Both the position numbers and the translations under genes were made by a program. DNA of 64,000 nt, from NCBI GenBank assembly GCA_003141245.1, contig PLLE01000043.1, positions 36,542-100,541 of the forward strand, written 5' to 3'. The DNA comes from Chloroflexota bacterium (lineage in GTDB: Bacteria > Chloroflexota > Limnocylindria > Limnocylindrales > CSP1-4). Of the stretch, positions 1 to 64,000 are shown in pieces; the first letter of the stretch is position 1; each line of letters opens with the position of its first letter. The notes beneath the pieces are model-generated. The model did not search any database. It saw only the letters and a list, made by a program, of their open reading frames with translations, and had not been told where the DNA came from.

Positions 1-73
1 AGGATCGCCGGATCGGCTGGCGTCGAACCTGCGTCCCGGGGCGGCGGACTGGCAGGTGTCGTCTCATTGGCAT
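1..73 (-). CDS. 5' end of a gene running off the window edge; possibly FtsQ/DivIB by synteny
   Basis: ATG at 73 (or 67) opens MPMRRHLPVRRPGTQVRRQPIRRS..., a basic N-terminal tail directly downstream of ddl, the usual ftsQ position. No diagnostic domain is visible. Confidence 0.35.
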   Translation of the reverse strand, partial: MPMRRHLPVRRPGTQVRRQPIRRS

Positions 74-104
74 CCGATCTGACCTCGGCGGCTTTCGGCG
101 GCGT

Positions 105-1322
105 TCAGCGCGGCAGGTCGGCGATCGTCAGGCGGCTGCGCACGCGAGTCGCCTGACGGGCCTCGGCCAGCTCCACGATCCGGCGGCAGACGGCCGCGAA
201 GCTGCCCAGCCCCGTCGCCGCCATCTGCGGGAAGAGGCTGATCGGGGTGAAGCCGGGGATCGTGTTGATCTCGTTGAGGTAGAGCTCGTCGCCGGCGAGC
301 AAGAAGTCGACTCGCGCGAACCCCTCGCAGCCGACCGCCCGGTAGGCCTGCCGTGCGATCTGCCGGATCTTCTGCGCCAGGACTTCGGGGATCTCAGCTC
401 GCGGCGTCGTCTCGGAGACGCCGTCGCTGTATTTGGCTACGTAATCGTAGAACTCGCGGCCGGGGAAGATCTCGCCCGGCCCGAAAGCATCGAGCGCGTC
501 CGGATCGTTACCGACAACGGCTACCTCGATCTCGCGCGGGTGGTCGAGGTAGCGCTCGACGATCGCCAGGCTATCGAAGCGGAAGGCCTGATCCAGGGCG
601 CGTCCGCGTTCGGCCGGGGTGTGGGCGATCGACATTCCCACCGACGACCCCATCCGAGCGGGCTTGACCATGAGCCGCCGTTCGTTGCAGTGCTCGGAGA
701 AAGTCGCGACCTCGTCCAGGACCCGCCGGCGATCTGCGGTCCAGCGCGCGGACGTGACCTCGACCCATTCCACGACCGGGATGCCGAGGCCGCGGACCAG
801 GCGCTTGTACAGAGCCTTGTCCATCCCGACAGCCGAGGCGGCCACCCCCGCACCGACATACGGCAGGTCGTACGCCTCGAGCAACGCCTGGACCGTGCCG
901 TCCTCGCCGAATGGACCGTGCAGCGCCGGGAAGACGATCGGGGCGACGGGGCGGGAGGCGATGCGATCGAGGGCCTGACCGGGCAGCCAGGGCCCCTCGG
1001 CACCGACGCCGGCGGGGTCGTCGAAAGTGCCGGGGCGTGGCCGGCCGGAGGCGGCCGTCGACGGAACCCGCCACCAACCCCCCGATAGGTCGATGAAGAT
1101 CCGCTCCACGGCGTAGCCCGATTCGGTCAGCGAATCGGCGATCGCCCAACCCGAAACGACCGAGACGTCGTGCTCGGCCGAGGGGCCGCCGAACAGCACG
1201 ACGACTGCCTTTCCATGGTCGCGTCGCGGTTCCGTGGCACGCGATTCCATGGCACGCGGTTCGGCGGCGCGGCGGGCGTCCGTCGGAGCCGCGTTCCTCG
1301 GGTCGGTCACGTCGCCTCTCAT
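105..1322 (-). CDS. ddl: D-alanine--D-alanine ligase
   Basis: Motifs GGPSAEHDVS, LHGPFGEDGTVQ, VKPARMGSSVG, EINTIPGFT..SLFP. Start placed at ATG 1322, which overlaps the murB stop (ATGA). Confidence 0.95.
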   Translation of the reverse strand: MRGDVTDPRNAAPTDARRAAEPRAMESRATEPRRDHGKAVVVLFGGPSAEHDVSVVSGWAIADSLTESGYAVERIFIDLSGGWWRVPSTAASGRPRPGTFDDPAGVGAEGPWLPGQALDRIASRPVAPIVFPALHGPFGEDGTVQALLEAYDLPYVGAGVAASAVGMDKALYKRLVRGLGIPVVEWVEVTSARWTADRRRVLDEVATFSEHCNERRLMVKPARMGSSVGMSIAHTPAERGRALDQAFRFDSLAIVERYLDHPREIEVAVVGNDPDALDAFGPGEIFPGREFYDYVAKYSDGVSETTPRAEIPEVLAQKIRQIARQAYRAVGCEGFARVDFLLAGDELYLNEINTIPGFTPISLFPQMAATGLGSFAAVCRRIVELAEARQATRVRSRLTIADLPR

Positions 1323-2302
1323 CTCTCCTCCTGCCCCCAGTTGGACCAATCCCCCACGAACTTGACCTCGTACACCAGCTCGATTCCGAACCGCCGAGCG
1401 ACCTCCGCGCGGGCCATCTCGGCCAGGTGGCGCACGTCGGCAGCGGATCCCTGCCGGTCGTTGACGATGAAGTTGGCGTGCATTTCGCTGATTGCGGCGC
1501 CACCCACCCGTGTCATCTTGAGCCGGCAGGCGTCGATCAGCCGGCCCGCGGAGTCGCCCGGGGGGTTGCGGAAGACGCTGCCGGCGCTGGGCAGGTTGAT
1601 CGGCTGATGCTCCTGCCGCCAGCGTCGGATCTCGTCGAGGCGGCCCTTGATCTCGGCCGGATTGGCCGGCGTGAGACGGAAGGTCGCCTGGAGCACGACC
1701 TCGGCGGGCCCACCCGACGCGACGCTCCCCTGCCCGATCAGCTTCAGACGGCTGTCGCGGTAGACGAGTGCGAGCGCGGCGGCCGGTTCGTCGGCCACGA
1801 CTCCGTCGGCGCGCAGTATCAGGGCCGACTCGAGAATCCCAGCCATGTCCGAGCCGTGGGCGCCGGCGTTGGCCCAGACCGCTCCGCCGACGGTGCCCGG
1901 GATCGCCAGTCCGAACTCCAGGCCGCTCAGGCCTGCGCGCTGGGCCACCGTCGCCGCGCGAGCGAGCGGCAGGCCGGCCTCCGCGATCAGCCGCTCACCC
2001 TGAATGCTGTGACCCTCCGCCCGGCAGAGGACGACGAGTCCGCGGACGCCGGCGTCGCTCACGACCAAGTCGCTGCCGCGGCCGACGACGAGGTGCGGAA
2101 TCGCCGCCTCGCGGGCAAACCGGACGAGAGCGGAGAGCTGCCCGACGTCGTGGGCGGTGGCGAGAAGGTCGGCCGGACCGCCGACGCGCATCGTCGTGTG
2201 GCGGGCCATCGGCTCGTCGCGGTGCGGCCTGACGCCGACGACACGGGCGATCTCCGCGGCCAGGGCCGCCCAATCGACCGGCAAAGCCGTCGCCCCGGTC
2301 AC
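1319..2302 (-). CDS. murB: UDP-N-acetylenolpyruvoylglucosamine reductase
   Basis: HTTMRVGGPAD, IPGTVGGAVWANAGA, PSAGSVFRNP, HANFIVN; dcw context. Confidence 0.95.
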   Translation of the reverse strand: MTGATALPVDWAALAAEIARVVGVRPHRDEPMARHTTMRVGGPADLLATAHDVGQLSALVRFAREAAIPHLVVGRGSDLVVSDAGVRGLVVLCRAEGHSIQGERLIAEAGLPLARAATVAQRAGLSGLEFGLAIPGTVGGAVWANAGAHGSDMAGILESALILRADGVVADEPAAALALVYRDSRLKLIGQGSVASGGPAEVVLQATFRLTPANPAEIKGRLDEIRRWRQEHQPINLPSAGSVFRNPPGDSAGRLIDACRLKMTRVGGAAISEMHANFIVNDRQGSAADVRHLAEMARAEVARRFGIELVYEVKFVGDWSNWGQEER

Positions 2303-3450
2303 GAGGCCGCTCCCCGGGAAATCGCGTCGATCACACCCGGCTCCGGCAGGCCGCGTCGTTCCGCGGCCGCAAGCACCAGCTCCGCGACCGCGTCCGCGGC
2401 GCCGGGCCGTGCCAGTGAGCGGGCGGCCGCCGCCATAGCGGCGTGCTCGGCGGGGTTGTCGAGGATGGCGGCGGCCGCCAGCAGCGCCTCCGCATCGAAG
2501 GCCTCGTCCTCGACCAGCCGAGCGGCACCGGCCCGCACCATCTCCTCGGCGTTGCGGCGCTGATGCCCCGCGGCGTGCGGGTACGGAACCACGACCATCG
2601 GGAGCCCGAACGCGGCCACTTCCGCCAGCGTCGAGGAGCCGGCGCGGCCGACGACCAGGTCGGCGGCCGCCAGTGCGTCGGTCATCTCGCCGCGCAGGAA
2701 ACGCTCCGGGCGGTAGCGCTCGCGCAGCTCGGCCGGGAGTGCCTCGCGCCCGGCCACGGCCGCCTCATAGCCTTCGTCGCCGGTCACATGCAGGACTCGG
2801 ACCCGCGCGACCAGCCGCGGCAAACCCTCGGCCACCGCCCGGTTAAAGCGCCGCACCGCCTGCGATCCGCCGAAGACGAGCAGCAGCCGCTCGTTCGATC
2901 CGACGCCCATGTGCGCCCGGGCAGCGGCGCGATCGACGCCACGCGGGTCGCGGATCGGAGTCCCGGTCACGAAGCACGGCCGCTTCCGATCGAGAGCGCG
3001 GCACGTTTCCTCGAACGAGACTGCGAGGCAACGGGCAAGTCGAGCGGTCGATCGGACGCTCCGCCCCGGCACCACGTTGCCGTCCCACATCACCACCGGG
3101 ATGCGCAGCAAGGCCGCCCCAAGCAGGATCGGCACCGCCGCGTACCCGCCCGTCGTGAAGATGGCCGCGGGTCTGCGCGCGATCAGCATCGCCACCGCCT
3201 GCGGCACCGACAGGCACAGACGGATCGGATCGAGCAGGGCGTGGACGTCGAGGTCGACGGTCCGGAGCGAGCGCAGCGCCAGGCGCCGGAGTGGGATTCC
3301 CGTCTCCGGAACGACCTGCGACTCCAGGCCGCGGTGGCCGCCGACCCAGGCCAGCTCAGACGCGGCCGGTCGAGCCTGCAGCGATCGAGCGACGGCGAGA
3401 GCCGGGTAGATATGTCCTCCCGTACCCCCGCCCGCTATCAGCAGACGCAT
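2299..3450 (-). CDS. murG: Lipid II GlcNAc transferase
   Basis: GGGTGGHIYP, FGGSQA, RAGSSTLAE, HQRRNA. Confidence 0.95.
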   Translation of the reverse strand: MRLLIAGGGTGGHIYPALAVARSLQARPAASELAWVGGHRGLESQVVPETGIPLRRLALRSLRTVDLDVHALLDPIRLCLSVPQAVAMLIARRPAAIFTTGGYAAVPILLGAALLRIPVVMWDGNVVPGRSVRSTARLARCLAVSFEETCRALDRKRPCFVTGTPIRDPRGVDRAAARAHMGVGSNERLLLVFGGSQAVRRFNRAVAEGLPRLVARVRVLHVTGDEGYEAAVAGREALPAELRERYRPERFLRGEMTDALAAADLVVGRAGSSTLAEVAAFGLPMVVVPYPHAAGHQRRNAEEMVRAGAARLVEDEAFDAEALLAAAAILDNPAEHAAMAAAARSLARPGAADAVAELVLAAAERRGLPEPGVIDAISRGAAS

Positions 3451-4699
3451 TGACCCAACCTCGCTCTGCGGTTTCCCGCGAGATGGATAGCAGAATCCCG
3501 ACGGCCGCGAAACTCACGACGAGCGACGAGCCGCCCTGGGACACGAACGGCAGGGTGATGCCGGTCACCGGAACCAGCGCCAGGACGACGCTGATGTTGA
3601 TGATGGCCTGGAAACAGATCCAGGCCGTGATCCCGGCCGCCAGAAGTCCGCCAAAGGTGTCGGGCGCATGAAGCGCGGTTCGAATCCCTGCCCAGGCGAG
3701 GGCGACGAAGAGGCCGATGACGACCATGCCACCGACGAAACCCAGTTCCTGCCCGATGACGGAGAAGATGAAGTCGTTCCAGTCGTTAGGGACGATGACC
3801 CGATCGTTGCCCAGGCCGGTGCCGAGTAGCCCGCCAGCCGCCAGAGCCTCGAGGCCCTTGATCGTGTGATAGCCGGTGTTGCTCGGATCCGACCAGGGAT
3901 CCAGGAAGACCTGGATGCGTTGCAACGGGTAGGCGCCAACCGTCATGACGAGGAAGGCGGCGCCTGCGATCCCTCCGGCCATGGCCATGCCCAGATGAAG
4001 GAGGCTGGCTCCGGCAACGAAGAAGAGGACGAGGGCGATCAGCACGATGACGGTGGTGGTCCCGAGGTCGGGCTCGCGCGCCACGAGCACGACAAACGGG
4101 AGGACGATGATCCAGAACGGAACGGTCCCGTGAAAGAAGCTCTTGATGCGAGTGCCCCTCGTCGCCAGCCAGTGGGCCATATAGACCACCAGGGCAAGCT
4201 TCGCCACCTCCGACGGGTGGATCTCGAAGAACGGCCCGAGCCTGATCCAACGCGCCGAGCCGTTGCGGATGACGCCGAACATCGGGAGCAGCACGATGAC
4301 CAGGAGCGCGATGGCGATCACCGCGAGGAAGACACTCGCTTTGCGTAAGTAGCGGTAGTCGACCCGAGTCAGGATGATCATCACGATGAGGCCGGCAAGC
4401 CCCGCCGCGATTTGCGGCGCGACCATCTGGAAGGTGTTCCGGCTGGCGCTGTACGAGTCGATTGCCGAGGCCGAGTAGACCATCAGAATCCCGATTGCCG
4501 CCAGAGCTACGACGGCGACTACGATCACCCAGTCGGGGTCGTGGAGCTCGCGCTTGGGTCCGCCATTGGCGCCGATCGAGGACGGTCGGACGGCAGGCGG
4601 TCGCCCGACCGATCTGGTCGGGCCGGTGATGCGGCTGACGCGCTCCAGCTCGACCGGCTCACGCGAGCGGCGTGCATAGCCCTGCCCGAAGTCCGTCAT
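3356..4699 (-). CDS. ftsW: SEDS peptidoglycan glycosyltransferase FtsW
   Basis: About 10 TM segments; NGSARWI, HPSEVAK, EPDLGT, TGITLPFVSQGGSS; lies between murD and murG. Confidence 0.93.
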   Translation of the reverse strand: MTDFGQGYARRSREPVELERVSRITGPTRSVGRPPAVRPSSIGANGGPKRELHDPDWVIVVAVVALAAIGILMVYSASAIDSYSASRNTFQMVAPQIAAGLAGLIVMIILTRVDYRYLRKASVFLAVIAIALLVIVLLPMFGVIRNGSARWIRLGPFFEIHPSEVAKLALVVYMAHWLATRGTRIKSFFHGTVPFWIIVLPFVVLVAREPDLGTTTVIVLIALVLFFVAGASLLHLGMAMAGGIAGAAFLVMTVGAYPLQRIQVFLDPWSDPSNTGYHTIKGLEALAAGGLLGTGLGNDRVIVPNDWNDFIFSVIGQELGFVGGMVVIGLFVALAWAGIRTALHAPDTFGGLLAAGITAWICFQAIINISVVLALVPVTGITLPFVSQGGSSLVVSFAAVGILLSISRETAERGWVNASADSGRGYGRTYLPGSRRRSIAAGSTGRV

Positions 4700-6297
4700 C
4701 GCCTCGCCCTCGCCGCCGCGCGGCGTTTGGCCATCGCGGCCGCCGCGGCCCTGAAGGCGGCACCTCGGGCGGCGTAGTCGACGAACATGTCGAAGCTGGC
4801 CGCGGCCGGGCTCAGCAGGACCGTGGCGACGGCCGGCTCCGCCGCGTCGGCCGATCGCGCGTTGGCCGACCGCGCGTTGGCCGCCAGCAATTCCGCGAGC
4901 GCCTCGCGGGCGATCGTGTCGGCCAGCTCCACGGCCTCCTCCAACGTAGCCGCCTGCTCGACGCGCATGACGCCGCTGTCACGGAAGAGGGTCGCGAGCG
5001 CGGGACCGGACTCGCCGATCAGGACGGCCGCATCGGCTCGCTCGGCGGCCACCGGGCCCAGGCCGGAGAGATCGACGCCCTTGTCGCGGCCCCCGGCGAT
5101 CAGCACCAGCGGCCGCGGGAAGGCCTGCAGGGCCGCGATCACCGCGTCGGGCTGCGTCCCCTGCGAGTCGTTGATGAAGCGCACTCCGTCGACGGTCGCG
5201 ACCGGCTCGAGTCGGTGCTCGACGCCGACGAAGGCGGCAGCGGCACGGCGGATGGCGTCCGGCGAGATGCCGAACAGCAGCGCGACCGCGACGGCGGCAA
5301 GGGCATTGGAGACGTTGTGATCGCCGGGGATCGCGAGCTCCGCCAGGGGCAGGATCCGGCCGCCCGGCCCCACCTCCGCCGCACCGCCGCCGGCCAGGGC
5401 CAGCCGCTCCACGCCCGCAGCCACGATCCAGCCATCCTCCACGCCCAGACCGCCTGGTAGCGGCCGGTCGCGCCGATATGCCACGACCGGAGCCACTCCC
5501 AATGCCCCGTACGCGGCCACGATCGGGTCCTCCGCGTTCAGGACGAGCGCTCCCGCCGGATCGACAAGTTCAGCCAGGCGCCGCTTCACTGCCCGGTACG
5601 CCTCGAGCGTCCCGTGGCGGTCCAGGTGATCGGAGGTGACGTTTGTGTAGACGGCGACCGTCGTCCCGTGCGAGAGCGTCGGCAGCTGCAGCTCGGAGAG
5701 CTCGATGACGACCCGATCTTCGGGCGTCAGCTCGGTCAGCCGCTCCACGAGTGGGATCCCGACGTTGCCGCCCAGGATAGCGGGGTGGGCCGGATCGGCG
5801 GCCAGCAGCGCCGCCGTCAGCGACGAGGTCGTGGTCTTGCCCTTGGTCCCGGTGACGCCGATCGTCGGGCAGGGGCACATTCGCAGCACCAGATCGGGCT
5901 CGCTGACCAGGGCGGGCGCGCTCCCGGGATCGACTCGATGGGCCGCCACCAGCGCGGCCAGCGCGGCCCGAAGGCGAGGTTCGGCCGTGGGGAAGTCGGG
6001 GTTGATGCTCGGCGAAGTCGCCACCAGGTCGGCCGATGCCCACGCGCTCGCCGGGTCGACCGCCGGCCCCAGGGCCAGCTCGATCGGCCGGCCGCCAAGG
6101 GCCGCGATCGCCTGCGCGAGCTCGCCCGCGGATCGGCCGTCGTAGATCGTCACGCGTGCGCCCGCGTCGGCGAAGAAGCGCGCCATCGCGATCCCGCTTC
6201 GCGCCAGGCCTAGGACGGTGACCGACCGTCCGCCGAGCGCGCCGTCGCGGACTCCCGCCGCGGTCAGCCGGTCGAGTTCGACGATGCGTCGCACCAT
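4696..6297 (-). CDS. murD: UDP-MurNAc-L-Ala--D-glutamate ligase
   Basis: GLARSG, VTGTKGKTTT, HLDRH, EHRLE, NDSQGT, LSPAAASFDMF. Confidence 0.95.
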   Translation of the reverse strand: MVRRIVELDRLTAAGVRDGALGGRSVTVLGLARSGIAMARFFADAGARVTIYDGRSAGELAQAIAALGGRPIELALGPAVDPASAWASADLVATSPSINPDFPTAEPRLRAALAALVAAHRVDPGSAPALVSEPDLVLRMCPCPTIGVTGTKGKTTTSSLTAALLAADPAHPAILGGNVGIPLVERLTELTPEDRVVIELSELQLPTLSHGTTVAVYTNVTSDHLDRHGTLEAYRAVKRRLAELVDPAGALVLNAEDPIVAAYGALGVAPVVAYRRDRPLPGGLGVEDGWIVAAGVERLALAGGGAAEVGPGGRILPLAELAIPGDHNVSNALAAVAVALLFGISPDAIRRAAAAFVGVEHRLEPVATVDGVRFINDSQGTQPDAVIAALQAFPRPLVLIAGGRDKGVDLSGLGPVAAERADAAVLIGESGPALATLFRDSGVMRVEQAATLEEAVELADTIAREALAELLAANARSANARSADAAEPAVATVLLSPAAASFDMFVDYAARGAAFRAAAAAMAKRRAAARARR

Positions 6298-6304
6298 GGC
6301 CGAC

Positions 6305-7327
6305 CTACTTCGGGATCGAGGAGACGAAGAGCGTCACCCCGAGCAATCCCGCCAGCGCGCTGACGATCCAGAACCGCATCGTCACCTTCTCCTCGTCCCA
6401 GCCGCCCAGCTCGAAGTGATGGTGAAGCGGGGCCATCCGGAAGACCCGCTTGCCGCGGAGCTTGTAGCTGCCGACCTGGATGATGTCGGACGCGGTCTCG
6501 ATCACGAAGATCAGGCCGATGAAGGGCAGGATCATCACCTGGCCGGTGATGAGCGCCACCACGGCCAGCATTCCGCCCAACGAGAGCGCGCCCGAGTCCC
6601 CCATGAAGACCTGGGCGGGGTGGACGTTGAACCACAGGAAGCCGACAATCGCGCCGACGACGATGGCGCACACCAGCGCCAGATTTGGCTGCCCGGGATC
6701 GTTGAGCAGGGCGATCATCAGGTAGCTGATGAAGGCAAAGGCGAGCGTGCCGCCGGCCAGCCCGTCGAGTCCGTCGGTCAGGTTCACGCCGTTGCTGCAG
6801 CCGACGATCGCCGCCACGGCGACGACGATGAAGAAGATCCCGCCCAGTTCCACGTTCCGATCGAGGAGCGGCACGAAGATCGTCGAGGTGAACTCGACGT
6901 CGCCGACGAACGGGACGCGGACGCCGTTGAAGCCGAAGTGGTTCTGGACGTAGATGGCCACGCCGATCGCAACGACCGTCTGCCAGACGATCTTGTGGCG
7001 GCCCCGCAGGCCGTATCCGGTTCGGGCGTTGAGGAAGTCGTCCAGCGCACCGAGAGCGCCGACGAGCGCCAGCACGGCGAGCGGCGAGTAGGTCGAGGCA
7101 TCCATGGCGTCGAACAGATATGCCAGCGACAGGATCACGGCTACGAGGAGCACTCCGCCCATCGTCGGCGTTCCCTGCTTGACCAGGTGCGTCCCCGGCC
7201 CGTCCTCGCGGATCTTCTTGCCCATGCCGATCCAATGAAGCAGCCGGATGTACGGCGGCATCAGGATCACGACGCAGGCGAATGCGAGCAGCAATCCCTG
7301 AATGAACACGACCCCGTGCTCGTTCAA
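6305..7327 (-). CDS. mraY: Phospho-MurNAc-pentapeptide transferase
   Basis: KQGTPTMGG, NGVNLTDGLDGL, FMGDSG, FRMAPLHHHFEL. Confidence 0.96.
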   Translation of the reverse strand: MNEHGVVFIQGLLLAFACVVILMPPYIRLLHWIGMGKKIREDGPGTHLVKQGTPTMGGVLLVAVILSLAYLFDAMDASTYSPLAVLALVGALGALDDFLNARTGYGLRGRHKIVWQTVVAIGVAIYVQNHFGFNGVRVPFVGDVEFTSTIFVPLLDRNVELGGIFFIVVAVAAIVGCSNGVNLTDGLDGLAGGTLAFAFISYLMIALLNDPGQPNLALVCAIVVGAIVGFLWFNVHPAQVFMGDSGALSLGGMLAVVALITGQVMILPFIGLIFVIETASDIIQVGSYKLRGKRVFRMAPLHHHFELGGWDEEKVTMRFWIVSALAGLLGVTLFVSSIPK

Positions 7328-8859
7328 CGGTCGTCCTCCACGCCATCGGTCGCCGACAAGTCCAGTCCCGTGTCGGCGCCTGCCCTACCCCCGCGATCCC
7401 CCATCAGCCATTCGACTATCCACTCGAATTCGGCCCCGCGTGAGGCCTTGACCAGTACCACGTCGCCGGGCCGGAGAAGCTTGCGCAGAGCCGCCAGGGC
7501 GGCTTCGCGATCGGCCACCGGCACGACCGCCTCGCCCAGCGAGGCCGCCCCGGCCGCGATGCCGCTCGCTTCTTCGCCCACGACCACCACCACGTCGGCG
7601 AGACCGGCAGCTGCCGAGCCCACCGAGCGATGGCCTCGCTCGTGCGCCTCACCGAGCTCCCGCATGACCCCGAGAACCGCCACGTGGCGGCCCGGAAGCG
7701 ACGCCAGCAGCTCCAGCGCGGCGATCATCGACGTTGGAGAGGCATTGTACGAATCGTCGAGGACGGTCAGGCCGCCGGCGCGCACTATCTGGTCGCGGTG
7801 CGGGGCCTGCCAGCCGCGACGCAGGCCAGCCACGATGAGATCGAGATCCAGCCCCGCTGCCAGACCGACGGCCGCGGCTGCCAGCCCATTGTGGATGCCG
7901 TGCCGGCCCAGGGCCGGAGTGGACGCCGCGATCCGGCCGGTGGGAGAGACCAGCGTGAAGCTCATCCCGTCCAGACCGGCCGACACGACCTCCTCGGCAC
8001 GCACCTCGGCGTCCGCCGCGAAACCGTAGCTCAGGGTCCGGGCTGCGGTGCGACCTCGTATCCGCAGCACCCGCGGATCGTCGGCATTGAGGACCGCAAC
8101 CCCGTCCTCGGGAAGCGCCTCTACCAGCTCGGCCTTGGCCCGCTCCACCGCGTCGATCGAGCCGATGCGCGACAGATGGACCTCGCGCACGGCCGTGACG
8201 ACGCCTATCTTCGGCCGCGCTATCGCCGCCAGCTGCGCGACCTCGCCGCCTACGTACATTCCCATCTCCAGAACCACGGCCTCGTGCTCGGGACCCAAAC
8301 GCAGCACGGTCAGCGGCAGGCCGACTTCATTGTTGGCGTTGCCCTCGCTCTTGAGTGTCACGAAGCGTTCGGCCAGGACGGCGGCGATCGCTTCCTTGGT
8401 GGAGGTCTTGGCGATGCTGCCGGTCACGCCGACCACGAGCGGCGAGAAGCGAGCGCGCCACGCGGCGGCCACGGCATGCAGGCCCAGGAGCGTGTCAGGG
8501 ACGGCCACAATGGTGGGTCCGCCCTCCCCCGCCAGGTCGGCCGTTTCGCTGGGCAGGTCGTTCACGAGAAGGGCCGTCGCGCCGGCGTCGACGGCGGCTC
8601 GAAGGAAGCGGTGGCCGTCGGTTCGCTCCCCCCCCAGCGCCACGAAGAGGTTGCCTGGCCGAACCAGCCGTGAATCGACCGCGCCGCCGCGAATCTGTCG
8701 ATCGGAGGAATGCACCAGTCGGCCGCCTGTCGCGGCGGCAAGCTCGGCCGCGGTCAGGGTCAGTAGCCCCGCGCCGAGCCGAGGCTCCGGTTGGCGGGCG
8801 TCGGTCACCTTGTCAGTGTCGCACAGCCAACGGCGCTCGGTGCGGGACCCTCCCGTCAC
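7324..8859 (-). CDS. murF: UDP-MurNAc-tripeptide--D-Ala-D-Ala ligase
   Basis: DSR, VTGSIAKTSTKE, NNEVGLPLT, DDSYNASP, VLVKASRG. Start may be the GTG at 8808. Confidence 0.93.
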   Translation of the reverse strand: MTGGSRTERRWLCDTDKVTDARQPEPRLGAGLLTLTAAELAAATGGRLVHSSDRQIRGGAVDSRLVRPGNLFVALGGERTDGHRFLRAAVDAGATALLVNDLPSETADLAGEGGPTIVAVPDTLLGLHAVAAAWRARFSPLVVGVTGSIAKTSTKEAIAAVLAERFVTLKSEGNANNEVGLPLTVLRLGPEHEAVVLEMGMYVGGEVAQLAAIARPKIGVVTAVREVHLSRIGSIDAVERAKAELVEALPEDGVAVLNADDPRVLRIRGRTAARTLSYGFAADAEVRAEEVVSAGLDGMSFTLVSPTGRIAASTPALGRHGIHNGLAAAAVGLAAGLDLDLIVAGLRRGWQAPHRDQIVRAGGLTVLDDSYNASPTSMIAALELLASLPGRHVAVLGVMRELGEAHERGHRSVGSAAAGLADVVVVVGEEASGIAAGAASLGEAVVPVADREAALAALRKLLRPGDVVLVKASRGAEFEWIVEWLMGDRGGRAGADTGLDLSATDGVEDDR

Positions 8860-10694
8860 CCCTGTGGCGTCGATTTCTTGGTCCCGGGCGGCGCCGGGCC
8901 GTCGGGGTTGGGCACGATCGAATGGCTCGTGACGGCATCGGTCGCGATTCGGCGGAACAGCTCGTAGGACTGGACCGGCATGTCGAGCACACCCTGCTTG
9001 ATGACCGTCGGCGTGCCTTCATAGATCACAGCACCGATCACCAGTTCCGGCTTGCTGTGGCCCACCCAGCCGTAGAAGCTGTAGTTGTAGACGTCGACTT
9101 TCCAGCCGCCCTTGCCGCCGTCGAGGCCGGGGTCCCAGATCTGGGCAGTTCCGGTCTTCCCGCCGACGTAGTAGCCGGGGATGTAGGTGCGCTGCGCGTA
9201 GGACGGCACCGCGGTCAGGACATACCCCATCAAGCCAGTCAGGGTGCTCGACAGGCTGGCGCTGATCACGCGCGTGTCGGTCAGGGCGGCGGTCGCACTC
9301 TCGCCCACCTTCGCGTCCACGAGCATCACGTGTGGCGTGACGAGGGTTCCACCGTTCGCCATCGCCGCGTACGCACGCGTCAGCTGCATCGGGGTGACCG
9401 CGACGCCCTGGCCGAACGAGGCGTTGGCGAGGTCGATCTGGCGCCACGGCTCGGCTGTGGGGTCGCGGGCGATGCCGGACGCCTCGCCGGCGAGGTCGAT
9501 GCCGGTCTTCTGGCCGATCCCGTAGCTCTGCCAGGTCTGATACAGAACCTTTGAAGCGGCGTCGGTGTTCTTGCCGAGCCGGAAGGCAGCCTGTGAGACA
9601 CCGACGTTGCGTGACCAGGCCACCATGTAGGCGAAGGTCCTCCAGCCCTTGGCCTTGCGGTCGGCATCGGCGACCTCCTGGCCGCCGGCCAGCTTGAGGA
9701 TGCCGTAGTCGTTGATCTGGGTCGTCAGCGCCGTCGTCTTTGATTGCAGTGCGGCCGAGGCGGTGAGCATCTTGAAGACCGACCCGGGTTCGTAAACCTT
9801 GCTGATGATCGGGTCCGTGAACAGGCCCGGGTCCTCGTTGGCGACCGCCACGTAGGAGTTGGCGTCGTACGACGGGTAGCTCGCCTGTGCGAGGATCTCG
9901 CCGGTCTTTGGATCCATGACCACGGCCGAGACGGTCTTTGCCCTGTCAGCGACCCATGCGGCGAACACCTCCTGCTCGAGCTCGAGCTGGAGGCCGGCGT
10001 CGATCGTGGTCCGGATGTCCTGACCGACGGACCCAGGATCGACGATCTTGGTGCCGGCGGGTCCGAGCACGGTAGGATCGATCTGGACGATCTCGGGGCG
10101 TCCGGCCAGCACCGTGTCGTACTGCTGCTCGAGACCGTACTGCCCGATCCCGGCAGCATTGACGAAGCCGAGCACATGCGCCGCCAGCGACGTTCGGGGC
10201 GCGCCTCCGGCTTGGGGATAGATGCGAACCGGCTCCTGCTCGAAGGTGATGCCGACCAGCCCGCCCTGGCTCTGCTGCGTGAGCATTTCCTGGACGACAT
10301 CGGCATCCACGTCGGTGGCGAGCACGATGTAGTACGCGTCCGTGGCCATTGCCTTGCGGAGTTTGGCGGCGTCTTCGTCGCTCAGGGACAGGTAGTCGAT
10401 CAGGGCGGCGATGGTCCGCGCGCTGTCGGTCGCAGAGAGGTCGTGCGGGTCGCCGACGATACGGTAGCGACAGATGGTCCGGGCAAGAACGATCGTCCCG
10501 GTGCGGTCGTAGATGGCGCCGCGCAGGGCCGGGATGCTCTTCTGATAGGTCGAGTTCTGGGCGGACATGGCCGTGAGTTGCTGGCGTTGCCCGATCTGCC
10601 AGTAGGCAAGACGCATCGCCATGCCGGTCGAGGCGAGGAACACGACGAGCAGGAGCAGGAGGAGGCGGACTCGCGAATCGGTTCGGACGAGCAT
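8856..10694 (-). CDS. ftsI: Class B penicillin-binding protein (FtsI-like)
   Basis: N-terminal TM; RGAIYDR; catalytic motifs SVFK, SRN, KTGTAQ; dcw position. Confidence 0.9.
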   Translation of the reverse strand: MLVRTDSRVRLLLLLLVVFLASTGMAMRLAYWQIGQRQQLTAMSAQNSTYQKSIPALRGAIYDRTGTIVLARTICRYRIVGDPHDLSATDSARTIAALIDYLSLSDEDAAKLRKAMATDAYYIVLATDVDADVVQEMLTQQSQGGLVGITFEQEPVRIYPQAGGAPRTSLAAHVLGFVNAAGIGQYGLEQQYDTVLAGRPEIVQIDPTVLGPAGTKIVDPGSVGQDIRTTIDAGLQLELEQEVFAAWVADRAKTVSAVVMDPKTGEILAQASYPSYDANSYVAVANEDPGLFTDPIISKVYEPGSVFKMLTASAALQSKTTALTTQINDYGILKLAGGQEVADADRKAKGWRTFAYMVAWSRNVGVSQAAFRLGKNTDAASKVLYQTWQSYGIGQKTGIDLAGEASGIARDPTAEPWRQIDLANASFGQGVAVTPMQLTRAYAAMANGGTLVTPHVMLVDAKVGESATAALTDTRVISASLSSTLTGLMGYVLTAVPSYAQRTYIPGYYVGGKTGTAQIWDPGLDGGKGGWKVDVYNYSFYGWVGHSKPELVIGAVIYEGTPTVIKQGVLDMPVQSYELFRRIATDAVTSHSIVPNPDGPAPPGTKKSTPQG

Positions 10695-10706
10695 CGGTCC
10701 GGCGTC

Positions 10707-11102
10707 CTAACGGGCCGGCAGGACGACCGGCGCGCGCAACTGAGTCAGGCCGTCGGCAATCGCCTGCCTGCGGATGGCGGATTGACGACCGACTCGGTCG
10801 ATGTCGGAGAGGATCTGCTGCCGCTGGTTCTGAAGCTGGATGTACTCGTCATTGAGCTGAGCCATGTCATAGCCGCTGGCCGAGATCCGAACCGTCTGGA
10901 CCAGCGAGAAGAAGCTCAGCAGGAATGCCACCACGATCGCGCCAATGATCATTCCGACCGCGCGCGGACGCCGGTTCGCGCGCATGGCGACGCGAGACCG
11001 GCGGCGCGGAAGCGCCGGCGCCTGGGGGCGGAGGAGGGGGGCCTCCAGGCGCCGGCGAGGAAGGAACGTGGAGCGCGGCCGAGCGCCCTCGTAGACGGCC
11101 AT
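10707..11102 (-). CDS. ftsL: FtsL-like cell division protein
   Basis: Basic N-tail, single TM, coiled coil; position between rsmH and ftsI. Confidence 0.7.
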   Translation of the reverse strand: MAVYEGARPRSTFLPRRRLEAPLLRPQAPALPRRRSRVAMRANRRPRAVGMIIGAIVVAFLLSFFSLVQTVRISASGYDMAQLNDEYIQLQNQRQQILSDIDRVGRQSAIRRQAIADGLTQLRAPVVLPAR

Positions 11103-11183
11103 CTAGTCGATTCCTCGATCGGGGTTCAAGCGCTGCCGGTGGCCATAGCTGCGGCGAAGGCTGGCCTGGTGACTCCTGGTCAT
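11103..11183 (-). CDS. Putative 26-aa basic micro-protein (MTRSHQASLRRSYGHRQRLNPDRGID)
   Basis: Strong SD (GGGGAGGTG) upstream of ATG 11183; TAG stop abuts the ftsL ATG; fills the rsmH-ftsL gap. Below the ORF-track length cutoff. Confidence 0.5.
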   Translation of the reverse strand: MTRSHQASLRRSYGHRQRLNPDRGID

Positions 11184-11208
11184 CGGTTTCCACCTCCCCG
11201 GTCGGCGG

Positions 11209-12228
11209 TCATGCGGCCACTCGCTCCGCGCCCCGTAGTCGCGCACTTCGGGAACGCGGATTGGACTGGATCTCGGCCTCGCTCGGCGTGCGCGACTTGC
11301 CGAGCGATCGAAGACGCGGTAGTCGACCGCAGACGCAGACAGGGACCTCGGGCGGGCAGACGCAGCCCCGCTGCTCGGTCGCGATGAAGCGCTTGACGAT
11401 GCGGTCCTCCAGGGAGTGGTAGCTCAGGACCACGAGGCGGCCGCCAGGGCGAAGCAACACGAGCGACGCGGCAAGTCCGGCCTCGAGGGCGCCAAGTTCG
11501 TCGTTTACGGCGATCCGGAGGGCCTGGAAGACGCGCGTGGCGGGATGGATCCGTCGGGCCCGCGGCGCCGGGACGGATCGCACCACGAGCGCGGCGAGCT
11601 GCTCGGCCGTCTCAATCGGCGTGGCGCGGCGCGTCTCCACGATCGCCCGCGAGATGCGCCCGGCGAAGGGCTCTTCTCCGTAGCGGCGGAAGAGCGCGGT
11701 CAGTTCGGCGGCGGCCATGGTTGCGAGCAGGTCCGCGGCCGGGCGGCCGCGGCCGGTGTCGAAGCGCATGTCGAGACGCCCACCGGCGCGGAACCCGAAG
11801 CCTCGCTCCACGTCGCCGAGTTGGTAGCTGGACAGCCCGAGGTCCATGAACAGCCCGTCGACCGCCCCGAACCCGGCTTTGGGCGCGACTCGCTCCAGCT
11901 CGTGGAAGTTGGTCTGGCGCAGCACCGCCCGATCGCCGAAACGGGCCAGGCGGCGGCGCCCCCTGGCGATGGCCGCCCCGTCAGCGTCGAGTCCGAGGAG
12001 GCGGCCATCAGGGGCGCACGCCTCCAGGATCCGCTCGGCATGGCCGGCTCCACCGAGGGTGGCGTCGATCTGGAGGCTGTCAGGATGCGGTGCGAGTGTC
12101 TCCAAGACCTCGTCGGCCATCACCGGCAGGTGCCCTACCTCCCGTTCGGCGCCCCCCTCGGGAGAGCCGTCGACGGACTCGCCGTCACGGGCCGACCCGA
12201 GCGGATCCCGGAAGTTCATCTCGTTCAC
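11209..12228 (-). CDS. rsmH: 16S rRNA m4C1402 methyltransferase
   Basis: HLPVM, DATLGGAGHA, DLGLSSYQL, FQALRIAVNDEL, YHSLEDRIVK, NPRSRSARLR. Confidence 0.96.
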   Translation of the reverse strand: MNEMNFRDPLGSARDGESVDGSPEGGAEREVGHLPVMADEVLETLAPHPDSLQIDATLGGAGHAERILEACAPDGRLLGLDADGAAIARGRRRLARFGDRAVLRQTNFHELERVAPKAGFGAVDGLFMDLGLSSYQLGDVERGFGFRAGGRLDMRFDTGRGRPAADLLATMAAAELTALFRRYGEEPFAGRISRAIVETRRATPIETAEQLAALVVRSVPAPRARRIHPATRVFQALRIAVNDELGALEAGLAASLVLLRPGGRLVVLSYHSLEDRIVKRFIATEQRGCVCPPEVPVCVCGRLPRLRSLGKSRTPSEAEIQSNPRSRSARLRGAERVAA

Positions 12229-12657
12229 CTAGATGCCGAGCCCGGTCAGATGGGAAGCGAGCGCATCGGCGGAATTGACCGCCTGCTGCGACTTCTCCCA
12301 TCGACCCGGTTCCCAGATTTCGACGTGATCCCGCGATCCCACCACGACGGCGTCCGATCCAACCCCGGACCAGTCGCGGATGGCCGCGGGCAGCAGGATC
12401 CGACCCTGCTGGTCGCTCTCGACCTCGAAAGCGCCCGAGAAGAGGAAGCGCGAGAAGGCTCTTGCCCTCTCGTCCGAGAGAGGCAGCTTCGCTACCTTCT
12501 CGGCGAGGTCCTCGAATGAGGCCCGCGGGAAGATGGCGGCGCAGCCGTCGACCCAGCGAGCCAGCACGGCGCCCTCGCCGAGAGGCGTACGGAACCGGAC
12601 CGGGATTGCAATCCGGCCCTTGGCGTCCACCGAGTGTCTGTATTCGCCGGTGAACAT
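12229..12657 (-). CDS. mraZ: dcw transcriptional repressor MraZ
   Basis: MFTGEYRHSVDAKGRIAIP, DQQGRILLP, HVEIW. Confidence 0.97.
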   Translation of the reverse strand: MFTGEYRHSVDAKGRIAIPVRFRTPLGEGAVLARWVDGCAAIFPRASFEDLAEKVAKLPLSDERARAFSRFLFSGAFEVESDQQGRILLPAAIRDWSGVGSDAVVVGSRDHVEIWEPGRWEKSQQAVNSADALASHLTGLGI

Positions 12658-12780
12658 CTATCCGTCGCCCAATCTCGCTCGTTCGCGGTTCGTCGCGTCC
12701 GCGTAGCTCGGCGGCGGTGGGTTTGGGCCCCAATCCGGGCTCGGTTCCCCACAAGGGAGGCTCGAGCTAGGGCTGGCCCA

Positions 12781-12814
12781 TCACTCTTACCCACGAACCA
12801 CCACAATTCGCCAC
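12781..12814 (-). promoter_or_regulatory. MraZ-binding (dcw) boxes
   Basis: Minus strand GTGG-N6-GTGG-N6-GTGG-N6-GTGA, with exact 10-bp phasing (+ strand 12781, 12791, 12801, 12811), just downstream of the promoter. Confidence 0.8.
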
Positions 12815-12822
12815 TGAAGCGG

Positions 12823-12850
12823 ATCATACACCCACTCCGCAACGCGTCAA
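12823..12850 (-). promoter_or_regulatory. Sigma70-type promoter of the dcw operon
   Basis: TTGACG-N16-TATGAT upstream of mraZ. Confidence 0.75.
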
Positions 12851-12976
12851 CGCTCGAACGACGCAGGGGCGAGGGCGACGGAGCCCGCAGCGCGCGACGA
12901 CGGCGCCGGTCTCGGCGCGCAACAATCCGGGCCGTCAGGCTACCCTGGCGGCGGCCGCGACAACCGGAGGAGAGCG

Positions 12977-13278
12977 ATGCGCATCCTGGCTATCGAGCGC
13001 CCGGTCGAGGGCGTGACCGACGACCGCTTCACGCCCGAGCTGCCGTCCGCCGAGGCTCGCCGGGCCTGGGAGCTGCATCAGGTCGGGTCGATTCGCGAGA
13101 TCTTCTTCCGGGCTGACGAACCGGCCGCGGTGCTGATGCTGGAGTGCGCCGACGCGGAGAGGCGCGCGGGATCCTGGCGACGCTGCCGCTCGCTGTGACA
13201 GGGCTGATCGACTTCGAGCTGATCCCGCTCCGGGCCTACCCTGGCTTCGCGCGCATCTTCGCTAGCGCGGAGTCGTGA
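12977..13278 (+). pseudogene. Frameshifted small protein resembling the muconolactone-isomerase-like family
   Basis: SD GGAGGAG plus ATG. The frame reads ...EARRAWELHQ..IREIFFRAD..AAVLMLECADAE, and the expected continuation EARGILATLPLAVTGLIDFELIPLRAYPGFARIF is in another frame from about 13158 to TGA 13278. One base appears to be missing. Confidence 0.65.
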
Positions 13279-13666
13279 CGCAGGGTCGAACCATCGTCTC
13301 GGGGCCCGGAATGTAGTTCGCCACCCACTCGGCGAGCTGGCAGGAGAGGCTCTCGGCCAAGTCGGGAGTGGCCCCGCCGCGCTCGAAGGACTGGCGGAAG
13401 CCGGCCATGATCTTGATCAGCTCGGCTCGAGCGGTGCCATTCCATTCCAACGCGGGACACCTGCCGCGCTGCGCGCAGTCCTCGTCCATGGAGAAGTGAC
13501 GAATGGAGTAGTCGCCGAATTCGCGCAGGACGCGCTCCACGACGGGACGCTCGCCACCGGCCTCAATGGCTGCGACCAGGGCGGCGGCGCGCTCCACGAG
13601 CGACCGATGCTGGGCATCGAGAAGCGGAGAGCCAGTCTCCATGCTTGGCTGCCAGGCGATGCCCAT
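13262..13666 (-). CDS. Hemerythrin-like protein with degenerate iron ligands
   Basis: W..SMETG..LLDAQH and HFSMDE hemerythrin signatures; later His ligands are replaced. Start placed at ATG 13666. Confidence 0.75.
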   Translation of the reverse strand: MGIAWQPSMETGSPLLDAQHRSLVERAAALVAAIEAGGERPVVERVLREFGDYSIRHFSMDEDCAQRGRCPALEWNGTARAELIKIMAGFRQSFERGGATPDLAESLSCQLAEWVANYIPGPETMVRPCVTTPR

Positions 13667-13880
13667 CGTCTCGCTCTCGTTCGATGCCCCGCCGGACAGG
13701 CCTGGGCTGTCGCTATGCCGTAGCCCGAAGGACCGGGGCGCCTGCATATGAGGCGGCACGGAGCCGCCTTACGGCCAGTGCCATAGGACCCGCGCTAGCG
13801 GGGCCGGGCCGTTCGCGAACGCCGACCGACGCCGACGGACGTCTGCGGCTTCGGGCCGCGGCGCGGACGTTCAGCGCCGG

Positions 13881-14951
13881 TCACTTCGTGGGCGGCGGGA
13901 TCTTCAGCTTGTCTCCGGTGCCGATCGTGCTCCCTTCGCCGAGCCAGGGATTCATCTGCCGAATCGTGGCGAGATCCACGCCGAAGAAGTTGGCGATCGC
14001 CAGGAGGACATCGCCCTTGCGGATGGTGTACACGTAGCAATCGGCCTGGCCCGCGCACGGCACGACGAGGTCCATCCGCGATTTCGTGGCGCCGGGCGGC
14101 CATGAGGAGGAGGCGGACGGAGTGGGCTCGGGCGTCGCGCCGGGTGTGGGCGAGGCGCTCGGACTGGCAGTTGGACTCTCGGACGGCGAGGCCGTTGGAG
14201 CCGGCGAAGCCGTTGGAGCCGGCGAAGCCGTTGGAGCCGGCGAAGCTGTCGGAGCGGAGCTCGGCGTCGCCATCGGCGTCGGGCTGGGAGTCGCCACCGC
14301 AACGCCGGAGGGAGTCGCCGTCGCAACGCCGGAGGGAGTCGCCGTCGGGCCGGCGCTGCCGGTGCCGGGCAGCCAGCCCGCCATCGCCGCCACCAACGCC
14401 AGGCCGGCCAGGGCGACGAGCGCGAGCCCGGCGAGGGTCAGCCGAGGCAGACCTGCCGCAGCCCGCACCTTGGCGGCGGCCGTGGCGGATTCCTCGGCCA
14501 GCAACGTGCCGCGCATGTATCGCGGACAGCTGACGTGGACGCGCTGCAGGCAGACCAGCTCCTGTTGCCTGAGCGATAGCGGCAATGGGTCGCCGTAGGC
14601 GGCGCAACGATGGGTTGGGACAGGTTCCCGGCCAGGGTCGAATAGCTTCCCATCGGGGCCAATACTGCGCAGGAACTTGCAACGCTCCGGGGCGTTGGCC
14701 AGCGGCACAGACTCCGAGCGGCTGCGGAATACGCCTGGCGTTTCGAACCCGCCGGGGGTAGTGCTACCCGTCTCGGCGCCGATCAACTCCGGACCGACGC
14801 CGCCCCTGGGCACCGCCATCTGCAGGGGGTCGCTGCCGCGGGCAGATGCCCTTCCGGCGGCTTGGGCGCGCCCGAGCGTGTTCCCCTCCTGATCGGGCGG
14901 AATGCGACCGTCCCGCCCGTAGCCGCCGTTGGACTCGCCGCGTCCGTCCAC
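13881..14951 (-). CDS. Membrane-anchored LysM protein with an N-terminal Cys/His-rich domain and a Pro/Thr/Ser linker
   Basis: C-terminal YTIRKGDVLLAIANFFGV...IRQMNP..IGTGDKLKIP (LysM); central TM; APTASP repeats. Confidence 0.85.
   Translation of the reverse strand: MDGRGESNGGYGRDGRIPPDQEGNTLGRAQAAGRASARGSDPLQMAVPRGGVGPELIGAETGSTTPGGFETPGVFRSRSESVPLANAPERCKFLRSIGPDGKLFDPGREPVPTHRCAAYGDPLPLSLRQQELVCLQRVHVSCPRYMRGTLLAEESATAAAKVRAAAGLPRLTLAGLALVALAGLALVAAMAGWLPGTGSAGPTATPSGVATATPSGVAVATPSPTPMATPSSAPTASPAPTASPAPTASPAPTASPSESPTASPSASPTPGATPEPTPSASSSWPPGATKSRMDLVVPCAGQADCYVYTIRKGDVLLAIANFFGVDLATIRQMNPWLGEGSTIGTGDKLKIPPPTK
14185..14255. repeat. 18-bp coding tandem repeat (about 4 copies) encoding APTASP
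   Basis: ggcgaagccgttggagcc units at 14185, 14203, 14221 and 14239. Confidence 0.85.
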
Positions 14952-15091
14952 GGATTCTCCTGACCATCGAAAATGACCCCGGCCACTCGGTCCGGACAGC
15001 CGCCGCCCGGCAGTCTAGTACCTTTCGACCCTTGCCGTGGCGGCTGCTTCGATGGTAGCCTCCCCGCCTTCGGAGGTCGCGAATCGCCGCC

Positions 15092-15334
15092 ATGGCTCTG
15101 CCACAGCGTATCATCGAGTTCGAACCGGTCGCGGGACCCCAACAGGAGCCCCGCATTCGCCGCTGCACTTTCCGACGGCTCAGTCGCATCGAGATCGCGA
15201 ACGAGTCTTCGTACGAGGTGAGTTGCCTGTACCCTGACCGCCGGCTGCCGCTCCCCCTTGGCGACTTGGAGTCGAGCACGGCTGTGTGCGCCGTCTGCGC
15301 CGCGGACCACATCTTCCGTCCGGACGAGGACTGA
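15092..15334 (+). CDS. Small Cys-rich hypothetical protein (80 aa)
   Basis: GGAGG upstream; TGgTAGCCT extended -10-like element near 15053-15061; four Cys plus His; divergent from the LysM gene. Confidence 0.7.
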   Translation: MALPQRIIEFEPVAGPQQEPRIRRCTFRRLSRIEIANESSYEVSCLYPDRRLPLPLGDLESSTAVCAVCAADHIFRPDED

Positions 15335-15396
15335 CGAAGCCCGTCGCCCGCTCGGTTTCCGGTTGCGACTCCCTGCGGTGGCTTCTCAGGTGTGGC

Positions 15397-15764
15397 GGCG
15401 AGCCGGCCTGTAAGCCGAGTTCTGTACCGCGACTCTCGTCGCGGCGACGATCATCCATCTCTGGCCGCCGGTCACCCGACGGCTCAAGCGGCCGACCCGA
15501 GGACTGGGCAGCGCGACCTCTTCCGTCCGAACGACCGGCTTCCCGAACGCTCGAACCGCGTCCTCCTATTTGGCCTTGCTCCGAGCAGAGTTTGCCGCGT
15601 TTCACCTACCGCTCTCGAGTTGCCCCGAGACCGGCTACGTCTCTGTGGCACTGGTCCTCGCCTCACGGCGGACGGGCATTACCCGCTACCCTGCGCTGAG
15701 GAGCTCGGACTTTCCTCGCATGCCGGCCGAAACCGAACACGCGCGACCGTCCGACCGGCTCGCC
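15397..15764 (-). ncRNA. rnpB: RNase P RNA
   Basis: Minus strand GAGGAAAGTCCGAGCTC, AGTGCCACAGA and 3' ACAGAACTCGGCTTAC conserved regions; P1 helix GGCGAGCCGG/CCGGCTCGCC. Confidence 0.96.
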
Positions 15765-15772
15765 GATGTCGG

Positions 15773-15801
15773 ATTCTAGTCCCGCGGCGAGGGCGGGCCA
15801 A
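15773..15801 (-). promoter_or_regulatory. rnpB promoter
   Basis: TTGGCC-N17-TAGAAT ending about 8 nt before the P1 helix. Confidence 0.65.
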
Positions 15802-15832
15802 CTCCGGACCGATTTCACGGCAGGAGGCGACG

Positions 15833-16399
15833 ATGGACCCTCAGGACGAGAGCCTGGCGGAGGGAGCCGCGTTCCGGATCCGACGCGCCGGAATCCCGGA
15901 CGCCCGTGCCATCGCCCAGATCGTCGTGGCCGGCTGGCAGGGCGCCTATCGTGGCCTGATGCCCGACGGATTCCTCGATTCGCTCTCGGTTGCGGGCCGC
16001 GAGACCGCCTGGCGAGAGATGCTGGCCCGCGACTCTGAGGGAGGCCTTCCTGCGTGGCTGGCACAGCGAGGGGGGCGGCCCGTCGGCTTCGTCAGCAGCG
16101 GCCGGCCACGGGACGACGACGTGCCACTCTCCACCGCCGAGGTCTACGCGATCTACGTCCTGCCGGAGACCTGGCGTGGCGGCGTCGGCCGGGCACTGTT
16201 GGGGACGGCCACGGGTCACTGGCGAGCGCGCGGATCCGGCACACTGGTCCTGTGGGTGCTCGAGGACAACGACCGGGCTTGCCGCTTCTACGAGGCGATG
16301 GGCTGGCAACCAGATGGGGGGCGCCAGGTGCTCGAGATCGCCGGTGCGAAGCTCTACGAGATCCGCTACCGACTCGGTCCGATCCATCCGGAGGGGTAG
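15833..16399 (+). CDS. GNAT family N-acetyltransferase
   Basis: SD AGGAGG; EVYAIYVLPETWRGGVGRALL, LWVLEDNDRACRFYEAMGW. Confidence 0.9.
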   Translation: MDPQDESLAEGAAFRIRRAGIPDARAIAQIVVAGWQGAYRGLMPDGFLDSLSVAGRETAWREMLARDSEGGLPAWLAQRGGRPVGFVSSGRPRDDDVPLSTAEVYAIYVLPETWRGGVGRALLGTATGHWRARGSGTLVLWVLEDNDRACRFYEAMGWQPDGGRQVLEIAGAKLYEIRYRLGPIHPEG

Positions 16400-16452
16400 C
16401 ATTGGGGTCCGCCGGCGCGCCGGGCGCGGGCAGACTGAGCCGGGAGCGGACG

Positions 16453-17280
16453 ATGGCTGCCAAGGGCAAGAGTGGTGAGTTCCGGGCGCTTCTCGGCCTG
16501 AAGCCGGGCGACAAGGTCGACCTCGCCAAGTACGACTGTGGCGCGACCTTCGGCCGCAAGAAGGACGAGGCCGAAACCGAGCTGGCCGCCAATCTGGCGC
16601 GCCTTACCGACCTGCAGGCCCGAATCTGGGCGGAGGCAAAGCACGCGGTCCTGATCGTGCTCCAGGGCATCGACGCCGCCGGCAAGGACGGTACGATCAA
16701 GGTCATCGCAGGGGCCTTCAATCCCCAGGGCACGCCGGTGACCTCCTTCAAGGAGCCCTCCTCCCTGGAGCTCGCCCACGATTTCCTGTGGCGAATCCAC
16801 GCCGCCGTCCCGGAAAAGGGCGATATCGGGGTCTTCAATCGCAGCCACTACGAGCAGGTCCTCATCGTGCGTGTCCACGGCCTGGAACCCGAGGCGCGCT
16901 GGCGGAACCACTACCGCCAGATCAATGACTGGGAGGGCATGCTCACCCAGGAGGGCGTGACGATCCTCAAGTTCTTCCTGGCCATCGACAAGGACGAGCA
17001 GCGAAAGCGATTCCAGGATCGAGTCGACGACCCGACGAAGCGCTGGAAGATCTCGCCGACCGACCTCCCCGAGCGCCAGCGCTGGGCCGACTACCAGATC
17101 GCCTTCGAAGACATGCTCTTTGAGACGAGCACCGATTGGGCGCGCTGGCACGTGATCCCGGCCAACCACAACTGGCTGCGCGATCTCGCCATCAGCGAGA
17201 TCGTGGCCGACGCCCTCGACGATTTGAACCCGCAATACCCCGAACCGGCCGCCGGCATCGAGGGCCTCAAGATCGTCTGA
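16453..17280 (+). CDS. ppk2: Polyphosphate kinase 2 family (polyP:nucleotide phosphotransferase)
   Basis: LQGIDAAGKDGTI, HDFLWR, FNRSHYE, KRWK. Confidence 0.92.
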   Translation: MAAKGKSGEFRALLGLKPGDKVDLAKYDCGATFGRKKDEAETELAANLARLTDLQARIWAEAKHAVLIVLQGIDAAGKDGTIKVIAGAFNPQGTPVTSFKEPSSLELAHDFLWRIHAAVPEKGDIGVFNRSHYEQVLIVRVHGLEPEARWRNHYRQINDWEGMLTQEGVTILKFFLAIDKDEQRKRFQDRVDDPTKRWKISPTDLPERQRWADYQIAFEDMLFETSTDWARWHVIPANHNWLRDLAISEIVADALDDLNPQYPEPAAGIEGLKIV

Positions 17281-17580
17281 CGGCAGGTTTGGCGGCGCGG
17301 TCCGGGACGAACTGGCCAAATGCTTACCCGGGTAGCCCGAGGCGCGATCCTCTCGTGACGGCGTGCCTCGCGAGGCTCTCAGGGCGATCTCGACCGCCGG
17401 ACCCGAGCGCAAATCCGGCGCCGGAGTCGCGATCGGCAGGCTGACCGCCGACCACCAGCGGGCAGGATCGAGCCACGCGCCACTCCCATTTGCGTCTGGC
17501 AGGAAGCGACCGGCAACCCTTTCTATCCAGCCGTGCGCCCGCCCCGCCCTGTGACCGAACCTCTCGCCCGACCCACTCCC

Positions 17581-18198
17581 CTACTTCGGCCGGACCGCCA
17601 CCGCCCAAGGGCCGCCGGCCTGGACCCGATCGATCGCCTCGTTGCACAACGCGTCGGCCTGCTTGTTCTGGGCCCGCGGAACGTGAGTGGCGCTCCAACG
17701 CGCGAACCGCCCCAGACGAGCCTTCGCCTCGGCGTGGAGCGGGATCAGCTTCGAGTTCTTGACCCGCCAGCGGCCATGGAGCTGCTCGACGATCAGCTTC
17801 GAGTCGAGCAGCATCTCGACCTCGCGCCCGCCCAGTTCCTCGGCCAGGGCCAGGGCTCGCAGCACGGCAGTGTACTCGGCCACGTTGTTCGTCTGGACGC
17901 CGAGGTACTCCGAGATCGAGGCGAGCGGAGCCGCATCGGGGCGTCGCGAGCCGGGGGCCGAGGCATCGATCAGGACCGCGCCCAACGAGGCCGGCCCAGG
18001 GTTGCCCCGCGCCGCGCCGTCGGTCCGGACGACGAAGGCGCGCAGATCGCTGCCGCCGGCCGCCGAGCCGGCCCGGGCAGCAGGCCCGGCTCCAGCGCTT
18101 CCATCCGCACGGGACTCCCCCAGCCCGGCGTCTCCGGCCGCGCGGTCGTCCGGCCTGGCGCCCACCGACCGCCACAGCGAGTCCCACTCCGGATCCAT
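17581..18198 (-). CDS. rnhA: Ribonuclease HI family protein with a low-complexity N-terminal extension
   Basis: TDGAARGNPGPA, TNNVAEY, LDSKLIVEQ, VPRAQNKQADALCN. ATG 18198 follows sdhB. Confidence 0.88.
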   Translation of the reverse strand: MDPEWDSLWRSVGARPDDRAAGDAGLGESRADGSAGAGPAARAGSAAGGSDLRAFVVRTDGAARGNPGPASLGAVLIDASAPGSRRPDAAPLASISEYLGVQTNNVAEYTAVLRALALAEELGGREVEMLLDSKLIVEQLHGRWRVKNSKLIPLHAEAKARLGRFARWSATHVPRAQNKQADALCNEAIDRVQAGGPWAVAVRPK

Positions 18199-18206
18199 TC
18201 TCCCGC

Positions 18207-18905
18207 TCAGCCTCGTCGTCCCACTATCGCCGAAGAGACTTCCAGGATGGCGCGCGTGATGTTGATCCCGCGCGGACAGGCATCGACGCAGTTGAAGATC
18301 GTCCGGCAGCGCCAGACGCCGTCCTCGTCGGACAGGATCTCCAGCCGTTCGGCCGCGCCTTCGTCTCGCGAGTCGAAGATGAAGCGATGGGCCTGGACGA
18401 TCGCCGCCGGTCCGACATAGTCGGACCGGGCCCAGAAAGACGGGCAGGAGGTTGTGCAGGCGGCGCACAGGATGCACTTGGTCGTGTCGTCGTAGCGGGC
18501 CCGATCGGCTGCGCTCTGGAGCCGCTCGCGCTCGGGCTCGGGCTGGTCGTTGATGAGATACGGCTTGACCGAGCGGTACTTGCCGAAGAACCCGCTCATC
18601 TCCACGACCAGGTCCTTCACCACCGGCAGGCCCGGCAGCGGCGCGACCGAGATCTTCTTGCCGAGCTGGTCGACCCGAATGCGGCAGGCCAGCCGGTTGC
18701 GGCTGTTGATGAGCATCGCGTCGGAGCCGCAAATGCCGTGGCCGCAGGAGCGACGGAAGCTGAGCGACCCGTCCCGTTCCGCCTTCACTTTGATCAGCAG
18801 ATCGAGGACGCGGTCCATCGGATCGACGGCGACCTGGTAGCTCTCCCAGTGGGGAGCCGGGTCGCACTCGGGGTTGTAGCGAAGGATGCGCAGATCGACG
18901 TTCAT
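18207..18905 (-). CDS. sdhB: Succinate dehydrogenase Fe-S subunit
   Basis: SCGHGICGSD, CILCAACTTSCP, CRTIFNCVDACP. Confidence 0.96.
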   Translation of the reverse strand: MNVDLRILRYNPECDPAPHWESYQVAVDPMDRVLDLLIKVKAERDGSLSFRRSCGHGICGSDAMLINSRNRLACRIRVDQLGKKISVAPLPGLPVVKDLVVEMSGFFGKYRSVKPYLINDQPEPERERLQSAADRARYDDTTKCILCAACTTSCPSFWARSDYVGPAAIVQAHRFIFDSRDEGAAERLEILSDEDGVWRCRTIFNCVDACPRGINITRAILEVSSAIVGRRG

Positions 18906-18915
18906 TCGGTCGGCC

Positions 18916-20664
18916 TCAGTACGTCCGCGGCTTCGGCTCGAAGCGGGTGATCGAGACCGGTTTGTACTTGAGAGTCGGCCCCTTCGGCCCCTTGTAGGCG
19001 AGGGTGTGCTTCAGCCACCCGGCGTCGTTTCGCTCGGGGAAGTCTTCGCGCGAATGGGCTCCGCGACTCTCGGTCCTGGCCAGGGCGGAGGCGACCATGA
19101 CCTCGGCCAGATCGAGCAGGTAGCCCAGCTCGTTGGCCTCGAGAAGATCGGTGTTGAAGACCGCGCCGCAGTCGCCGATCGAGACGGCGCCGTTGCGGTC
19201 CTTGAGCTCGCGGACCTTGGCCAGGGCGCCGGTCAGAAGCTTGCCGTCGCGATAGACGCCGACGTTGTCCATCATCACGTCCTGGAGCTCCTTGCGGATG
19301 ACGGCCACCGACTCGCCGCCCGCCTGGCGGCCCCGGATCGCCTCCAGCTCGGCTCGCACCGGCTCCACCGCGTCGGCGATCGGCCGCGGTCGCTCGACCG
19401 AGCCCGCATGGCGCGCCATTTGACGCCCGGCTCGCCGGCCGAAGACCAGCAGGTCCACGAGCGAGTTGGTCCCGAGCCGGTTGGCTCCGTGGACGCTGAC
19501 GCAGGCGCATTCGCCCGCGGCGAAGAGTCCCGGCACCACTGTGCCCTTGTCGTCGCGCACGACCTCGGAGAAGACATTGGTAGGAATGCCGCCCATGGCG
19601 TAGTGAGCGGTGGGCTGAACCGGCACCGGCTCCTTGAGCGGCTCGACGCCCTGGTAGATGCGGGCGAAGTCGGTGATGTCGGGCAACTTCTCCTCGATGA
19701 CCTTGCGGCCGAGATGCCGGACGTCGAGGTAGAGGTAGTCCTTGCCGCCGATGCCCCGGCCGGCACGGATCTCCTGGTACATCGCCCGACTGACCATGTC
19801 GCGTGGGGCCAGCTCCATCAGCTTGGGCGCATAGTTCGACATGAAGCGCTCGCCCTTGTCGTTGAGGAGCGTGCCGCCCTCGCCGCGGGCCGCTTCGGAG
19901 AGAAGGATGCCGATGCCGACTATCCCGGTCGGGTGGAACTGGAAGAACTCCATGTCCTGGATCGGGATGCCGTGGCGGTAGCACAGCGCGACGCCGTCGC
20001 CGGTGAGGCTGTGGGCATTGGACGTGATCCTGAACATCCGCCCGAAACCGCCGGTCGCCAGCAGGACTGCCTTGGCCCGGAAGGTGTGGAGCTGCCCGTC
20101 GGCGACCCTGTAGGCCACGACCCCGGCGGCGCGGCCGCCCTGGGCTGGCTCGCCGCCCTCGAAGAGCAAGTCCACGACCTGGTACTCGTCGAAGAACTTG
20201 ACGCCGTGCTTGATGCACTGCTGGTAGAGCGTCTGCAGGATCATGTGGCCGGTCCTGTCGGCCGCGAAACAGGCCCGCCGAACGGGCGCCTCGCCGTAGT
20301 TGCTGGTATGACCGCCGAATCGCCGCTGGTCGATCTTGCCGTCCGGCGTGCGGTTGAACGGCAGGCCCATGTGCTCGAGCTCGATGACGGTCTCGATGGC
20401 CTCGCGGGCGAGCACTTCGGCGGCATCCTGGTCGACGAGGTAGTCGCCGCCCTTGACCGTGTCGAACATGTGCCACTCCCAGTGGTCCTCCTCGAGGTTG
20501 CCGAGAGCGGCGCAGACACCGCCCTGGGCGGTTCCGGTGTGGGAGCGGGTCGGGTAGAGCTTCGTCAGGACGGCGGTGTTGACGCCTTCGCGGGCCAGCT
20601 CGAGGGCGGCCCACAGACCGGCTCCGCCGGCGCCGACGACGATCGCATCGAACGGGTAGTCCAT
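18916..20664 (-). CDS. sdhA: Succinate dehydrogenase flavoprotein
   Basis: GAGGAG, RSHTGTAQGG, QFHPTG, HYAMGG, HGANRLGTNSL. Confidence 0.97.
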   Translation of the reverse strand: MDYPFDAIVVGAGGAGLWAALELAREGVNTAVLTKLYPTRSHTGTAQGGVCAALGNLEEDHWEWHMFDTVKGGDYLVDQDAAEVLAREAIETVIELEHMGLPFNRTPDGKIDQRRFGGHTSNYGEAPVRRACFAADRTGHMILQTLYQQCIKHGVKFFDEYQVVDLLFEGGEPAQGGRAAGVVAYRVADGQLHTFRAKAVLLATGGFGRMFRITSNAHSLTGDGVALCYRHGIPIQDMEFFQFHPTGIVGIGILLSEAARGEGGTLLNDKGERFMSNYAPKLMELAPRDMVSRAMYQEIRAGRGIGGKDYLYLDVRHLGRKVIEEKLPDITDFARIYQGVEPLKEPVPVQPTAHYAMGGIPTNVFSEVVRDDKGTVVPGLFAAGECACVSVHGANRLGTNSLVDLLVFGRRAGRQMARHAGSVERPRPIADAVEPVRAELEAIRGRQAGGESVAVIRKELQDVMMDNVGVYRDGKLLTGALAKVRELKDRNGAVSIGDCGAVFNTDLLEANELGYLLDLAEVMVASALARTESRGAHSREDFPERNDAGWLKHTLAYKGPKGPTLKYKPVSITRFEPKPRTY

Positions 20665-20666
20665 CT

Positions 20667-21059
20667 CTACTTCCCCAACGGAAGCGGGACGGACATGACG
20701 ACGATCGTGCCCATGACGAAGATCACGGCGCCGACCAGGTAGAGCGTCGCCAGAGCGAGGGTTCGGCGACCGCCCTTGAGGTAGTCCATGGTCACAGTCC
20801 GCAGGCCGAGGAATCCATGGAGGACGACCATCATCAGCAACAGCCAGTCGAAGCCGCGCCAGAAGAGGCTGTTCCAGCGCTGATTGAAGATCCAGGTGCT
20901 GGTCTGCTGCGACGGATCGAAGACGAAATGCTGCAGGCTGAAGTGGACCAGGGCCAGGGCGAAGAGCGCCACACCCGAGAGCCGCATGAAGTACCAGGCC
21001 GCCAGCTCAAAGCCACCGCTTTGCGGTCGGGGCCGGCCGGAGCGCGAATACAGTGCCAT
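20667..21059 (-). CDS. sdhD: Succinate dehydrogenase membrane anchor
   Basis: WYFMRLSG, HGFLGLR; 3 TM; operon position. Confidence 0.9.
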   Translation of the reverse strand: MALYSRSGRPRPQSGGFELAAWYFMRLSGVALFALALVHFSLQHFVFDPSQQTSTWIFNQRWNSLFWRGFDWLLLMMVVLHGFLGLRTVTMDYLKGGRRTLALATLYLVGAVIFVMGTIVVMSVPLPLGK

Positions 21060-21071
21060 CTCGACGCTCCT

Positions 21072-21434
21072 CTACAGGCCCAGAGCCGGGCGCATGATGA
21101 TGAAGGCGCCGGGCAGACCCAGGCCGACGAAGATCGCCCAGTTGGCGTACCACATTTGCTTGTGGTACGCGGTCAGCGACGGCCAGAGGTCCATCAGCAT
21201 GATCCGGATGCCGTTGAGGGCGTGGTATAGAAGCGCCGCGCCGAGCAAGACCTCCATGATTCGGCCCGGCGTGCTGGCGTAGAACTTGAGGATGTCGTCG
21301 TACACGTTCGGGTTGCCGCCGGCCAGGTAGATGTCCAGGACGTGGAGCAGCACGAAGAGCCAGATGGCGATCCCCGAGATGCGGTGGAAGGCCCAGGCCA
21401 CCATCCCCTCGGAGCCGCGATAGCGGAGCAGCAT
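21072..21434 (-). CDS. sdhC: Succinate dehydrogenase cytochrome b556 subunit
   Basis: AWAFHRISG, YHALNGIR. Confidence 0.92.
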   Translation of the reverse strand: MLLRYRGSEGMVAWAFHRISGIAIWLFVLLHVLDIYLAGGNPNVYDDILKFYASTPGRIMEVLLGAALLYHALNGIRIMLMDLWPSLTAYHKQMWYANWAIFVGLGLPGAFIIMRPALGL

Positions 21435-21496
21435 GCAGCCTCCCGAACCTTCTTCGACCGGCTCAACCGATCCCTGCTTACGACGCTTGCGACCGA

Positions 21497-22519
21497 TCAG
21501 GCCGTGGCGGCCACCGATTCCAGGCGGGCGACGATGGCGTGGGCGAACTCTCTTGTGCCGGCGGAGCCGCCGAGATCGTAGGTCACGGTGCGGCCCTCAG
21601 CGATGACCGCCCGTATGGCGTCCTCCACGCGCTCGGCCGCGGCCTGCTCGCCGATGTGGCGGAGCAGCAGCACGCCCGAGAGCATCAGTGCGGTTGGATT
21701 GGCCTTGTTCTGGCCCGCGTACTTGGGGGCGGAGCCGTGGACAGCCTCGAAGACCGCAGCGTCGGCGCCGATGTTGGCCCCGGGTGCGACTCCCAGTCCG
21801 CCGACGAGCCCGGCGGCCAGATCGCTCACGATGTCGCCGTACAGGTTCGGCAGGAGGAGCACGTCGTAGAGCTCGGGCTTCTGTACGAGCTGCATGCACA
21901 TGTTGTCGACGATGCGGTCCTCGAAGGCGATTTTGCCCTCGTACTGCGCGGCTATGGTCCTGCAGCTCTCCAGGAAGAGACCGTCGGAGAACTTCATGAT
22001 GTTGGCCTTGTGAACGGCAGTGACCTTGCGGCGACCGTTCGCGACGGCGTACTCGAATGCGAAGCGCGCGATCCGCTCGGAGGCGGCCCGGGTGATGATC
22101 TTGATGCTCTCGGCGGCATCCGGCCCGACCATGTGCTCGATGCCGGCGTAGAGGTCCTCGGTGTTCTCGCGCACGATGACCAGGTCAACGCCCTCGTAGC
22201 GGGTCTTGAGGCCCGGCATCGAGCGCACCGGCCGAAGGTTCGCGTACAGGCCAAGCGTCTGGCGCAGAGCCACATTGACGGACCGGAAGCCCACCCCGAC
22301 CGGAGTGGTGATGGGTCCCTTGATGGCTACCTTGTTGCGCAGAATCGAGTCGAGGACGGACTGCGGAAGCGGAGTCCCCTCTTTCTCCATGACCGCCTCG
22401 CCGGCGTCGACGACCTCCCAATCGAGCTTGACTCCCGAGGCGTCGAGGACTCGCCTGGTTGCCTCGGCCAGTTCGGGGCCGATCCCGTCTCCCGGAATGA
22501 GCGTCACTGTTAGGGCCAT
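21497..22519 (-). CDS. icd: Isocitrate/isopropylmalate dehydrogenase family, probably isocitrate dehydrogenase
   Basis: [40 protein letters not shown]; flanked by sdh and sucCD. ATG 22519 lies 7 nt after TAGAAT. Confidence 0.88.
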
Positions 22520-22694
22520 GGGCGGAATTCTAGCCACAAGCCGAGGGGTCTGGCAGCCTGCCCGATAGAGTGGCGGAACGCGGAGACAGCCCGACGCCAT
22601 TCGGGCGGCCTCCTGCTAGGATCGGCCCATTACAAGAGGGCCACGGGCAGATCCGATACCGCCCCTCGTCTGGCAGACATCGGGAGTGGCCTGC

Positions 22695-23869
<1,175 letters not shown>

Positions 23870-23873
<4 letters not shown>

Positions 23874-24754
23874 GCATCCTCGTCGGGCGCGACACGCGCC
23901 TAGTGGTCCAGGGCATCACTGGTCGAGAGGGCGAGTTCCACACCCGTGCGGCGATCGCATACGGGACGAAAGTCGTTGCCGGCACGCGGCCGGGCAAGGG
24001 CGGCCAGACCGCCATCGACGGCACCGTGCCGATCTTCGACACGGTCGTCGAGGCAGTGAACCAGGCCGGCGCCAACACCTCGATCATCTACATCCCCGCC
24101 AACGGCGCTCCGGACGCGGTCCTCGAGTCGGTCGATGCCGGCATCAAGACGATCGTCTGCATCACCGAAGGCATACCTGCGCTCGACATGATCCCGGTCG
24201 TCGAGGCAGTCCGCCGCGCGGGAGCGCAGCTGATCGGGCCCAACTGCCCCGGCGTCACCTCGCCAGGGCGGGCGAAGGTGGGCATCATCCCGGCTTCCAT
24301 CCACAAACCCGGTCGCGTGGGCGTCGTCTCGCGCTCGGGCACGCTCACTTACGAAGCCGTGCAGGCGATGACCGATGCCGGGCTCGGACAGTCCAGCTGC
24401 GTGGGCATCGGCGGTGACCCGATCATAGGCACCACTTTCCTCGACGTGCTCAAGCTCTTCCGCGACGACCCGGAGACCGACGCGATCGTGATGATCGGTG
24501 AGATCGGCGGGTCTGCGGAGGAGGAGGCGGCCGCCTTCGCCGCCGAGCACCTCAAGGGCATCCCGATGGCCGCCTTCATCGCGGGCCGGACGGCGCCCCC
24601 GGGACGGCGCATGGGCCATGCCGGCGCGATCATCTCGGGCGGCACTGGAACCGCGGCGGAGAAGATCGCCGCGCTCGAGGCCGCCGGCGTTCGCGTGGCA
24701 GACTCCCCGACTCAGCTGCCCAGGCTGCTTCTCGAGGCCGGCTACCGGCCGTAA
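23870..24754 (+). CDS. sucD: Succinyl-CoA synthetase alpha subunit
   Basis: [33 protein letters not shown]. Confidence 0.97.
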
Positions 24755-24864
24755 TCCCGGCTCGGACGCCCGTCAAAGAGATTCGTGCGGCCCATGAATG
24801 GCATCGCAGCGCTGGATGACCTGATCGATTGCGAGGAATTCGGGTGTCTGGCAGGTTGTTCGGG

Positions 24865-25329
24865 CTAGTAGCCCAGCCTCGCCCAGGCCGGGCCGCCGGG
24901 AGCTTCGATCAACTCGACCAGAACCCCGTGGCAGCTCTTCGGGTGGACGAAGGCGACCGGCCCTTCGGCCCCTTTACGGGCGGTCCCGTCGATGAGCTGG
25001 AGCCCGTCGGCAGCGAGCTTGTCGAGCGCCGCCTGGATATCGGGGACCTCGAAGCAGACGTGGTGGAACCCCTCGCCCTTCGATTCGAGGAACCTGGCCG
25101 CGCCCGTCGTGTCGTCGTTCGGCGCAACGAGTTCGATCTTGACTTCGCCCACCGGCAGGAAGCCGATCGTCACGCGGTCATACGGGATCGGCATGACCGT
25201 CTCTACCGTAAGCCCGAGCTTGTCGCGGTAGAGCTCGAGCGCGGCGTCGAGGTCGCGCACGATGACGGCGACGTGGTGGATCTTGCCGATCCCCAGGCCT
25301 TCGGGCAGGACGGACTTGAGCTGATCCAT
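24865..25329 (-). CDS. mce: Methylmalonyl-CoA epimerase (VOC family)
   Basis: IHHVAVIV, KIELV, GEGFHHVCFEV, AFVHPKSCHGVLVEL; SD AGGAG; adjacent to the mutase. Confidence 0.92.
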   Translation of the reverse strand: MDQLKSVLPEGLGIGKIHHVAVIVRDLDAALELYRDKLGLTVETVMPIPYDRVTIGFLPVGEVKIELVAPNDDTTGAARFLESKGEGFHHVCFEVPDIQAALDKLAADGLQLIDGTARKGAEGPVAFVHPKSCHGVLVELIEAPGGPAWARLGY

Positions 25330-25363
25330 GACACTCCTGCAACCTTCGAGACGGGTGACAGAC

Positions 25364-25377
25364 CGAACAGGCGTTCG
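25364..25377. promoter_or_regulatory. Candidate LexA (SOS) box
   Basis: CGAACAGGCGTTCG matches the CGAAC-RNRY-GTTCG consensus exactly; intergenic, about 35 nt upstream of mce. Confidence 0.5.
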
Positions 25378-25477
25378 ATATATGGTGGGCGGCGCGACCG
25401 TATGGCCCGGCCAATGGTACGAAAACGACGGGTGCGCGCGCCAGATCGTCCGTCGAGTCGGCACTGGGCATTCTGTA

Positions 25478-25538
25478 TGGCAGCTGCTGACAGCTGCCAG
25501 GTTCCGGCACGGCAGCTGGTGGCAGCTATTCCAGCTGC
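25478..25538. repeat. CAGCTG-rich double hairpin downstream of the mutase; possible terminator or processing site
   Basis: tggcagctg-ctga-cagctgcca and gcagctgg-tggcagctatt-ccagctgc; five CAGCT(G/A) units. Confidence 0.55.
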
Positions 25539-25565
25539 GAAGAAGACTCCACTCCCCCACTCGCC

Positions 25566-27269
25566 TCAGACGGTGATCAGCTCGTGGTGCTCACCCCAGA
25601 CCTCGCGCAGTCGGTCGCAGATCTCGCCGACCGTGGCATACGCCTTCACCGCCTCGATCATGGGCGGCAGCAGGTTCTCCTCGCCACGGGCGCATTCCTC
25701 GAGCCGGCGCAGGGCCGCCTTCCATGCCACGGCATCGCGCTCCGCCCTTACCTTCTGGACGCGGGCCACCTGGCGGAGCTCGCCCTCCGGATCGATGCGC
25801 TGAAGCGGCGGCGTGGACGTTTCCTCGTCGCGGAACTTGTTGACGCCGACGACCACCTTCCGGCCGCTCTCCACAGCTCGCTGAACCTGGTATGACGACT
25901 CCTGGATCTGGCGCTGCTGGTAGCCGGCCTCGATTGCGGCGAGGGTGCCTCCGAGCGCGTCGATCTCGGCCAGGTAGTCGTTGGCGGCCTTCTCGAGGTC
26001 GTTCGTCAAAGACTCGACGTAGTAGCTGCCGGCGAGCGGGTCCGGCGTCTCGGTCACTCCCGACTCGTAGGCCAGGATCTGCTGGGTGCGAAGCGCGAGA
26101 CGCGCGGCCTCCGCTGTGGGCAGCGCCAGGGCTTCGTCGCGAGAGTTGGTGTGGAGGCTCTGGGCCCCCCCCAGGACCGCGGCCAGAGCCTGGACCGTGG
26201 TCCGGACCACGTTGTTGTCGATCGACTGGGCCGTGAGCGACGAGCCGGCGGTCTGGACGTGATAACGGCACGCCATCGAACGGGTGTTCGTGGCGCCGAA
26301 ACGCTCCTTCACGATCCGAGCCCACATCCGGCGTGCGGCTCGGAACTTGGCCACTTCCTCGAAGAGCTCACTCCACGAGGCGAAGAAGAAGCTCAGCCGG
26401 TCGGCGAATTCGTCGATGTCGAGGCCACGGCTGAGGGCAGCCTCGACGTACGCGATGCCATCGGCGAGGGTGAAGGCCAACTCCTGGGCGGCGGTGGCTC
26501 CGGCCTCACGCATGTGGTAGCCGCTGATGCTGATGGTATTCCAGCGCGGCAGCTCCTTCGAGCAGAACTCGAAGATGTCAGTCACGAGCCGCATCGAGGG
26601 CCGCGGCGGGAAGATGTACGTTCCCCGGGCGATGTACTCCTTGAGGATGTCGTTCTGGGTAGTGCCGCTGACCTGGCCTCGGGCAACGCCCTGTTTCTCG
26701 GCCGCGGCGACGTAGAGGGCCAACAGGACCGCGGCCGATGCGTTTATGGTCATGGACGTGCTGACCGTGCCGAGGGGCAGCCCGTCGAGGAGAACCTCCA
26801 TGTCGGCCAGCGAGTTGACCGGCACGCCCACCCGTCCGACCTCGCCCTCGGACTGGGGGGCGTCGGAGTCGTAGCCCAGCTGGGTCGGGAGATCGAAGGC
26901 GACCGAAAGGCCGGTCTGACCCTGCTCGAGGAGATAGCGGAACCGGCGGTTGGTCTCCTCGGCCGTGGAGAATCCCGCGTACTGGCGCATGGTCCACAGG
27001 CGTCCCCGATACATGGTCGGCTGGACGCCGCGGGTGTAGGGGTACTCGCCCGGGCGGCCCAGGTCGCGATCCTGGTCGAGGCCGGCCACGTCGGCCGGGG
27101 TGTAGAGATCCTTGACCTCGACGCCGGAGGTGGTCAGGAAGCGCTCCTGGCGTTCGGGCGAGCGGGCGAGCGCCTTCGCCCGCGTGGTGGAGCGCCACCG
27201 CTCCCGGCCCGGATCGGCCGCCGATCCGTCGTTCGCTCCGGCCTTGGGTGTCCCATGGTCCTCCGACAC
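25566..27269 (-). CDS. Methylmalonyl-CoA mutase, substrate-binding (large) subunit
   Basis: YTRG...[44 protein letters not shown]. The Tyr/Arg specificity residues fit methylmalonyl-CoA. No DxHxxG B12-binding domain. SD GGAGG before GTG 27269. Confidence 0.92.
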
Positions 27270-27518
27270 TTGCCGCTTCCTCCAGCAATGCCCAGCCGCC
27301 GATCGCACACACGTACCGGTGGATGATGGCACGGACCCGGGTCGGCCCGCCAGTCTATTCCCCGAAGGACGCCTGGGTGACGGTCGTTCGTGCCGCTTGG
27401 GTGAAGGCACGGTACATCTGGGGCCTCCGTCAAGAGCCCTCCCCTAGCCCGGCTGTCTTTGCGCAAGGACGATCAACTGTGATCGCGGCGCCGATCTGGC
27501 TTGGCGCGAGGTCCGCAT

Positions 27519-27599
27519 TGCGCATAACTCGTTCGGGGGTGGATTAGATCCGCTGCTTATCCACAGAATCGGTGAACAACTCCAAAGTCGTGTGGATAA
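27519..27599. promoter_or_regulatory. DnaA-box cluster
   Basis: Perfect TTATCCACA (27557-27565) and TGTGGATAA (27591-27599), plus degenerate boxes at 27519, 27538 and 27571. Confidence 0.7.
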
Positions 27600-27710
27600 G
27601 CTCGGCCGCGGGCGACGGGCTGCGGTAGCATCTTGACACCACTCCGCCTTCCCGGCCCCTCAGAATCGAACCGTCGCGAGACCCAGCGCTCAGTCCGAGG
27701 TGACACTCAG

Positions 27711-28478
27711 GTGGCCATTGTTATCGCGATCGCAAACCAGAAGGGTGGCGTCGGGAAGACGACCACCGCCATCAATCTGGCAGGCGCGCTCGCGGAGCAT
27801 GACCTGCGCGTGTTGTGCGTGGACATGGATGCCCAGGCCAACCTGACGGTCGGGCTCGGGATCAACCTGACGACCGTCGAGAACTCGATGGCGAACGTGC
27901 TGGGTGATCCAAGGATTAGTCTGCGGGAGATCGTGATCTCGACCGAGACTCCCAACATAGACGTCGCCCCTGCCACCCTCGATCTTGCCTCGACAGAGGT
28001 CGACCTCCTGAGCACGATCGGCCGCGAGTACGCCCTCGCCGAGGCAATCGACGACTGGGCTCGGGGCCACTACGACTACATCCTCATCGACTGCCCACCG
28101 ACGCTGGGCCTGCTCACGATCAACGGCCTGGTGGCGGCCAACGGGGTGATCATCCCCGTTCAAACCCAGTACTACGCCCTCAAGGGCCTGGCGGCCCTGG
28201 TCAAGGTCATCGCCACGATCCGCTCCAAGCTGAACAAGGACCTGCGGGTCATGGGTCTGCTTCCTACCTTCCACGACCCCCGCACCGTACTGGGCCGTGA
28301 GATGCTCGAAGAGATGCGGGAGCACACGGAGAACCACGTCTTCCAGACGATCATCCGTAACGCCGTCAAGCTCGGCGAGGCCCCTCTCACCGGCCGCCCC
28401 ATCACCGAGTACGCCAGCGGCTCGGATGCCGCCAACAACTTCCGAGAGCTCGCCAAGGAGGTAATCGCACTTGGCTAG
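27711..28478 (+). CDS. parA: ParA/Soj family ATPase
   Basis: NQKGGVGKTTT, DMDAQANLT, IDCPPTLG, IPVQ; SD GAGGTG. Confidence 0.93.
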   Translation: MAIVIAIANQKGGVGKTTTAINLAGALAEHDLRVLCVDMDAQANLTVGLGINLTTVENSMANVLGDPRISLREIVISTETPNIDVAPATLDLASTEVDLLSTIGREYALAEAIDDWARGHYDYILIDCPPTLGLLTINGLVAANGVIIPVQTQYYALKGLAALVKVIATIRSKLNKDLRVMGLLPTFHDPRTVLGREMLEEMREHTENHVFQTIIRNAVKLGEAPLTGRPITEYASGSDAANNFRELAKEVIALG

Positions 28479-29490
28479 GCCAGATTTCCGGGCCGCCGCC
28501 TCTGCTCGCCTGAACGAGGAGCGAGGCCAGGAGCTCTCACACAATGTCCTCAGCCTCTTGCACGCCGATGAGACGACCGTCATCCGGCCGTCCGCGGTCC
28601 GGAACATCCCCGTCGACCGGGTAGATCCGAACCCAAACCAGCCGCGCCTGGCGATGGACCAAACGAACCTGGACGAGCTCACCTCGTCCGTCAAGCAACA
28701 CGGCGTCCTCCAGCCGATCCTGGTCCGTCCGTTGCCTGCCGGTCGCTACCAGATAGTCGCGGGCGAGCGTCGCTGGCGCGCCGCCACAGCCGCGGGCCTC
28801 AAAGAGATTCCCGCCCTGATCGAGGAGATCGACGACGACACGGCCCTCGAGATCGCAATCATCGAGAACCTCCAGCGCGAGGACCTCTCCCCGATCGACG
28901 AGGCTCAGATCTACGACAAGATGATTCGCCAGCACGGCTACAGCATCCGCAAGCTGGCCCAGAAACTCGGCAAGGACAAGGGCTATCTGGAGAACCGCCT
29001 CCGCCTGGCCGATGCCCCGCCGGAGGTACGCGAGCTGGTGTCTGTGCGCAAAGACACCCTCTCCCACGCCTACGAACTGCTCAAGGTCGCGGACCCTCGG
29101 AAGCGTAAGAAGCTGGCCGACATGGTCGCCCGCGGCGAGCTCTCGTTAGTCAAGCTGCGCGAACAGATTGGCGAGACGCCCCGGGCCAAGCGCGCCGGCA
29201 AGACCGACTCCACCGAGGCCAGCCCCGCGGGCGCCGTCGAGGACACGACCGACGTCGAAGCCAACCGGTTGGGGAGCGGCCCCAAACGTTTGCTCACCGA
29301 CGACTCGCTGATTGACGTCCGGGCTCAGCTCGCCGACGCCATTAGCGAGCTGATCTCCGTCATCCAGTCGGATGTGATGAAGTCGATCGACGACACCGAC
29401 CGCCAGAACCTGGCCAAGTTCCTGATGATCTCCCGCGTCCGGCTCGAGAACGCCACCACGCTCGTCCGGCGTGGCAGCTCCGATCACTGA
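28471..29490 (+). CDS. parB: ParB/Spo0J family CTPase with an atypical HTH and C-terminus
   Basis: PNPNQPR, GVLQPILVR, AGERRWRA, IENLQREDLSPIDEA; SD AAGGAGGT and TTG start. Confidence 0.9.
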   Translation: MARPDFRAAASARLNEERGQELSHNVLSLLHADETTVIRPSAVRNIPVDRVDPNPNQPRLAMDQTNLDELTSSVKQHGVLQPILVRPLPAGRYQIVAGERRWRAATAAGLKEIPALIEEIDDDTALEIAIIENLQREDLSPIDEAQIYDKMIRQHGYSIRKLAQKLGKDKGYLENRLRLADAPPEVRELVSVRKDTLSHAYELLKVADPRKRKKLADMVARGELSLVKLREQIGETPRAKRAGKTDSTEASPAGAVEDTTDVEANRLGSGPKRLLTDDSLIDVRAQLADAISELISVIQSDVMKSIDDTDRQNLAKFLMISRVRLENATTLVRRGSSDH

Positions 29491-29640
29491 CCGGCGGCAC
29501 GGCTCAGGCGTCAGCGTGGCCCTGCTCTGGCACCGCACCCTTCGGGCCCGCCCCTGGGGATCCCCCCGCAGCTCCGCTCCAAGCAGCCACCGTCCGCACC
29601 ACAACACACCGCACCGGACGACTCGACGATCCGCGACGAC

Positions 29641-30540
29641 TCAGCCGGTCACGAGCAGACCGGCCGATCCCAGCGTCGCCAGCCAGCCGGCTCCCATGAC
29701 GACCACGCCGACCGCCTGAACCTCCCAGCCCAGCCGCCGTGCCCGCTCGTTCGGGGAGGCCGCAAGACCCAACCCGAGCCAGCCCAGCACCGCTCCTGCC
29801 AACTCAGCGGCCAGGCTTGCCGGAAGCGGCCCGACGACCACCGATGAGGTCACGACGGCCAGCTGCAAGAGCCCCAGGGTGAAGGCGGATCCGACCAGGG
29901 CGCGACCCCGCCCGAGTGCAGTCGCCACGGAGGCGGCCCCCGCCAGTAGATCTCTTTCGAGATCGGCCAGGGCATTCGCGAGGGCCAGTGTCGTGCCGGC
30001 CACGAATGCCAGGGGCACGATCCCCCAGAAGGCGGGAGACAGCGTGCCGGCGACTCCAAGCCACGCGTACACGGGCAGTAGCCCTACGCCGAGAGCGAAT
30101 GGTACCCAGGAGACGGCGGTCCCCTTGAGACGGAGGTCGTAGATGAGCCCGTCGGCGAGTCCCAACACGCCGACGGCAAACGCCGCTACCCCCACCGAGC
30201 CGGCGGCGCACAACCCCGCGGACGAGGCGACAACCAGGACCGCCACCGCATGGCGCGGATTCACCAGGCCGGCCGGGATTGGCTTGTCGGGACGGCTGAC
30301 TCGATCTCGGGGGGCGTCGGCGAGGTCGTTGGCGGCACCGATGGCGAACTGCAGGCCCAGCATCCCAAGCGCGAGCCGGACGGCGACAGAAGTCTCCGCG
30401 CCGGCGATCAGGGCAATCGTTGCCGCCGCGACAGCGTCCAGCGTCGACGGGAAGGGATGGACGAGACGAAAAAAGCCGACAAGGCGAGCGAGACCGCTCC
30501 GCCGCGGCGAGTCGGCCGTGCGAGACGCCGGATCAGACGT
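29641..30540 (-). CDS. UbiA family prenyltransferase; start probably non-canonical (ACG at 30540)
   Basis: RLVHPFPS, ANDLADAPRD..RPDKPIPAG, NALADLERD; multiple TM. The conserved-looking N-terminus lies upstream of the first ATG (30363). Confidence 0.8.
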   Translation of the reverse strand, partial: TSDPASRTADSPRRSGLARLVGFFRLVHPFPSTLDAVAAATIALIAGAETSVAVRLALGMLGLQFAIGAANDLADAPRDRVSRPDKPIPAGLVNPRHAVAVLVVASSAGLCAAGSVGVAAFAVGVLGLADGLIYDLRLKGTAVSWVPFALGVGLLPVYAWLGVAGTLSPAFWGIVPLAFVAGTTLALANALADLERDLLAGAASVATALGRGRALVGSAFTLGLLQLAVVTSSVVVGPLPASLAAELAGAVLGWLGLGLAASPNERARRLGWEVQAVGVVVMGAGWLATLGSAGLLVTG

Positions 30541-30898
30541 AGACGATCTCGTCGAAGTTGGCCACCAGGTACTCGATCAGGCGCGCCCTGGCATCGGGGA
30601 GCGCCGCCCGAAGCCCGCCCACGAGGCTGTGGAGTGAGATCGCCGGGACCATCAGATGGCCCTGGGCGTCGAAGCCGACCGTTTGGGGAGCGCCACCGCC
30701 ACGAGCGAATACCCGGCGCAGTTCCGCCTCGTCGAGGTGAGCGGTCCGCTGCACGTCGGTTAGGACCTTGATCACGCCCCGCCGCATGGCGACATCCCTC
30801 ATCAACTCCTTCGACCAGGAATCGAGCTGTTCGTCGGTCTGTTCGCCGAGTCTCTTGCGGTACTCCGTCGGATTGGCGGCAAGGCTCGTAGCGCCCAC
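30533..30898 (-). CDS. Hypothetical protein (121 aa)
   Basis: Strong SD AAGGAGGAG; TGcGATACT -10-like element upstream; globular-looking sequence. Confidence 0.8.
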   Translation of the reverse strand: MGATSLAANPTEYRKRLGEQTDEQLDSWSKELMRDVAMRRGVIKVLTDVQRTAHLDEAELRRVFARGGGAPQTVGFDAQGHLMVPAISLHSLVGGLRAALPDARARLIEYLVANFDEIVYV

Positions 30899-31011
30899 TT
30901 CTCCTCCTTCTACTGTCGGCCGCAGTATCGCAGACTCCGTGCTGGAGCCCCGCGCCTCGGGCTCTGCACGCCGGGGCCGTCGGGACCTCGCCCAGGCGGC
31001 TCGACCGCGGA

Positions 31012-31842
31012 CTACGACGTGGCCCCGGCCGAATCTCCTCGCGGTGGAACCGGTGGTCTTGACCCCTCGGGCCAGTCGTTGAAGAGCTCGGTCAGTCTGC
31101 CGCCGATCCAGCGCGATCGGGGTGGGTCGGGATAGTCATCCACCAACTCGAGGAGGGCGTCTCGGACCCGGGCCGTCAGAACACTGACGGCCTCTGGTGT
31201 CGGTCGATCCCCGCCGATCGGCGATGGCTGGATGGGCGGTCCTACTCTCACACGCACTTGCCTCCTGAAGGCCAGCCAGCTGGTTCCGTTGATGGCCATC
31301 GGAACGATCGGCACGCCCGACCGTAGCGCCATGTAGGCCGGGCCTTCCAGCAGCGGCAGGATCACAGCCTCGCCGGCGTGGATCCTTCCCTCCCCCGCGA
31401 TGGCGATTCGATCGCCGCGGATCAGCAGCTCCTCGACTCGGCGCGTGGCCGCGACAAGCCCGCGCTTGCCGGGCCGGTAGGGCAGAGCCACGCCGCCCCA
31501 ACGCATCAGGCGGTTCCGGACGCCGTGGGTCATGTCCTCCTGTTCGGGCCCGAAGAAGTGAATCCGCGGCCTATCGGGTAATGCAGCGATCACGAAGAAC
31601 GGGTCGACCCAGTTCTGGTGGCTGAAACAGACGATCGCCGGCCCGGAGGGCAGCAGCTCGGCTCCCTCCAGCCTGAATCCTGAATACGCCCTCGTAACGA
31701 CGCCCAGGGCGATCCTGATCAGCCGAAACCGTCGATACGACCTCGCGGGAGCCTGAACCCCGAGTCGATCGGCCCTGGACGCCGAGATCGGGACCGAATC
31801 GCCCCCCTCGGGCATTCGCTCGCCGGACGGCCTTCTGAACAT
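31012..31842 (-). CDS. plsC: 1-acyl-sn-glycerol-3-phosphate (lysophospholipid) acyltransferase family
   Basis: HQNWVD (HxxxxD), AGEGR, GVPIVPMAI. ATG 31842 lies 6 nt after TGgCATACT. Confidence 0.82.
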   Translation of the reverse strand: MFRRPSGERMPEGGDSVPISASRADRLGVQAPARSYRRFRLIRIALGVVTRAYSGFRLEGAELLPSGPAIVCFSHQNWVDPFFVIAALPDRPRIHFFGPEQEDMTHGVRNRLMRWGGVALPYRPGKRGLVAATRRVEELLIRGDRIAIAGEGRIHAGEAVILPLLEGPAYMALRSGVPIVPMAINGTSWLAFRRQVRVRVGPPIQPSPIGGDRPTPEAVSVLTARVRDALLELVDDYPDPPRSRWIGGRLTELFNDWPEGSRPPVPPRGDSAGATS

Positions 31843-31947
31843 GGCGCGAGTATGCCAAGCCGGAGGGGCCAGCGCTCTGGAGTGGGACTCGCAGCGACCC
31901 GGCGTGGGCGCCCGGAGTCTCCCCGCCGCGCCCCCTGACTGAGCATC

Positions 31948-32015
31948 TTGACATGTTCTCGAAATTGAGTACGCTTGTTCCATGTTTGAGAGCGATCGTA
32001 CCGTGATTGAGAACA
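31948..32015 (+). promoter_or_regulatory. Promoter overlapped by three phased operator-like repeats
   Basis: TTGACA-N16-TACGCT; TTGAG at 31965, 31986 and 32007 (21-bp period), each within an imperfect GTWC...GWRC palindrome. Confidence 0.65.
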
Positions 32016-32413
32016 TCTCGGGGGTTGACTTGGTGATCGGCAGGTCAACCGTTCGACGCCGAATCCTCGCCCTCCTGATGGCCGGGCCGGAGCGGCGTTT
32101 GCACCTGCGCGAGATCCAGCGTCGTGCCACCACCAGCCCGGGCACCGCCAGCCGAGAACTTGGGCGACTCGTCGCCTCGGGCCTCGTCGAGCGCGAGGCC
32201 GAGGGGCACCAGGTCTACTTCCGCACCATCACCTCGCCCTATGCGACGATGATCCGGACCCTGCTCGGGGTCCCCGCCGCGCCGGCGTCGGCAGCCGAAC
32301 CGATCGCCCCGCCTCCTGCCGAACCCGAGACCGAGGGCGAGGGCGAGTCTCGTCAGTTGATGCTGTTCACCAGCGCGCCGCTACGCGACGATTGCCGCGA
32401 CCGATGGGCCTGA
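31982..32413 (+). CDS. Winged-HTH (ArsR/MarR-like) regulator
   Basis: RRRILALL...LHLREIQRR...GTASRELGRLVASGLVEREAEGHQVYF. Confidence 0.8.
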   Translation: MFESDRTVIENISGVDLVIGRSTVRRRILALLMAGPERRLHLREIQRRATTSPGTASRELGRLVASGLVEREAEGHQVYFRTITSPYATMIRTLLGVPAAPASAAEPIAPPPAEPETEGEGESRQLMLFTSAPLRDDCRDRWA

Positions 32414-32424
32414 CAAGACAGCCG

Positions 32425-33009
32425 ATGGAGCCAGGCGATCGGCCACGCTGCTGGTGGCCGAATGGGATCGCCGGGGTCGACTCGCTCATGGTCGCCTATC
32501 ACGATGAGGAGTGGGGCGAGCCCGTCTCGGACGACCGCACGCTGTTCGAGCGCCTTGCGCTGGAAGGCTTCCAGGCCGGACTCTCCTGGGCGACGATCCT
32601 GCGCAAGCGCGAGGCCTTCCGCCGAGCCTTCGTCGACTTCGAGCCGAAGGTCGTCGCCGGATTCGGCGATCTCGACCGTGAACGCCTCCTGGCGGACCCC
32701 GGAATCGTCCGCAATCGAGCCAAGATCGACGCCACGATCGGCAACGCCGCGCAGGTCCTGGCCCTCGCTGCCGAATGCGGCTCTTTCGCGGCCTATCTGG
32801 CGGCCAGGCTTCCTCGCCCCACCCCTACGTTGGCACACGGATCGGGCTGGGCGGACGTGCCGGCAACCGCGCCGGAATCCGACGCACTGTCGGCCGACTT
32901 GCGTCGTCTAGGCTTCCGATTCGTCGGCTCGACGATCGTCTACAGCTTCATGCAAAGCGTCGGCCTCGTGGACGACCATCTGCCCGGCTGCTACCGGCAT
33001 CGCGGCTGA
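32425..33009 (+). CDS. tag: DNA-3-methyladenine glycosylase I
   Basis: RCWW, YHDEEWG, LEGFQAGLSWATILRKRE, IVRNRAKI, FVGSTI, DHLPGC. Start could also be 32404. Confidence 0.93.
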   Translation: MEPGDRPRCWWPNGIAGVDSLMVAYHDEEWGEPVSDDRTLFERLALEGFQAGLSWATILRKREAFRRAFVDFEPKVVAGFGDLDRERLLADPGIVRNRAKIDATIGNAAQVLALAAECGSFAAYLAARLPRPTPTLAHGSGWADVPATAPESDALSADLRRLGFRFVGSTIVYSFMQSVGLVDDHLPGCYRHRG

Positions 33010-33095
33010 CCGACGCCCGACCGACGCCCGACCGGCGCGTCGATTCCGTGTATGAGAGAAGTTCCCCAGGGAGGGTCGCTTGTCGCGAAGTGCGC

Positions 33096-33314
33096 CTAGG
33101 ACCCGCTTAGCAGCGTCTCGATGGACCGGGCGGGCATCCGGGTCCTGCGCGAGACGTAGTTGGCAATTCGGGCCGTGTCACAGCCGCATCTTGCGAGAGC
33201 GCGTCGATCCAGTCGCGGCCAGATGACCATCGCGCGAACGGCAGCGGGACACAGGTCCCGCGCGCGTGTGCTCATCGGGCGTGTCAGGGGCTCGACCGCC
33301 ATCGAGATCGCCAT
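33096..33314 (-). CDS. Small hypothetical protein, weakly CsbD-like
   Basis: SD AGGAAAGG and its own promoter; the pattern WPRLDRRALARCGCDTARIANYVSRRT resembles the CsbD helical hairpin. Confidence 0.6.
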   Translation of the reverse strand: MAISMAVEPLTRPMSTRARDLCPAAVRAMVIWPRLDRRALARCGCDTARIANYVSRRTRMPARSIETLLSGS

Positions 33315-33386
33315 TGATCGCCTTTCCTCGCGGAGCCATGAATGGAGTTCGTCCGGTGCGTCCGCTCACCGGACTTTGGGAACATA

Positions 33387-33415
33387 ATCCTAAGTAGAGC
33401 ACTCCAGTATTTCAA
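33387..33415 (-). promoter_or_regulatory. Sigma70-type promoter for the 72-aa gene
   Basis: TTGAAA-N17-TAGGAT in an AT-rich patch. Confidence 0.65.
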
Positions 33416-33759
33416 TATCCTGAAACCGGCGGAAGGGTTGCGAAAGAAGTCGAACGAACTTCTGCACTGTCCCGTCTGAATGGCCGGCGATACGGCAACG
33501 CCTGGGCCGACAGGATGGCGCCGCTGCTCGATCGGCGGCGGGCAGCGCGAACTTCCGAGGGCCATCCGGGGGAGACGGCGGCGACGCTGCCAGTCAGCCT
33601 GCGCCGCCGCTGGCGGCAGCATTGCACAATTCTGAATCGCGTGCCTGCGGCGCAGGACGGCGCGAGCGGCGTGCCTGTCGGCCAGTTCCTCGAGCCTGCC
33701 GGCCAGCGCTGCTCGAACGTCTCCGGGGCGCTTCTCGGGCGCGGCACCATAATGCAACC

Positions 33760-34599
33760 ATGACTCGAGACCGTCGTGCGACCGAGCCTTCGTCTCGGAT
33801 GACGGACACCGTGCCGCTCTTCGGACTGCGGCGGGTCGAGCAGATCATGGGCACCGCGATCGGGTTCGACGTACGCGACCCCGACATTCCCGGGGAGGCG
33901 CTCGACCGGGCATTCGATTACTTGCGCCAGGTCGACCTGCGCTTCAGCACCTACAAGCCCGAGAGCGAAGTCAGCCGCCTGAGCCGCGGCGAGATTGTCT
34001 CCGAGGACGAATACAGTCCGGAGCTGCGCCAGGTCCTGGAGCTGTGTGAGGAAGTACGTCAGACAAGCGACGGCTACTTCGACATCCGAGCACATCGATC
34101 CGGAGGCGGGCTGGATCCGTCCGGCCTCGTCAAGGGTTGGTCGCTCGAGGGCGCAGGCCGAATCCTCGAGGCCGCGGGAGCCCGCAACTTCTGCATCAAC
34201 GGCGGCGGCGACATCGTCGTGCGCGGCGAGGCCGCGCCGGCCACGCCCTGGCGAATCGGCATCCGACACCCGCTCCAGGCCGACAAGGTGGCCACGGTCG
34301 TGAGCGTCCGCGACGGGGCGATCGCCACGTCGGGCGCGTACGAGCGAGGCGAGCACGTGCGCGACCCCTTCACCGGGAAGGCGCCCGCCGGCGTGCTCAG
34401 CGTCACGATCGTCGGGCCGAGCCTGACCTACGCCGATGCCTACGCCACGGCCGCCTTCGCGATGGGACCGACCGGCCTTGCCTGGGTGGCCCGACTCGCA
34501 GGCTACGCCGGCTGCGCGATCACCGTCGACCCGGACGGTTCGAATGGACGCCTGACGTGGACCCCCGGCTTCGAGCGCTGCTTCGCCGACCACCGCTGA
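33760..34599 (+). CDS. apbE: ApbE family FAD:protein FMN transferase, no signal peptide
   Basis: IMGT, RFSTYKPESEVSRL, LDPSGLVKGW, INGGGDI, WRIGIRHP, IATSGAYERG, ADAYATA. ATG lies 6 nt after CATAAT. Confidence 0.9.
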   Translation: MTRDRRATEPSSRMTDTVPLFGLRRVEQIMGTAIGFDVRDPDIPGEALDRAFDYLRQVDLRFSTYKPESEVSRLSRGEIVSEDEYSPELRQVLELCEEVRQTSDGYFDIRAHRSGGGLDPSGLVKGWSLEGAGRILEAAGARNFCINGGGDIVVRGEAAPATPWRIGIRHPLQADKVATVVSVRDGAIATSGAYERGEHVRDPFTGKAPAGVLSVTIVGPSLTYADAYATAAFAMGPTGLAWVARLAGYAGCAITVDPDGSNGRLTWTPGFERCFADHR

Positions 34600-34619
34600 A
34601 CACCGGCGATCGTCGAGCT

Positions 34620-34659
34620 CAGCGGTAGCAGCCCGGGATCCAGCGGCAGCAGCCCGGGG
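34620..34659. repeat. Short intergenic direct repeat
   Basis: cagcggtagcagcccggga / cagcggcagcagcccgggg, 21-bp period, between convergent genes. Confidence 0.5.
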
Positions 34660-34669
34660 ACGCTCACGC

Positions 34670-36037
34670 CTACCAGAGGAACGGTCGAATGCCCAGCGCC
34701 GACTGGGCGGCGATGGCCGCCAGATAGCCAGCCAGGAGCAAGAGCGCCACGACCATGTGCAGCTGGATGTTGGTCCCCATCGACGCCATGAGGGCGTAGG
34801 GGTTGTCGTAGAAGAGGATCAGACCGCCGTGAACCCGGCGGGCCAGCGGGACCGCCAGCAGCACTATGAGGGTGGGCACCGGCAACAGCCCGACCGCCAC
34901 TCCCCCGCCGACCGCCACGAATGCCGCGGCGGCGGCAACGTCCCAGCCGCGGATCACCGCCGCCTGCGACCAGCGCACCGGCAGCGTTCGCTTGCCCGCC
35001 TTCGCGTCGCCGGTCCGGTCGGGGATCTCATTCACATACAGGATGAGCATCACCAGCAGGGCAACGGGGATCGAGGCGACGAAGGCTTCCCAGGAGAGCG
35101 AGCCACGGGTCTGGACGACGTAGGCGCCGAGAAGCATCACCGGCCCGAACCCGATCGCGGTGGCAATCTCGCCCAGACCGCGATAGACCAGCTTGAACGG
35201 CGGCATGGTGTAGGCCAGGCTGATGAAGAGGCCGACAGCCGAGATGACGACCAGCGCCACGGACCCGCGCATGGCGAAGAGGGCCAGCCCCAACGCCCCG
35301 GCGAGGAGGTAGCAGCCGAGCGCCAGCAGCGACATGCCGCGCATGGAGATGAGCCCGTTCTGGAGGACGCGCGAGCCGCCGCTGAACTTGGTCGGCGTGG
35401 CGTTGGCGTCGTCGGCGCCCTGCATCGTGTCGAAGACGTCGTTGGCGACGTTGAGCCCGAAATGGACGACGCTGGCGGCCACGACGGTGATCAGCGCAGT
35501 CGCCGGGTCGAAGAACCCGGCCCGCGCCGCCACGGCCAGTCCGAGCAACACCGGCGCGAAGGTCGCGCTCAGGAACGGCGCCCGGGTCGCGCGAAAGAGC
35601 AGCCAGCCGGTCGAGAGCCGCGGACGAACCCTCCTACCGCGCTCGGCGGAGAGCGCCTCGAAGTAGCGACGGGCCTTGGGCACGTCGCGTTCGTAGGCGG
35701 CCGGGAGCGGCAGGTCGCGCTCATCCCAGGCCCACGTTCGGGTCACGCGAACGGCCAGGCGGCCGTGGGACTCGGCCGAGGCCGCGCCCCACGCAGTCAC
35801 GTGGCTGCGCTCGTCGAAGCCGCCCTGCAGGCCGGGCCGGATGTGGCTGCCCGTGACCGCGACGCTGGCACCGGTCGGAATCGCGAACCCGGTCGGGGCC
35901 GCGAATCGGACGATCCCCTCCCCCGCCCGGACCTCCGCCGCGACGACGACGTTGACCGGGTATCCGTCCTCTCCGACCCAGGCCAGGACCGCCTGCGGGA
36001 AATCCGCCAGCTTCGCGAGATCGTCGGTCGCGCTCAC
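34670..36037 (-). CDS. MenA-like prenyltransferase fused to an N-terminal split-barrel-like domain of about 140 aa
   Basis: C-terminal RATRAPFL, NVANDVFD...FSGGSRVL, YTMPPFKLVYRGLGE, NEIPDRTGDAKAGKRTL; N-terminal AVLAWVGEDGYPV resembles PNPOx folds. Confidence 0.85.
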   Translation of the reverse strand: MSATDDLAKLADFPQAVLAWVGEDGYPVNVVVAAEVRAGEGIVRFAAPTGFAIPTGASVAVTGSHIRPGLQGGFDERSHVTAWGAASAESHGRLAVRVTRTWAWDERDLPLPAAYERDVPKARRYFEALSAERGRRVRPRLSTGWLLFRATRAPFLSATFAPVLLGLAVAARAGFFDPATALITVVAASVVHFGLNVANDVFDTMQGADDANATPTKFSGGSRVLQNGLISMRGMSLLALGCYLLAGALGLALFAMRGSVALVVISAVGLFISLAYTMPPFKLVYRGLGEIATAIGFGPVMLLGAYVVQTRGSLSWEAFVASIPVALLVMLILYVNEIPDRTGDAKAGKRTLPVRWSQAAVIRGWDVAAAAAFVAVGGGVAVGLLPVPTLIVLLAVPLARRVHGGLILFYDNPYALMASMGTNIQLHMVVALLLLAGYLAAIAAQSALGIRPFLW

Positions 36038-36513
36038 CGGGCCGCCTCTGCCGTGTTCACCGCGGGTGCGCCGTCGGTTCGGCCGTCGGCCCAGTAGAGC
36101 GTCCGCTTGGGAGTGAGTTCGATCAGCGCCCGTTCAAAGATCAGCGGGAACCCCACGCGCGCCTTCAGCAGCGCCGGGATCGAGGGATCCTTGCGTCCGA
36201 TCTCGGGCAGCAGGCGCTCCCACCCGGAGTGAAGATCGTCCTCGATCACGCGCGCGTCGCCCTGGATCGTGGCTCGCTCGGTCCTGCCGGCCGACGTGGC
36301 CGGGTCGGTCACGGAGAGGCAGACCCTGGGGTTCGACTTGATGTGGCCGAGCTTTCGGCTGTCGAGCGCGCTCGAGGTCATGACAATGCGGTCGTCATCG
36401 AGGACCGGCACGAGCGGATAGGTCATCGGACGGCCGTCTTCCGCGACGACCGTCAACTCGCCGACGAGGGCAGCGTCCACCAGGCGCGCAACCGGATCAG
36501 GCAGCAAGGGCAC
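36034..36513 (-). CDS. Pyridoxamine 5'-phosphate oxidase-like (split-barrel) protein
   Basis: LTVVAEDGRPMTYP, SRKLGHIKSNPRVCLSV, TIQGDARV. SD GGAGA before GTG 36513; TACAAT upstream; stop overlaps the next start (GTGA). Confidence 0.85.
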   Translation of the reverse strand: MPLLPDPVARLVDAALVGELTVVAEDGRPMTYPLVPVLDDDRIVMTSSALDSRKLGHIKSNPRVCLSVTDPATSAGRTERATIQGDARVIEDDLHSGWERLLPEIGRKDPSIPALLKARVGFPLIFERALIELTPKRTLYWADGRTDGAPAVNTAEAAR

Positions 36514-36568
36514 GTTGATCTCCGAGACGGGACGACAATGGGAAGGTGGCCGCGCAGATTGTACGTGC

Positions 36569-37330
36569 CTAGCGGGCCCGGTCACGGTCCGGGGAGCCAC
36601 CGAAGAGGCGGACCGAAGCGGCGCTGGCCTCGTGCTGCTCCGTGGTGATCAACTGGCGGCGATCCGACGTGCTGTTGTGGGCGTACTCGGCGAGGGCCTT
36701 CTGCAGCGTCTCCAATCGGGCGAGCTGGACGGCCAGGACCCCGCTCCAACGGCTCTGCACTTCCTTCGGGCCGGCGGCCGCGGCAGTCCACAGCGCGCAC
36801 ATGTCGTCCAGGCAGATCTCGCCGCCGCCCAGCGCCGCGGACCACGCCGCATCCGCCGAGAGCTCCAGAAGCCGGCTCACCGCCGTCCGCGAGGCCTCCT
36901 CGGCCCGGGCGCATACGGGGCACCGGGGCGCGGCCAGTTCCGCCAGCCGACGCCCCTGCGCGGCGGCGTTCGCGCCTGAGAGCTTCTCCAGGGCCGCCAG
37001 GCGCCGCCGCAGGATGGCGTCCAGCAGAACCGCCGTAGCGAGCTGGCTGCTCGTCTGCAGCAGCTCCATCTTCGAGAGGCCGACGCTGTGCGGCTGGCAG
37101 AAGCCCACGCCCTTGTCCAGCTCTGCCCGGAAGCCCCTGTCCGTAGCCCCCTCGCGCGCCAGACCGCGCAGGGCCGCGTGGGAGGCCTCCTGGCGGGCAT
37201 CGCAGATCGGGCAGCGACCGCCCTCGAGGGCCTCGGCCAGGCGGATCTCCTCGAAATCGCGAGCGGGCAGCTTGCCCGGCTGCCCGCTCATCGGTCGAGT
37301 GTCGTTACGATCGGCCACGTCATCGGCCAA
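36569..37330 (-). CDS. Cys/His-rich protein, DUF6062-like
   Basis: Duplicated CPIC...FCQPH and CPVC...ICLDD modules. Confidence 0.7.
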   Translation of the reverse strand: MADDVADRNDTRPMSGQPGKLPARDFEEIRLAEALEGGRCPICDARQEASHAALRGLAREGATDRGFRAELDKGVGFCQPHSVGLSKMELLQTSSQLATAVLLDAILRRRLAALEKLSGANAAAQGRRLAELAAPRCPVCARAEEASRTAVSRLLELSADAAWSAALGGGEICLDDMCALWTAAAAGPKEVQSRWSGVLAVQLARLETLQKALAEYAHNSTSDRRQLITTEQHEASAASVRLFGGSPDRDRAR

Positions 37331-37343
37331 GCCTAGCTCCCCA

Positions 37344-38078
37344 TCAACCCCGCCGCGTCATCGCCGCGTACGTGACCGCAAAGCCGAGCACGCACCACAC
37401 CGCAAGCGTCAGGAACGCACCGGGCGGCAGGGGGAATTCGTTCGGCGCGATAGTGCCGCGGGTCACCTCACCCATCGCCTGGATCGGCAGTAGCCGGTGG
37501 ATCGTCTCCAGCCAGCCAGGCAGCTTGTCGGGCAGGAAGGTCAGCGGCGAGAACATGAAGACGAAGACGACGATCGCCTGGGTGATGATCACGGTGAGCA
37601 TGTACGGCAGGACTGACGCCAGGGCGTAGCCCACGCAAGTCGAGGTCAAGGCCACCATCAGAACGGCTGGGATGACCAGCGGGCTGACCTGCAGGTCCAG
37701 GCCGAACCGCCAGGCCCCAACGAGCACGCCCAGGACCACACCCGGCACGACGATCGCGAGCCAGACCGTGAGGTCGGCGACAAGGTAGGAAAGCCTCGGG
37801 ACCGGCAGCGAGCGCATGTAGGCGAGGCTGCCCTCTGTCTTCTGCTCGCCCACCGTCTGGGGCAGGGCCACCAGTCCGACCGAGAGCATGGAGATCGCAG
37901 GCGCGCCGGTGGCGATCAGGTAGACCGTCACCCGGTCCAGCGTCGGGAAGAGAAGCGGATAGCCGAGCACGATACCGAGCGAGAAGAGGGTCTGAACCGC
38001 CATCATCAACGGCAGGTAGGCCTTCTTGCGCAGGGCCTGCCAGGTCACGAGCAACCGATAGCTACGCAGCGCTTGCAT
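37344..38078 (-). CDS. ABC-2 type exporter permease
   Basis: 6 TM; EGSLAYMRSLPV, FSPLTFLPDKLPGWL; SD GGAGAG. Confidence 0.88.
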   Translation of the reverse strand: MQALRSYRLLVTWQALRKKAYLPLMMAVQTLFSLGIVLGYPLLFPTLDRVTVYLIATGAPAISMLSVGLVALPQTVGEQKTEGSLAYMRSLPVPRLSYLVADLTVWLAIVVPGVVLGVLVGAWRFGLDLQVSPLVIPAVLMVALTSTCVGYALASVLPYMLTVIITQAIVVFVFMFSPLTFLPDKLPGWLETIHRLLPIQAMGEVTRGTIAPNEFPLPPGAFLTLAVWCVLGFAVTYAAMTRRG

Positions 38079-39024
38079 CGAAGCTCTCCTCCGTCTCGGC
38101 GGGTCGGACGTCTCCACCTCCGACCAGCGCCACATACACGTCTTCCAGCGTCGCCGGCCCGAGGGTGAACTCCTCGACCGCTCCGGCCCGTTGCAGCGAT
38201 TCGGCCCAGGCGACGGCGGGGCCGGCGGCGTCCATCGGGACACCGACCATCAGCCGATTACCGACCGCGACGACCGACCGACCGAACGGCGAGACCGGCG
38301 CCTCGGCCGCTCTGGGGTCGACGACGAGCTCCAGCCGAAGCTCCGCGCCGAGGACGGCCTTGAGCTCCGCCGGCGTCCCCTCGGCGATGACCCGGCCCGC
38401 GTCGAGGATCGCCAGGCGATCCACCGAGCGCTCTGCCTCGATGACGTTGTGCGTGACCAGCAGCACCGCGGCGCCGTCGTCGGCGAGCGCCCGCACTTGC
38501 TGCCACAGCAGCCGGCGGCGGACCGGATCCACGTCGTTGGTCGGCTCGTCGAGCATCACCAGGCGGCCCGGGGCGACCGAGGCCATGGCGAAAGCCACCA
38601 GCCGCTTGACGCCACCGGAGAGCCGGGCCGCGTCTACGTCGAGCCACTCCCCGAGTTCGAGGGCGTCGACGAGAATCCCGCGGCGGCGCCGAACCTCCGC
38701 CTTGGACGCGCCGCGCAACTGGCCGAGCAGCTCGATCGCCTGGCGCGGCGTCAGGCCGTCGATCGGGACCTGGGCCTGAGCCTGGAACGAGCACAGCCGG
38801 CGGGCCAGCCCCGGGTCCGCGACCAGGTCATGACCGTCGATCAGGATGGAGCCGGAGGTCGGCTTGAGCAGCCCCACGACCTGGTTGACGAGGGTCGTCT
38901 TGCCGGCGCCGTTGTGGCCGAGCAGACCGAAGACTTCACCCTCCTCGACCGACAGGGTGATGCCGTCGTTGGCCCTTGTTCCGGTCCGGTACACCTTGGT
39001 CAGGTTCTCGATTTCCAGCAACAT
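38062..39024 (-). CDS. ABC exporter ATP-binding protein
   Basis: GHNGAGKTT, LSGG, LDEPT, VTH. Confidence 0.93.
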   Translation of the reverse strand: MLLEIENLTKVYRTGTRANDGITLSVEEGEVFGLLGHNGAGKTTLVNQVVGLLKPTSGSILIDGHDLVADPGLARRLCSFQAQAQVPIDGLTPRQAIELLGQLRGASKAEVRRRRGILVDALELGEWLDVDAARLSGGVKRLVAFAMASVAPGRLVMLDEPTNDVDPVRRRLLWQQVRALADDGAAVLLVTHNVIEAERSVDRLAILDAGRVIAEGTPAELKAVLGAELRLELVVDPRAAEAPVSPFGRSVVAVGNRLMVGVPMDAAGPAVAWAESLQRAGAVEEFTLGPATLEDVYVALVGGGDVRPAETEESFDASAA

Positions 39025-39208
39025 CCTTGTCCTCTTTCGCCTCGTCTATCGGCTGCCGGGAGTTGATAGGGCTGGCGCCCCGGTCGGGTCTCGCTCCCGG
39101 CGTCCGCCAGCTGTCTTCCATTTGTTTCAGGCAACACCCGTCCAGGCCGAGGTCGGCGACCGACCCGGGACGGCTCGATGGATTGGATTGCGGCGCGGGG
39201 CCGCGAGA

Positions 39209-39643
39209 CTACTCGATGGCTATCCGAACCTCGTCGCCATCGTCGGAGACCTCCAGAATCGGCCCGGTCATCCCGCTCCGGATCGCCTCCGCGATGCGGG
39301 ACCGGTGGTCCGGCGAAAGACCCGGCACCTGGTCGATCGCGAACCCCGCCGCAGCCAGAGGGATCTGAAGGTTGATTACCTGGCGGCCCTTCTCGGCCAC
39401 ATAGACTCTGATCTTACGACCGTCGAGCAGCTCTTGGGCACCGCCGGCTCGACGGCCTCCTTCACGGCCGGTCTCCTTTGCGCTTTGGCGCGCGCCGGCG
39501 GCGCCGGAACCGGTTCCGACGCCGTTGGGGCGAGTCTCGCTGGGGGCTCTCTCCTCGAGTGCGGCCACGATCGGCGCCGCTTCCTCGGCCGTGATGCGGC
39601 CCTCCGAAACGAGACGGAGCAATACCTCCAGCGCACCGGACAT
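39209..39643 (-). CDS. Small protein with an N-terminal SHOCT-like (YvlB/LiaX-type) motif
   Basis: LLRLVSEGRITAEEA; C-terminal IRVYV...INLQIPL...ILEVSDDGDEVRIAIE. Confidence 0.8.
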   Translation of the reverse strand: MSGALEVLLRLVSEGRITAEEAAPIVAALEERAPSETRPNGVGTGSGAAGARQSAKETGREGGRRAGGAQELLDGRKIRVYVAEKGRQVINLQIPLAAAGFAIDQVPGLSPDHRSRIAEAIRSGMTGPILEVSDDGDEVRIAIE

Positions 39644-39648
39644 CGCCG

Positions 39649-40821
39649 CTACCTCCCCGTCCGGTCGAGCCGCGACGCGGCCTCGTCGACCCCGATCTCG
39701 CCTCGCTCGAGGGCCTGGAGGATCGCCAGCGCATCATCGTCGGCCTGGTCGTCGCGGGCATGGTCGGCGGCTTCCTCGACGGTCTCGTCCGGGTTCCAGC
39801 TCTCCGCCGACCCATCGGCCGGCGCTTCGGTGGTGGGGGTCGCGGCTGCCACGGCGGCGGTGGCGCCTGGTTGTGGCCGAGCGGTATCGCCGCTGGCGAC
39901 GGCCGCATGGGTCTCGGCCGGCGCGGGCTCGCTTCGCCCGGGGCCAGCGACAGGTTGCGTGGCGGCCGCCCTGCCGGAGGTGCCGACGACCGTGTCGGAT
40001 GGGCGAGGCGCCAGCAGACGCAACGAGCCCGAGGTCGAATTGACTCGCAGGTTCGCCCGCCCGTCGCCGACGATCGCTCGCCAGAACCCACGCGTGCCCT
40101 CGATGTGGCGCTCGATTTCGGAGTGGATCGAGCCCGAGACCGTCTTGAGCTCGGCGCTGACTCCGGATAGAGGCGTGAAGTCCACGCTGCCGGAGATCGA
40201 CTCGGCGCGGTGGTCGCCCGCCGGGTCCAGGGCTCCGACGACGATCATGCTGCCGCTCGTCGTCGAGAGGCTCAGGTCGTGGAAGAGGCCGGCGCGGGCC
40301 TTGATGCCGCCGGAGATGGTGCTGGCCCGGAGGCGCAGCGCCGATCCGCCGTCTAGGGTGATGCCGCCCGAGATGGTTCCGGCCTCCACGTGTCCGCCCA
40401 GATTCCACATGCGGATCTCGCCCGAGACCGTCCTGTACTTCTGGTCGCCGACGAGATTCTCGGCCTCGATGGAGCCGCTCAACGTCTCGAACCGGAGCTT
40501 CGTGCCCCAGGGGGCCTCGACGAGAACGTCGGCGCTGACCCGGGCGCCGCCGAAGAGCCAGGCCAGGCCCGTGGAGAGCCGCCGCTCCGGCGTCTCGATC
40601 TCGAGCGAACCGTCGCCGCGCTCGATGGCCACGCGGCCGCTGTCGAGGGCTCGTTCGGCGGAGGCGTGGTCGGTCGCCCTAATGCGATAAGCCACCGTCA
40701 CGCGCGCGTCGTCACCGTCGATCCCTCGGACGCGAACCAGGCCGGTGACGGTCTTGACCGAAAGCCGTCCGGCGGAACCCAATCGATGCGTGAGCGACTC
40801 CCGGCGCTCCAGCGTGCCCAT
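39649..40821 (-). CDS. DUF4097 (adhesin-like beta-repeat) protein with a C-terminal SHOCT-like motif
   Basis: Repeated T(I/V/L)SG(S/E/G)I units; C-terminal ILQALERGEIGVDEA. Confidence 0.85.
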   Translation of the reverse strand: MGTLERRESLTHRLGSAGRLSVKTVTGLVRVRGIDGDDARVTVAYRIRATDHASAERALDSGRVAIERGDGSLEIETPERRLSTGLAWLFGGARVSADVLVEAPWGTKLRFETLSGSIEAENLVGDQKYRTVSGEIRMWNLGGHVEAGTISGGITLDGGSALRLRASTISGGIKARAGLFHDLSLSTTSGSMIVVGALDPAGDHRAESISGSVDFTPLSGVSAELKTVSGSIHSEIERHIEGTRGFWRAIVGDGRANLRVNSTSGSLRLLAPRPSDTVVGTSGRAAATQPVAGPGRSEPAPAETHAAVASGDTARPQPGATAAVAAATPTTEAPADGSAESWNPDETVEEAADHARDDQADDDALAILQALERGEIGVDEAASRLDRTGR

Positions 40822-40824
40822 CTC

Positions 40825-41235
40825 CTACTCCTTCCGAGAGCGGATCAGGGCCGCGGCCTCGTCCGCCGTGATCTCATGTCGAGCCAGCCGCTCCAGAACC
40901 TCGCGGCGCAGCCCACTCATCTCACCCCGCCCCGAACCGTCGTCAGAGCCGTCGTCGGCGAAGGTGCCTTCCGCCAGGCCGAGCGCCCGAACGAGGGCGT
41001 CGATCCGAGCGCGGACCGTCGGGTAGGAGAGCTTGAGTTCCCGCTCCAGCTCCTTCAGGTTGCCCCGAGCGCGCAGGAAGCTCTCCAGGAGAGCCAGCTG
41101 CTCGCGGCTCAGGCGCCCAAAGCGGCCGACGCTGAAGTCGCCCTCGATGGCGGTGCCGCAGCTTCGACATTGCAGCCGGGTCACGAACAGCTCGCTCGAG
41201 CAGACCGGACAGGTCGAGATCACGTCGCGTGTCAT
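40825..41235 (-). CDS. DUF2089 family protein (Zn ribbon, HTH, SHOCT-like)
   Basis: CPVC..L.VTRLQCRSCGT.IEG.F, RGNLKELERELKLSYPTVRAR; SD GGAG before ATG 41235. Confidence 0.9.
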   Translation of the reverse strand: MTRDVISTCPVCSSELFVTRLQCRSCGTAIEGDFSVGRFGRLSREQLALLESFLRARGNLKELERELKLSYPTVRARIDALVRALGLAEGTFADDGSDDGSGRGEMSGLRREVLERLARHEITADEAAALIRSRKE

Positions 41236-41292
41236 TGGTACCGTCACTCCGGAGATCACGACCGGCCAGTGGCTGGTCTGGACCTCGTGAGT

Positions 41293-41349
41293 TGTCACTA
41301 TTGCATAAGGCCTTTCTATATGTCAAGGACACCTTACCATTTTGATAAA
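41293..41349 (-). promoter_or_regulatory. AT-rich promoter/operator of the DUF2089 operon
   Basis: TTGACA (41321-41326) inside the palindrome CCTT-N10-AAGG (41311-41328), flanked by two related imperfect copies. Confidence 0.5.
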
Positions 41350-41516
41350 CTGGCCTCCTAGATACCTAGATACGGCCGGCCGGAGACGGGCATGACGGCC
41401 CGAGTCGCCGGATTCGGCCGGTGAGCGCGCGGTCCCGGACTTCAGAGCCGTCTGGTGTAGGGGGTATAGATTCGCCTCGACGGCGCGCGATGCGCCTTCG
41501 ATCTCCTGGAGGCGCA

Positions 41517-42098
41517 ATGGCTCGTCGGGTCTACCTAATCGAGAATCCCGATCGTTTCGTCGCCGGCGCGGTCGGTCAGCCGGGCAGCCGCATCTTCTAT
41601 CTGCAGGCCCGCGAGGGCTCTCGCGTCGTCACCGTCGTCCTGGAAAAGACCCAGGTCGCGCTGCTCGCGGAACGCCTGAGCGAGCTGCTGGCGGAGGTGC
41701 GCAGCCGCGGCGCGGACGTGCCCGACGATCTATCGACCGACGAGGTGGACCGGGCTCCCCTCGAAGAGCCCCTCGTCGAGGCCTTCCGGGTCGGGACGAT
41801 GGCGATCGTATGGGACGGAGACGACGAGAGCGTCGTCGTGGAGGCGCGCGAGGTCAAGGTAGACGAGGGCGACGAGGGCGACGAAGAGACGGACGAAGAG
41901 ACGGACGAAGCCGCGGACGACGAGGACGACGAAGACGGCGACCTCATGCGCGTCCACATGGAGCCGCGCAAGGCGCTCGCATTCGCCGGCCGAGCCCTGG
42001 AAGTCGTCGCGGCGGGCCGGCCGCCGTGCCCTTTCTGCGGCCAGCCACTCAACGCCGAGGGCCACATCTGCACCCGCCGAAACGGCTACATGCACTGA
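41517..42098 (+). CDS. DUF3090 family protein
   Basis: FVAGAVGQPGSRIFYLQAR, LEKTQV, AGRPPCPFCGQPL..EGHICTRRNG. Confidence 0.9.
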   Translation: MARRVYLIENPDRFVAGAVGQPGSRIFYLQAREGSRVVTVVLEKTQVALLAERLSELLAEVRSRGADVPDDLSTDEVDRAPLEEPLVEAFRVGTMAIVWDGDDESVVVEAREVKVDEGDEGDEETDEETDEAADDEDDEDGDLMRVHMEPRKALAFAGRALEVVAAGRPPCPFCGQPLNAEGHICTRRNGYMH

Positions 42099-42105
42099 GA
42101 TCGAG

Positions 42106-42939
42106 ATGGCCGAATCGAGAGCAGACGAGAGCCGCAGTCAGGCCGAGTCGCGTCTCACTCGCGAGGAGATGGAAGCAGCCGCCCTCGACGGACGTCAGGT
42201 CGGCGGCGAGATCGACACGGAGACCGCGCTGCGAGTCCTCAACGACGGCGAGCTGACCGTCGTGGGCAGGCTGCTGTCGGCCTCGAACGCGACCTTCTTC
42301 TGTCTCGTGGAGGAGCATCGGCCCGGCGGCGAGCCAGGGCCGATCGCCAGTTGCGTCTACAAACCGATCCGCGGCGAGCGGCCCCTGATCGACTTCCCCG
42401 ACGGGACCCTGGCCTGCCGCGAGGCGGCCGCTTACGCCGTCTCGGAGGCGAGCGGCTGGAACCTGATCCCACCCACAGTGCTGCGCGACGGACCCTTCGG
42501 CCCGGGCATGGTCCAACTCTGGATGGAGGCCGACGAGACGGTCGACGTGGCCGCGCTCATCGGCGACGACCTCCCCGCACTGCGCCGCATCGCCCTCTTC
42601 GACGCCGTCCTCAACAACGCCGACCGCAAGGGCGGGCACCTGCTGCCACTCCCCGACGGGCGGATCCTGGGCATCGACAACGGGCTGTGCTTCGCCGTCG
42701 AGCCGAAGCTGAGGACGGTCCTGTGGCTGTGGCGCGGTCAGCCGCTGGACGAAGACGAAGTTACGGCGCTGTCGCGTTTGCGCGAGCGACTGGGTGGGAC
42801 GCTGGGCGAGCAGCTGCGCGCGCTGCTGGTGCCGACCGAAATACTCGCGACGGTGCGACGGATCGACGGCCTGCTGACCAACCGCCGCTTCCCCCTCCCC
42901 GACCGCGATCGGCCGGCCATTCCATGGCCGCCGTTCTAG
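42106..42939 (+). CDS. SCO1664 family (PI3/4-kinase-like) protein
   Basis: SNATF, VYKPIRGERPL.DFPDGTLA.RE.AAY, NNADRKGGH, IDNGLCF, PWPPF. Confidence 0.9.
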   Translation: MAESRADESRSQAESRLTREEMEAAALDGRQVGGEIDTETALRVLNDGELTVVGRLLSASNATFFCLVEEHRPGGEPGPIASCVYKPIRGERPLIDFPDGTLACREAAAYAVSEASGWNLIPPTVLRDGPFGPGMVQLWMEADETVDVAALIGDDLPALRRIALFDAVLNNADRKGGHLLPLPDGRILGIDNGLCFAVEPKLRTVLWLWRGQPLDEDEVTALSRLRERLGGTLGEQLRALLVPTEILATVRRIDGLLTNRRFPLPDRDRPAIPWPPF

Positions 42940-43036
42940 GTCAGGCCCTGGCCGCCGGTTCGCGGCTCCTCTCGTGCGGCGATCGGCGCACGAGGCGCCT
43001 GCTCCTCCGGCACAATCGCGCCAGGAGGGAGATGAC

Positions 43037-44125
43037 TTGCTGAGCTATCTCGCAATCCGGACCCGGATCATCGCCAGCGTCGCCATAGCGGCCACGTGCG
43101 GCGCCCTGGTGTTGCGCGCCGCGGACGCGGCGCCGGCGACCGTCTTCATCGTGACCTGTGTGGCCCTGGCCGGCCTGGCCGCGATGGTCGGCGAGGTGAC
43201 GGACCAGCTCAGCGGGCGACTCGGGCCCGGCGCGACCGGCGTCCTCCAGTCGGCGCTCGGCAACCTGCCGGAGTTCTTCATCGGCATCTTCGCCCTGCGG
43301 GCGGGCCTGGTCGACGTCGTCCGATCGGCTCTCGTCGGCTCGATCCTGGCGAACACGCTTCTGGTTCTCGGCCTCGCCTTCATCGCCGGAGGACTTCGCC
43401 ACGGAGCCCAGAAGTTCGGCGGCGATCAGACCCGCACCATGTCGACGCTGCTGCTGCTGGCGGTCGCGGCCCTGGCCATCCCGACGATCGCGGCGGCCCC
43501 CGGCGGCCCGGATCGCGGTCACGAGACCGAGATTTCGGTCGTCGTCTCGGTCGTCCTGCTGATCGTCTTCGCGGCCAGCATCCCGTTCTCGATCGGCAAG
43601 GGCGGCCCGGCGGTCGGAGCCGAAGAAGGCCTCGTCCTGACCGACACGCTGTGGCCCCTCGGCGTAGCGCTCGGGGTCCTGGCGGCGGCGGGAGTCGGGG
43701 CCGCCTTCGCCTCCGATTGGTTCGTCGAGGCTCTCCAGCCCACGATGCAGACTTTCGGGATGTCGCAGTCGTTCGCCGGCCTGGTGGTCGTCGCGATCGC
43801 CGGCAATGCCGTCGAGAACTTCACCGGGATAAGGGCCATGCTCGCCGACAAGGGCGACCTGGCGATCAGCCTGATCCTCAACTCGAGCCTGCAGGTGGCG
43901 CTTGCCCTCACGCCGATCCTGGTGATCGCCAGCCTGCTGCTGGGCGGGGCCACGCTCACGCTGGTCGTCTCGCCGCTCCTGGTCGTCGCGCTCGCGCTGG
44001 CGACCCTGCTGGCGGCCTTTGTCGTGATCGACGGCGAGTCGACCTGGCTCGAAGGTCTGGCGCTGGTGGGGCTGTACGTGATCGTCGCCGCCAGCGTCTG
44101 GTGGGGCGCGCCGATCGCGGGTTGA
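43037..44125 (+). CDS. Ca2+/H+ antiporter (CaCA family)
   Basis: GNLPE and GNAVE alpha repeats, GSILANTLL, NSSLQVAL, DGESTWLEG; SD AGGAGG before TTG. Confidence 0.9.
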   Translation: MLSYLAIRTRIIASVAIAATCGALVLRAADAAPATVFIVTCVALAGLAAMVGEVTDQLSGRLGPGATGVLQSALGNLPEFFIGIFALRAGLVDVVRSALVGSILANTLLVLGLAFIAGGLRHGAQKFGGDQTRTMSTLLLLAVAALAIPTIAAAPGGPDRGHETEISVVVSVVLLIVFAASIPFSIGKGGPAVGAEEGLVLTDTLWPLGVALGVLAAAGVGAAFASDWFVEALQPTMQTFGMSQSFAGLVVVAIAGNAVENFTGIRAMLADKGDLAISLILNSSLQVALALTPILVIASLLLGGATLTLVVSPLLVVALALATLLAAFVVIDGESTWLEGLALVGLYVIVAASVWWGAPIAG

Positions 44126-44153
44126 CCCGAACGCTCGGCTAGACTTGCCTCCC

Positions 44154-45245
44154 TTGGATCCCGCCGCGCAGCCGTCACGCGATGCCCGACCGAGCCCGAG
44201 TCAGGGCCGGCGCGTCTTCCGCAGGATCGTCGCCGGCCCGAGGACCTACGAGACGCTGTGGCAAGTCTTCGCCGTCAGCCTCTTCCTGACGATCGGCGTC
44301 CAGGTCGCGGTCGGCGTGGCCACGAGGCTCATGGTCGACTCGTGGCCCGCCTACGACACCAATGCCTACTGGCTGGCGTCGCGTCACATCCTTCAGGGAC
44401 AGCCTCTGTACGAGCAGTCGACGATCTGGGCCGGCGGCGTCTACAAGTACCCACCGATCTTCGCCCAACTCACCTTCCTGATCGCGTTGGTACCCGAGGT
44501 CTTCGTCGACTGGGCCTGGCGCATCCTCGGCATAATGTGCTTGCGCTACCTCTGCGGGTCCTGGCGGCTGACCCTGATCGCGACCCTGCAGTGGCCCGTC
44601 TGGGCCGAGCTCGACTTCGGCAACGTCACGCTGCAGCTCGGGGCAGTGCTGCTCTTCGCGCTGCGCGATCGTCGCGGCGCATATCTGCTGCCTTGGTTCG
44701 CGGCGCTAAAGTTCGGGCCCGGCCTGCTGATCCCCTACCTGTGGCTGACCAGGCCCGACTACCGCCGACCGCTGGCTATCGGCTGCGGGGTCTTCGCGGC
44801 CGCTTGCGCCGTCTCGGCCCTCGCCGCGCCCGGGCTGTGGGTCGACTATCTGGGCACGTTCGGCTGGGAGGCCGCCTCGGAGATGCGGGCCCTGCACGTG
44901 CTTGCGATCGTCCCGGACCACGGCGGATTGGACTTCGCGATTCGCTGTGCGATCGCGGCGGCGGCCGTTCTCGTGGCGATTCGCCGGCGGGCGGACTGGC
45001 TGGCATTCCTGGCCGCCGCGGCGACGATGCCGATCTTCTCCCTCACCCGGCTGGCGGTGCTCGTGGGCCTGTGGCCCTTGTGGCTGCGCGACCGTGTGGA
45101 CGAGTGGCGGCGCAGCGGGGGTCGAGTGCGTGGCGCGGCCTCGGATGCGCTGGAGCATCTGGGACTCGTGTCAGGGCCCGTGGCTCCTGCGCCGACTGCG
45201 GCTCCGGCGCCGACCGCGGGCCCGACGCAGTCCGGTCGGAGCTAG
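44154..45245 (+). CDS. GT87/DUF2029-like membrane glycosyltransferase
   Basis: DTNAYW, PLY, YKYPP, GNV, LKFGP; multiple TM. Start uncertain (44145 or 44154). Confidence 0.75.
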   Translation: MDPAAQPSRDARPSPSQGRRVFRRIVAGPRTYETLWQVFAVSLFLTIGVQVAVGVATRLMVDSWPAYDTNAYWLASRHILQGQPLYEQSTIWAGGVYKYPPIFAQLTFLIALVPEVFVDWAWRILGIMCLRYLCGSWRLTLIATLQWPVWAELDFGNVTLQLGAVLLFALRDRRGAYLLPWFAALKFGPGLLIPYLWLTRPDYRRPLAIGCGVFAAACAVSALAAPGLWVDYLGTFGWEAASEMRALHVLAIVPDHGGLDFAIRCAIAAAAVLVAIRRRADWLAFLAAAATMPIFSLTRLAVLVGLWPLWLRDRVDEWRRSGGRVRGAASDALEHLGLVSGPVAPAPTAAPAPTAGPTQSGRS

Positions 45246-46264
45246 ACGCGCCTTTCGCGCCAGGCCGGATCGCCGTGGCGCTGTGCCACCAGGGGCCACG
45301 CCCCCACGAGGCCCACGTCCTTGCCCAACTCGGAAGGCACGATCTTGACGCGCGCCGCCGGAGCTCGCAGGGCCGAGCTCTCGACGGCCGCACGCGCCGG
45401 AGCCAGCCAGCGCTCTCCCTGTCGCTCGGCCAGCGTCCCGCCGACGACGATGCGCTCGGGGTTGAAGGCATTGACCCAGCCGACGCAGGCGATCGCGAAG
45501 GCCTGCCGCGCACGCTGCATCAGCCGGGCGCACACCTCGTCTCCCGCCGCTTCGCCCTCGGCCACGTCCTTGCCGGTCAGCGGCGCCAGATCGGCCCGCG
45601 CCCGCAGGAAGTCGGACGCTCCCCGAGCCACCTCGTCCTGGGCCTGCATAGCCAGTCCCGCTCCGGCGGCTATCCCCTCGAGATGGCCCCTGCCTCCGCA
45701 GCCGCAACGCGGCCCGCCGTTCGCGACCAGGCAGACGTGGCCAAGCTCGCCCGCCGTGCCGTCGGGTCCGAGCATCAAGCAGCCGTCGTGGAAGATGGCC
45801 CCGCCCAGGCCCGTGGAGACGGTGAGGTACAGGAAATCGCCACAGCCGCGGGCGGCGCCCAACCAGTGCTCGGCCAGGGCGGCGACATTAGTGTCACGCT
45901 CCAGGTACGCGGGCAATCCGACGCGAGCTTCCATCTCATCCGCGAGCGGCGCGTCGCGGAAGACCTCCACGTTGGGCGGATCGACCACCAGACCTCGCCA
46001 CGGATCCACGGGTCCCATCGAAGAGATGCCGATGGCCGCCACTCGGGCGCGCACCGCCGCCGGCAGGCCATCGGCCGCTTCCCTCAAGAGCGCCGCGCAA
46101 GCCCGATAGATCGCCTCGGCGCCGTCCGCCACAGGCGTCGGAGCCGAGCAGCGACCCAGGCGCATCCCGTCCGGCTCGATGGCGGCGGCCCGGATCTGGG
46201 TGCCGCCGATGTCCAGGGCCAGAACCACCATTCGGTCCGAGGTGGTCTCGGCACCCTCGGCCAC
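45242..46264 (-). CDS. ROK family sugar kinase
   Basis: LDIGGT, DTNVAALAE, TVSTGLGG, GELGH, CGCGGRGHLE. Confidence 0.92.
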   Translation of the reverse strand: MAEGAETTSDRMVVLALDIGGTQIRAAAIEPDGMRLGRCSAPTPVADGAEAIYRACAALLREAADGLPAAVRARVAAIGISSMGPVDPWRGLVVDPPNVEVFRDAPLADEMEARVGLPAYLERDTNVAALAEHWLGAARGCGDFLYLTVSTGLGGAIFHDGCLMLGPDGTAGELGHVCLVANGGPRCGCGGRGHLEGIAAGAGLAMQAQDEVARGASDFLRARADLAPLTGKDVAEGEAAGDEVCARLMQRARQAFAIACVGWVNAFNPERIVVGGTLAERQGERWLAPARAAVESSALRAPAARVKIVPSELGKDVGLVGAWPLVAQRHGDPAWRERRV

Positions 46265-46267
46265 CCG

Positions 46268-47488
46268 TCAGATCTCGCCGACCGGCTGCTCCGGGGCAGG
46301 AGTCGCCGAGGACGGAGACGCCGGCGGGCTCGCCATCGGCCCTGCGGATGCTTTCGCCCGTCGAATCGTCAGCCGGCCCGGGATCGGGTGCCGTCCTTCG
46401 CCTTCGGTCCTATGTCCGGATTCTTCGGGATAGAGTTCGTGCAGGGTCACGTTCAGCGCGGCGGCGACGGGGACGCCCAACAGTCCGCCGAGCACGCCCC
46501 AGACGCTGAGCCCGACGAGCACGGCGAAGATCGTGACGACCGGATGCAGATGGACGGCTCGTCCGATGACAAGCGGCATGACGATCTGGTCCTCGATCTG
46601 TCGCACCACGAGATAGACCACCAGAACGACGATCATCGTGTCCGGGCCGCGAGTTGCGAAGGCCACTGTGCCGGCCAGGCCGGCGGCGATGATCGGCCCG
46701 ACCAGCGGGATGATCTCGAAGGCGCCGCTCAGGATCGCGAGCGCCAGGGCGTACGGCACGCCGAGAATCGGCCCCAGGATCACGTACAAGACCACCGCCA
46801 CGAGGCCGATCAGCAGCAGCTGGCCACGGAGCCAGCGACCCAGGACGACGTGGATCCGATGACCGATGCGGAGCGCCTCGGCCCGCTGAGATCGATCGAG
46901 AAAGCGCAGCGCGAACTGCCCGAATCGCCGCCCGTCGAGCAGCAAGTAGAAGGTGACGATCAACGCCAGGACTGTCTGGAGCGCCACATTCACCGCCTGC
47001 TCGGCCATGTGGATCGCGTCGGACGGGGTCTGGATCATGCCAAGAAGCGAAGCCCTGATCTGGGCCGCTAGGTCTGCGGTCTGGTAGGTCTGGCCGGCGA
47101 CGACGAGCTGATCGCCAAAGAGCTTGCGCAGCGCGGTGGCGATTACGTCCGACCCCCCGGACGAGAGGTACTGGAGCTCCGATCCGGCCCGTTCCGCCGC
47201 GATCACGGCCAGCGCCGCGATCAGGCCGAGGACGAGCACGAAGCCGACGCCAACGATCAGCGCACGCGGCGCATGGGTCTTCTCCGCCACCGCCGAAACG
47301 ATTGGCGAGAAGGCGTACGCCAGGACTGCCGCGACCACGAACGGCCCGATGATCCCGCGGGCGAGCCACAGGACCACCAGCATCGCGGCGCCGAGCGCCA
47401 ACAATCTGCCGCGTCCGCCGAAGAGGCTAAGGATGGGCCCGGGCGAGACGTTGAAGGATTCGCTCTTGGGGCCAGCCGGAGTGGTCAT
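46268..47488 (-). CDS. AI-2E family transporter
   Basis: LAYAFSP, FYLLLDG, WLRGQLL, IPLVGP, LHPV...GVLGGLLGVP. Confidence 0.9.
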   Translation of the reverse strand: MTTPAGPKSESFNVSPGPILSLFGGRGRLLALGAAMLVVLWLARGIIGPFVVAAVLAYAFSPIVSAVAEKTHAPRALIVGVGFVLVLGLIAALAVIAAERAGSELQYLSSGGSDVIATALRKLFGDQLVVAGQTYQTADLAAQIRASLLGMIQTPSDAIHMAEQAVNVALQTVLALIVTFYLLLDGRRFGQFALRFLDRSQRAEALRIGHRIHVVLGRWLRGQLLLIGLVAVVLYVILGPILGVPYALALAILSGAFEIIPLVGPIIAAGLAGTVAFATRGPDTMIVVLVVYLVVRQIEDQIVMPLVIGRAVHLHPVVTIFAVLVGLSVWGVLGGLLGVPVAAALNVTLHELYPEESGHRTEGEGRHPIPGRLTIRRAKASAGPMASPPASPSSATPAPEQPVGEI

Positions 47489-47585
47489 CTCGCGCGTCCC
47501 TTGTGTTCGGTGTGGTCAGGCGCAGACCGACACCCGTAGCCTACAGCGCGCCCTGACAGACGGGGGCTGATGGTACGCTCAGGTC

Positions 47586-48452
47586 ATGGAGAACGAACCC
47601 TTGTCCGAAGAAAGGACATCGATGGCGAGCGCGCCCGGGCCCGATGAGGCCGGCGCCGGCGCACCCGGAGAACCCGAGAAGGCGGTCGCGCCGGATGACC
47701 CAGGCGAGGCCCGCACCGAGATCGAAGCGGCAACCGACTCCGCCGTCGAGCACTCCTCCGGCGGTTTCGTGGGTCACCTCCAGGCCGTCGCGGACGCCGT
47801 TGCCCCTGTCGCCGGGGTCCTGGGAACGGTCCTCGATGCCGCCAACAGCGTTTGGTCCGGGAGGAACGCCGCAATAGAGCGGCGCCTGCACCGCCAGGCC
47901 AGGGAGCCGCTGGCCAACCTGTACGAGCTGTGCCCCGAGGCCCGGTTCGCTTCCCCTCGAGAGTTGGGGCTGCGCTTCGTGCCGGTGGAGGAGATCCGCG
48001 GCACGGCAGTGGCCGGGGCCGCCCAGCGAGGCGGCGACTTCCTGCCACTCAAGCCGTTTCGGGGGGAAAACTGGGAAGCGCGCTGGCAGCGCATCCGGGC
48101 GGCCAACGAGCGCATGCAACCGTTGCCTCCGGTCGATCTCGTGAAGTTCGACGGCGATTACTGGGTCGTCGACGGTCATAACCGGGTGGCCGCGGTTCTG
48201 TACGCCGGCGGCACCGGCCTCGACGCCATGGTTACGGAGCTGGTTCCTCTCGACGGCCAGATGAGCGAGCGGCCATCGCAACTGCTGGCCTTCCTGGGAG
48301 AAGCCGGTGCGCTTCGGGCGGCGGTCCAGGGCCACCGACCGGCGATCGGGATGCGCTACTCGGAGCAACACACGGCCACCGCCCTGGAAGGGCCGTCGAC
48401 CGACGAGTCACCCGCCGCTGACGAAGCGGCCGACCCGCCGGCTGCGCACTGA
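47586..48452 (+). CDS. ParB/Srx N-terminal-domain protein (DUF4032-like)
   Basis: VPVEEIRGT, DFLP, RWQRI, LPPVDL, YWVVDGHNRV. ATG lies 6 nt after TGgTACGCT. Confidence 0.8.
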   Translation: MENEPLSEERTSMASAPGPDEAGAGAPGEPEKAVAPDDPGEARTEIEAATDSAVEHSSGGFVGHLQAVADAVAPVAGVLGTVLDAANSVWSGRNAAIERRLHRQAREPLANLYELCPEARFASPRELGLRFVPVEEIRGTAVAGAAQRGGDFLPLKPFRGENWEARWQRIRAANERMQPLPPVDLVKFDGDYWVVDGHNRVAAVLYAGGTGLDAMVTELVPLDGQMSERPSQLLAFLGEAGALRAAVQGHRPAIGMRYSEQHTATALEGPSTDESPAADEAADPPAAH

Positions 48453-48453
48453 C

Positions 48454-49200
48454 GTGACCCGTCACATTGCGATCGTCTGGCCTGATCCGGCACCATTCCG
48501 GGGCCGTGGCGGTGCACCTATCCGGCTGCTGGCCGTCTCCGACCAGCTCGACCCGACGCTCGTCGACCGGCGCAACCGCGAGGCGATCGGCCCGATCGAT
48601 TTGATAGTCGGCTGCGGCGACCTCGACTGCGACGATCTGTCGTTCATTGCCGACGGCTTCGACGCTCCCCTGGTTTACGTACACGGCAATCACGACTCTG
48701 ACGCGCGATGGGCGGCGTGCAAGTCGTATTGCCCGGAGGCGATCGATTCCACGGCGGTGCGCCACGAAGTCGGCCTCTCCATCGTGGGCCTGACCTGGCC
48801 GGGGCCGCGGGGGCCGGGAGCCGCCCGCAGCGAACGCAAGGCATGGAGTCAGGCGCTGCTACTGGCGACGCGTCGGCTGGGTCGACACGGGCCGGTGCTG
48901 GTCATCAGCCACGTGCCACCTCTCGGAGCCGGCGACATTCCCAGCAACGGCTATCACCGCGGCTTTGGCGCCTATCTCTGGCTGCTACGCAGACTGGAGC
49001 CGCCGCTATGGCTCCACGGTCACACGCCGCCGGCGGCCACGTCAGACTGGCATATCAAGCGCGGCCCGACGACCCTGGTGAATGCCACCGGGGCCGTCGT
49101 CATCGAGCTGTCTCCGCCGGGCACGGGAGCAGCGCCGGAGGGCAGCGACGTCACCTCGTCCTCAAGTCAGCATAAGCCTGGGCGAGCACCTCGGCTCTAG
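48454..49200 (+). CDS. Calcineurin-like metallophosphoesterase
   Basis: LAVSD, GCGDL, VHGNHD, SHVPP, LHGHT, VNA. Confidence 0.87.
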   Translation: MTRHIAIVWPDPAPFRGRGGAPIRLLAVSDQLDPTLVDRRNREAIGPIDLIVGCGDLDCDDLSFIADGFDAPLVYVHGNHDSDARWAACKSYCPEAIDSTAVRHEVGLSIVGLTWPGPRGPGAARSERKAWSQALLLATRRLGRHGPVLVISHVPPLGAGDIPSNGYHRGFGAYLWLLRRLEPPLWLHGHTPPAATSDWHIKRGPTTLVNATGAVVIELSPPGTGAAPEGSDVTSSSSQHKPGRAPRL

Positions 49201-51902
49201 AGCGAGCGCGGGTCCGGCGCCTCCGGGTCGATGCCCAGCTCGCGCATGACGGCCGCAGCCTCCTTGCCGTCGATCTGCCCGGCGCGCGCCAGGCCAACCA
49301 TGGCCGCGGCGGCGATGTGTGGCGGGTCGATCTCGAACAGCTGGCGCAGCGCCTCGCGCGCGTCCGACCGCCCGAAACCATCGGTGCCGAGAATCAGCCG
49401 GTTGGCCGGCAGCCAGGGCGCAATTAGCTCCGGGTAGGAGCGGATCCAGTCGGTGGCGACCACAACCGGGCCACCGCCGGGCGGTAGGATCTGGGCCACG
49501 TACGGGACCCGCGGAGCGGCCTCGGGATGCAGCCGGTTCCATCGATCGGCCGACAGGCCGTCGGCGCGGAGCTGCTGGAACGACGTGGCGCTGTAGACCT
49601 CGGCGGCCACGCCGCGCTCGGCGAGGAGCTGCCGCGCGGCGACGACCTGCTGCAGGATCGAACCGCTGCCGACCAGCCGCACCAGCGCGTTGGCCGAGGC
49701 GCCGGTTCGGGCCGACTTGCCCAGCTCGGGCGCTCCGTGGAGCCGGTACATGCCCCTGGAGATCTGCTCGTCGGTCACGTCGGCTGCCCGCTTTGGCATC
49801 GGGTAGTTCTCGTTGTAGAGCGTGATGTAGTAGAAGACGTCCTCGCCCCGGACGTACATGCGGTCGATCCCCTCCCGGACGATCGCCGCCATCTCGTACG
49901 CATAGGCCGGGTCGTAGGCGCGAATGTTGGGAATGACCGAGGCCAACACGTGCGAGTGGCCGTCGTCGTGCTGGAGCCCCTCGCCCATGAGCGTCGTGCG
50001 ACCGGCCGTGGCGCCCATTACGAAGCCGCGTCCGCGCTCGTCGGCCAGGGCCCAGAACTGGTCGCCGGTCCGCTGGAAGCCGAACATCGAGTAGAAGATG
50101 TAGAACGGGACGAGGCTCACGCCGTGCGTGGCGTAGGCCGTGGCGGCGGCTTGCAGCGAAGCGACGGCGCCCGCCTCTGTGATCCCCTCCTCCAGAACCT
50201 GCCCGTCGACCGCCTCGCGGTAGCTCAACACCAGGTCCGAGTCCACGGGCTCGTAGCGCTGGCCCAGGGCGGAATAGATCCCGACTTCCTTGAAGAGCGG
50301 GTCGAGGCCGAAGGTGCGGGCCTCGTCAGGGACGATCGGCACGATTCGCGGCCCGACTTGCGGGTCGCGAATCAGGTTCCGCAGCAGCCGCCCGAAGGCC
50401 ATCGTGGTGCTGACCGCCATCTCCGACCCGGCGTCGAACTCACGGTCCACCTCCGGACGCGGCGCCGGCAACGGCTTGGCCCGTACCACGCGCCGAGGGA
50501 CGGAACCGCCCAGGGCCCGGCGCCGCTCGATCATGTAGCGGATCTCATCCGAGTCGGGGCCGGGGTGGTAGTAGGGCGCTTCCTTGAGCTTCGAATCGGG
50601 GATCGGGAGCTGAAGCCGATCGCGGAAGATGCGCAGCTCGGCCTCAGAGAGCTTCTTGGCCTGGTGCGTGATGTTGCGCGCTTCCACGCCGGGGCCCAGG
50701 GCCCAGCCCTTGATCGTCTTGGCCAGGATCACCGTCGGGGCGCCACGGTGCTCGGTCGCCGCACGATACGCGGCGTAGAGCTTGCGATAGTCGTGGCCGC
50801 CGCGCCGCAGTCGAGCCAGCTCATCGTCGGTGAGGTGCTCGACCAGGCGCCGGAGGCGCGGATCCGGCCCGAAGAAGTGCTCCCTAACATAGGCCCCGCC
50901 AGCAACCGAGAACTTCTGGAAGTCGCCGTCGAGCAGCTCGTTCATCTTGTTGACCAGGGCTCCGTCGACGTCACGGGCCAGCAGGTCGTCCCACTCACGA
51001 CCCCAGATGACCTTAATCACGTTCCAGCCGGCGCCGCGGAAGAGCCCCTCGAGTTCCTGGATGATCTTGCCGTTGCCGCGGACCGGCCCGTCCAGACGCT
51101 GCAGGTTGCAGTTGACGACGAAGGTCAGGTTGTCGAGGCCCTCGCGGGCTGCCAGCGAGAGACCGGCCAGCGCCTCGGGTTCGTCCATTTCGCCGTCGCC
51201 CAGGAATGCCCAGACGCGACTGCCGGAGGTATCCGCCAGACCGCGGTTGGCCAGATAGCGGTTGAGGCGAGCCTGATACACGGCGGCCATCGGACCCAGG
51301 CCCATCGAGACCGTCGGGAACTCCCAGAAGTTGGGAAGCGTGCGAGGATGCGGGTAGCTGGGCAGTCCGACTCCCCCGGAGAGCGCTTCCTGGCGGAAGT
51401 GGTCCAGGTTCTCCTCCGTGAGGCGGCCCTCCAGGAAGGCCCGGGCGTAGATGCCTGGCGCGGCATGGCCCTGGAAGAAGATCTGGTCGCCCGAACTGCC
51501 GTCGTCCTTGCCGCGGAAGAAGTGGTTGAAGCCGACCTCGTACAGGCTGGCGGCGCTGGCGTAGGTGGCGAGGTGGCCGCCGATGCCGGGCGCTCGATTG
51601 TTCGCTCGCAGAACCATGGCCACGGCGTTCCAGCGGATCAGCCGGCGGATACGGCGCTCTATCTCCTCGTCGCCCGGGAAGAAGGGCTCCTGCTCGGGGC
51701 TGATGGTGTTGATGTAGCGGGTCTGAGTCAGCGGCGGCAGGCCGATGTGCAGCTGTCGGGAGCGCTTGAGCAGCTTGTACAGGACGAACCTGGCGCGCTC
51801 GTCGCCTTCCTGGGCGTGGATCTGGTCGAGCGAATCCAGCCAGTCCTGCGTCTCGGCAGGGTCGGTGTCGGGCAGCTGATGCTTGAACTGGTCGAAGTAC
51901 AT
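49197..51902 (-). CDS. aceE: Pyruvate dehydrogenase E1, homodimeric
   Basis: DTDPAETQDW, GGHLATYAS, FPTVSMGLGP, GDGEMDEPE, NCNLQRLDGPV, GEGLQH, GTDGFGRSD. Confidence 0.96.
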   Translation of the reverse strand: MYFDQFKHQLPDTDPAETQDWLDSLDQIHAQEGDERARFVLYKLLKRSRQLHIGLPPLTQTRYINTISPEQEPFFPGDEEIERRIRRLIRWNAVAMVLRANNRAPGIGGHLATYASAASLYEVGFNHFFRGKDDGSSGDQIFFQGHAAPGIYARAFLEGRLTEENLDHFRQEALSGGVGLPSYPHPRTLPNFWEFPTVSMGLGPMAAVYQARLNRYLANRGLADTSGSRVWAFLGDGEMDEPEALAGLSLAAREGLDNLTFVVNCNLQRLDGPVRGNGKIIQELEGLFRGAGWNVIKVIWGREWDDLLARDVDGALVNKMNELLDGDFQKFSVAGGAYVREHFFGPDPRLRRLVEHLTDDELARLRRGGHDYRKLYAAYRAATEHRGAPTVILAKTIKGWALGPGVEARNITHQAKKLSEAELRIFRDRLQLPIPDSKLKEAPYYHPGPDSDEIRYMIERRRALGGSVPRRVVRAKPLPAPRPEVDREFDAGSEMAVSTTMAFGRLLRNLIRDPQVGPRIVPIVPDEARTFGLDPLFKEVGIYSALGQRYEPVDSDLVLSYREAVDGQVLEEGITEAGAVASLQAAATAYATHGVSLVPFYIFYSMFGFQRTGDQFWALADERGRGFVMGATAGRTTLMGEGLQHDDGHSHVLASVIPNIRAYDPAYAYEMAAIVREGIDRMYVRGEDVFYYITLYNENYPMPKRAADVTDEQISRGMYRLHGAPELGKSARTGASANALVRLVGSGSILQQVVAARQLLAERGVAAEVYSATSFQQLRADGLSADRWNRLHPEAAPRVPYVAQILPPGGGPVVVATDWIRSYPELIAPWLPANRLILGTDGFGRSDAREALRQLFEIDPPHIAAAAMVGLARAGQIDGKEAAAVMRELGIDPEAPDPRSL

Positions 51903-52194
51903 CGTCGGCGTTGTCTCCAGGCCGCCGTGAGACGACGGGTCTCGGCCCGCGGAAGCTCCAGTGGCAGAGTAAGCCCATCGCCGTTCGGCCGTGGTTCGGG
52001 TAGGCTCGCGGACCGGCCGTGAAGACGCCGGCGGCGAAGCAACGACCGTCCGATATCCGGTTGGAGCAGGCCGGTAAGCCGAATCGGTCGCTTGCGCCTT
52101 CGTCACGCATCGCGTACAAAGCCGGGGAACGCACGGTACGGCCGCGCAGGCGGGAGCTTCGACTCCGGTCGAGCGGCAGGAGGAATGCCAGGAG

Positions 52195-52854
52195 ATGTCG
52201 GGCAGCTTGAGAGTCCCACGGAGCGGCCCGTGGTCGGCAGTGGATCCGGGCTCGCGCTACGGCCCACAGGTCGGATTGGTGATCGTGGACGTCCAGAACG
52301 ACTTCGCCGATCCCGCCGGCAGCCTACACGTCCGGGGCGGCTCGGAGATCGTGCCGCTGGTGAATGCCGAGATCGAACGAGCGCTGCAGGCCGGCGCGGC
52401 GGTGGTGTACACGCAGGACTGGCACCCGGCCCACACTCCCCACTTCGCCGGCGACGGCGGCATCTGGCCCGCCCACTGCGTGCAGGGAACCTGGGGAGCG
52501 GCGCTTCATCCGCGGCTGTCGGTCCGCGGGCCGATCGTCCGCAAGGGCGCGCACGGCGAGGACGGCTACTCGGGCTTCTCGATGCGTGACCAGGCCGGCG
52601 GCCATCCGATCCCCACCGGGCTCGACACGACGCTGGCCCGCGGCGGCGCCACACGGATTGTCGTGTGCGGCCTGGCCACGGACTACTGCGTCAAGGCCAC
52701 CGCCCTCGACGGCGTCCGTCTGGGCTATGAGACCGCCGTCCTGCTCGATGCGGTGCGGGCGGTCGAACTGCGGCCCGGCGACGGCAATCGGGCGCTGGAC
52801 GAGCTCGTCGCGGCAGGCGTAGTCCTGGTCGGCGATCGAACCAGGGCGGGCTGA
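52195..52854 (+). CDS. pncA: Nicotinamidase/pyrazinamidase
   Basis: VDVQNDF, QDWHP..H, WPAHCVQGT, YSGF, GLATDYCV. Confidence 0.92.
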   Translation: MSGSLRVPRSGPWSAVDPGSRYGPQVGLVIVDVQNDFADPAGSLHVRGGSEIVPLVNAEIERALQAGAAVVYTQDWHPAHTPHFAGDGGIWPAHCVQGTWGAALHPRLSVRGPIVRKGAHGEDGYSGFSMRDQAGGHPIPTGLDTTLARGGATRIVVCGLATDYCVKATALDGVRLGYETAVLLDAVRAVELRPGDGNRALDELVAAGVVLVGDRTRAG

Positions 52855-52863
52855 CGCGTCCCG

Positions 52864-53745
52864 GTGGAGCTTCACCTCGTCGACGCCACCTACGAGCTGT
52901 TCCGGGCCCACTATAGCCCGCGCCCGCCGGTCAGAGCGCCCGACGGACGGGAAGTCGGTGCGGTCACAGGGCTGATGTACACGCTCCTGACGCTGCTGCG
53001 CGACGAAGGCGCGACCCATGTCGGCTGCGCCACGGACCAGGTGATCCGATCCTTCCGCAACCGGCTCTACGCCGGATACAAGACGGAGGCCGGCGTCCCG
53101 GCCGAGCTCCTTGCGCAGTTCCCGTTGGCCGAGCGGGCAATGGAGACGCTCGGGGTTGTCGTCTGGCCGATGGTCGAATTCGAGGCCGACGATGCGCTGG
53201 CCACCGCGGCGGCGCGCTGGGCGGATCGACCCGAAGTGGAGCGTATCTGGATTTGCACGCCCGACAAGGACCTGGCCCAGTGCGTTCGGGGCGAGCGCGT
53301 GGTCACGCGCGACCGGCGTCGCGACCGCACCGTCGACGAGGCCGGCGTGGTGGCTCGCTGGGGAGTGGGGCCGGCCTCGATACCCGACTACCTGGCCCTG
53401 GTCGGGGACTCGGCCGACGGCTTCCCGGGACTGCCCGGCTGGGGCGCGCGGTCCGCGGCCGCCGTCCTGGGCCGCTTCGAACACCTCGAGGCCATCCCCG
53501 CGAACGTCGGCGAGTGGCACGTGGACGTGCGTTCGCCGGCCCCTCTCAACGCCACTCTGCGGGCGCGCTGGTCGGACGCCCTGCTGTTCCGACGCCTGGC
53601 CACTCTGGCCACGGACGCTCCGCTGCCCCAGCGAGATCCGGAAGAGTTGCTCTGGCAAGGCGCCCGACGGGCCGAGTTCACGGCTCTGTGCGATGAGCTG
53701 GGGCAGCCACGACTGGCCGAACGCCCCCACCTCTGGCAGGACTGA
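52864..53745 (+). CDS. Stand-alone 5'-3' exonuclease / flap endonuclease
   Basis: LVDATYELFR, SFRN..YAGYK, EADD, DKDL, LVGDSADGFPGLPGWG. Confidence 0.92.
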   Translation: MELHLVDATYELFRAHYSPRPPVRAPDGREVGAVTGLMYTLLTLLRDEGATHVGCATDQVIRSFRNRLYAGYKTEAGVPAELLAQFPLAERAMETLGVVVWPMVEFEADDALATAAARWADRPEVERIWICTPDKDLAQCVRGERVVTRDRRRDRTVDEAGVVARWGVGPASIPDYLALVGDSADGFPGLPGWGARSAAAVLGRFEHLEAIPANVGEWHVDVRSPAPLNATLRARWSDALLFRRLATLATDAPLPQRDPEELLWQGARRAEFTALCDELGQPRLAERPHLWQD

Positions 53746-53760
53746 GTCGCGCGATCCTCG

Positions 53761-53798
53761 CCTGCTCGCAAGTCCTGCTCGCAAGTCCTGCTCGCAAG
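53761..53798. repeat. 13-bp tandem repeat, 3 copies
   Basis: cctgctcgcaagt at 53761, 53774 and 53787 (last copy 12/13). Confidence 0.85.
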
Positions 53799-53907
53799 GC
53801 ACCTGCCGAGACGGGCGGAAGACTTGCGGCGGTCCCGTCCCGCCGTTAGGCTCGGGCCAGAACAGCCATTCCACACGGAGCGTGGCCCAGCCCTGGAGGG
53901 TACCGGC

Positions 53908-54858
53908 ATGATGATCGGGACGTTCACCTTTGACGGGGAGGCGAGGTTCCCCGACAACGGGGAGGCCGGCATCCGCGCATTCGAGGAACTCATCGGGCGG
54001 AAACTGGCCCAGGTGCTGTGGTTCATCACCTGGGATGACGGCTTCCCGGCGAAAGCCTGCCAGACGGTGATCGATCACGGGTCGATCCCCCAGGTCACCT
54101 GGGAGATCTTCTGGCCCTCCATCAATCCCAACAACGCCGACACGAGATCCACTGCCCTCGACGACGTGCTCGCCCACAAACACGACGCATACATCGACGC
54201 CTTCGCCCGCGATGCAGCGGCCTACGGCAAGCCGGTCCTGATCCGCTTCCTTCACGAGTTCAACGGCAACTGGTACATCTGGGGCGGCGTCAAGAACGGT
54301 GGAGCGGCCGGCGGTCCCCAGAAGGTGAAGGCCGTCTGGAAATACGTGGTGGACCGGTGCCGAGCCGCCGGCGCCGCCAACGTGCTCTGGCTGTGGTGCC
54401 CTCATGGTCCCACCGTGGACGTGCCGACAGACGCCTGGAACGACCTTGAGAACTACTACCCCGGCGATGACTATGTCGACTGGTTCGGCATGGACGGATA
54501 CAACTGGTATCCGAAGGATCCCAGGGGCGGCGTTCGTCCGTTTCAGGATTTCGATACGGCCTTCAAGCCTCTCTACGACAAGCTCGTGGCCCTGGCCGAC
54601 AAGCCGATCGCCATCCCCGAGATGGCTTCAGGCGAGTTCACCTACGGGCAGATCACCAAGGCGGACTGGATCATCGACATCTTCTCGCGAATGAAGGACT
54701 GCCCGGCCCTCAAGATGTTCAGCTGGTTCAACATCAACAAGGAGCTGGACTGGCGCGTCAACTCGACTCCCGCGGTCCTGGCGGCCTTTCGGAAGATGAT
54801 GTCGGACCCGTACTTCGAGTCCGAGTACGAGGATCCTCGCCCGGCCGTTGCGCGCTAG
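53908..54858 (+). CDS. Glycoside hydrolase family 26 (beta-mannanase-like), no signal peptide
   Basis: IPQVTWE, RFLHEFNGNWY.WG, YYPGDDYVDW.GMDGYN, KPIAIPE; SD GGAGG. Confidence 0.88.
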   Translation: MMIGTFTFDGEARFPDNGEAGIRAFEELIGRKLAQVLWFITWDDGFPAKACQTVIDHGSIPQVTWEIFWPSINPNNADTRSTALDDVLAHKHDAYIDAFARDAAAYGKPVLIRFLHEFNGNWYIWGGVKNGGAAGGPQKVKAVWKYVVDRCRAAGAANVLWLWCPHGPTVDVPTDAWNDLENYYPGDDYVDWFGMDGYNWYPKDPRGGVRPFQDFDTAFKPLYDKLVALADKPIAIPEMASGEFTYGQITKADWIIDIFSRMKDCPALKMFSWFNINKELDWRVNSTPAVLAAFRKMMSDPYFESEYEDPRPAVAR

Positions 54859-54900
54859 TCGCCTGCGCCCACAGGCGACGGCCAGCTCCCGGCGCTTCGC

Positions 54901-55755
54901 CTACTTGAGCATCGCCAGCATGACGGCGTGGTGGCGCGGCGAGGCAGCCAGGCACGACCACTTCTTAGCAGGGTAGGCCAGGTCGAACCATGGCCTGCCC
55001 TCCAGGTCGGTGACGGTGGCGCCGGCCCCTTCGGCGATGAGCCCGGCCGCGGCCACGTCCCAGGCGGAGAGCCCGGCGCCCTGGGCGTAGACGTCGAACC
55101 GGCCGCAGCCCACGTAGGCCAGAGTCAGCGCGGCGGAGCCCATCGAGCGGTGGGCGCGGATGGCCTTGAGCGCCTCGCGGCGCTTATGGACGGTGCCGCG
55201 ACCGCCGACGGCGAGTGTGGCGACCAGGTCCCCGAGAAACTCCTTGTCGGCAACGTGGATCGGCTCCCCATTGCGAAGAGACGGCCCGTCGATCGCCCCG
55301 GCGAACGTCTCGTCGCGAGTCGGGTCGTAGACCACGCCCACGACCGGACGACCCTCGGCCGCCAGCGCGATCGAGATGCAGAAGAACGGAATGCCGTTGG
55401 CGTAGTTGATCGTGCCGTCGAGCGGATCGACGATCCAGACCCGGCCCGACTTCGTGACGCTCTTTGCGGCCACCTCGCCGATCTCCTCGGCGTAGAACGA
55501 ATCGCTCGGGTAGCGCTCCTGGACGGCCCGCATGACCAGGCCCTCGCACAGGTGGTCCACCTCCGTCACGACGTCGCGCGGCCCTTTGGCCCGGATCTGT
55601 TCGAGCCGCTCGTAGCGCTCCATCTGGATTCGACCGGCCTGGTGGGCCAGATCGATGGCCAGCTCGATCTCAGGGCCGTAGGCAGCCGACCGGCCAAGCC
55701 GGCTCAGCCGGGCCCTCGACTCGGCGGTCGATTCGGCGGTCGATTCGAAGGCCAT
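54901..55755 (-). CDS. Inositol monophosphatase family protein
   Basis: DVVTEVD, AEE, WIVDPLDGTINY, GSAAL, WDVAAAGLI; TGATG coupling to the PNP gene. Confidence 0.92.
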   Translation of the reverse strand: MAFESTAESTAESRARLSRLGRSAAYGPEIELAIDLAHQAGRIQMERYERLEQIRAKGPRDVVTEVDHLCEGLVMRAVQERYPSDSFYAEEIGEVAAKSVTKSGRVWIVDPLDGTINYANGIPFFCISIALAAEGRPVVGVVYDPTRDETFAGAIDGPSLRNGEPIHVADKEFLGDLVATLAVGGRGTVHKRREALKAIRAHRSMGSAALTLAYVGCGRFDVYAQGAGLSAWDVAAAGLIAEGAGATVTDLEGRPWFDLAYPAKKWSCLAASPRHHAVMLAMLK

Positions 55756-56501
55756 CAGACCGCGATCCCGGCTTCGAGGGCGATCTCGATCGTCGGCTCG
55801 ATCGATCGGTTCAGCTGATCGAGCGGAAGGTACGACTCCTCGGAGGTGGCTTCCTCGGAGAGCACGTCGCTGACCGTCAGGATCGCCGCCGCGGCGACCT
55901 CCCCGCCGGCCGCCTTCGCTCGCGACGCCAGGTAGTACAGGACCGAGGTCTCCATTTCGAAGGCCAGGACGCCGCGGCTGCGCCATTTGGAGAAGTCGTC
56001 CGAGTCGGGGTTGTAGAAGACGTCGACCGTGGCGACCTGGCCGACGTGTGGCTTCTGGCCGTGGCGCTCCGCCGCTTCAATGAGCGACCGGACCAGGCCG
56101 AAATCGGCCGTCGGCGCGTAGGGCTCGCCGTGGAGGTAGGTGCGGGTGGCGCCGTCGACAGGCGCGGCCGACAAAGCAATCACGATCTCGCCGGTCTTGA
56201 TCCCGGGCCCGATGCCGCCGCAGGTGCCGACACGCACGAAGCGTCTCGCGCCCAGGCGGAGCAGCTCCTCGAGGACGATCGACATGCTCGGCGCGCCCAT
56301 GCCGCTGGTCTGGACGCTCACCGGAACGCCGTGGTAGGTCCCCGTGTAGCCGAGCAACCCGCGGTGGGAGTTGACCAGTCGGGCGGCGCCGGGGCCGCCG
56401 TCGAACTTCTCGGCGATCCAGGTGGCGCGGTTCGGGTCGCCAGGGAGCAGCACTAGTGGAGCGTAGTCGTCCGGTTGGGCCCGGAGGTGGATCTGAGGCA
56501 T
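55755..56501 (-). CDS. deoD: Purine nucleoside phosphorylase (DeoD-type)
   Basis: LLPGDPNRA, HRGLLGYTG, GMGAPS, RVGTCG, DVFY, FEME. Confidence 0.88.
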   Translation of the reverse strand: MPQIHLRAQPDDYAPLVLLPGDPNRATWIAEKFDGGPGAARLVNSHRGLLGYTGTYHGVPVSVQTSGMGAPSMSIVLEELLRLGARRFVRVGTCGGIGPGIKTGEIVIALSAAPVDGATRTYLHGEPYAPTADFGLVRSLIEAAERHGQKPHVGQVATVDVFYNPDSDDFSKWRSRGVLAFEMETSVLYYLASRAKAAGGEVAAAAILTVSDVLSEEATSEESYLPLDQLNRSIEPTIEIALEAGIAV

Positions 56502-56615
56502 CTTCCGCTCCAGCTCGGCAGGTGAATTGGGATGATCGGTGGCAAGCCGCGAGGCGCGGCGTAGCGCTCAGGTAATTTCCTGCAGGCTCGCGAGACGACG
56601 TCGACGCCGTGCCCG

Positions 56616-56648
56616 CGCGAGGGAGGGGCGGCGCCCCTCCCCTTCGCG
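56616..56648 (-). terminator. GC-rich hairpin downstream of the PhzF-family gene
   Basis: cgcgagggaggggcg/cgcccctccccttcgcg inverted repeat; no U-tract. Confidence 0.45.
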
Positions 56649-56668
56649 ATCGAGTCTACATGCGACTT

Positions 56669-57514
56669 CTAGCCTGCGAGTTCGCCGCGAATCACCGTCA
56701 CCGCCTGACCGCCCAGGATCGCCCGATCGCCTGCGACGCGAACCCGCACGACGCCGCCTCGGGTGGAGGCCTGATAGCCGACCATCTCGTCCCGACCCAG
56801 GCGGGGCGCCCAGAACGGGCCGAGCGCGCAATGCGCCGAACCGGTCACCGGATCTTCCGGAATCCCCCACGCGGGCACGAAAGTCCGCGAAACGAAGTCG
56901 GCTCCCGCGGCCACCGGCGGCAGTCCCCTCGCCGCTCCCCCGACGGCGGCCGTCACGATGATCATGTCGCCCAGGCGCGCCACCGCCGCGAAGTCCGGCT
57001 CGATTCGCCCCACCGCAGCCACACTCTCGGCCAGCAGCACCCAGTCGCGGCCCCCGCTCGCGGCCGCGCCGACCTCAATGCCCAGGGCCGCGCCGAGCAC
57101 CTCCGCCTCCGGCCAGCGGGCCGCCTCTCGCTCCACCGGCTCGAATCGATTCGCCGGGAAGTCCATCTCGATCCAACCGTCCGGAGCCTGCCACGCCCGC
57201 AGCCGGCCACTGGCCGTGGCGAACTCGATCGTCCGGCCGGCTGGCACGACCCCGCGCTCCCAGAGGACGTGCGCGGCCGCCAGCGTGGCATGCCCGCACA
57301 GCCGGACTTCGACCGTCGGCGTGAACCAGCGCAGGTCGAACGACGACTCTCCACGCTCCACCAGGAACGCGGTCTCGGCGAGATTCATCTCCGCCGCGAT
57401 CGCCTGCATCCACTTCGGATCGCCCGGCGAGGCCAGCAAACAGACCCCAGCTGGATTGCCGGCGTATTGGCGAACCGTGAAGGCGTCGACCTGGAGCAAC
57501 GGAATCGACATCAC
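56669..57514 (-). CDS. PhzF family isomerase
   Basis: QVDAFT..YAGNPAGV, EMNLAETAF, RWFTP.VEV.LCGHATLA, EDPVTGSAH. Confidence 0.93.
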   Translation of the reverse strand: MMSIPLLQVDAFTVRQYAGNPAGVCLLASPGDPKWMQAIAAEMNLAETAFLVERGESSFDLRWFTPTVEVRLCGHATLAAAHVLWERGVVPAGRTIEFATASGRLRAWQAPDGWIEMDFPANRFEPVEREAARWPEAEVLGAALGIEVGAAASGGRDWVLLAESVAAVGRIEPDFAAVARLGDMIIVTAAVGGAARGLPPVAAGADFVSRTFVPAWGIPEDPVTGSAHCALGPFWAPRLGRDEMVGYQASTRGGVVRVRVAGDRAILGGQAVTVIRGELAG

Positions 57515-57561
57515 GTCCTCTGCGGGTTGGGACCGGTTTCGGTGAGACTAGGGCGGTTCGG

Positions 57562-57581
57562 TGTGGACAAAGTGTGGAAAA
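57562..57581. promoter_or_regulatory. Two tandem DnaA-box-like 9-mers
   Basis: TGTGGACAA and TGTGGAAAA, 11 bp apart, each one mismatch from TGTGGATAA. Confidence 0.4.
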
Positions 57582-57785
57582 CCTGGGATACATATGCACG
57601 AACGATCTCATGGAACGCCGGACCGTCGTGTGGGTCCGGACGAACCCAGAATGAGCTGTACGCCCAGATGCTAGGACCGGCGCAAGATAGCGCCAACATG
57701 AGACATCCACGGCCCTCGATCTGGCCGCTTCCATCTCTCGACCAAGGTGCCCGCCCGAAGGGCTACAGGTAGGCGAGGAACAAGC

Positions 57786-58949
57786 GTGAGGCTCACCAGG
57801 GCTCGGCAGGGGGCGGCCGAGCGTCTGCTTTGGTCCCGTGACAGCCGAGTCGTGGCGCGGCTGACCGAACATCTGCCCGAGGCTCGTGTGATCGAGCTCG
57901 CGGATTCGGGCTGGTGTGTCATCGCCTCCGCGGAGAAACTGACGGAGGACCTCGTCGCCCGCGTCGCGGACGGCACGGGCTGCGGCATGGCCGACGTCGA
58001 TCCATCTCTGCCACTCGACGAACGCTATGTCGTGGCTCTCGGTCATGCCGTCCAGGTTTCCGGGCTCGGAGACCGGATCGGTATGGGCGGGACTCCGGAA
58101 ATCGCGAGCCGCAAGGTGATGTCCTTGTTCTTCGTCTGCAAGGAGCACCACGTCGAGTTCCAACCCATCGTGGATCTGCAGACGATGAAAGCCCACGAGT
58201 GGGAGTGTCTGTTCCGTCTGAGCCCCGGCATGGGAACGGAAACGATCGGCAGCGTCGTCGAAGCCGCGCTCGCGGCGAAGCGCCCGGTGGAATTCGACAC
58301 GTTCGTAGTCGACGCCACACTGACGCGCATCGCACAGGTGGTTGAGGCGGGCCCCGCGGGCCGGCGAACGCGGTTCGGCGTCAACTTCTTGCCGGCGAGT
58401 CTGCTGGCGCCGACCTTCGAGGCCGAGGCCCTGGCCGAAATGGTTCGCAGGGCAGGCCTGTCGCCTCGACAGATCATCGTCGAATGCACCGAGCAGCAAG
58501 CCATCCATGACGTGCCGCGGCTCAAGAAGCAGGTCAAAGCTCTTCGCCACCTTGGGTTCGGTTTCGCCATCGACGACGCTGGCGCGGGATACGCAAGCTT
58601 CACCGTCATCGCCGCCCTGGAGCCCTCGATCATCAAGATCGACCGCGAGATCGTCGCCGGGATCGGCAACAAGGATGCCGAGGCCAAAAAGGCCCTCGTC
58701 GAGGCTTTCGTCTCGTTCAGCCGCCGCATCGACGCGCAGATCGTCGCCGAGGGGATCGAGAATCGCCGCGATCTGCTGGCCCTCCAGGATCGCGAGGTCG
58801 ACTTCGGTCAGGGCTACCTACTCGGCCGATCGGCCGTGACGCCGCTGCAGCCGCGACGAATCCGGAACGTCGACGACCTGACGCTGGTGATCTCGAGCGT
58901 CGGCGCCTGGGACGGGGGCGTCTCTCCGAGCGTCGCCTCCAGCGAGTAG
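57786..58949 (+). CDS. EAL-domain protein (c-di-GMP phosphodiesterase-like) with an unrecognised N-terminal region
   Basis: FQPIVDL, ECLFR, VN, ECTE, IDDAGAGYAS, IKIDR, VAEGIE, GQGYL; SD GAGG before GTG 57786. Confidence 0.88.
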   Translation: MRLTRARQGAAERLLWSRDSRVVARLTEHLPEARVIELADSGWCVIASAEKLTEDLVARVADGTGCGMADVDPSLPLDERYVVALGHAVQVSGLGDRIGMGGTPEIASRKVMSLFFVCKEHHVEFQPIVDLQTMKAHEWECLFRLSPGMGTETIGSVVEAALAAKRPVEFDTFVVDATLTRIAQVVEAGPAGRRTRFGVNFLPASLLAPTFEAEALAEMVRRAGLSPRQIIVECTEQQAIHDVPRLKKQVKALRHLGFGFAIDDAGAGYASFTVIAALEPSIIKIDREIVAGIGNKDAEAKKALVEAFVSFSRRIDAQIVAEGIENRRDLLALQDREVDFGQGYLLGRSAVTPLQPRRIRNVDDLTLVISSVGAWDGGVSPSVASSE

Positions 58950-59020
58950 CGCGCGGCCGGGCGCGCCACCTCGCAAGCGGTCGGCACACGTTCGCGTCAA
59001 CTCGTCGTACCATCGAGGCG

Positions 59021-59461
59021 ATGACCGCCCTCGATTCGATCGCACCTGCCTCTCCCACCCTATCGGCTGCCGCATGCCGATTCCTCGAGGCGCCGCGCTT
59101 CGCGGTCGTCGCGACCCTCAACCCGGACGGCAGCCCGCTCCAGGCCGTGATCTGGTACCGCCTCGAGGACGACACGATCGTCTTCAACAGCCGCCTGGGT
59201 CGCCACTGGCCAACCAACATCCAGCGCGACCGGCATGTCTCGATCACCGTGGTCGACGGCTATGACTACATCGAGATGCGCGGCGAGGTCGAGATCGACG
59301 AGGATCCGCAGCTCGGTCAGGCCGTCATCGCGGGCTTGACCCGACGTTACGAGTCGAACGGCGAGGCCGCCGAGGCTCAGATCGCGGGCTTTGCCAGGGA
59401 GCGACGCGTGACCTTCAAGCTGCGTCCGAGCAGAATCTTCGAGCGTCTGTCGAGCAACTGA
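59021..59461 (+). CDS. PPOX-class F420-dependent oxidoreductase
   Basis: ATLNPDGSP...IWY, NIQRDRHVSITV, YIEMRG, ERRV; adjacent to cof genes. Confidence 0.85.
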   Translation: MTALDSIAPASPTLSAAACRFLEAPRFAVVATLNPDGSPLQAVIWYRLEDDTIVFNSRLGRHWPTNIQRDRHVSITVVDGYDYIEMRGEVEIDEDPQLGQAVIAGLTRRYESNGEAAEAQIAGFARERRVTFKLRPSRIFERLSSN

Positions 59462-59499
59462 CGGAGAAGCCCGGCAAGCGGTCCACCGGAGGAGACGAG

Positions 59500-60489
59500 A
59501 TGGCCCAGGCGAAGATCGGCTACGCGGCAATGCTCGAGCAGTTCGGGCCGGCCGAAATACTGGATCTCTGCGCCCGGGCCGAGTCTGCCGGCTTTTCGGG
59601 CGTCATGGCCGCCGATCACTTCCAGCCGTGGGTCCCGCGCCAGGGCCAGGCCTCGTTCGTGTGGGAGGTCCTGGCGGTCGCCGGGGCACGCACCCGCGGC
59701 GACCTGGGACCCGGCGTGGCTTGCCCGTCGTTCCGGATGCATCCCGCCATCGTCGCCCAGGCCGCGGCGACGCTCGAGGTCATGTATCCGGGGCGAACGT
59801 GGCTGGGTCTTGGCTCCGGTGAGGCGCTCAACGAGCACGTCGTGGCCGGCTACTGGCCGGAGGTGCCGGAGCGCATCAACCGCATGTTCGAGGCGATCGA
59901 GATCATCGCCAAGCTCTTCAGCGGCAAAGAGGTCAAGCACGACGGCCGCTTCTTCAAGATGGAGACCTGCCGCCTTTGGACACTGCCGGAGAAGGCGCCC
60001 CCGATCTACATCGCCACGGCCGGCCCGGTGACCGCCAAGCGAACGGGTAAGTTCGCCGACGGGATCATCACCGTCGGCGCGCCGGAGGAGAAGATCGACG
60101 GCATCTTCGCAAAGTTCGCCGAAGGAGCGCGCGAGGGCGGCAAGGATCCGGCGACGATGCCGAAGATCCTGCAGCTCCACCTGTCCTGGGCCGAAACGGA
60201 TGCCGAGGCGGTCGCGAACGCGATCTCCGAATGGCCCAACGGCGGCATGCGCTTCCCCAAGCAGGACATCAGGTCGCCCAAGGACTTCGAGCAGGTGGCG
60301 GCACTGGTCCGGCCCGAGGACTTCACCGGTCGGATGCTCATGTCGGCCGACCCCGAGGTCCACCGCCGCGAGATCCAGAAGTTCCTCGACCTCGGCTTCG
60401 ACCAGATCTACCTGCACAACGTCGGCCGAAACCAGGCGGCCTGGCTCGACCTCTTCGGCCGCGAGGTGCTGCCGAAGCTGACGGCCTGA
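59500..60489 (+). CDS. F420-dependent LLM-class oxidoreductase (G6PDH-like)
   Basis: EQFGP, DHFQPW, HPAIVAQAAAT, LGLGSGEALNEH. Confidence 0.9.
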   Translation: MAQAKIGYAAMLEQFGPAEILDLCARAESAGFSGVMAADHFQPWVPRQGQASFVWEVLAVAGARTRGDLGPGVACPSFRMHPAIVAQAAATLEVMYPGRTWLGLGSGEALNEHVVAGYWPEVPERINRMFEAIEIIAKLFSGKEVKHDGRFFKMETCRLWTLPEKAPPIYIATAGPVTAKRTGKFADGIITVGAPEEKIDGIFAKFAEGAREGGKDPATMPKILQLHLSWAETDAEAVANAISEWPNGGMRFPKQDIRSPKDFEQVAALVRPEDFTGRMLMSADPEVHRREIQKFLDLGFDQIYLHNVGRNQAAWLDLFGREVLPKLTA

Positions 60490-60628
60490 GAGGCGGCCCT
60501 CGAGCGCGACCCGGAGCCGGTCATCGTGCGCCCAGACGAGCACCGCGTGAGAGACGCCTCGAAGCGACACCATCGTCGCCCGGCGCTACGCTTTCGGGAA
60601 CAGGTTTGGCCGCCAACTGGGAGGAGCG

Positions 60629-61579
60629 ATGCGGGTCGTTTGTCTGGCCGGTGGCGTCGGAGGCGCGAAGCTGGCCGACGGGCTCCAGCGCGCGCTCGAA
60701 CCCGGTGAGCTGACCGTCGTCGTCAACACCGGCGACGACTTTGAGCGGCACTCCCTGCTGGTCTGCCCCGACCAGGACACCGTGCTCTACACCCTGGCGG
60801 GGATCGCCGAGCCGGCTCAGGGCTGGGGAATCGCCGGCGAGACGTGGCAGGTCATGAGCCAGCTCGCTCGCCTCGGCGAAGAGACCTGGTTCCGCCTGGG
60901 CGACAAGGACGTCGCCACACACCTCTTCCGCACTGAGCGACTCCGCGGCGGCAAACGCCTGAGCGCCGTGGCGCTGGAGTTGTGCGCCGCGCTGGACGTG
61001 CCGTCGCGGATCCTGCCGATGGCCGACGAGCCCGTTCGAACGCGGGTCCGAACCGACGACGGCTGGCTCGACTTCCAGGACTACTTCGTCCGCCTGCGCC
61101 AGGCCCCCGAGGTACGCGAGGTCCGTTTCGAGGGCGCCGATCTCTCCTCGATCACCCCGGAGGTTGAGGAGGCGCTGGCGGGAGCCGAAGCCATCGTCGT
61201 GGCGCCATCGAATCCGATCGTCTCGATCGGTCCGATCCTGGCCGTTCCCGGGATCGACGAGGCGATAGCCGCCGCCAGGGCGCGCGGCGTTCGGAGCGTC
61301 GGCGTCTCCGGCATCGTCGGCGGGAAGGCGCTGCGCGGCCCGGCCGATCGAATGATGGCCAGCCTTGGCGACGAGCCGACGGCGCTCGGGGTCGCCCGCC
61401 GATATGCATCGATGGGGCTGCTGGACGTCTTCGTCCTCGACCGGCTCGACGAATCGCTCGCGAGAGACGTCATCGCGCTGGGGCTGGAGGTCGTCGTGAC
61501 CGAGACGGTGATGACCGACGTCGGCGCGCGAGTCCAGCTCGCGCGGGACGTCCTGGCCGCGACCCTGCCTCCCGCATGA
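60629..61579 (+). CDS. cofD: 2-phospho-L-lactate transferase
   Basis: LAGGVGGAKL, NTGDD, CPDQDTVLYTLAG, WFRLGDKD, FQDYFV, PSNPIVSIGPIL. Confidence 0.95.
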   Translation: MRVVCLAGGVGGAKLADGLQRALEPGELTVVVNTGDDFERHSLLVCPDQDTVLYTLAGIAEPAQGWGIAGETWQVMSQLARLGEETWFRLGDKDVATHLFRTERLRGGKRLSAVALELCAALDVPSRILPMADEPVRTRVRTDDGWLDFQDYFVRLRQAPEVREVRFEGADLSSITPEVEEALAGAEAIVVAPSNPIVSIGPILAVPGIDEAIAAARARGVRSVGVSGIVGGKALRGPADRMMASLGDEPTALGVARRYASMGLLDVFVLDRLDESLARDVIALGLEVVVTETVMTDVGARVQLARDVLAATLPPA

Positions 61580-62223
61580 GCGGAGCCGACCTCTCCCGGA
61601 TCGTGGCGATCGTGCCCGTGCGATCGCTGAGCGGAGCCAAGTCGCGCCTCGGCGAGCCGCTCGACCCCGAGGAGCGGGCCGAGCTGATCCTGGCCCTCCT
61701 GCGCCGGACCGTGTCCGCGGCCCTGGCAGCGCGGCGGCTTGACGGTGTGGCCGTCGTCTCCCAGGACGCGGAGCTGCTGACCCAGGCCCGCGCCATGGGC
61801 GCGGCATCGTTCCTGCAGGAGAGCGACGGGCTCAACGAGGGGCTCTCCGAGACGCGAGATTCGGCCTGTACCGAGGCCACCGCCGTGCTGGTGCTGCCGG
61901 CGGACCTGCCTGCGGTCAGCGCCGAGGCGATCGAACGGCTCGTCGAGGCGGGCGAGGAAACGGCCCGGCGCGAGCCCGAGCGGCCGGTCGTCGTGCTGGT
62001 CCCCGATCGCCATGGCACTGGTACGAATGCGTTGCTCGTGGCGCCGCCGAATGCGATCGAGTTCCGCTTCGGCGAGGGGAGTCGGGCGGCGCACGCGGCC
62101 GAGGCGATCGCTGCCGGAGCCACGTACGTAGAGTTGGACGGGCCGCTGGCGTTCGATCTCGACACGCCCGAAGACCTGCGTGAGGCCGACATGGGCGGTC
62201 TCGACCACGAGGCGGGCCGGTGA
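61576..62223 (+). CDS. cofC: 2-phospho-L-lactate/PEP guanylyltransferase
   Basis: VPVRSLSGAKSRL, GLN, PADLP, PDRHGTGTNAL, FRFGEGS..AH, DLDTPEDL. Confidence 0.93.
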   Translation: MSGADLSRIVAIVPVRSLSGAKSRLGEPLDPEERAELILALLRRTVSAALAARRLDGVAVVSQDAELLTQARAMGAASFLQESDGLNEGLSETRDSACTEATAVLVLPADLPAVSAEAIERLVEAGEETARREPERPVVVLVPDRHGTGTNALLVAPPNAIEFRFGEGSRAAHAAEAIAAGATYVELDGPLAFDLDTPEDLREADMGGLDHEAGR

Positions 62224-63071
62224 GCACGGACGGCAGGAGCGCGCGCGAGGCACCCGGTTCGGCCGGGAGCTCATCGAGGGCACCGCTGCCCGCGGAGCCT
62301 CTGCCGGGCGGTCGCCTCGAGGTCTTCGCACTCGACGGGATCCCGGAGATCCGGCCCGGCGACGACCTGTCGGCGCTGCTCGTCTCGGCCCTCCGGGCGG
62401 CGTCCGAGGTGCTGCCTCTGCGCACGGACGACGTCCTGGTCGTCACCCAGAAGATCGTCTCGAAGGCCGAGGGGGCGATCGTCGACCTGACGGCCGTCGA
62501 GCCGCGTCCCGAGGCCATCGAGTTCGCCCAACGCTGGGACCGCGACGCCCGCCAGCTCGAGGTCGTCCTGCGCCAGGCCCGCCGCGTCGTCCGGTGGGAG
62601 CGCGGCGTCCTCATCACCGAAACGCCCCACGGCTTCGTCTGCGCAAACGGCGGCGTCGACGCCTCCAACGTAGGGCCGCAGAGCGGCAACATCGTGACCC
62701 TCCTGCCGAAGGACCCCGACGCCTCCGCCGCTCGAATCCGCGCCGCCGTCGCCGAGGCGCTCGGTGTGGATGTGCCGGTCATCATCTCGGACAGCTTCGG
62801 TCGCCCGTGGCGATGGGGAATCATGGACATCGCGATCGGCGTAAGCGGCATGAAGCCGCTCGACGACATGCGCGGCACGCCGGACGCCGACGGGCGCGTC
62901 ATGCACAGCACAGTCCGCGCCACTGCCGACGAGATCGCCACGGCCGCCGAACTGGCCCTCGGCAAGACCGCACGCCGGCCGGCCGCCATCGTCCGGGGCG
63001 CCAACCCCAGCCGCGGCGAGGGCCGGATCGCCGACGTACTGATGCCGAGCGAGTTCGACCTCTTCCGATGA
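62220..63071 (+). CDS. cofE: F420-0:gamma-glutamyl ligase
   Basis: IPEIRPGDDL, TQKIVSKAEG, ANGGVDASN, LPKDPDASA, SDSFGRPWR, DLFR. Confidence 0.95.
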   Translation: MSTDGRSAREAPGSAGSSSRAPLPAEPLPGGRLEVFALDGIPEIRPGDDLSALLVSALRAASEVLPLRTDDVLVVTQKIVSKAEGAIVDLTAVEPRPEAIEFAQRWDRDARQLEVVLRQARRVVRWERGVLITETPHGFVCANGGVDASNVGPQSGNIVTLLPKDPDASAARIRAAVAEALGVDVPVIISDSFGRPWRWGIMDIAIGVSGMKPLDDMRGTPDADGRVMHSTVRATADEIATAAELALGKTARRPAAIVRGANPSRGEGRIADVLMPSEFDLFR

Positions 63072-64000
63072 CCGGCCCGACCGTGTCGGCAGGATCGGGT
63101 GGATCGGCCGGGTCGGTAGGCGCGCGCTTCTCCGTCCCCTCCCCGATCGACCTGCGACTTACCCTCGCTCCGCTCCGTCACGGCCGCGACGACCCGACGA
63201 TCCGGTTCGCGAGCGACGGCGTGTGGCTGGCTCGGGCCACGGCCGAAGGACCAGCCACTCTGCGCCTGGCGGCCGCCAGGGTGGCAGAGATGGATCCCGA
63301 GGCTGGCGTCATCGTTGCCGAGGCGTGGGGCCCGGGTGCACGGCTCGCGCTGGAAGCGGCGCCCGGCCTGGCCGGCCTGCTCGACGACCCCGGTCCTCTG
63401 ATCCCGCATCATCCCCTGATCCGCGAGCTCCAGCGCCGGTTCGCCGGCCTGCGCCTGCCACGATCAGGGCAGCTGCTGCCGGCCCTGATACCGGCGGTGA
63501 CCGAGCAGAAGGTGACCGCCACCGAAGCTCACGGCGCATACGCGGGCCTCGTCCGGCGACTCGGCCGACCCGCACCCGGCCCCGTCCCGCTGCTCCTCCC
63601 GCCGGGCGCCGAGATACTGGCGTCCCTACCCTACTTCGAGTTCCATCCGCTGGGGCTGGAGCGACGTCGGGCGGAGTTGCTCCGTCGCATCGGCCGCAGC
63701 GAATCGCAGATAGAGGCGTGGATGGCGCTCCCGCCGGACCAGGCGCGCGCACGACTCCAGGCGATACCGGGAATCGGGCCGTGGACGGCGGCAGAGGCCA
63801 CCCGTGCCGCCTTCGGCGATCCGGACGCGGTCAGCGTCGGGGACGCTCATCTCCCCGATCTCGTCTCGTGGGCGCTCGCCGGCGAGGCCCGCGCCGACGA
63901 TGCGCGGATGCTCGAGCTCCTCGCCCCGTACGCGGGCCAGCGCGCCAGGGTCGTCCGCCTTCTGGAAGCTTCGGGGATACAGATCCCGCGGTTCGGCCCG
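63068..64000 (+). CDS. AlkA-like (HhH-GPD) DNA glycosylase, truncated by the window end
   Basis: My translation from ATG 63068 (ATGA overlap with cofE) gives DPT, AWGPGA, EQKVT, IPGIGPWTAAE, GDPDAVSVGDAH, PYAGQRARV; open to the edge. Not in the ORF track. Confidence 0.88.
   Translation, partial: MTGPTVSAGSGGSAGSVGARFSVPSPIDLRLTLAPLRHGRDDPTIRFASDGVWLARATAEGPATLRLAAARVAEMDPEAGVIVAEAWGPGARLALEAAPGLAGLLDDPGPLIPHHPLIRELQRRFAGLRLPRSGQLLPALIPAVTEQKVTATEAHGAYAGLVRRLGRPAPGPVPLLLPPGAEILASLPYFEFHPLGLERRRAELLRRIGRSESQIEAWMALPPDQARARLQAIPGIGPWTAAEATRAAFGDPDAVSVGDAHLPDLVSWALAGEARADDARMLELLAPYAGQRARVVRLLEASGIQIPRFGP

Follow-up and report, generated by a model that had tools for sequence, protein, structure and literature searches.

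A conserved split-barrel pair joined to a MenA/UBIAD1-like prenyltransferase in Limnocylindria, other bacteria and archaea, with a possible role in quinone-ring salvage

Prenylation requires an electron-rich quinol. The animal enzyme UBIAD1, which converts menadione to MK-4, was inactive without DTT, and its authors ascribed this to the reduction of menadione (PMC4398444, partial text). Split barrels of the FDOR-A type and several of the FDOR-B type reduce quinones with F420H2 (PMC8498797, partial text), and the retention of menA and menG without the upstream genes is a known state in lactobacilli (PMC8303990, partial text).

We analysed a window of 64,000 nucleotides from a Limnocylindrales bacterium of the lineage CSP1-4, in which an initial annotation had seen a candidate quinone- or cofactor-modifying system made of a split-barrel protein and a fusion of a second barrel with a MenA-type prenyltransferase. 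Limnocylindria are common soil and freshwater bacteria. The architecture and genomic context support well a real, conserved and undescribed variant of MenA/UBIAD1 with a pair of split barrels; its chemistry we infer. In the main texts of the largely open-access literature searched, we found no description of this architecture or of its hosts, and the source databases label the fusion proteins plainly as MenA or prenyltransferase.

The two-gene locus

Translation of the open reading frames confirmed the two-gene unit described in the initial annotation. Both genes lie on the minus strand and start with GTG: the partner gene (159 aa, 36034-36513) and the fusion gene (455 aa, 34670-36037), whose start overlaps the stop codon of the partner in a GTGA sequence (36034..36037, minus strand), an arrangement through which translation of the two may be coupled. 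A GGAG sequence 6 nt before the partner GTG (36520..36523, minus strand) is its likely ribosome-binding site. The claimed promoter with a TACAAT box was also found upstream of the partner, as a sigma-70-like GTGACC-16-TACAAT (36558..36585, minus strand) that agrees with the consensus at 9 of 12 positions; one such site was present and 0.1 were expected, and it is promoter-like by consensus match only.

Across phyla, the partner was the sole gene conserved beside the module in the clustered neighbourhoods. An ApbE flavin transferase gene (window 33763-34599) is convergent with the fusion and adjoined the module only in 23 loci of close lineage; a gene for a DUF6062 protein with two CxxC-type motifs (window 36569-37330), upstream on the same strand, did so only in 20. 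Another UbiA-family gene (window 29641-30363) is not MenA-like and gave weak matches to the DGGGP synthase and chlorophyll synthase models; its conservation extends to one Limnocylindrales group. We considered and rejected a Listeria-type DmkA/FmnB system, because ApbE, DUF6062, the ABC-2 transporter and this UbiA gene are kept within one Limnocylindria group only and not across phyla. Metatranscriptome contigs from related strains were likewise rejected as evidence of expression: they span the whole region, neighbours included, and therefore give no sign of expression of the module.

The free and the fused split barrel

The partner (36034..36513, minus strand) is a PNPOx/FDOR-B-like split barrel according to Pfam, NCBIfam and sequence matches, in keeping with the flavin- or F420-binding type proposed for it earlier. 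It matched PF01243 PNPOx_N with E 3.7e-11, and its best NCBIfam matches were F420-PPOX TIGR models, at scores below threshold (the best, TIGR03618, 45 bits vs a cut-off of 79). The best sequence matches were Rv2991 and MSMEG_3380. Residues S47, S48, K54, R119 and R128 were invariant in 69 of 69 paired relatives, and W98 was kept as well. On the basis of FDOR structures, these five are putative binding residues for the phosphate of flavin or F420, with K54 presumably at the flavin-phosphate position.

The first 140 residues of the fusion (35618..36037, minus strand) were studied by AlphaFold2 modelling, structure search and alignment. Pfam gave no family for this part of the 455-aa protein, PNPOx_N was not matched by the N-domains of 52 of 53 members (the remaining one gave E 0.2), a PDB profile search with the N-domain gave nothing, the Atlas matches were all below 0.9, and an hhalign comparison with the partner reached only probability 30, E 5e-4. 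The AlphaFold2 model, built from 53 sequences (pLDDT 91, pTM 0.76), has a truncated split barrel at residues 1-108 followed by a helix at 111-133 toward the membrane domain. The top Foldseek match of the model was the F420-binding FDOR MSMEG_6526 (E 4e-5). The VIA search matched PaiB (Z 11.9, rmsd 3.0, 106 aligned), MSMEG_5243 (Z 10.8), NimA (Z 10.6) and MSMEG_6526 (Z 10.3, rmsd 2.3, 98 aligned, 26% identity), and nearly all of the 50 matches listed were split barrels or close folds. AlphaFold2, Foldseek and VIA thus agree on the second, degenerate split barrel that had been suspected at this position, and residues 1-108 can be confidently predicted to form a six-stranded PNPOx/FDOR split barrel missed by Pfam. 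In P0006, P0012, P0046, P0053 and many Limnocylindrales relatives a Pro/Ala/Glu-rich leader of 60-140 aa precedes the barrel; this leader is absent from the 455-aa protein.

In the model, strands 3 and 4 of the N-domain follow each other without a helix, at the place where K54 sits in the partner, and the invariant residues of the N-domain are G25, P27, G73, R77, W104 and Y125 (69 paired sequences). The complementary invariant residues of the partner and the N-domain would fit a single cofactor site in an asymmetric dimer. The missing cofactor helix also agrees with a non-catalytic barrel pair, which would capture a scarce aromatic precursor (or a flavin or heme signal) and deliver it to the prenyltransferase or regulate the enzyme, and the structural neighbours of the N-domain include such non-redox binders as the GluTR-binding protein and heme-binding barrels. 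The invariance of the five partner residues in every pair argues against this role, which we consider somewhat unlikely.

The initial annotation had allowed that the fusion might be unique to one assembly, and the distribution survey showed otherwise. The N-domain as query gave 69 protein clusters, all with UbiA, and a profile search of all representatives gave 195 matches at E <=0.001. A GTDB scan yielded 71 loci in several phyla, which by their record titles belong to Limnocylindria and other Chloroflexota (including Dehalococcoidia), Actinomycetota (Gaiellaceae and others), Caldarchaeales and Bathyarchaeia. The N-domain was present in 68 of the 71 (66 whole fusions, 2 frameshifted); two of the other three are prenyltransferases of the same clade without barrels and one is cut. 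Wherever flanking DNA was available (65 N-domain loci), the partner lay directly upstream, whole in 64 and split into two pieces in 1; the other 3 of the 68 end within 420 nt upstream of the fusion. In a sample of 201 genomes of the window's class, the N-domain occurred in 58, being patchy and not universal: 19 of 61 in the window's own family, 38 of 66 in family f4, 1 of 66 in f3 and 0 of 7 in the small-genome family f2. The class-sample counts include unpublished genomes (the carriers G311, the only one in f3, and G322, and in the cofD count G286, G295, G305 and G358), and in all of our counts the genomes are MAGs and kin are not independent. In G048 and G049, whose same-clade prenyltransferases have no barrels, neither cofE nor the partner was detected.

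Of 151 Bathyarchaeia, 7 have the N-domain as a protein of its own, 132-135 aa long and encoded directly after the partner with no adjoining prenyltransferase. All seven hold a close MenA-like ortholog elsewhere (at least 65% identity to the G148 copy; five whole, two partial at contig ends). No barrel pair was detected in one further genome with the ortholog, and in 39 others the MenA-like genes are more distant and the N-domain is absent. The seven share gene neighbourhoods and may be one lineage. At L138:4752-7900, L139:6198-9354 and L140:5130-9737, all in free-pair Bathyarchaeia, the MenA-like gene points away from two others, one of the geranylgeranyl-reductase family and one of 184-189 aa that matches no Pfam family.

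A pair that stands alone in these genomes could be a mere passenger of the enzyme in the others, that is, an FDOR pair with a function of its own for which the MenA domain serves as a membrane anchor, such as an F420H2:menaquinone reductase feeding respiration; Ddn passes F420H2 electrons to menaquinone (PMC8498797, partial text). We regard this as very improbable, as the prenyltransferase motifs are strictly kept and barrels are fused to the same clade in two domain orders. These orders are seen in proteins that carry both barrels in a single chain. The NCBI records P0170 and P0171 (53% identical) contain the N-domain, a second barrel and the prenyltransferase, and P0070/P0303 combine these parts in a different domain order. 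The second barrel of P0170/P0171 has no Lys equivalent to K54, which favours the non-catalytic capture or sensing role, and a search with the P0170 barrel matched only P0170 itself. Most partner-first triple fusions among the representatives (P0129, P0140, P0104, P0210 and others) were rejected as out of frame, likely through sequencing frameshifts across the overlap, and only P0070/P0303 and P0170/P0171 were counted as tandem fusions.

For P0070, a natural tandem record, residues 1-297 were modelled as a single chain from 10 noisy rows, with pLDDT 72 and pTM 0.68. This pTM appears to lie above the expectation for two freely placed domains, moderate evidence from an uncontrolled model to which likeness to solved dimers could contribute; in a structure search no solved tandem-barrel chain matched both barrels of the model. 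A putative heterodimer of the two barrels is thus supported indirectly, by their obligate adjacency, the split pair of Bathyarchaeia, the tandem fusions, the complementary residues and this moderate model. The correlation between partner and N-domain identities (r 0.95) was not used as support, since shared descent predicts the same.

The prenyltransferase domain and the quinone genes of its hosts

The rest of the fusion (residues 141-455; 34670..35617, minus strand) is a MenA-like UbiA-family prenyltransferase domain by Pfam, NCBIfam and trees, with UbiA PF01040 at residues 160-400. The claim of an intact MenA-type domain held for the UbiA fold and both Asp-rich motifs; it did not hold for MenA in the strict sense, as the domain lies below the MenA cut-offs and in a separate clade. 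In the first motif, N196-x-x-N199-D200-x-x-D203 (35429..35452, minus strand), N196, N199 and D200 are invariant in 52 aligned rows and D203 is kept in at least 90%. The second, N336-E-I-P-D340-x-x-x-D344 (35006..35032, minus strand), stands where men-operon MenA has NNLRD, and both motifs are intact and conserved in the 52 aligned relatives. Every best family match of the prenyltransferase was a MenA model, and no member scored reaches the MenA cut-off: the fusion gave 134 bits vs a cut-off of 264 with its best NCBIfam match, NF004751, and 75 vs 102 with TIGR00751. The clade relatives L138 and P0170 do reach the TIGR00751 cut-off.

Two quick maximum-likelihood trees of 57 and 50 rows were built with IQ-TREE, midpoint-rooted and with SH-aLRT as the sole support measure; E. 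coli is a long branch in them. The fused domains form one clade (SH-aLRT 98-99) within a wider group that includes the Bathyarchaeia and P0170 enzymes, apart from E. coli MenA and the MenAs found in men operons of the window's class (SH-aLRT 99-100). On the acceptor side the fused clade has RxPF, mostly H before the first motif, a GGSR loop and NE[IV]PD; the corresponding motifs of E. coli and men-operon MenA are RPxTL, Q and NNLRD. The nearest solved sequence was UBIAD1 (PDB 8djk, E 3e-13).

The host survey covered 50 genomes, our own and those of 49 of the 71 loci (48 with barrels, 2 with the bare enzyme), and overlaps with the class sample. It was found that the 48 carriers mostly have neither menB (above cut-off in 1 of 48) nor a futalosine marker (MqnA/D family, 2 clear and 1 weak). 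The F420 gene cofE was present in 46 of 48, the FO synthase gene cofH in 8 of 48 and cofG in none of the 5 carriers tested. Among Limnocylindria-group carriers cofH was found in 0 of 22 tested, which leaves the enzymes of the F420 tail unaccompanied by an FO synthase. The class sample has menB in 5 of the 58 carriers and in 22 of the 143 non-carriers, the figures for the window's own family being 3 of 19 and 21 of 42; a futalosine marker occurred in none of its 201 genomes, and 174 of the 201 had neither. In the same sample cofD occurred in 157 genomes overall and in 57 of the 58 carriers, and the two carrier families have it regardless of the module (60 of 60 genomes in one, 65 of 66 in the other). 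The lack of both known ring pathways in most carriers points to ring salvage or an unknown ring. One carrier, G216, retains the fusion in addition to a full men operon that includes a menA.

The CSP1-4 genome itself (G000, 92% complete) contains menG, nuo genes and one polyprenyl synthase, whose nearest models are short-chain GGPP types; there was no match to menB, menD or the MqnA/D family, and cofG, cofH and heme-copper oxidase subunit I (COX1) were not found in it. Given its separate clade and the absence of menB, menD and mqnA-D matches in this genome, the fusion is not the housekeeping MenA of a men operon, which speaks against the ordinary housekeeping enzyme that the initial annotation had named as an alternative. 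The claimed cofC, cofD and cofE are all in the window and reach the TIGR cut-offs; by profile matches an Fgd-family LLM gene, cofD, cofC and cofE occupy 59500..63071 on the plus strand, outside the two-gene unit. The near-constant cofD of carriers and the FDOR-like folds make F420 a plausible cofactor; against it, most carriers have no FO synthase, and cofD is widespread in the lineage in any case. We found no paper on FO scavenging in the full-text literature. Elsewhere in the same genome, a further Pyridox_ox_2 split-barrel gene (L136:7891-8568; G000:C36) overlaps the start of the only polyprenyl synthase gene.

The CSP1-4 genome has three UbiA genes. Of the two besides the fusion gene only one is MenA-like, and its product is joined to a Mer-like F420-type domain. 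This Mer-like LLM/MenA-like fusion (G000:C46:40042-42165; L001:220-2346) is followed by an Rce1/CPBP gene and was whole in 8 of 50 genomes searched; in the Caldarchaeales carriers G029, G030, G044 and G046, Mer-like, MenA-like and Rce1-like are three adjacent genes. Class genomes without the barrel module also hold another MenA-like gene (5 of 5 checked): two have LLM fusions, G210 has a PAS-like fusion, and the genes of G273 and G360 fall in a separate clade. In G210, a small-genome member of Limnocylindria, the PAS-like domain, recognised by motifs, shares a chain with a MenA-like prenyltransferase that belongs to the wider clade described above (L181:1420-2688). A PAS-like domain at the position of the barrel favours capture or sensing and implies that accessory domains need not be redox enzymes, whereas the Mer-like domain of the parallel fusion has an oxidoreductase fold, which speaks against such a role. 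The Mer-like/MenA-like pairing appears to be a second pairing of a redox fold with MenA, and we count it for the salvage reading discussed below.

It is also conceivable that the module prenylates a ring other than a naphthoquinone (a phenazine, a deazaflavin or flavin derivative, or another aromatic) and so makes a new membrane electron carrier. The carriers tested have complex I (5 of 5) and heme-copper oxidase (4 of 5), yet most have no known ring pathway; the acceptor-side motifs of the clade are not those of men-operon MenA; the occurrence of cofCDE in the absence of cofGH calls for an explanation; and UbiA-family enzymes can prenylate phenazines, as in the case of Mpz10 (PMC4044012, partial text). 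Mpz10, however, lies outside the MenA group according to the same partial text, the best family matches of the present enzyme are all MenA models, no biosynthetic gene accompanies the module in different phyla, and menG is retained in G000 and G205. We therefore judge a different ring to be unlikely. The same low probability attaches to the broader proposal that the barrel-MenA and the parallel Mer-like-MenA modules both prenylate a ring from outside the men and futalosine routes, which would give the abundant Chloroflexota of soil and the archaea of hot springs an undescribed carrier or a third route to a respiratory quinone.

The modified menaquinone product suggested in the initial annotation found no support. 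A redox step after prenylation, yielding such a product or reducing demethylmenaquinone for MenG, has a precedent in NDC1, a dedicated reductase acting before methylation in phylloquinone synthesis (PMC5030760, partial text); some carriers also hold a full ring pathway, and the unfused Bathyarchaeia ortholog adjoins a geranylgeranyl-reductase-family gene. Nevertheless, none of the clustered neighbourhoods has menG next to the module, the menG match falls below its cut-off in 3 of the 5 carriers tested, and there is no sign of a modified product, so that a step at this stage seems decidedly unlikely.

Proposed ring salvage and comparison with known systems

The reading that we tentatively prefer, giving it slightly less than an even chance, is that an asymmetric barrel heterodimer reduces a scavenged naphthoquinone for UBIAD1-like prenylation. 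It is favoured by the need of UBIAD1 for a reductant, the reduction of quinones by FDORs and the known state in which only menA and menG are kept, and by the menG, polyprenyl synthase and nuo genes of the CSP1-4 genome. The free and the fused barrel would form an asymmetric heterodimer with one cofactor site, most likely for F420 and possibly for FMN, and dock at the cytoplasmic face of the membrane domain. There they would reduce an oxidised, scavenged ring of the 1,4-naphthoquinone type, such as menadione or oxidised DHNA, to the quinol. The MenA/UBIAD1-like domain would prenylate this quinol with Mg-polyprenyl diphosphate, and MenG, where present, would methylate the product. Rings scavenged from oxic or mixed surroundings arrive oxidised, so a tethered reductase would solve the supply of quinol. 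Since FO synthase is rare in the carriers, either F420 would need to be salvaged too or another cofactor would serve. Our data establish the fold, the conservation and co-occurrence of the parts, the intact catalytic motifs and the scarcity of ring-pathway markers; the binding between the barrels, the cofactor, the reductase activity and the substrate are all parts that we infer. Against ring salvage stand the missing Lys in the second barrel of P0170/P0171, the occurrence of the prenyltransferase without barrels (G048 and G049 in the same clade and the 39 further MenA-like genes of Bathyarchaeia), the presence of menB in 5 carriers and of futalosine genes in 2, the sub-cut-off MenG matches and the absence of any member reaching the MenA cut-off.

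At stake is the source of the membrane electron carrier in Limnocylindria and in most Caldarchaeales and Bathyarchaeia carriers, in most of which neither menB nor a futalosine marker is found. The module ranges from soil bacteria to hot-spring archaea and is small, conserved and expressible, which makes the question testable. If the salvage reading is true, the two genes would be a bacterial and archaeal counterpart of vitamin K3-to-K2 salvage that brings a dedicated reductase, and would tie F420-type chemistry to the supply and cross-feeding of quinones.

Among described systems, the fusion resembles E. coli MenA (b3930; models TIGR00751 and PRK06080) in its UbiA fold, in both Asp-rich motifs and in its best family matches, with 28% identity over 219 aa. 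It differs from MenA in falling below every MenA cut-off, in its separate clade and acceptor-side motifs, in the extra barrel domain and obligate partner, and in hosts that are mostly without DHNA synthesis. With UBIAD1 it shares His instead of Gln before the first motif and, presumably, action on a salvaged ring that requires reduction (PMC4398444, partial text); UBIAD1, in contrast, has no fused or dedicated barrel, and identity is low. Both barrels have the fold of the FDOR reductases (Ddn of FDOR-A; MSMEG_3380, MSMEG_6526, Rv2074, Rv1155 and Rv2991 of FDOR-B), but the partner is below the TIGR cut-offs, most hosts are without FO synthase, and the two barrels apparently form a heterodimer in which one subunit is degenerate and attached to an enzyme of the membrane. 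NDC1/NdbB is likewise a dedicated reductase serving prenylquinone synthesis (PMC5030760, partial text); unlike the module described here, it has a type II NADH dehydrogenase fold, acts after prenylation and is not fused.
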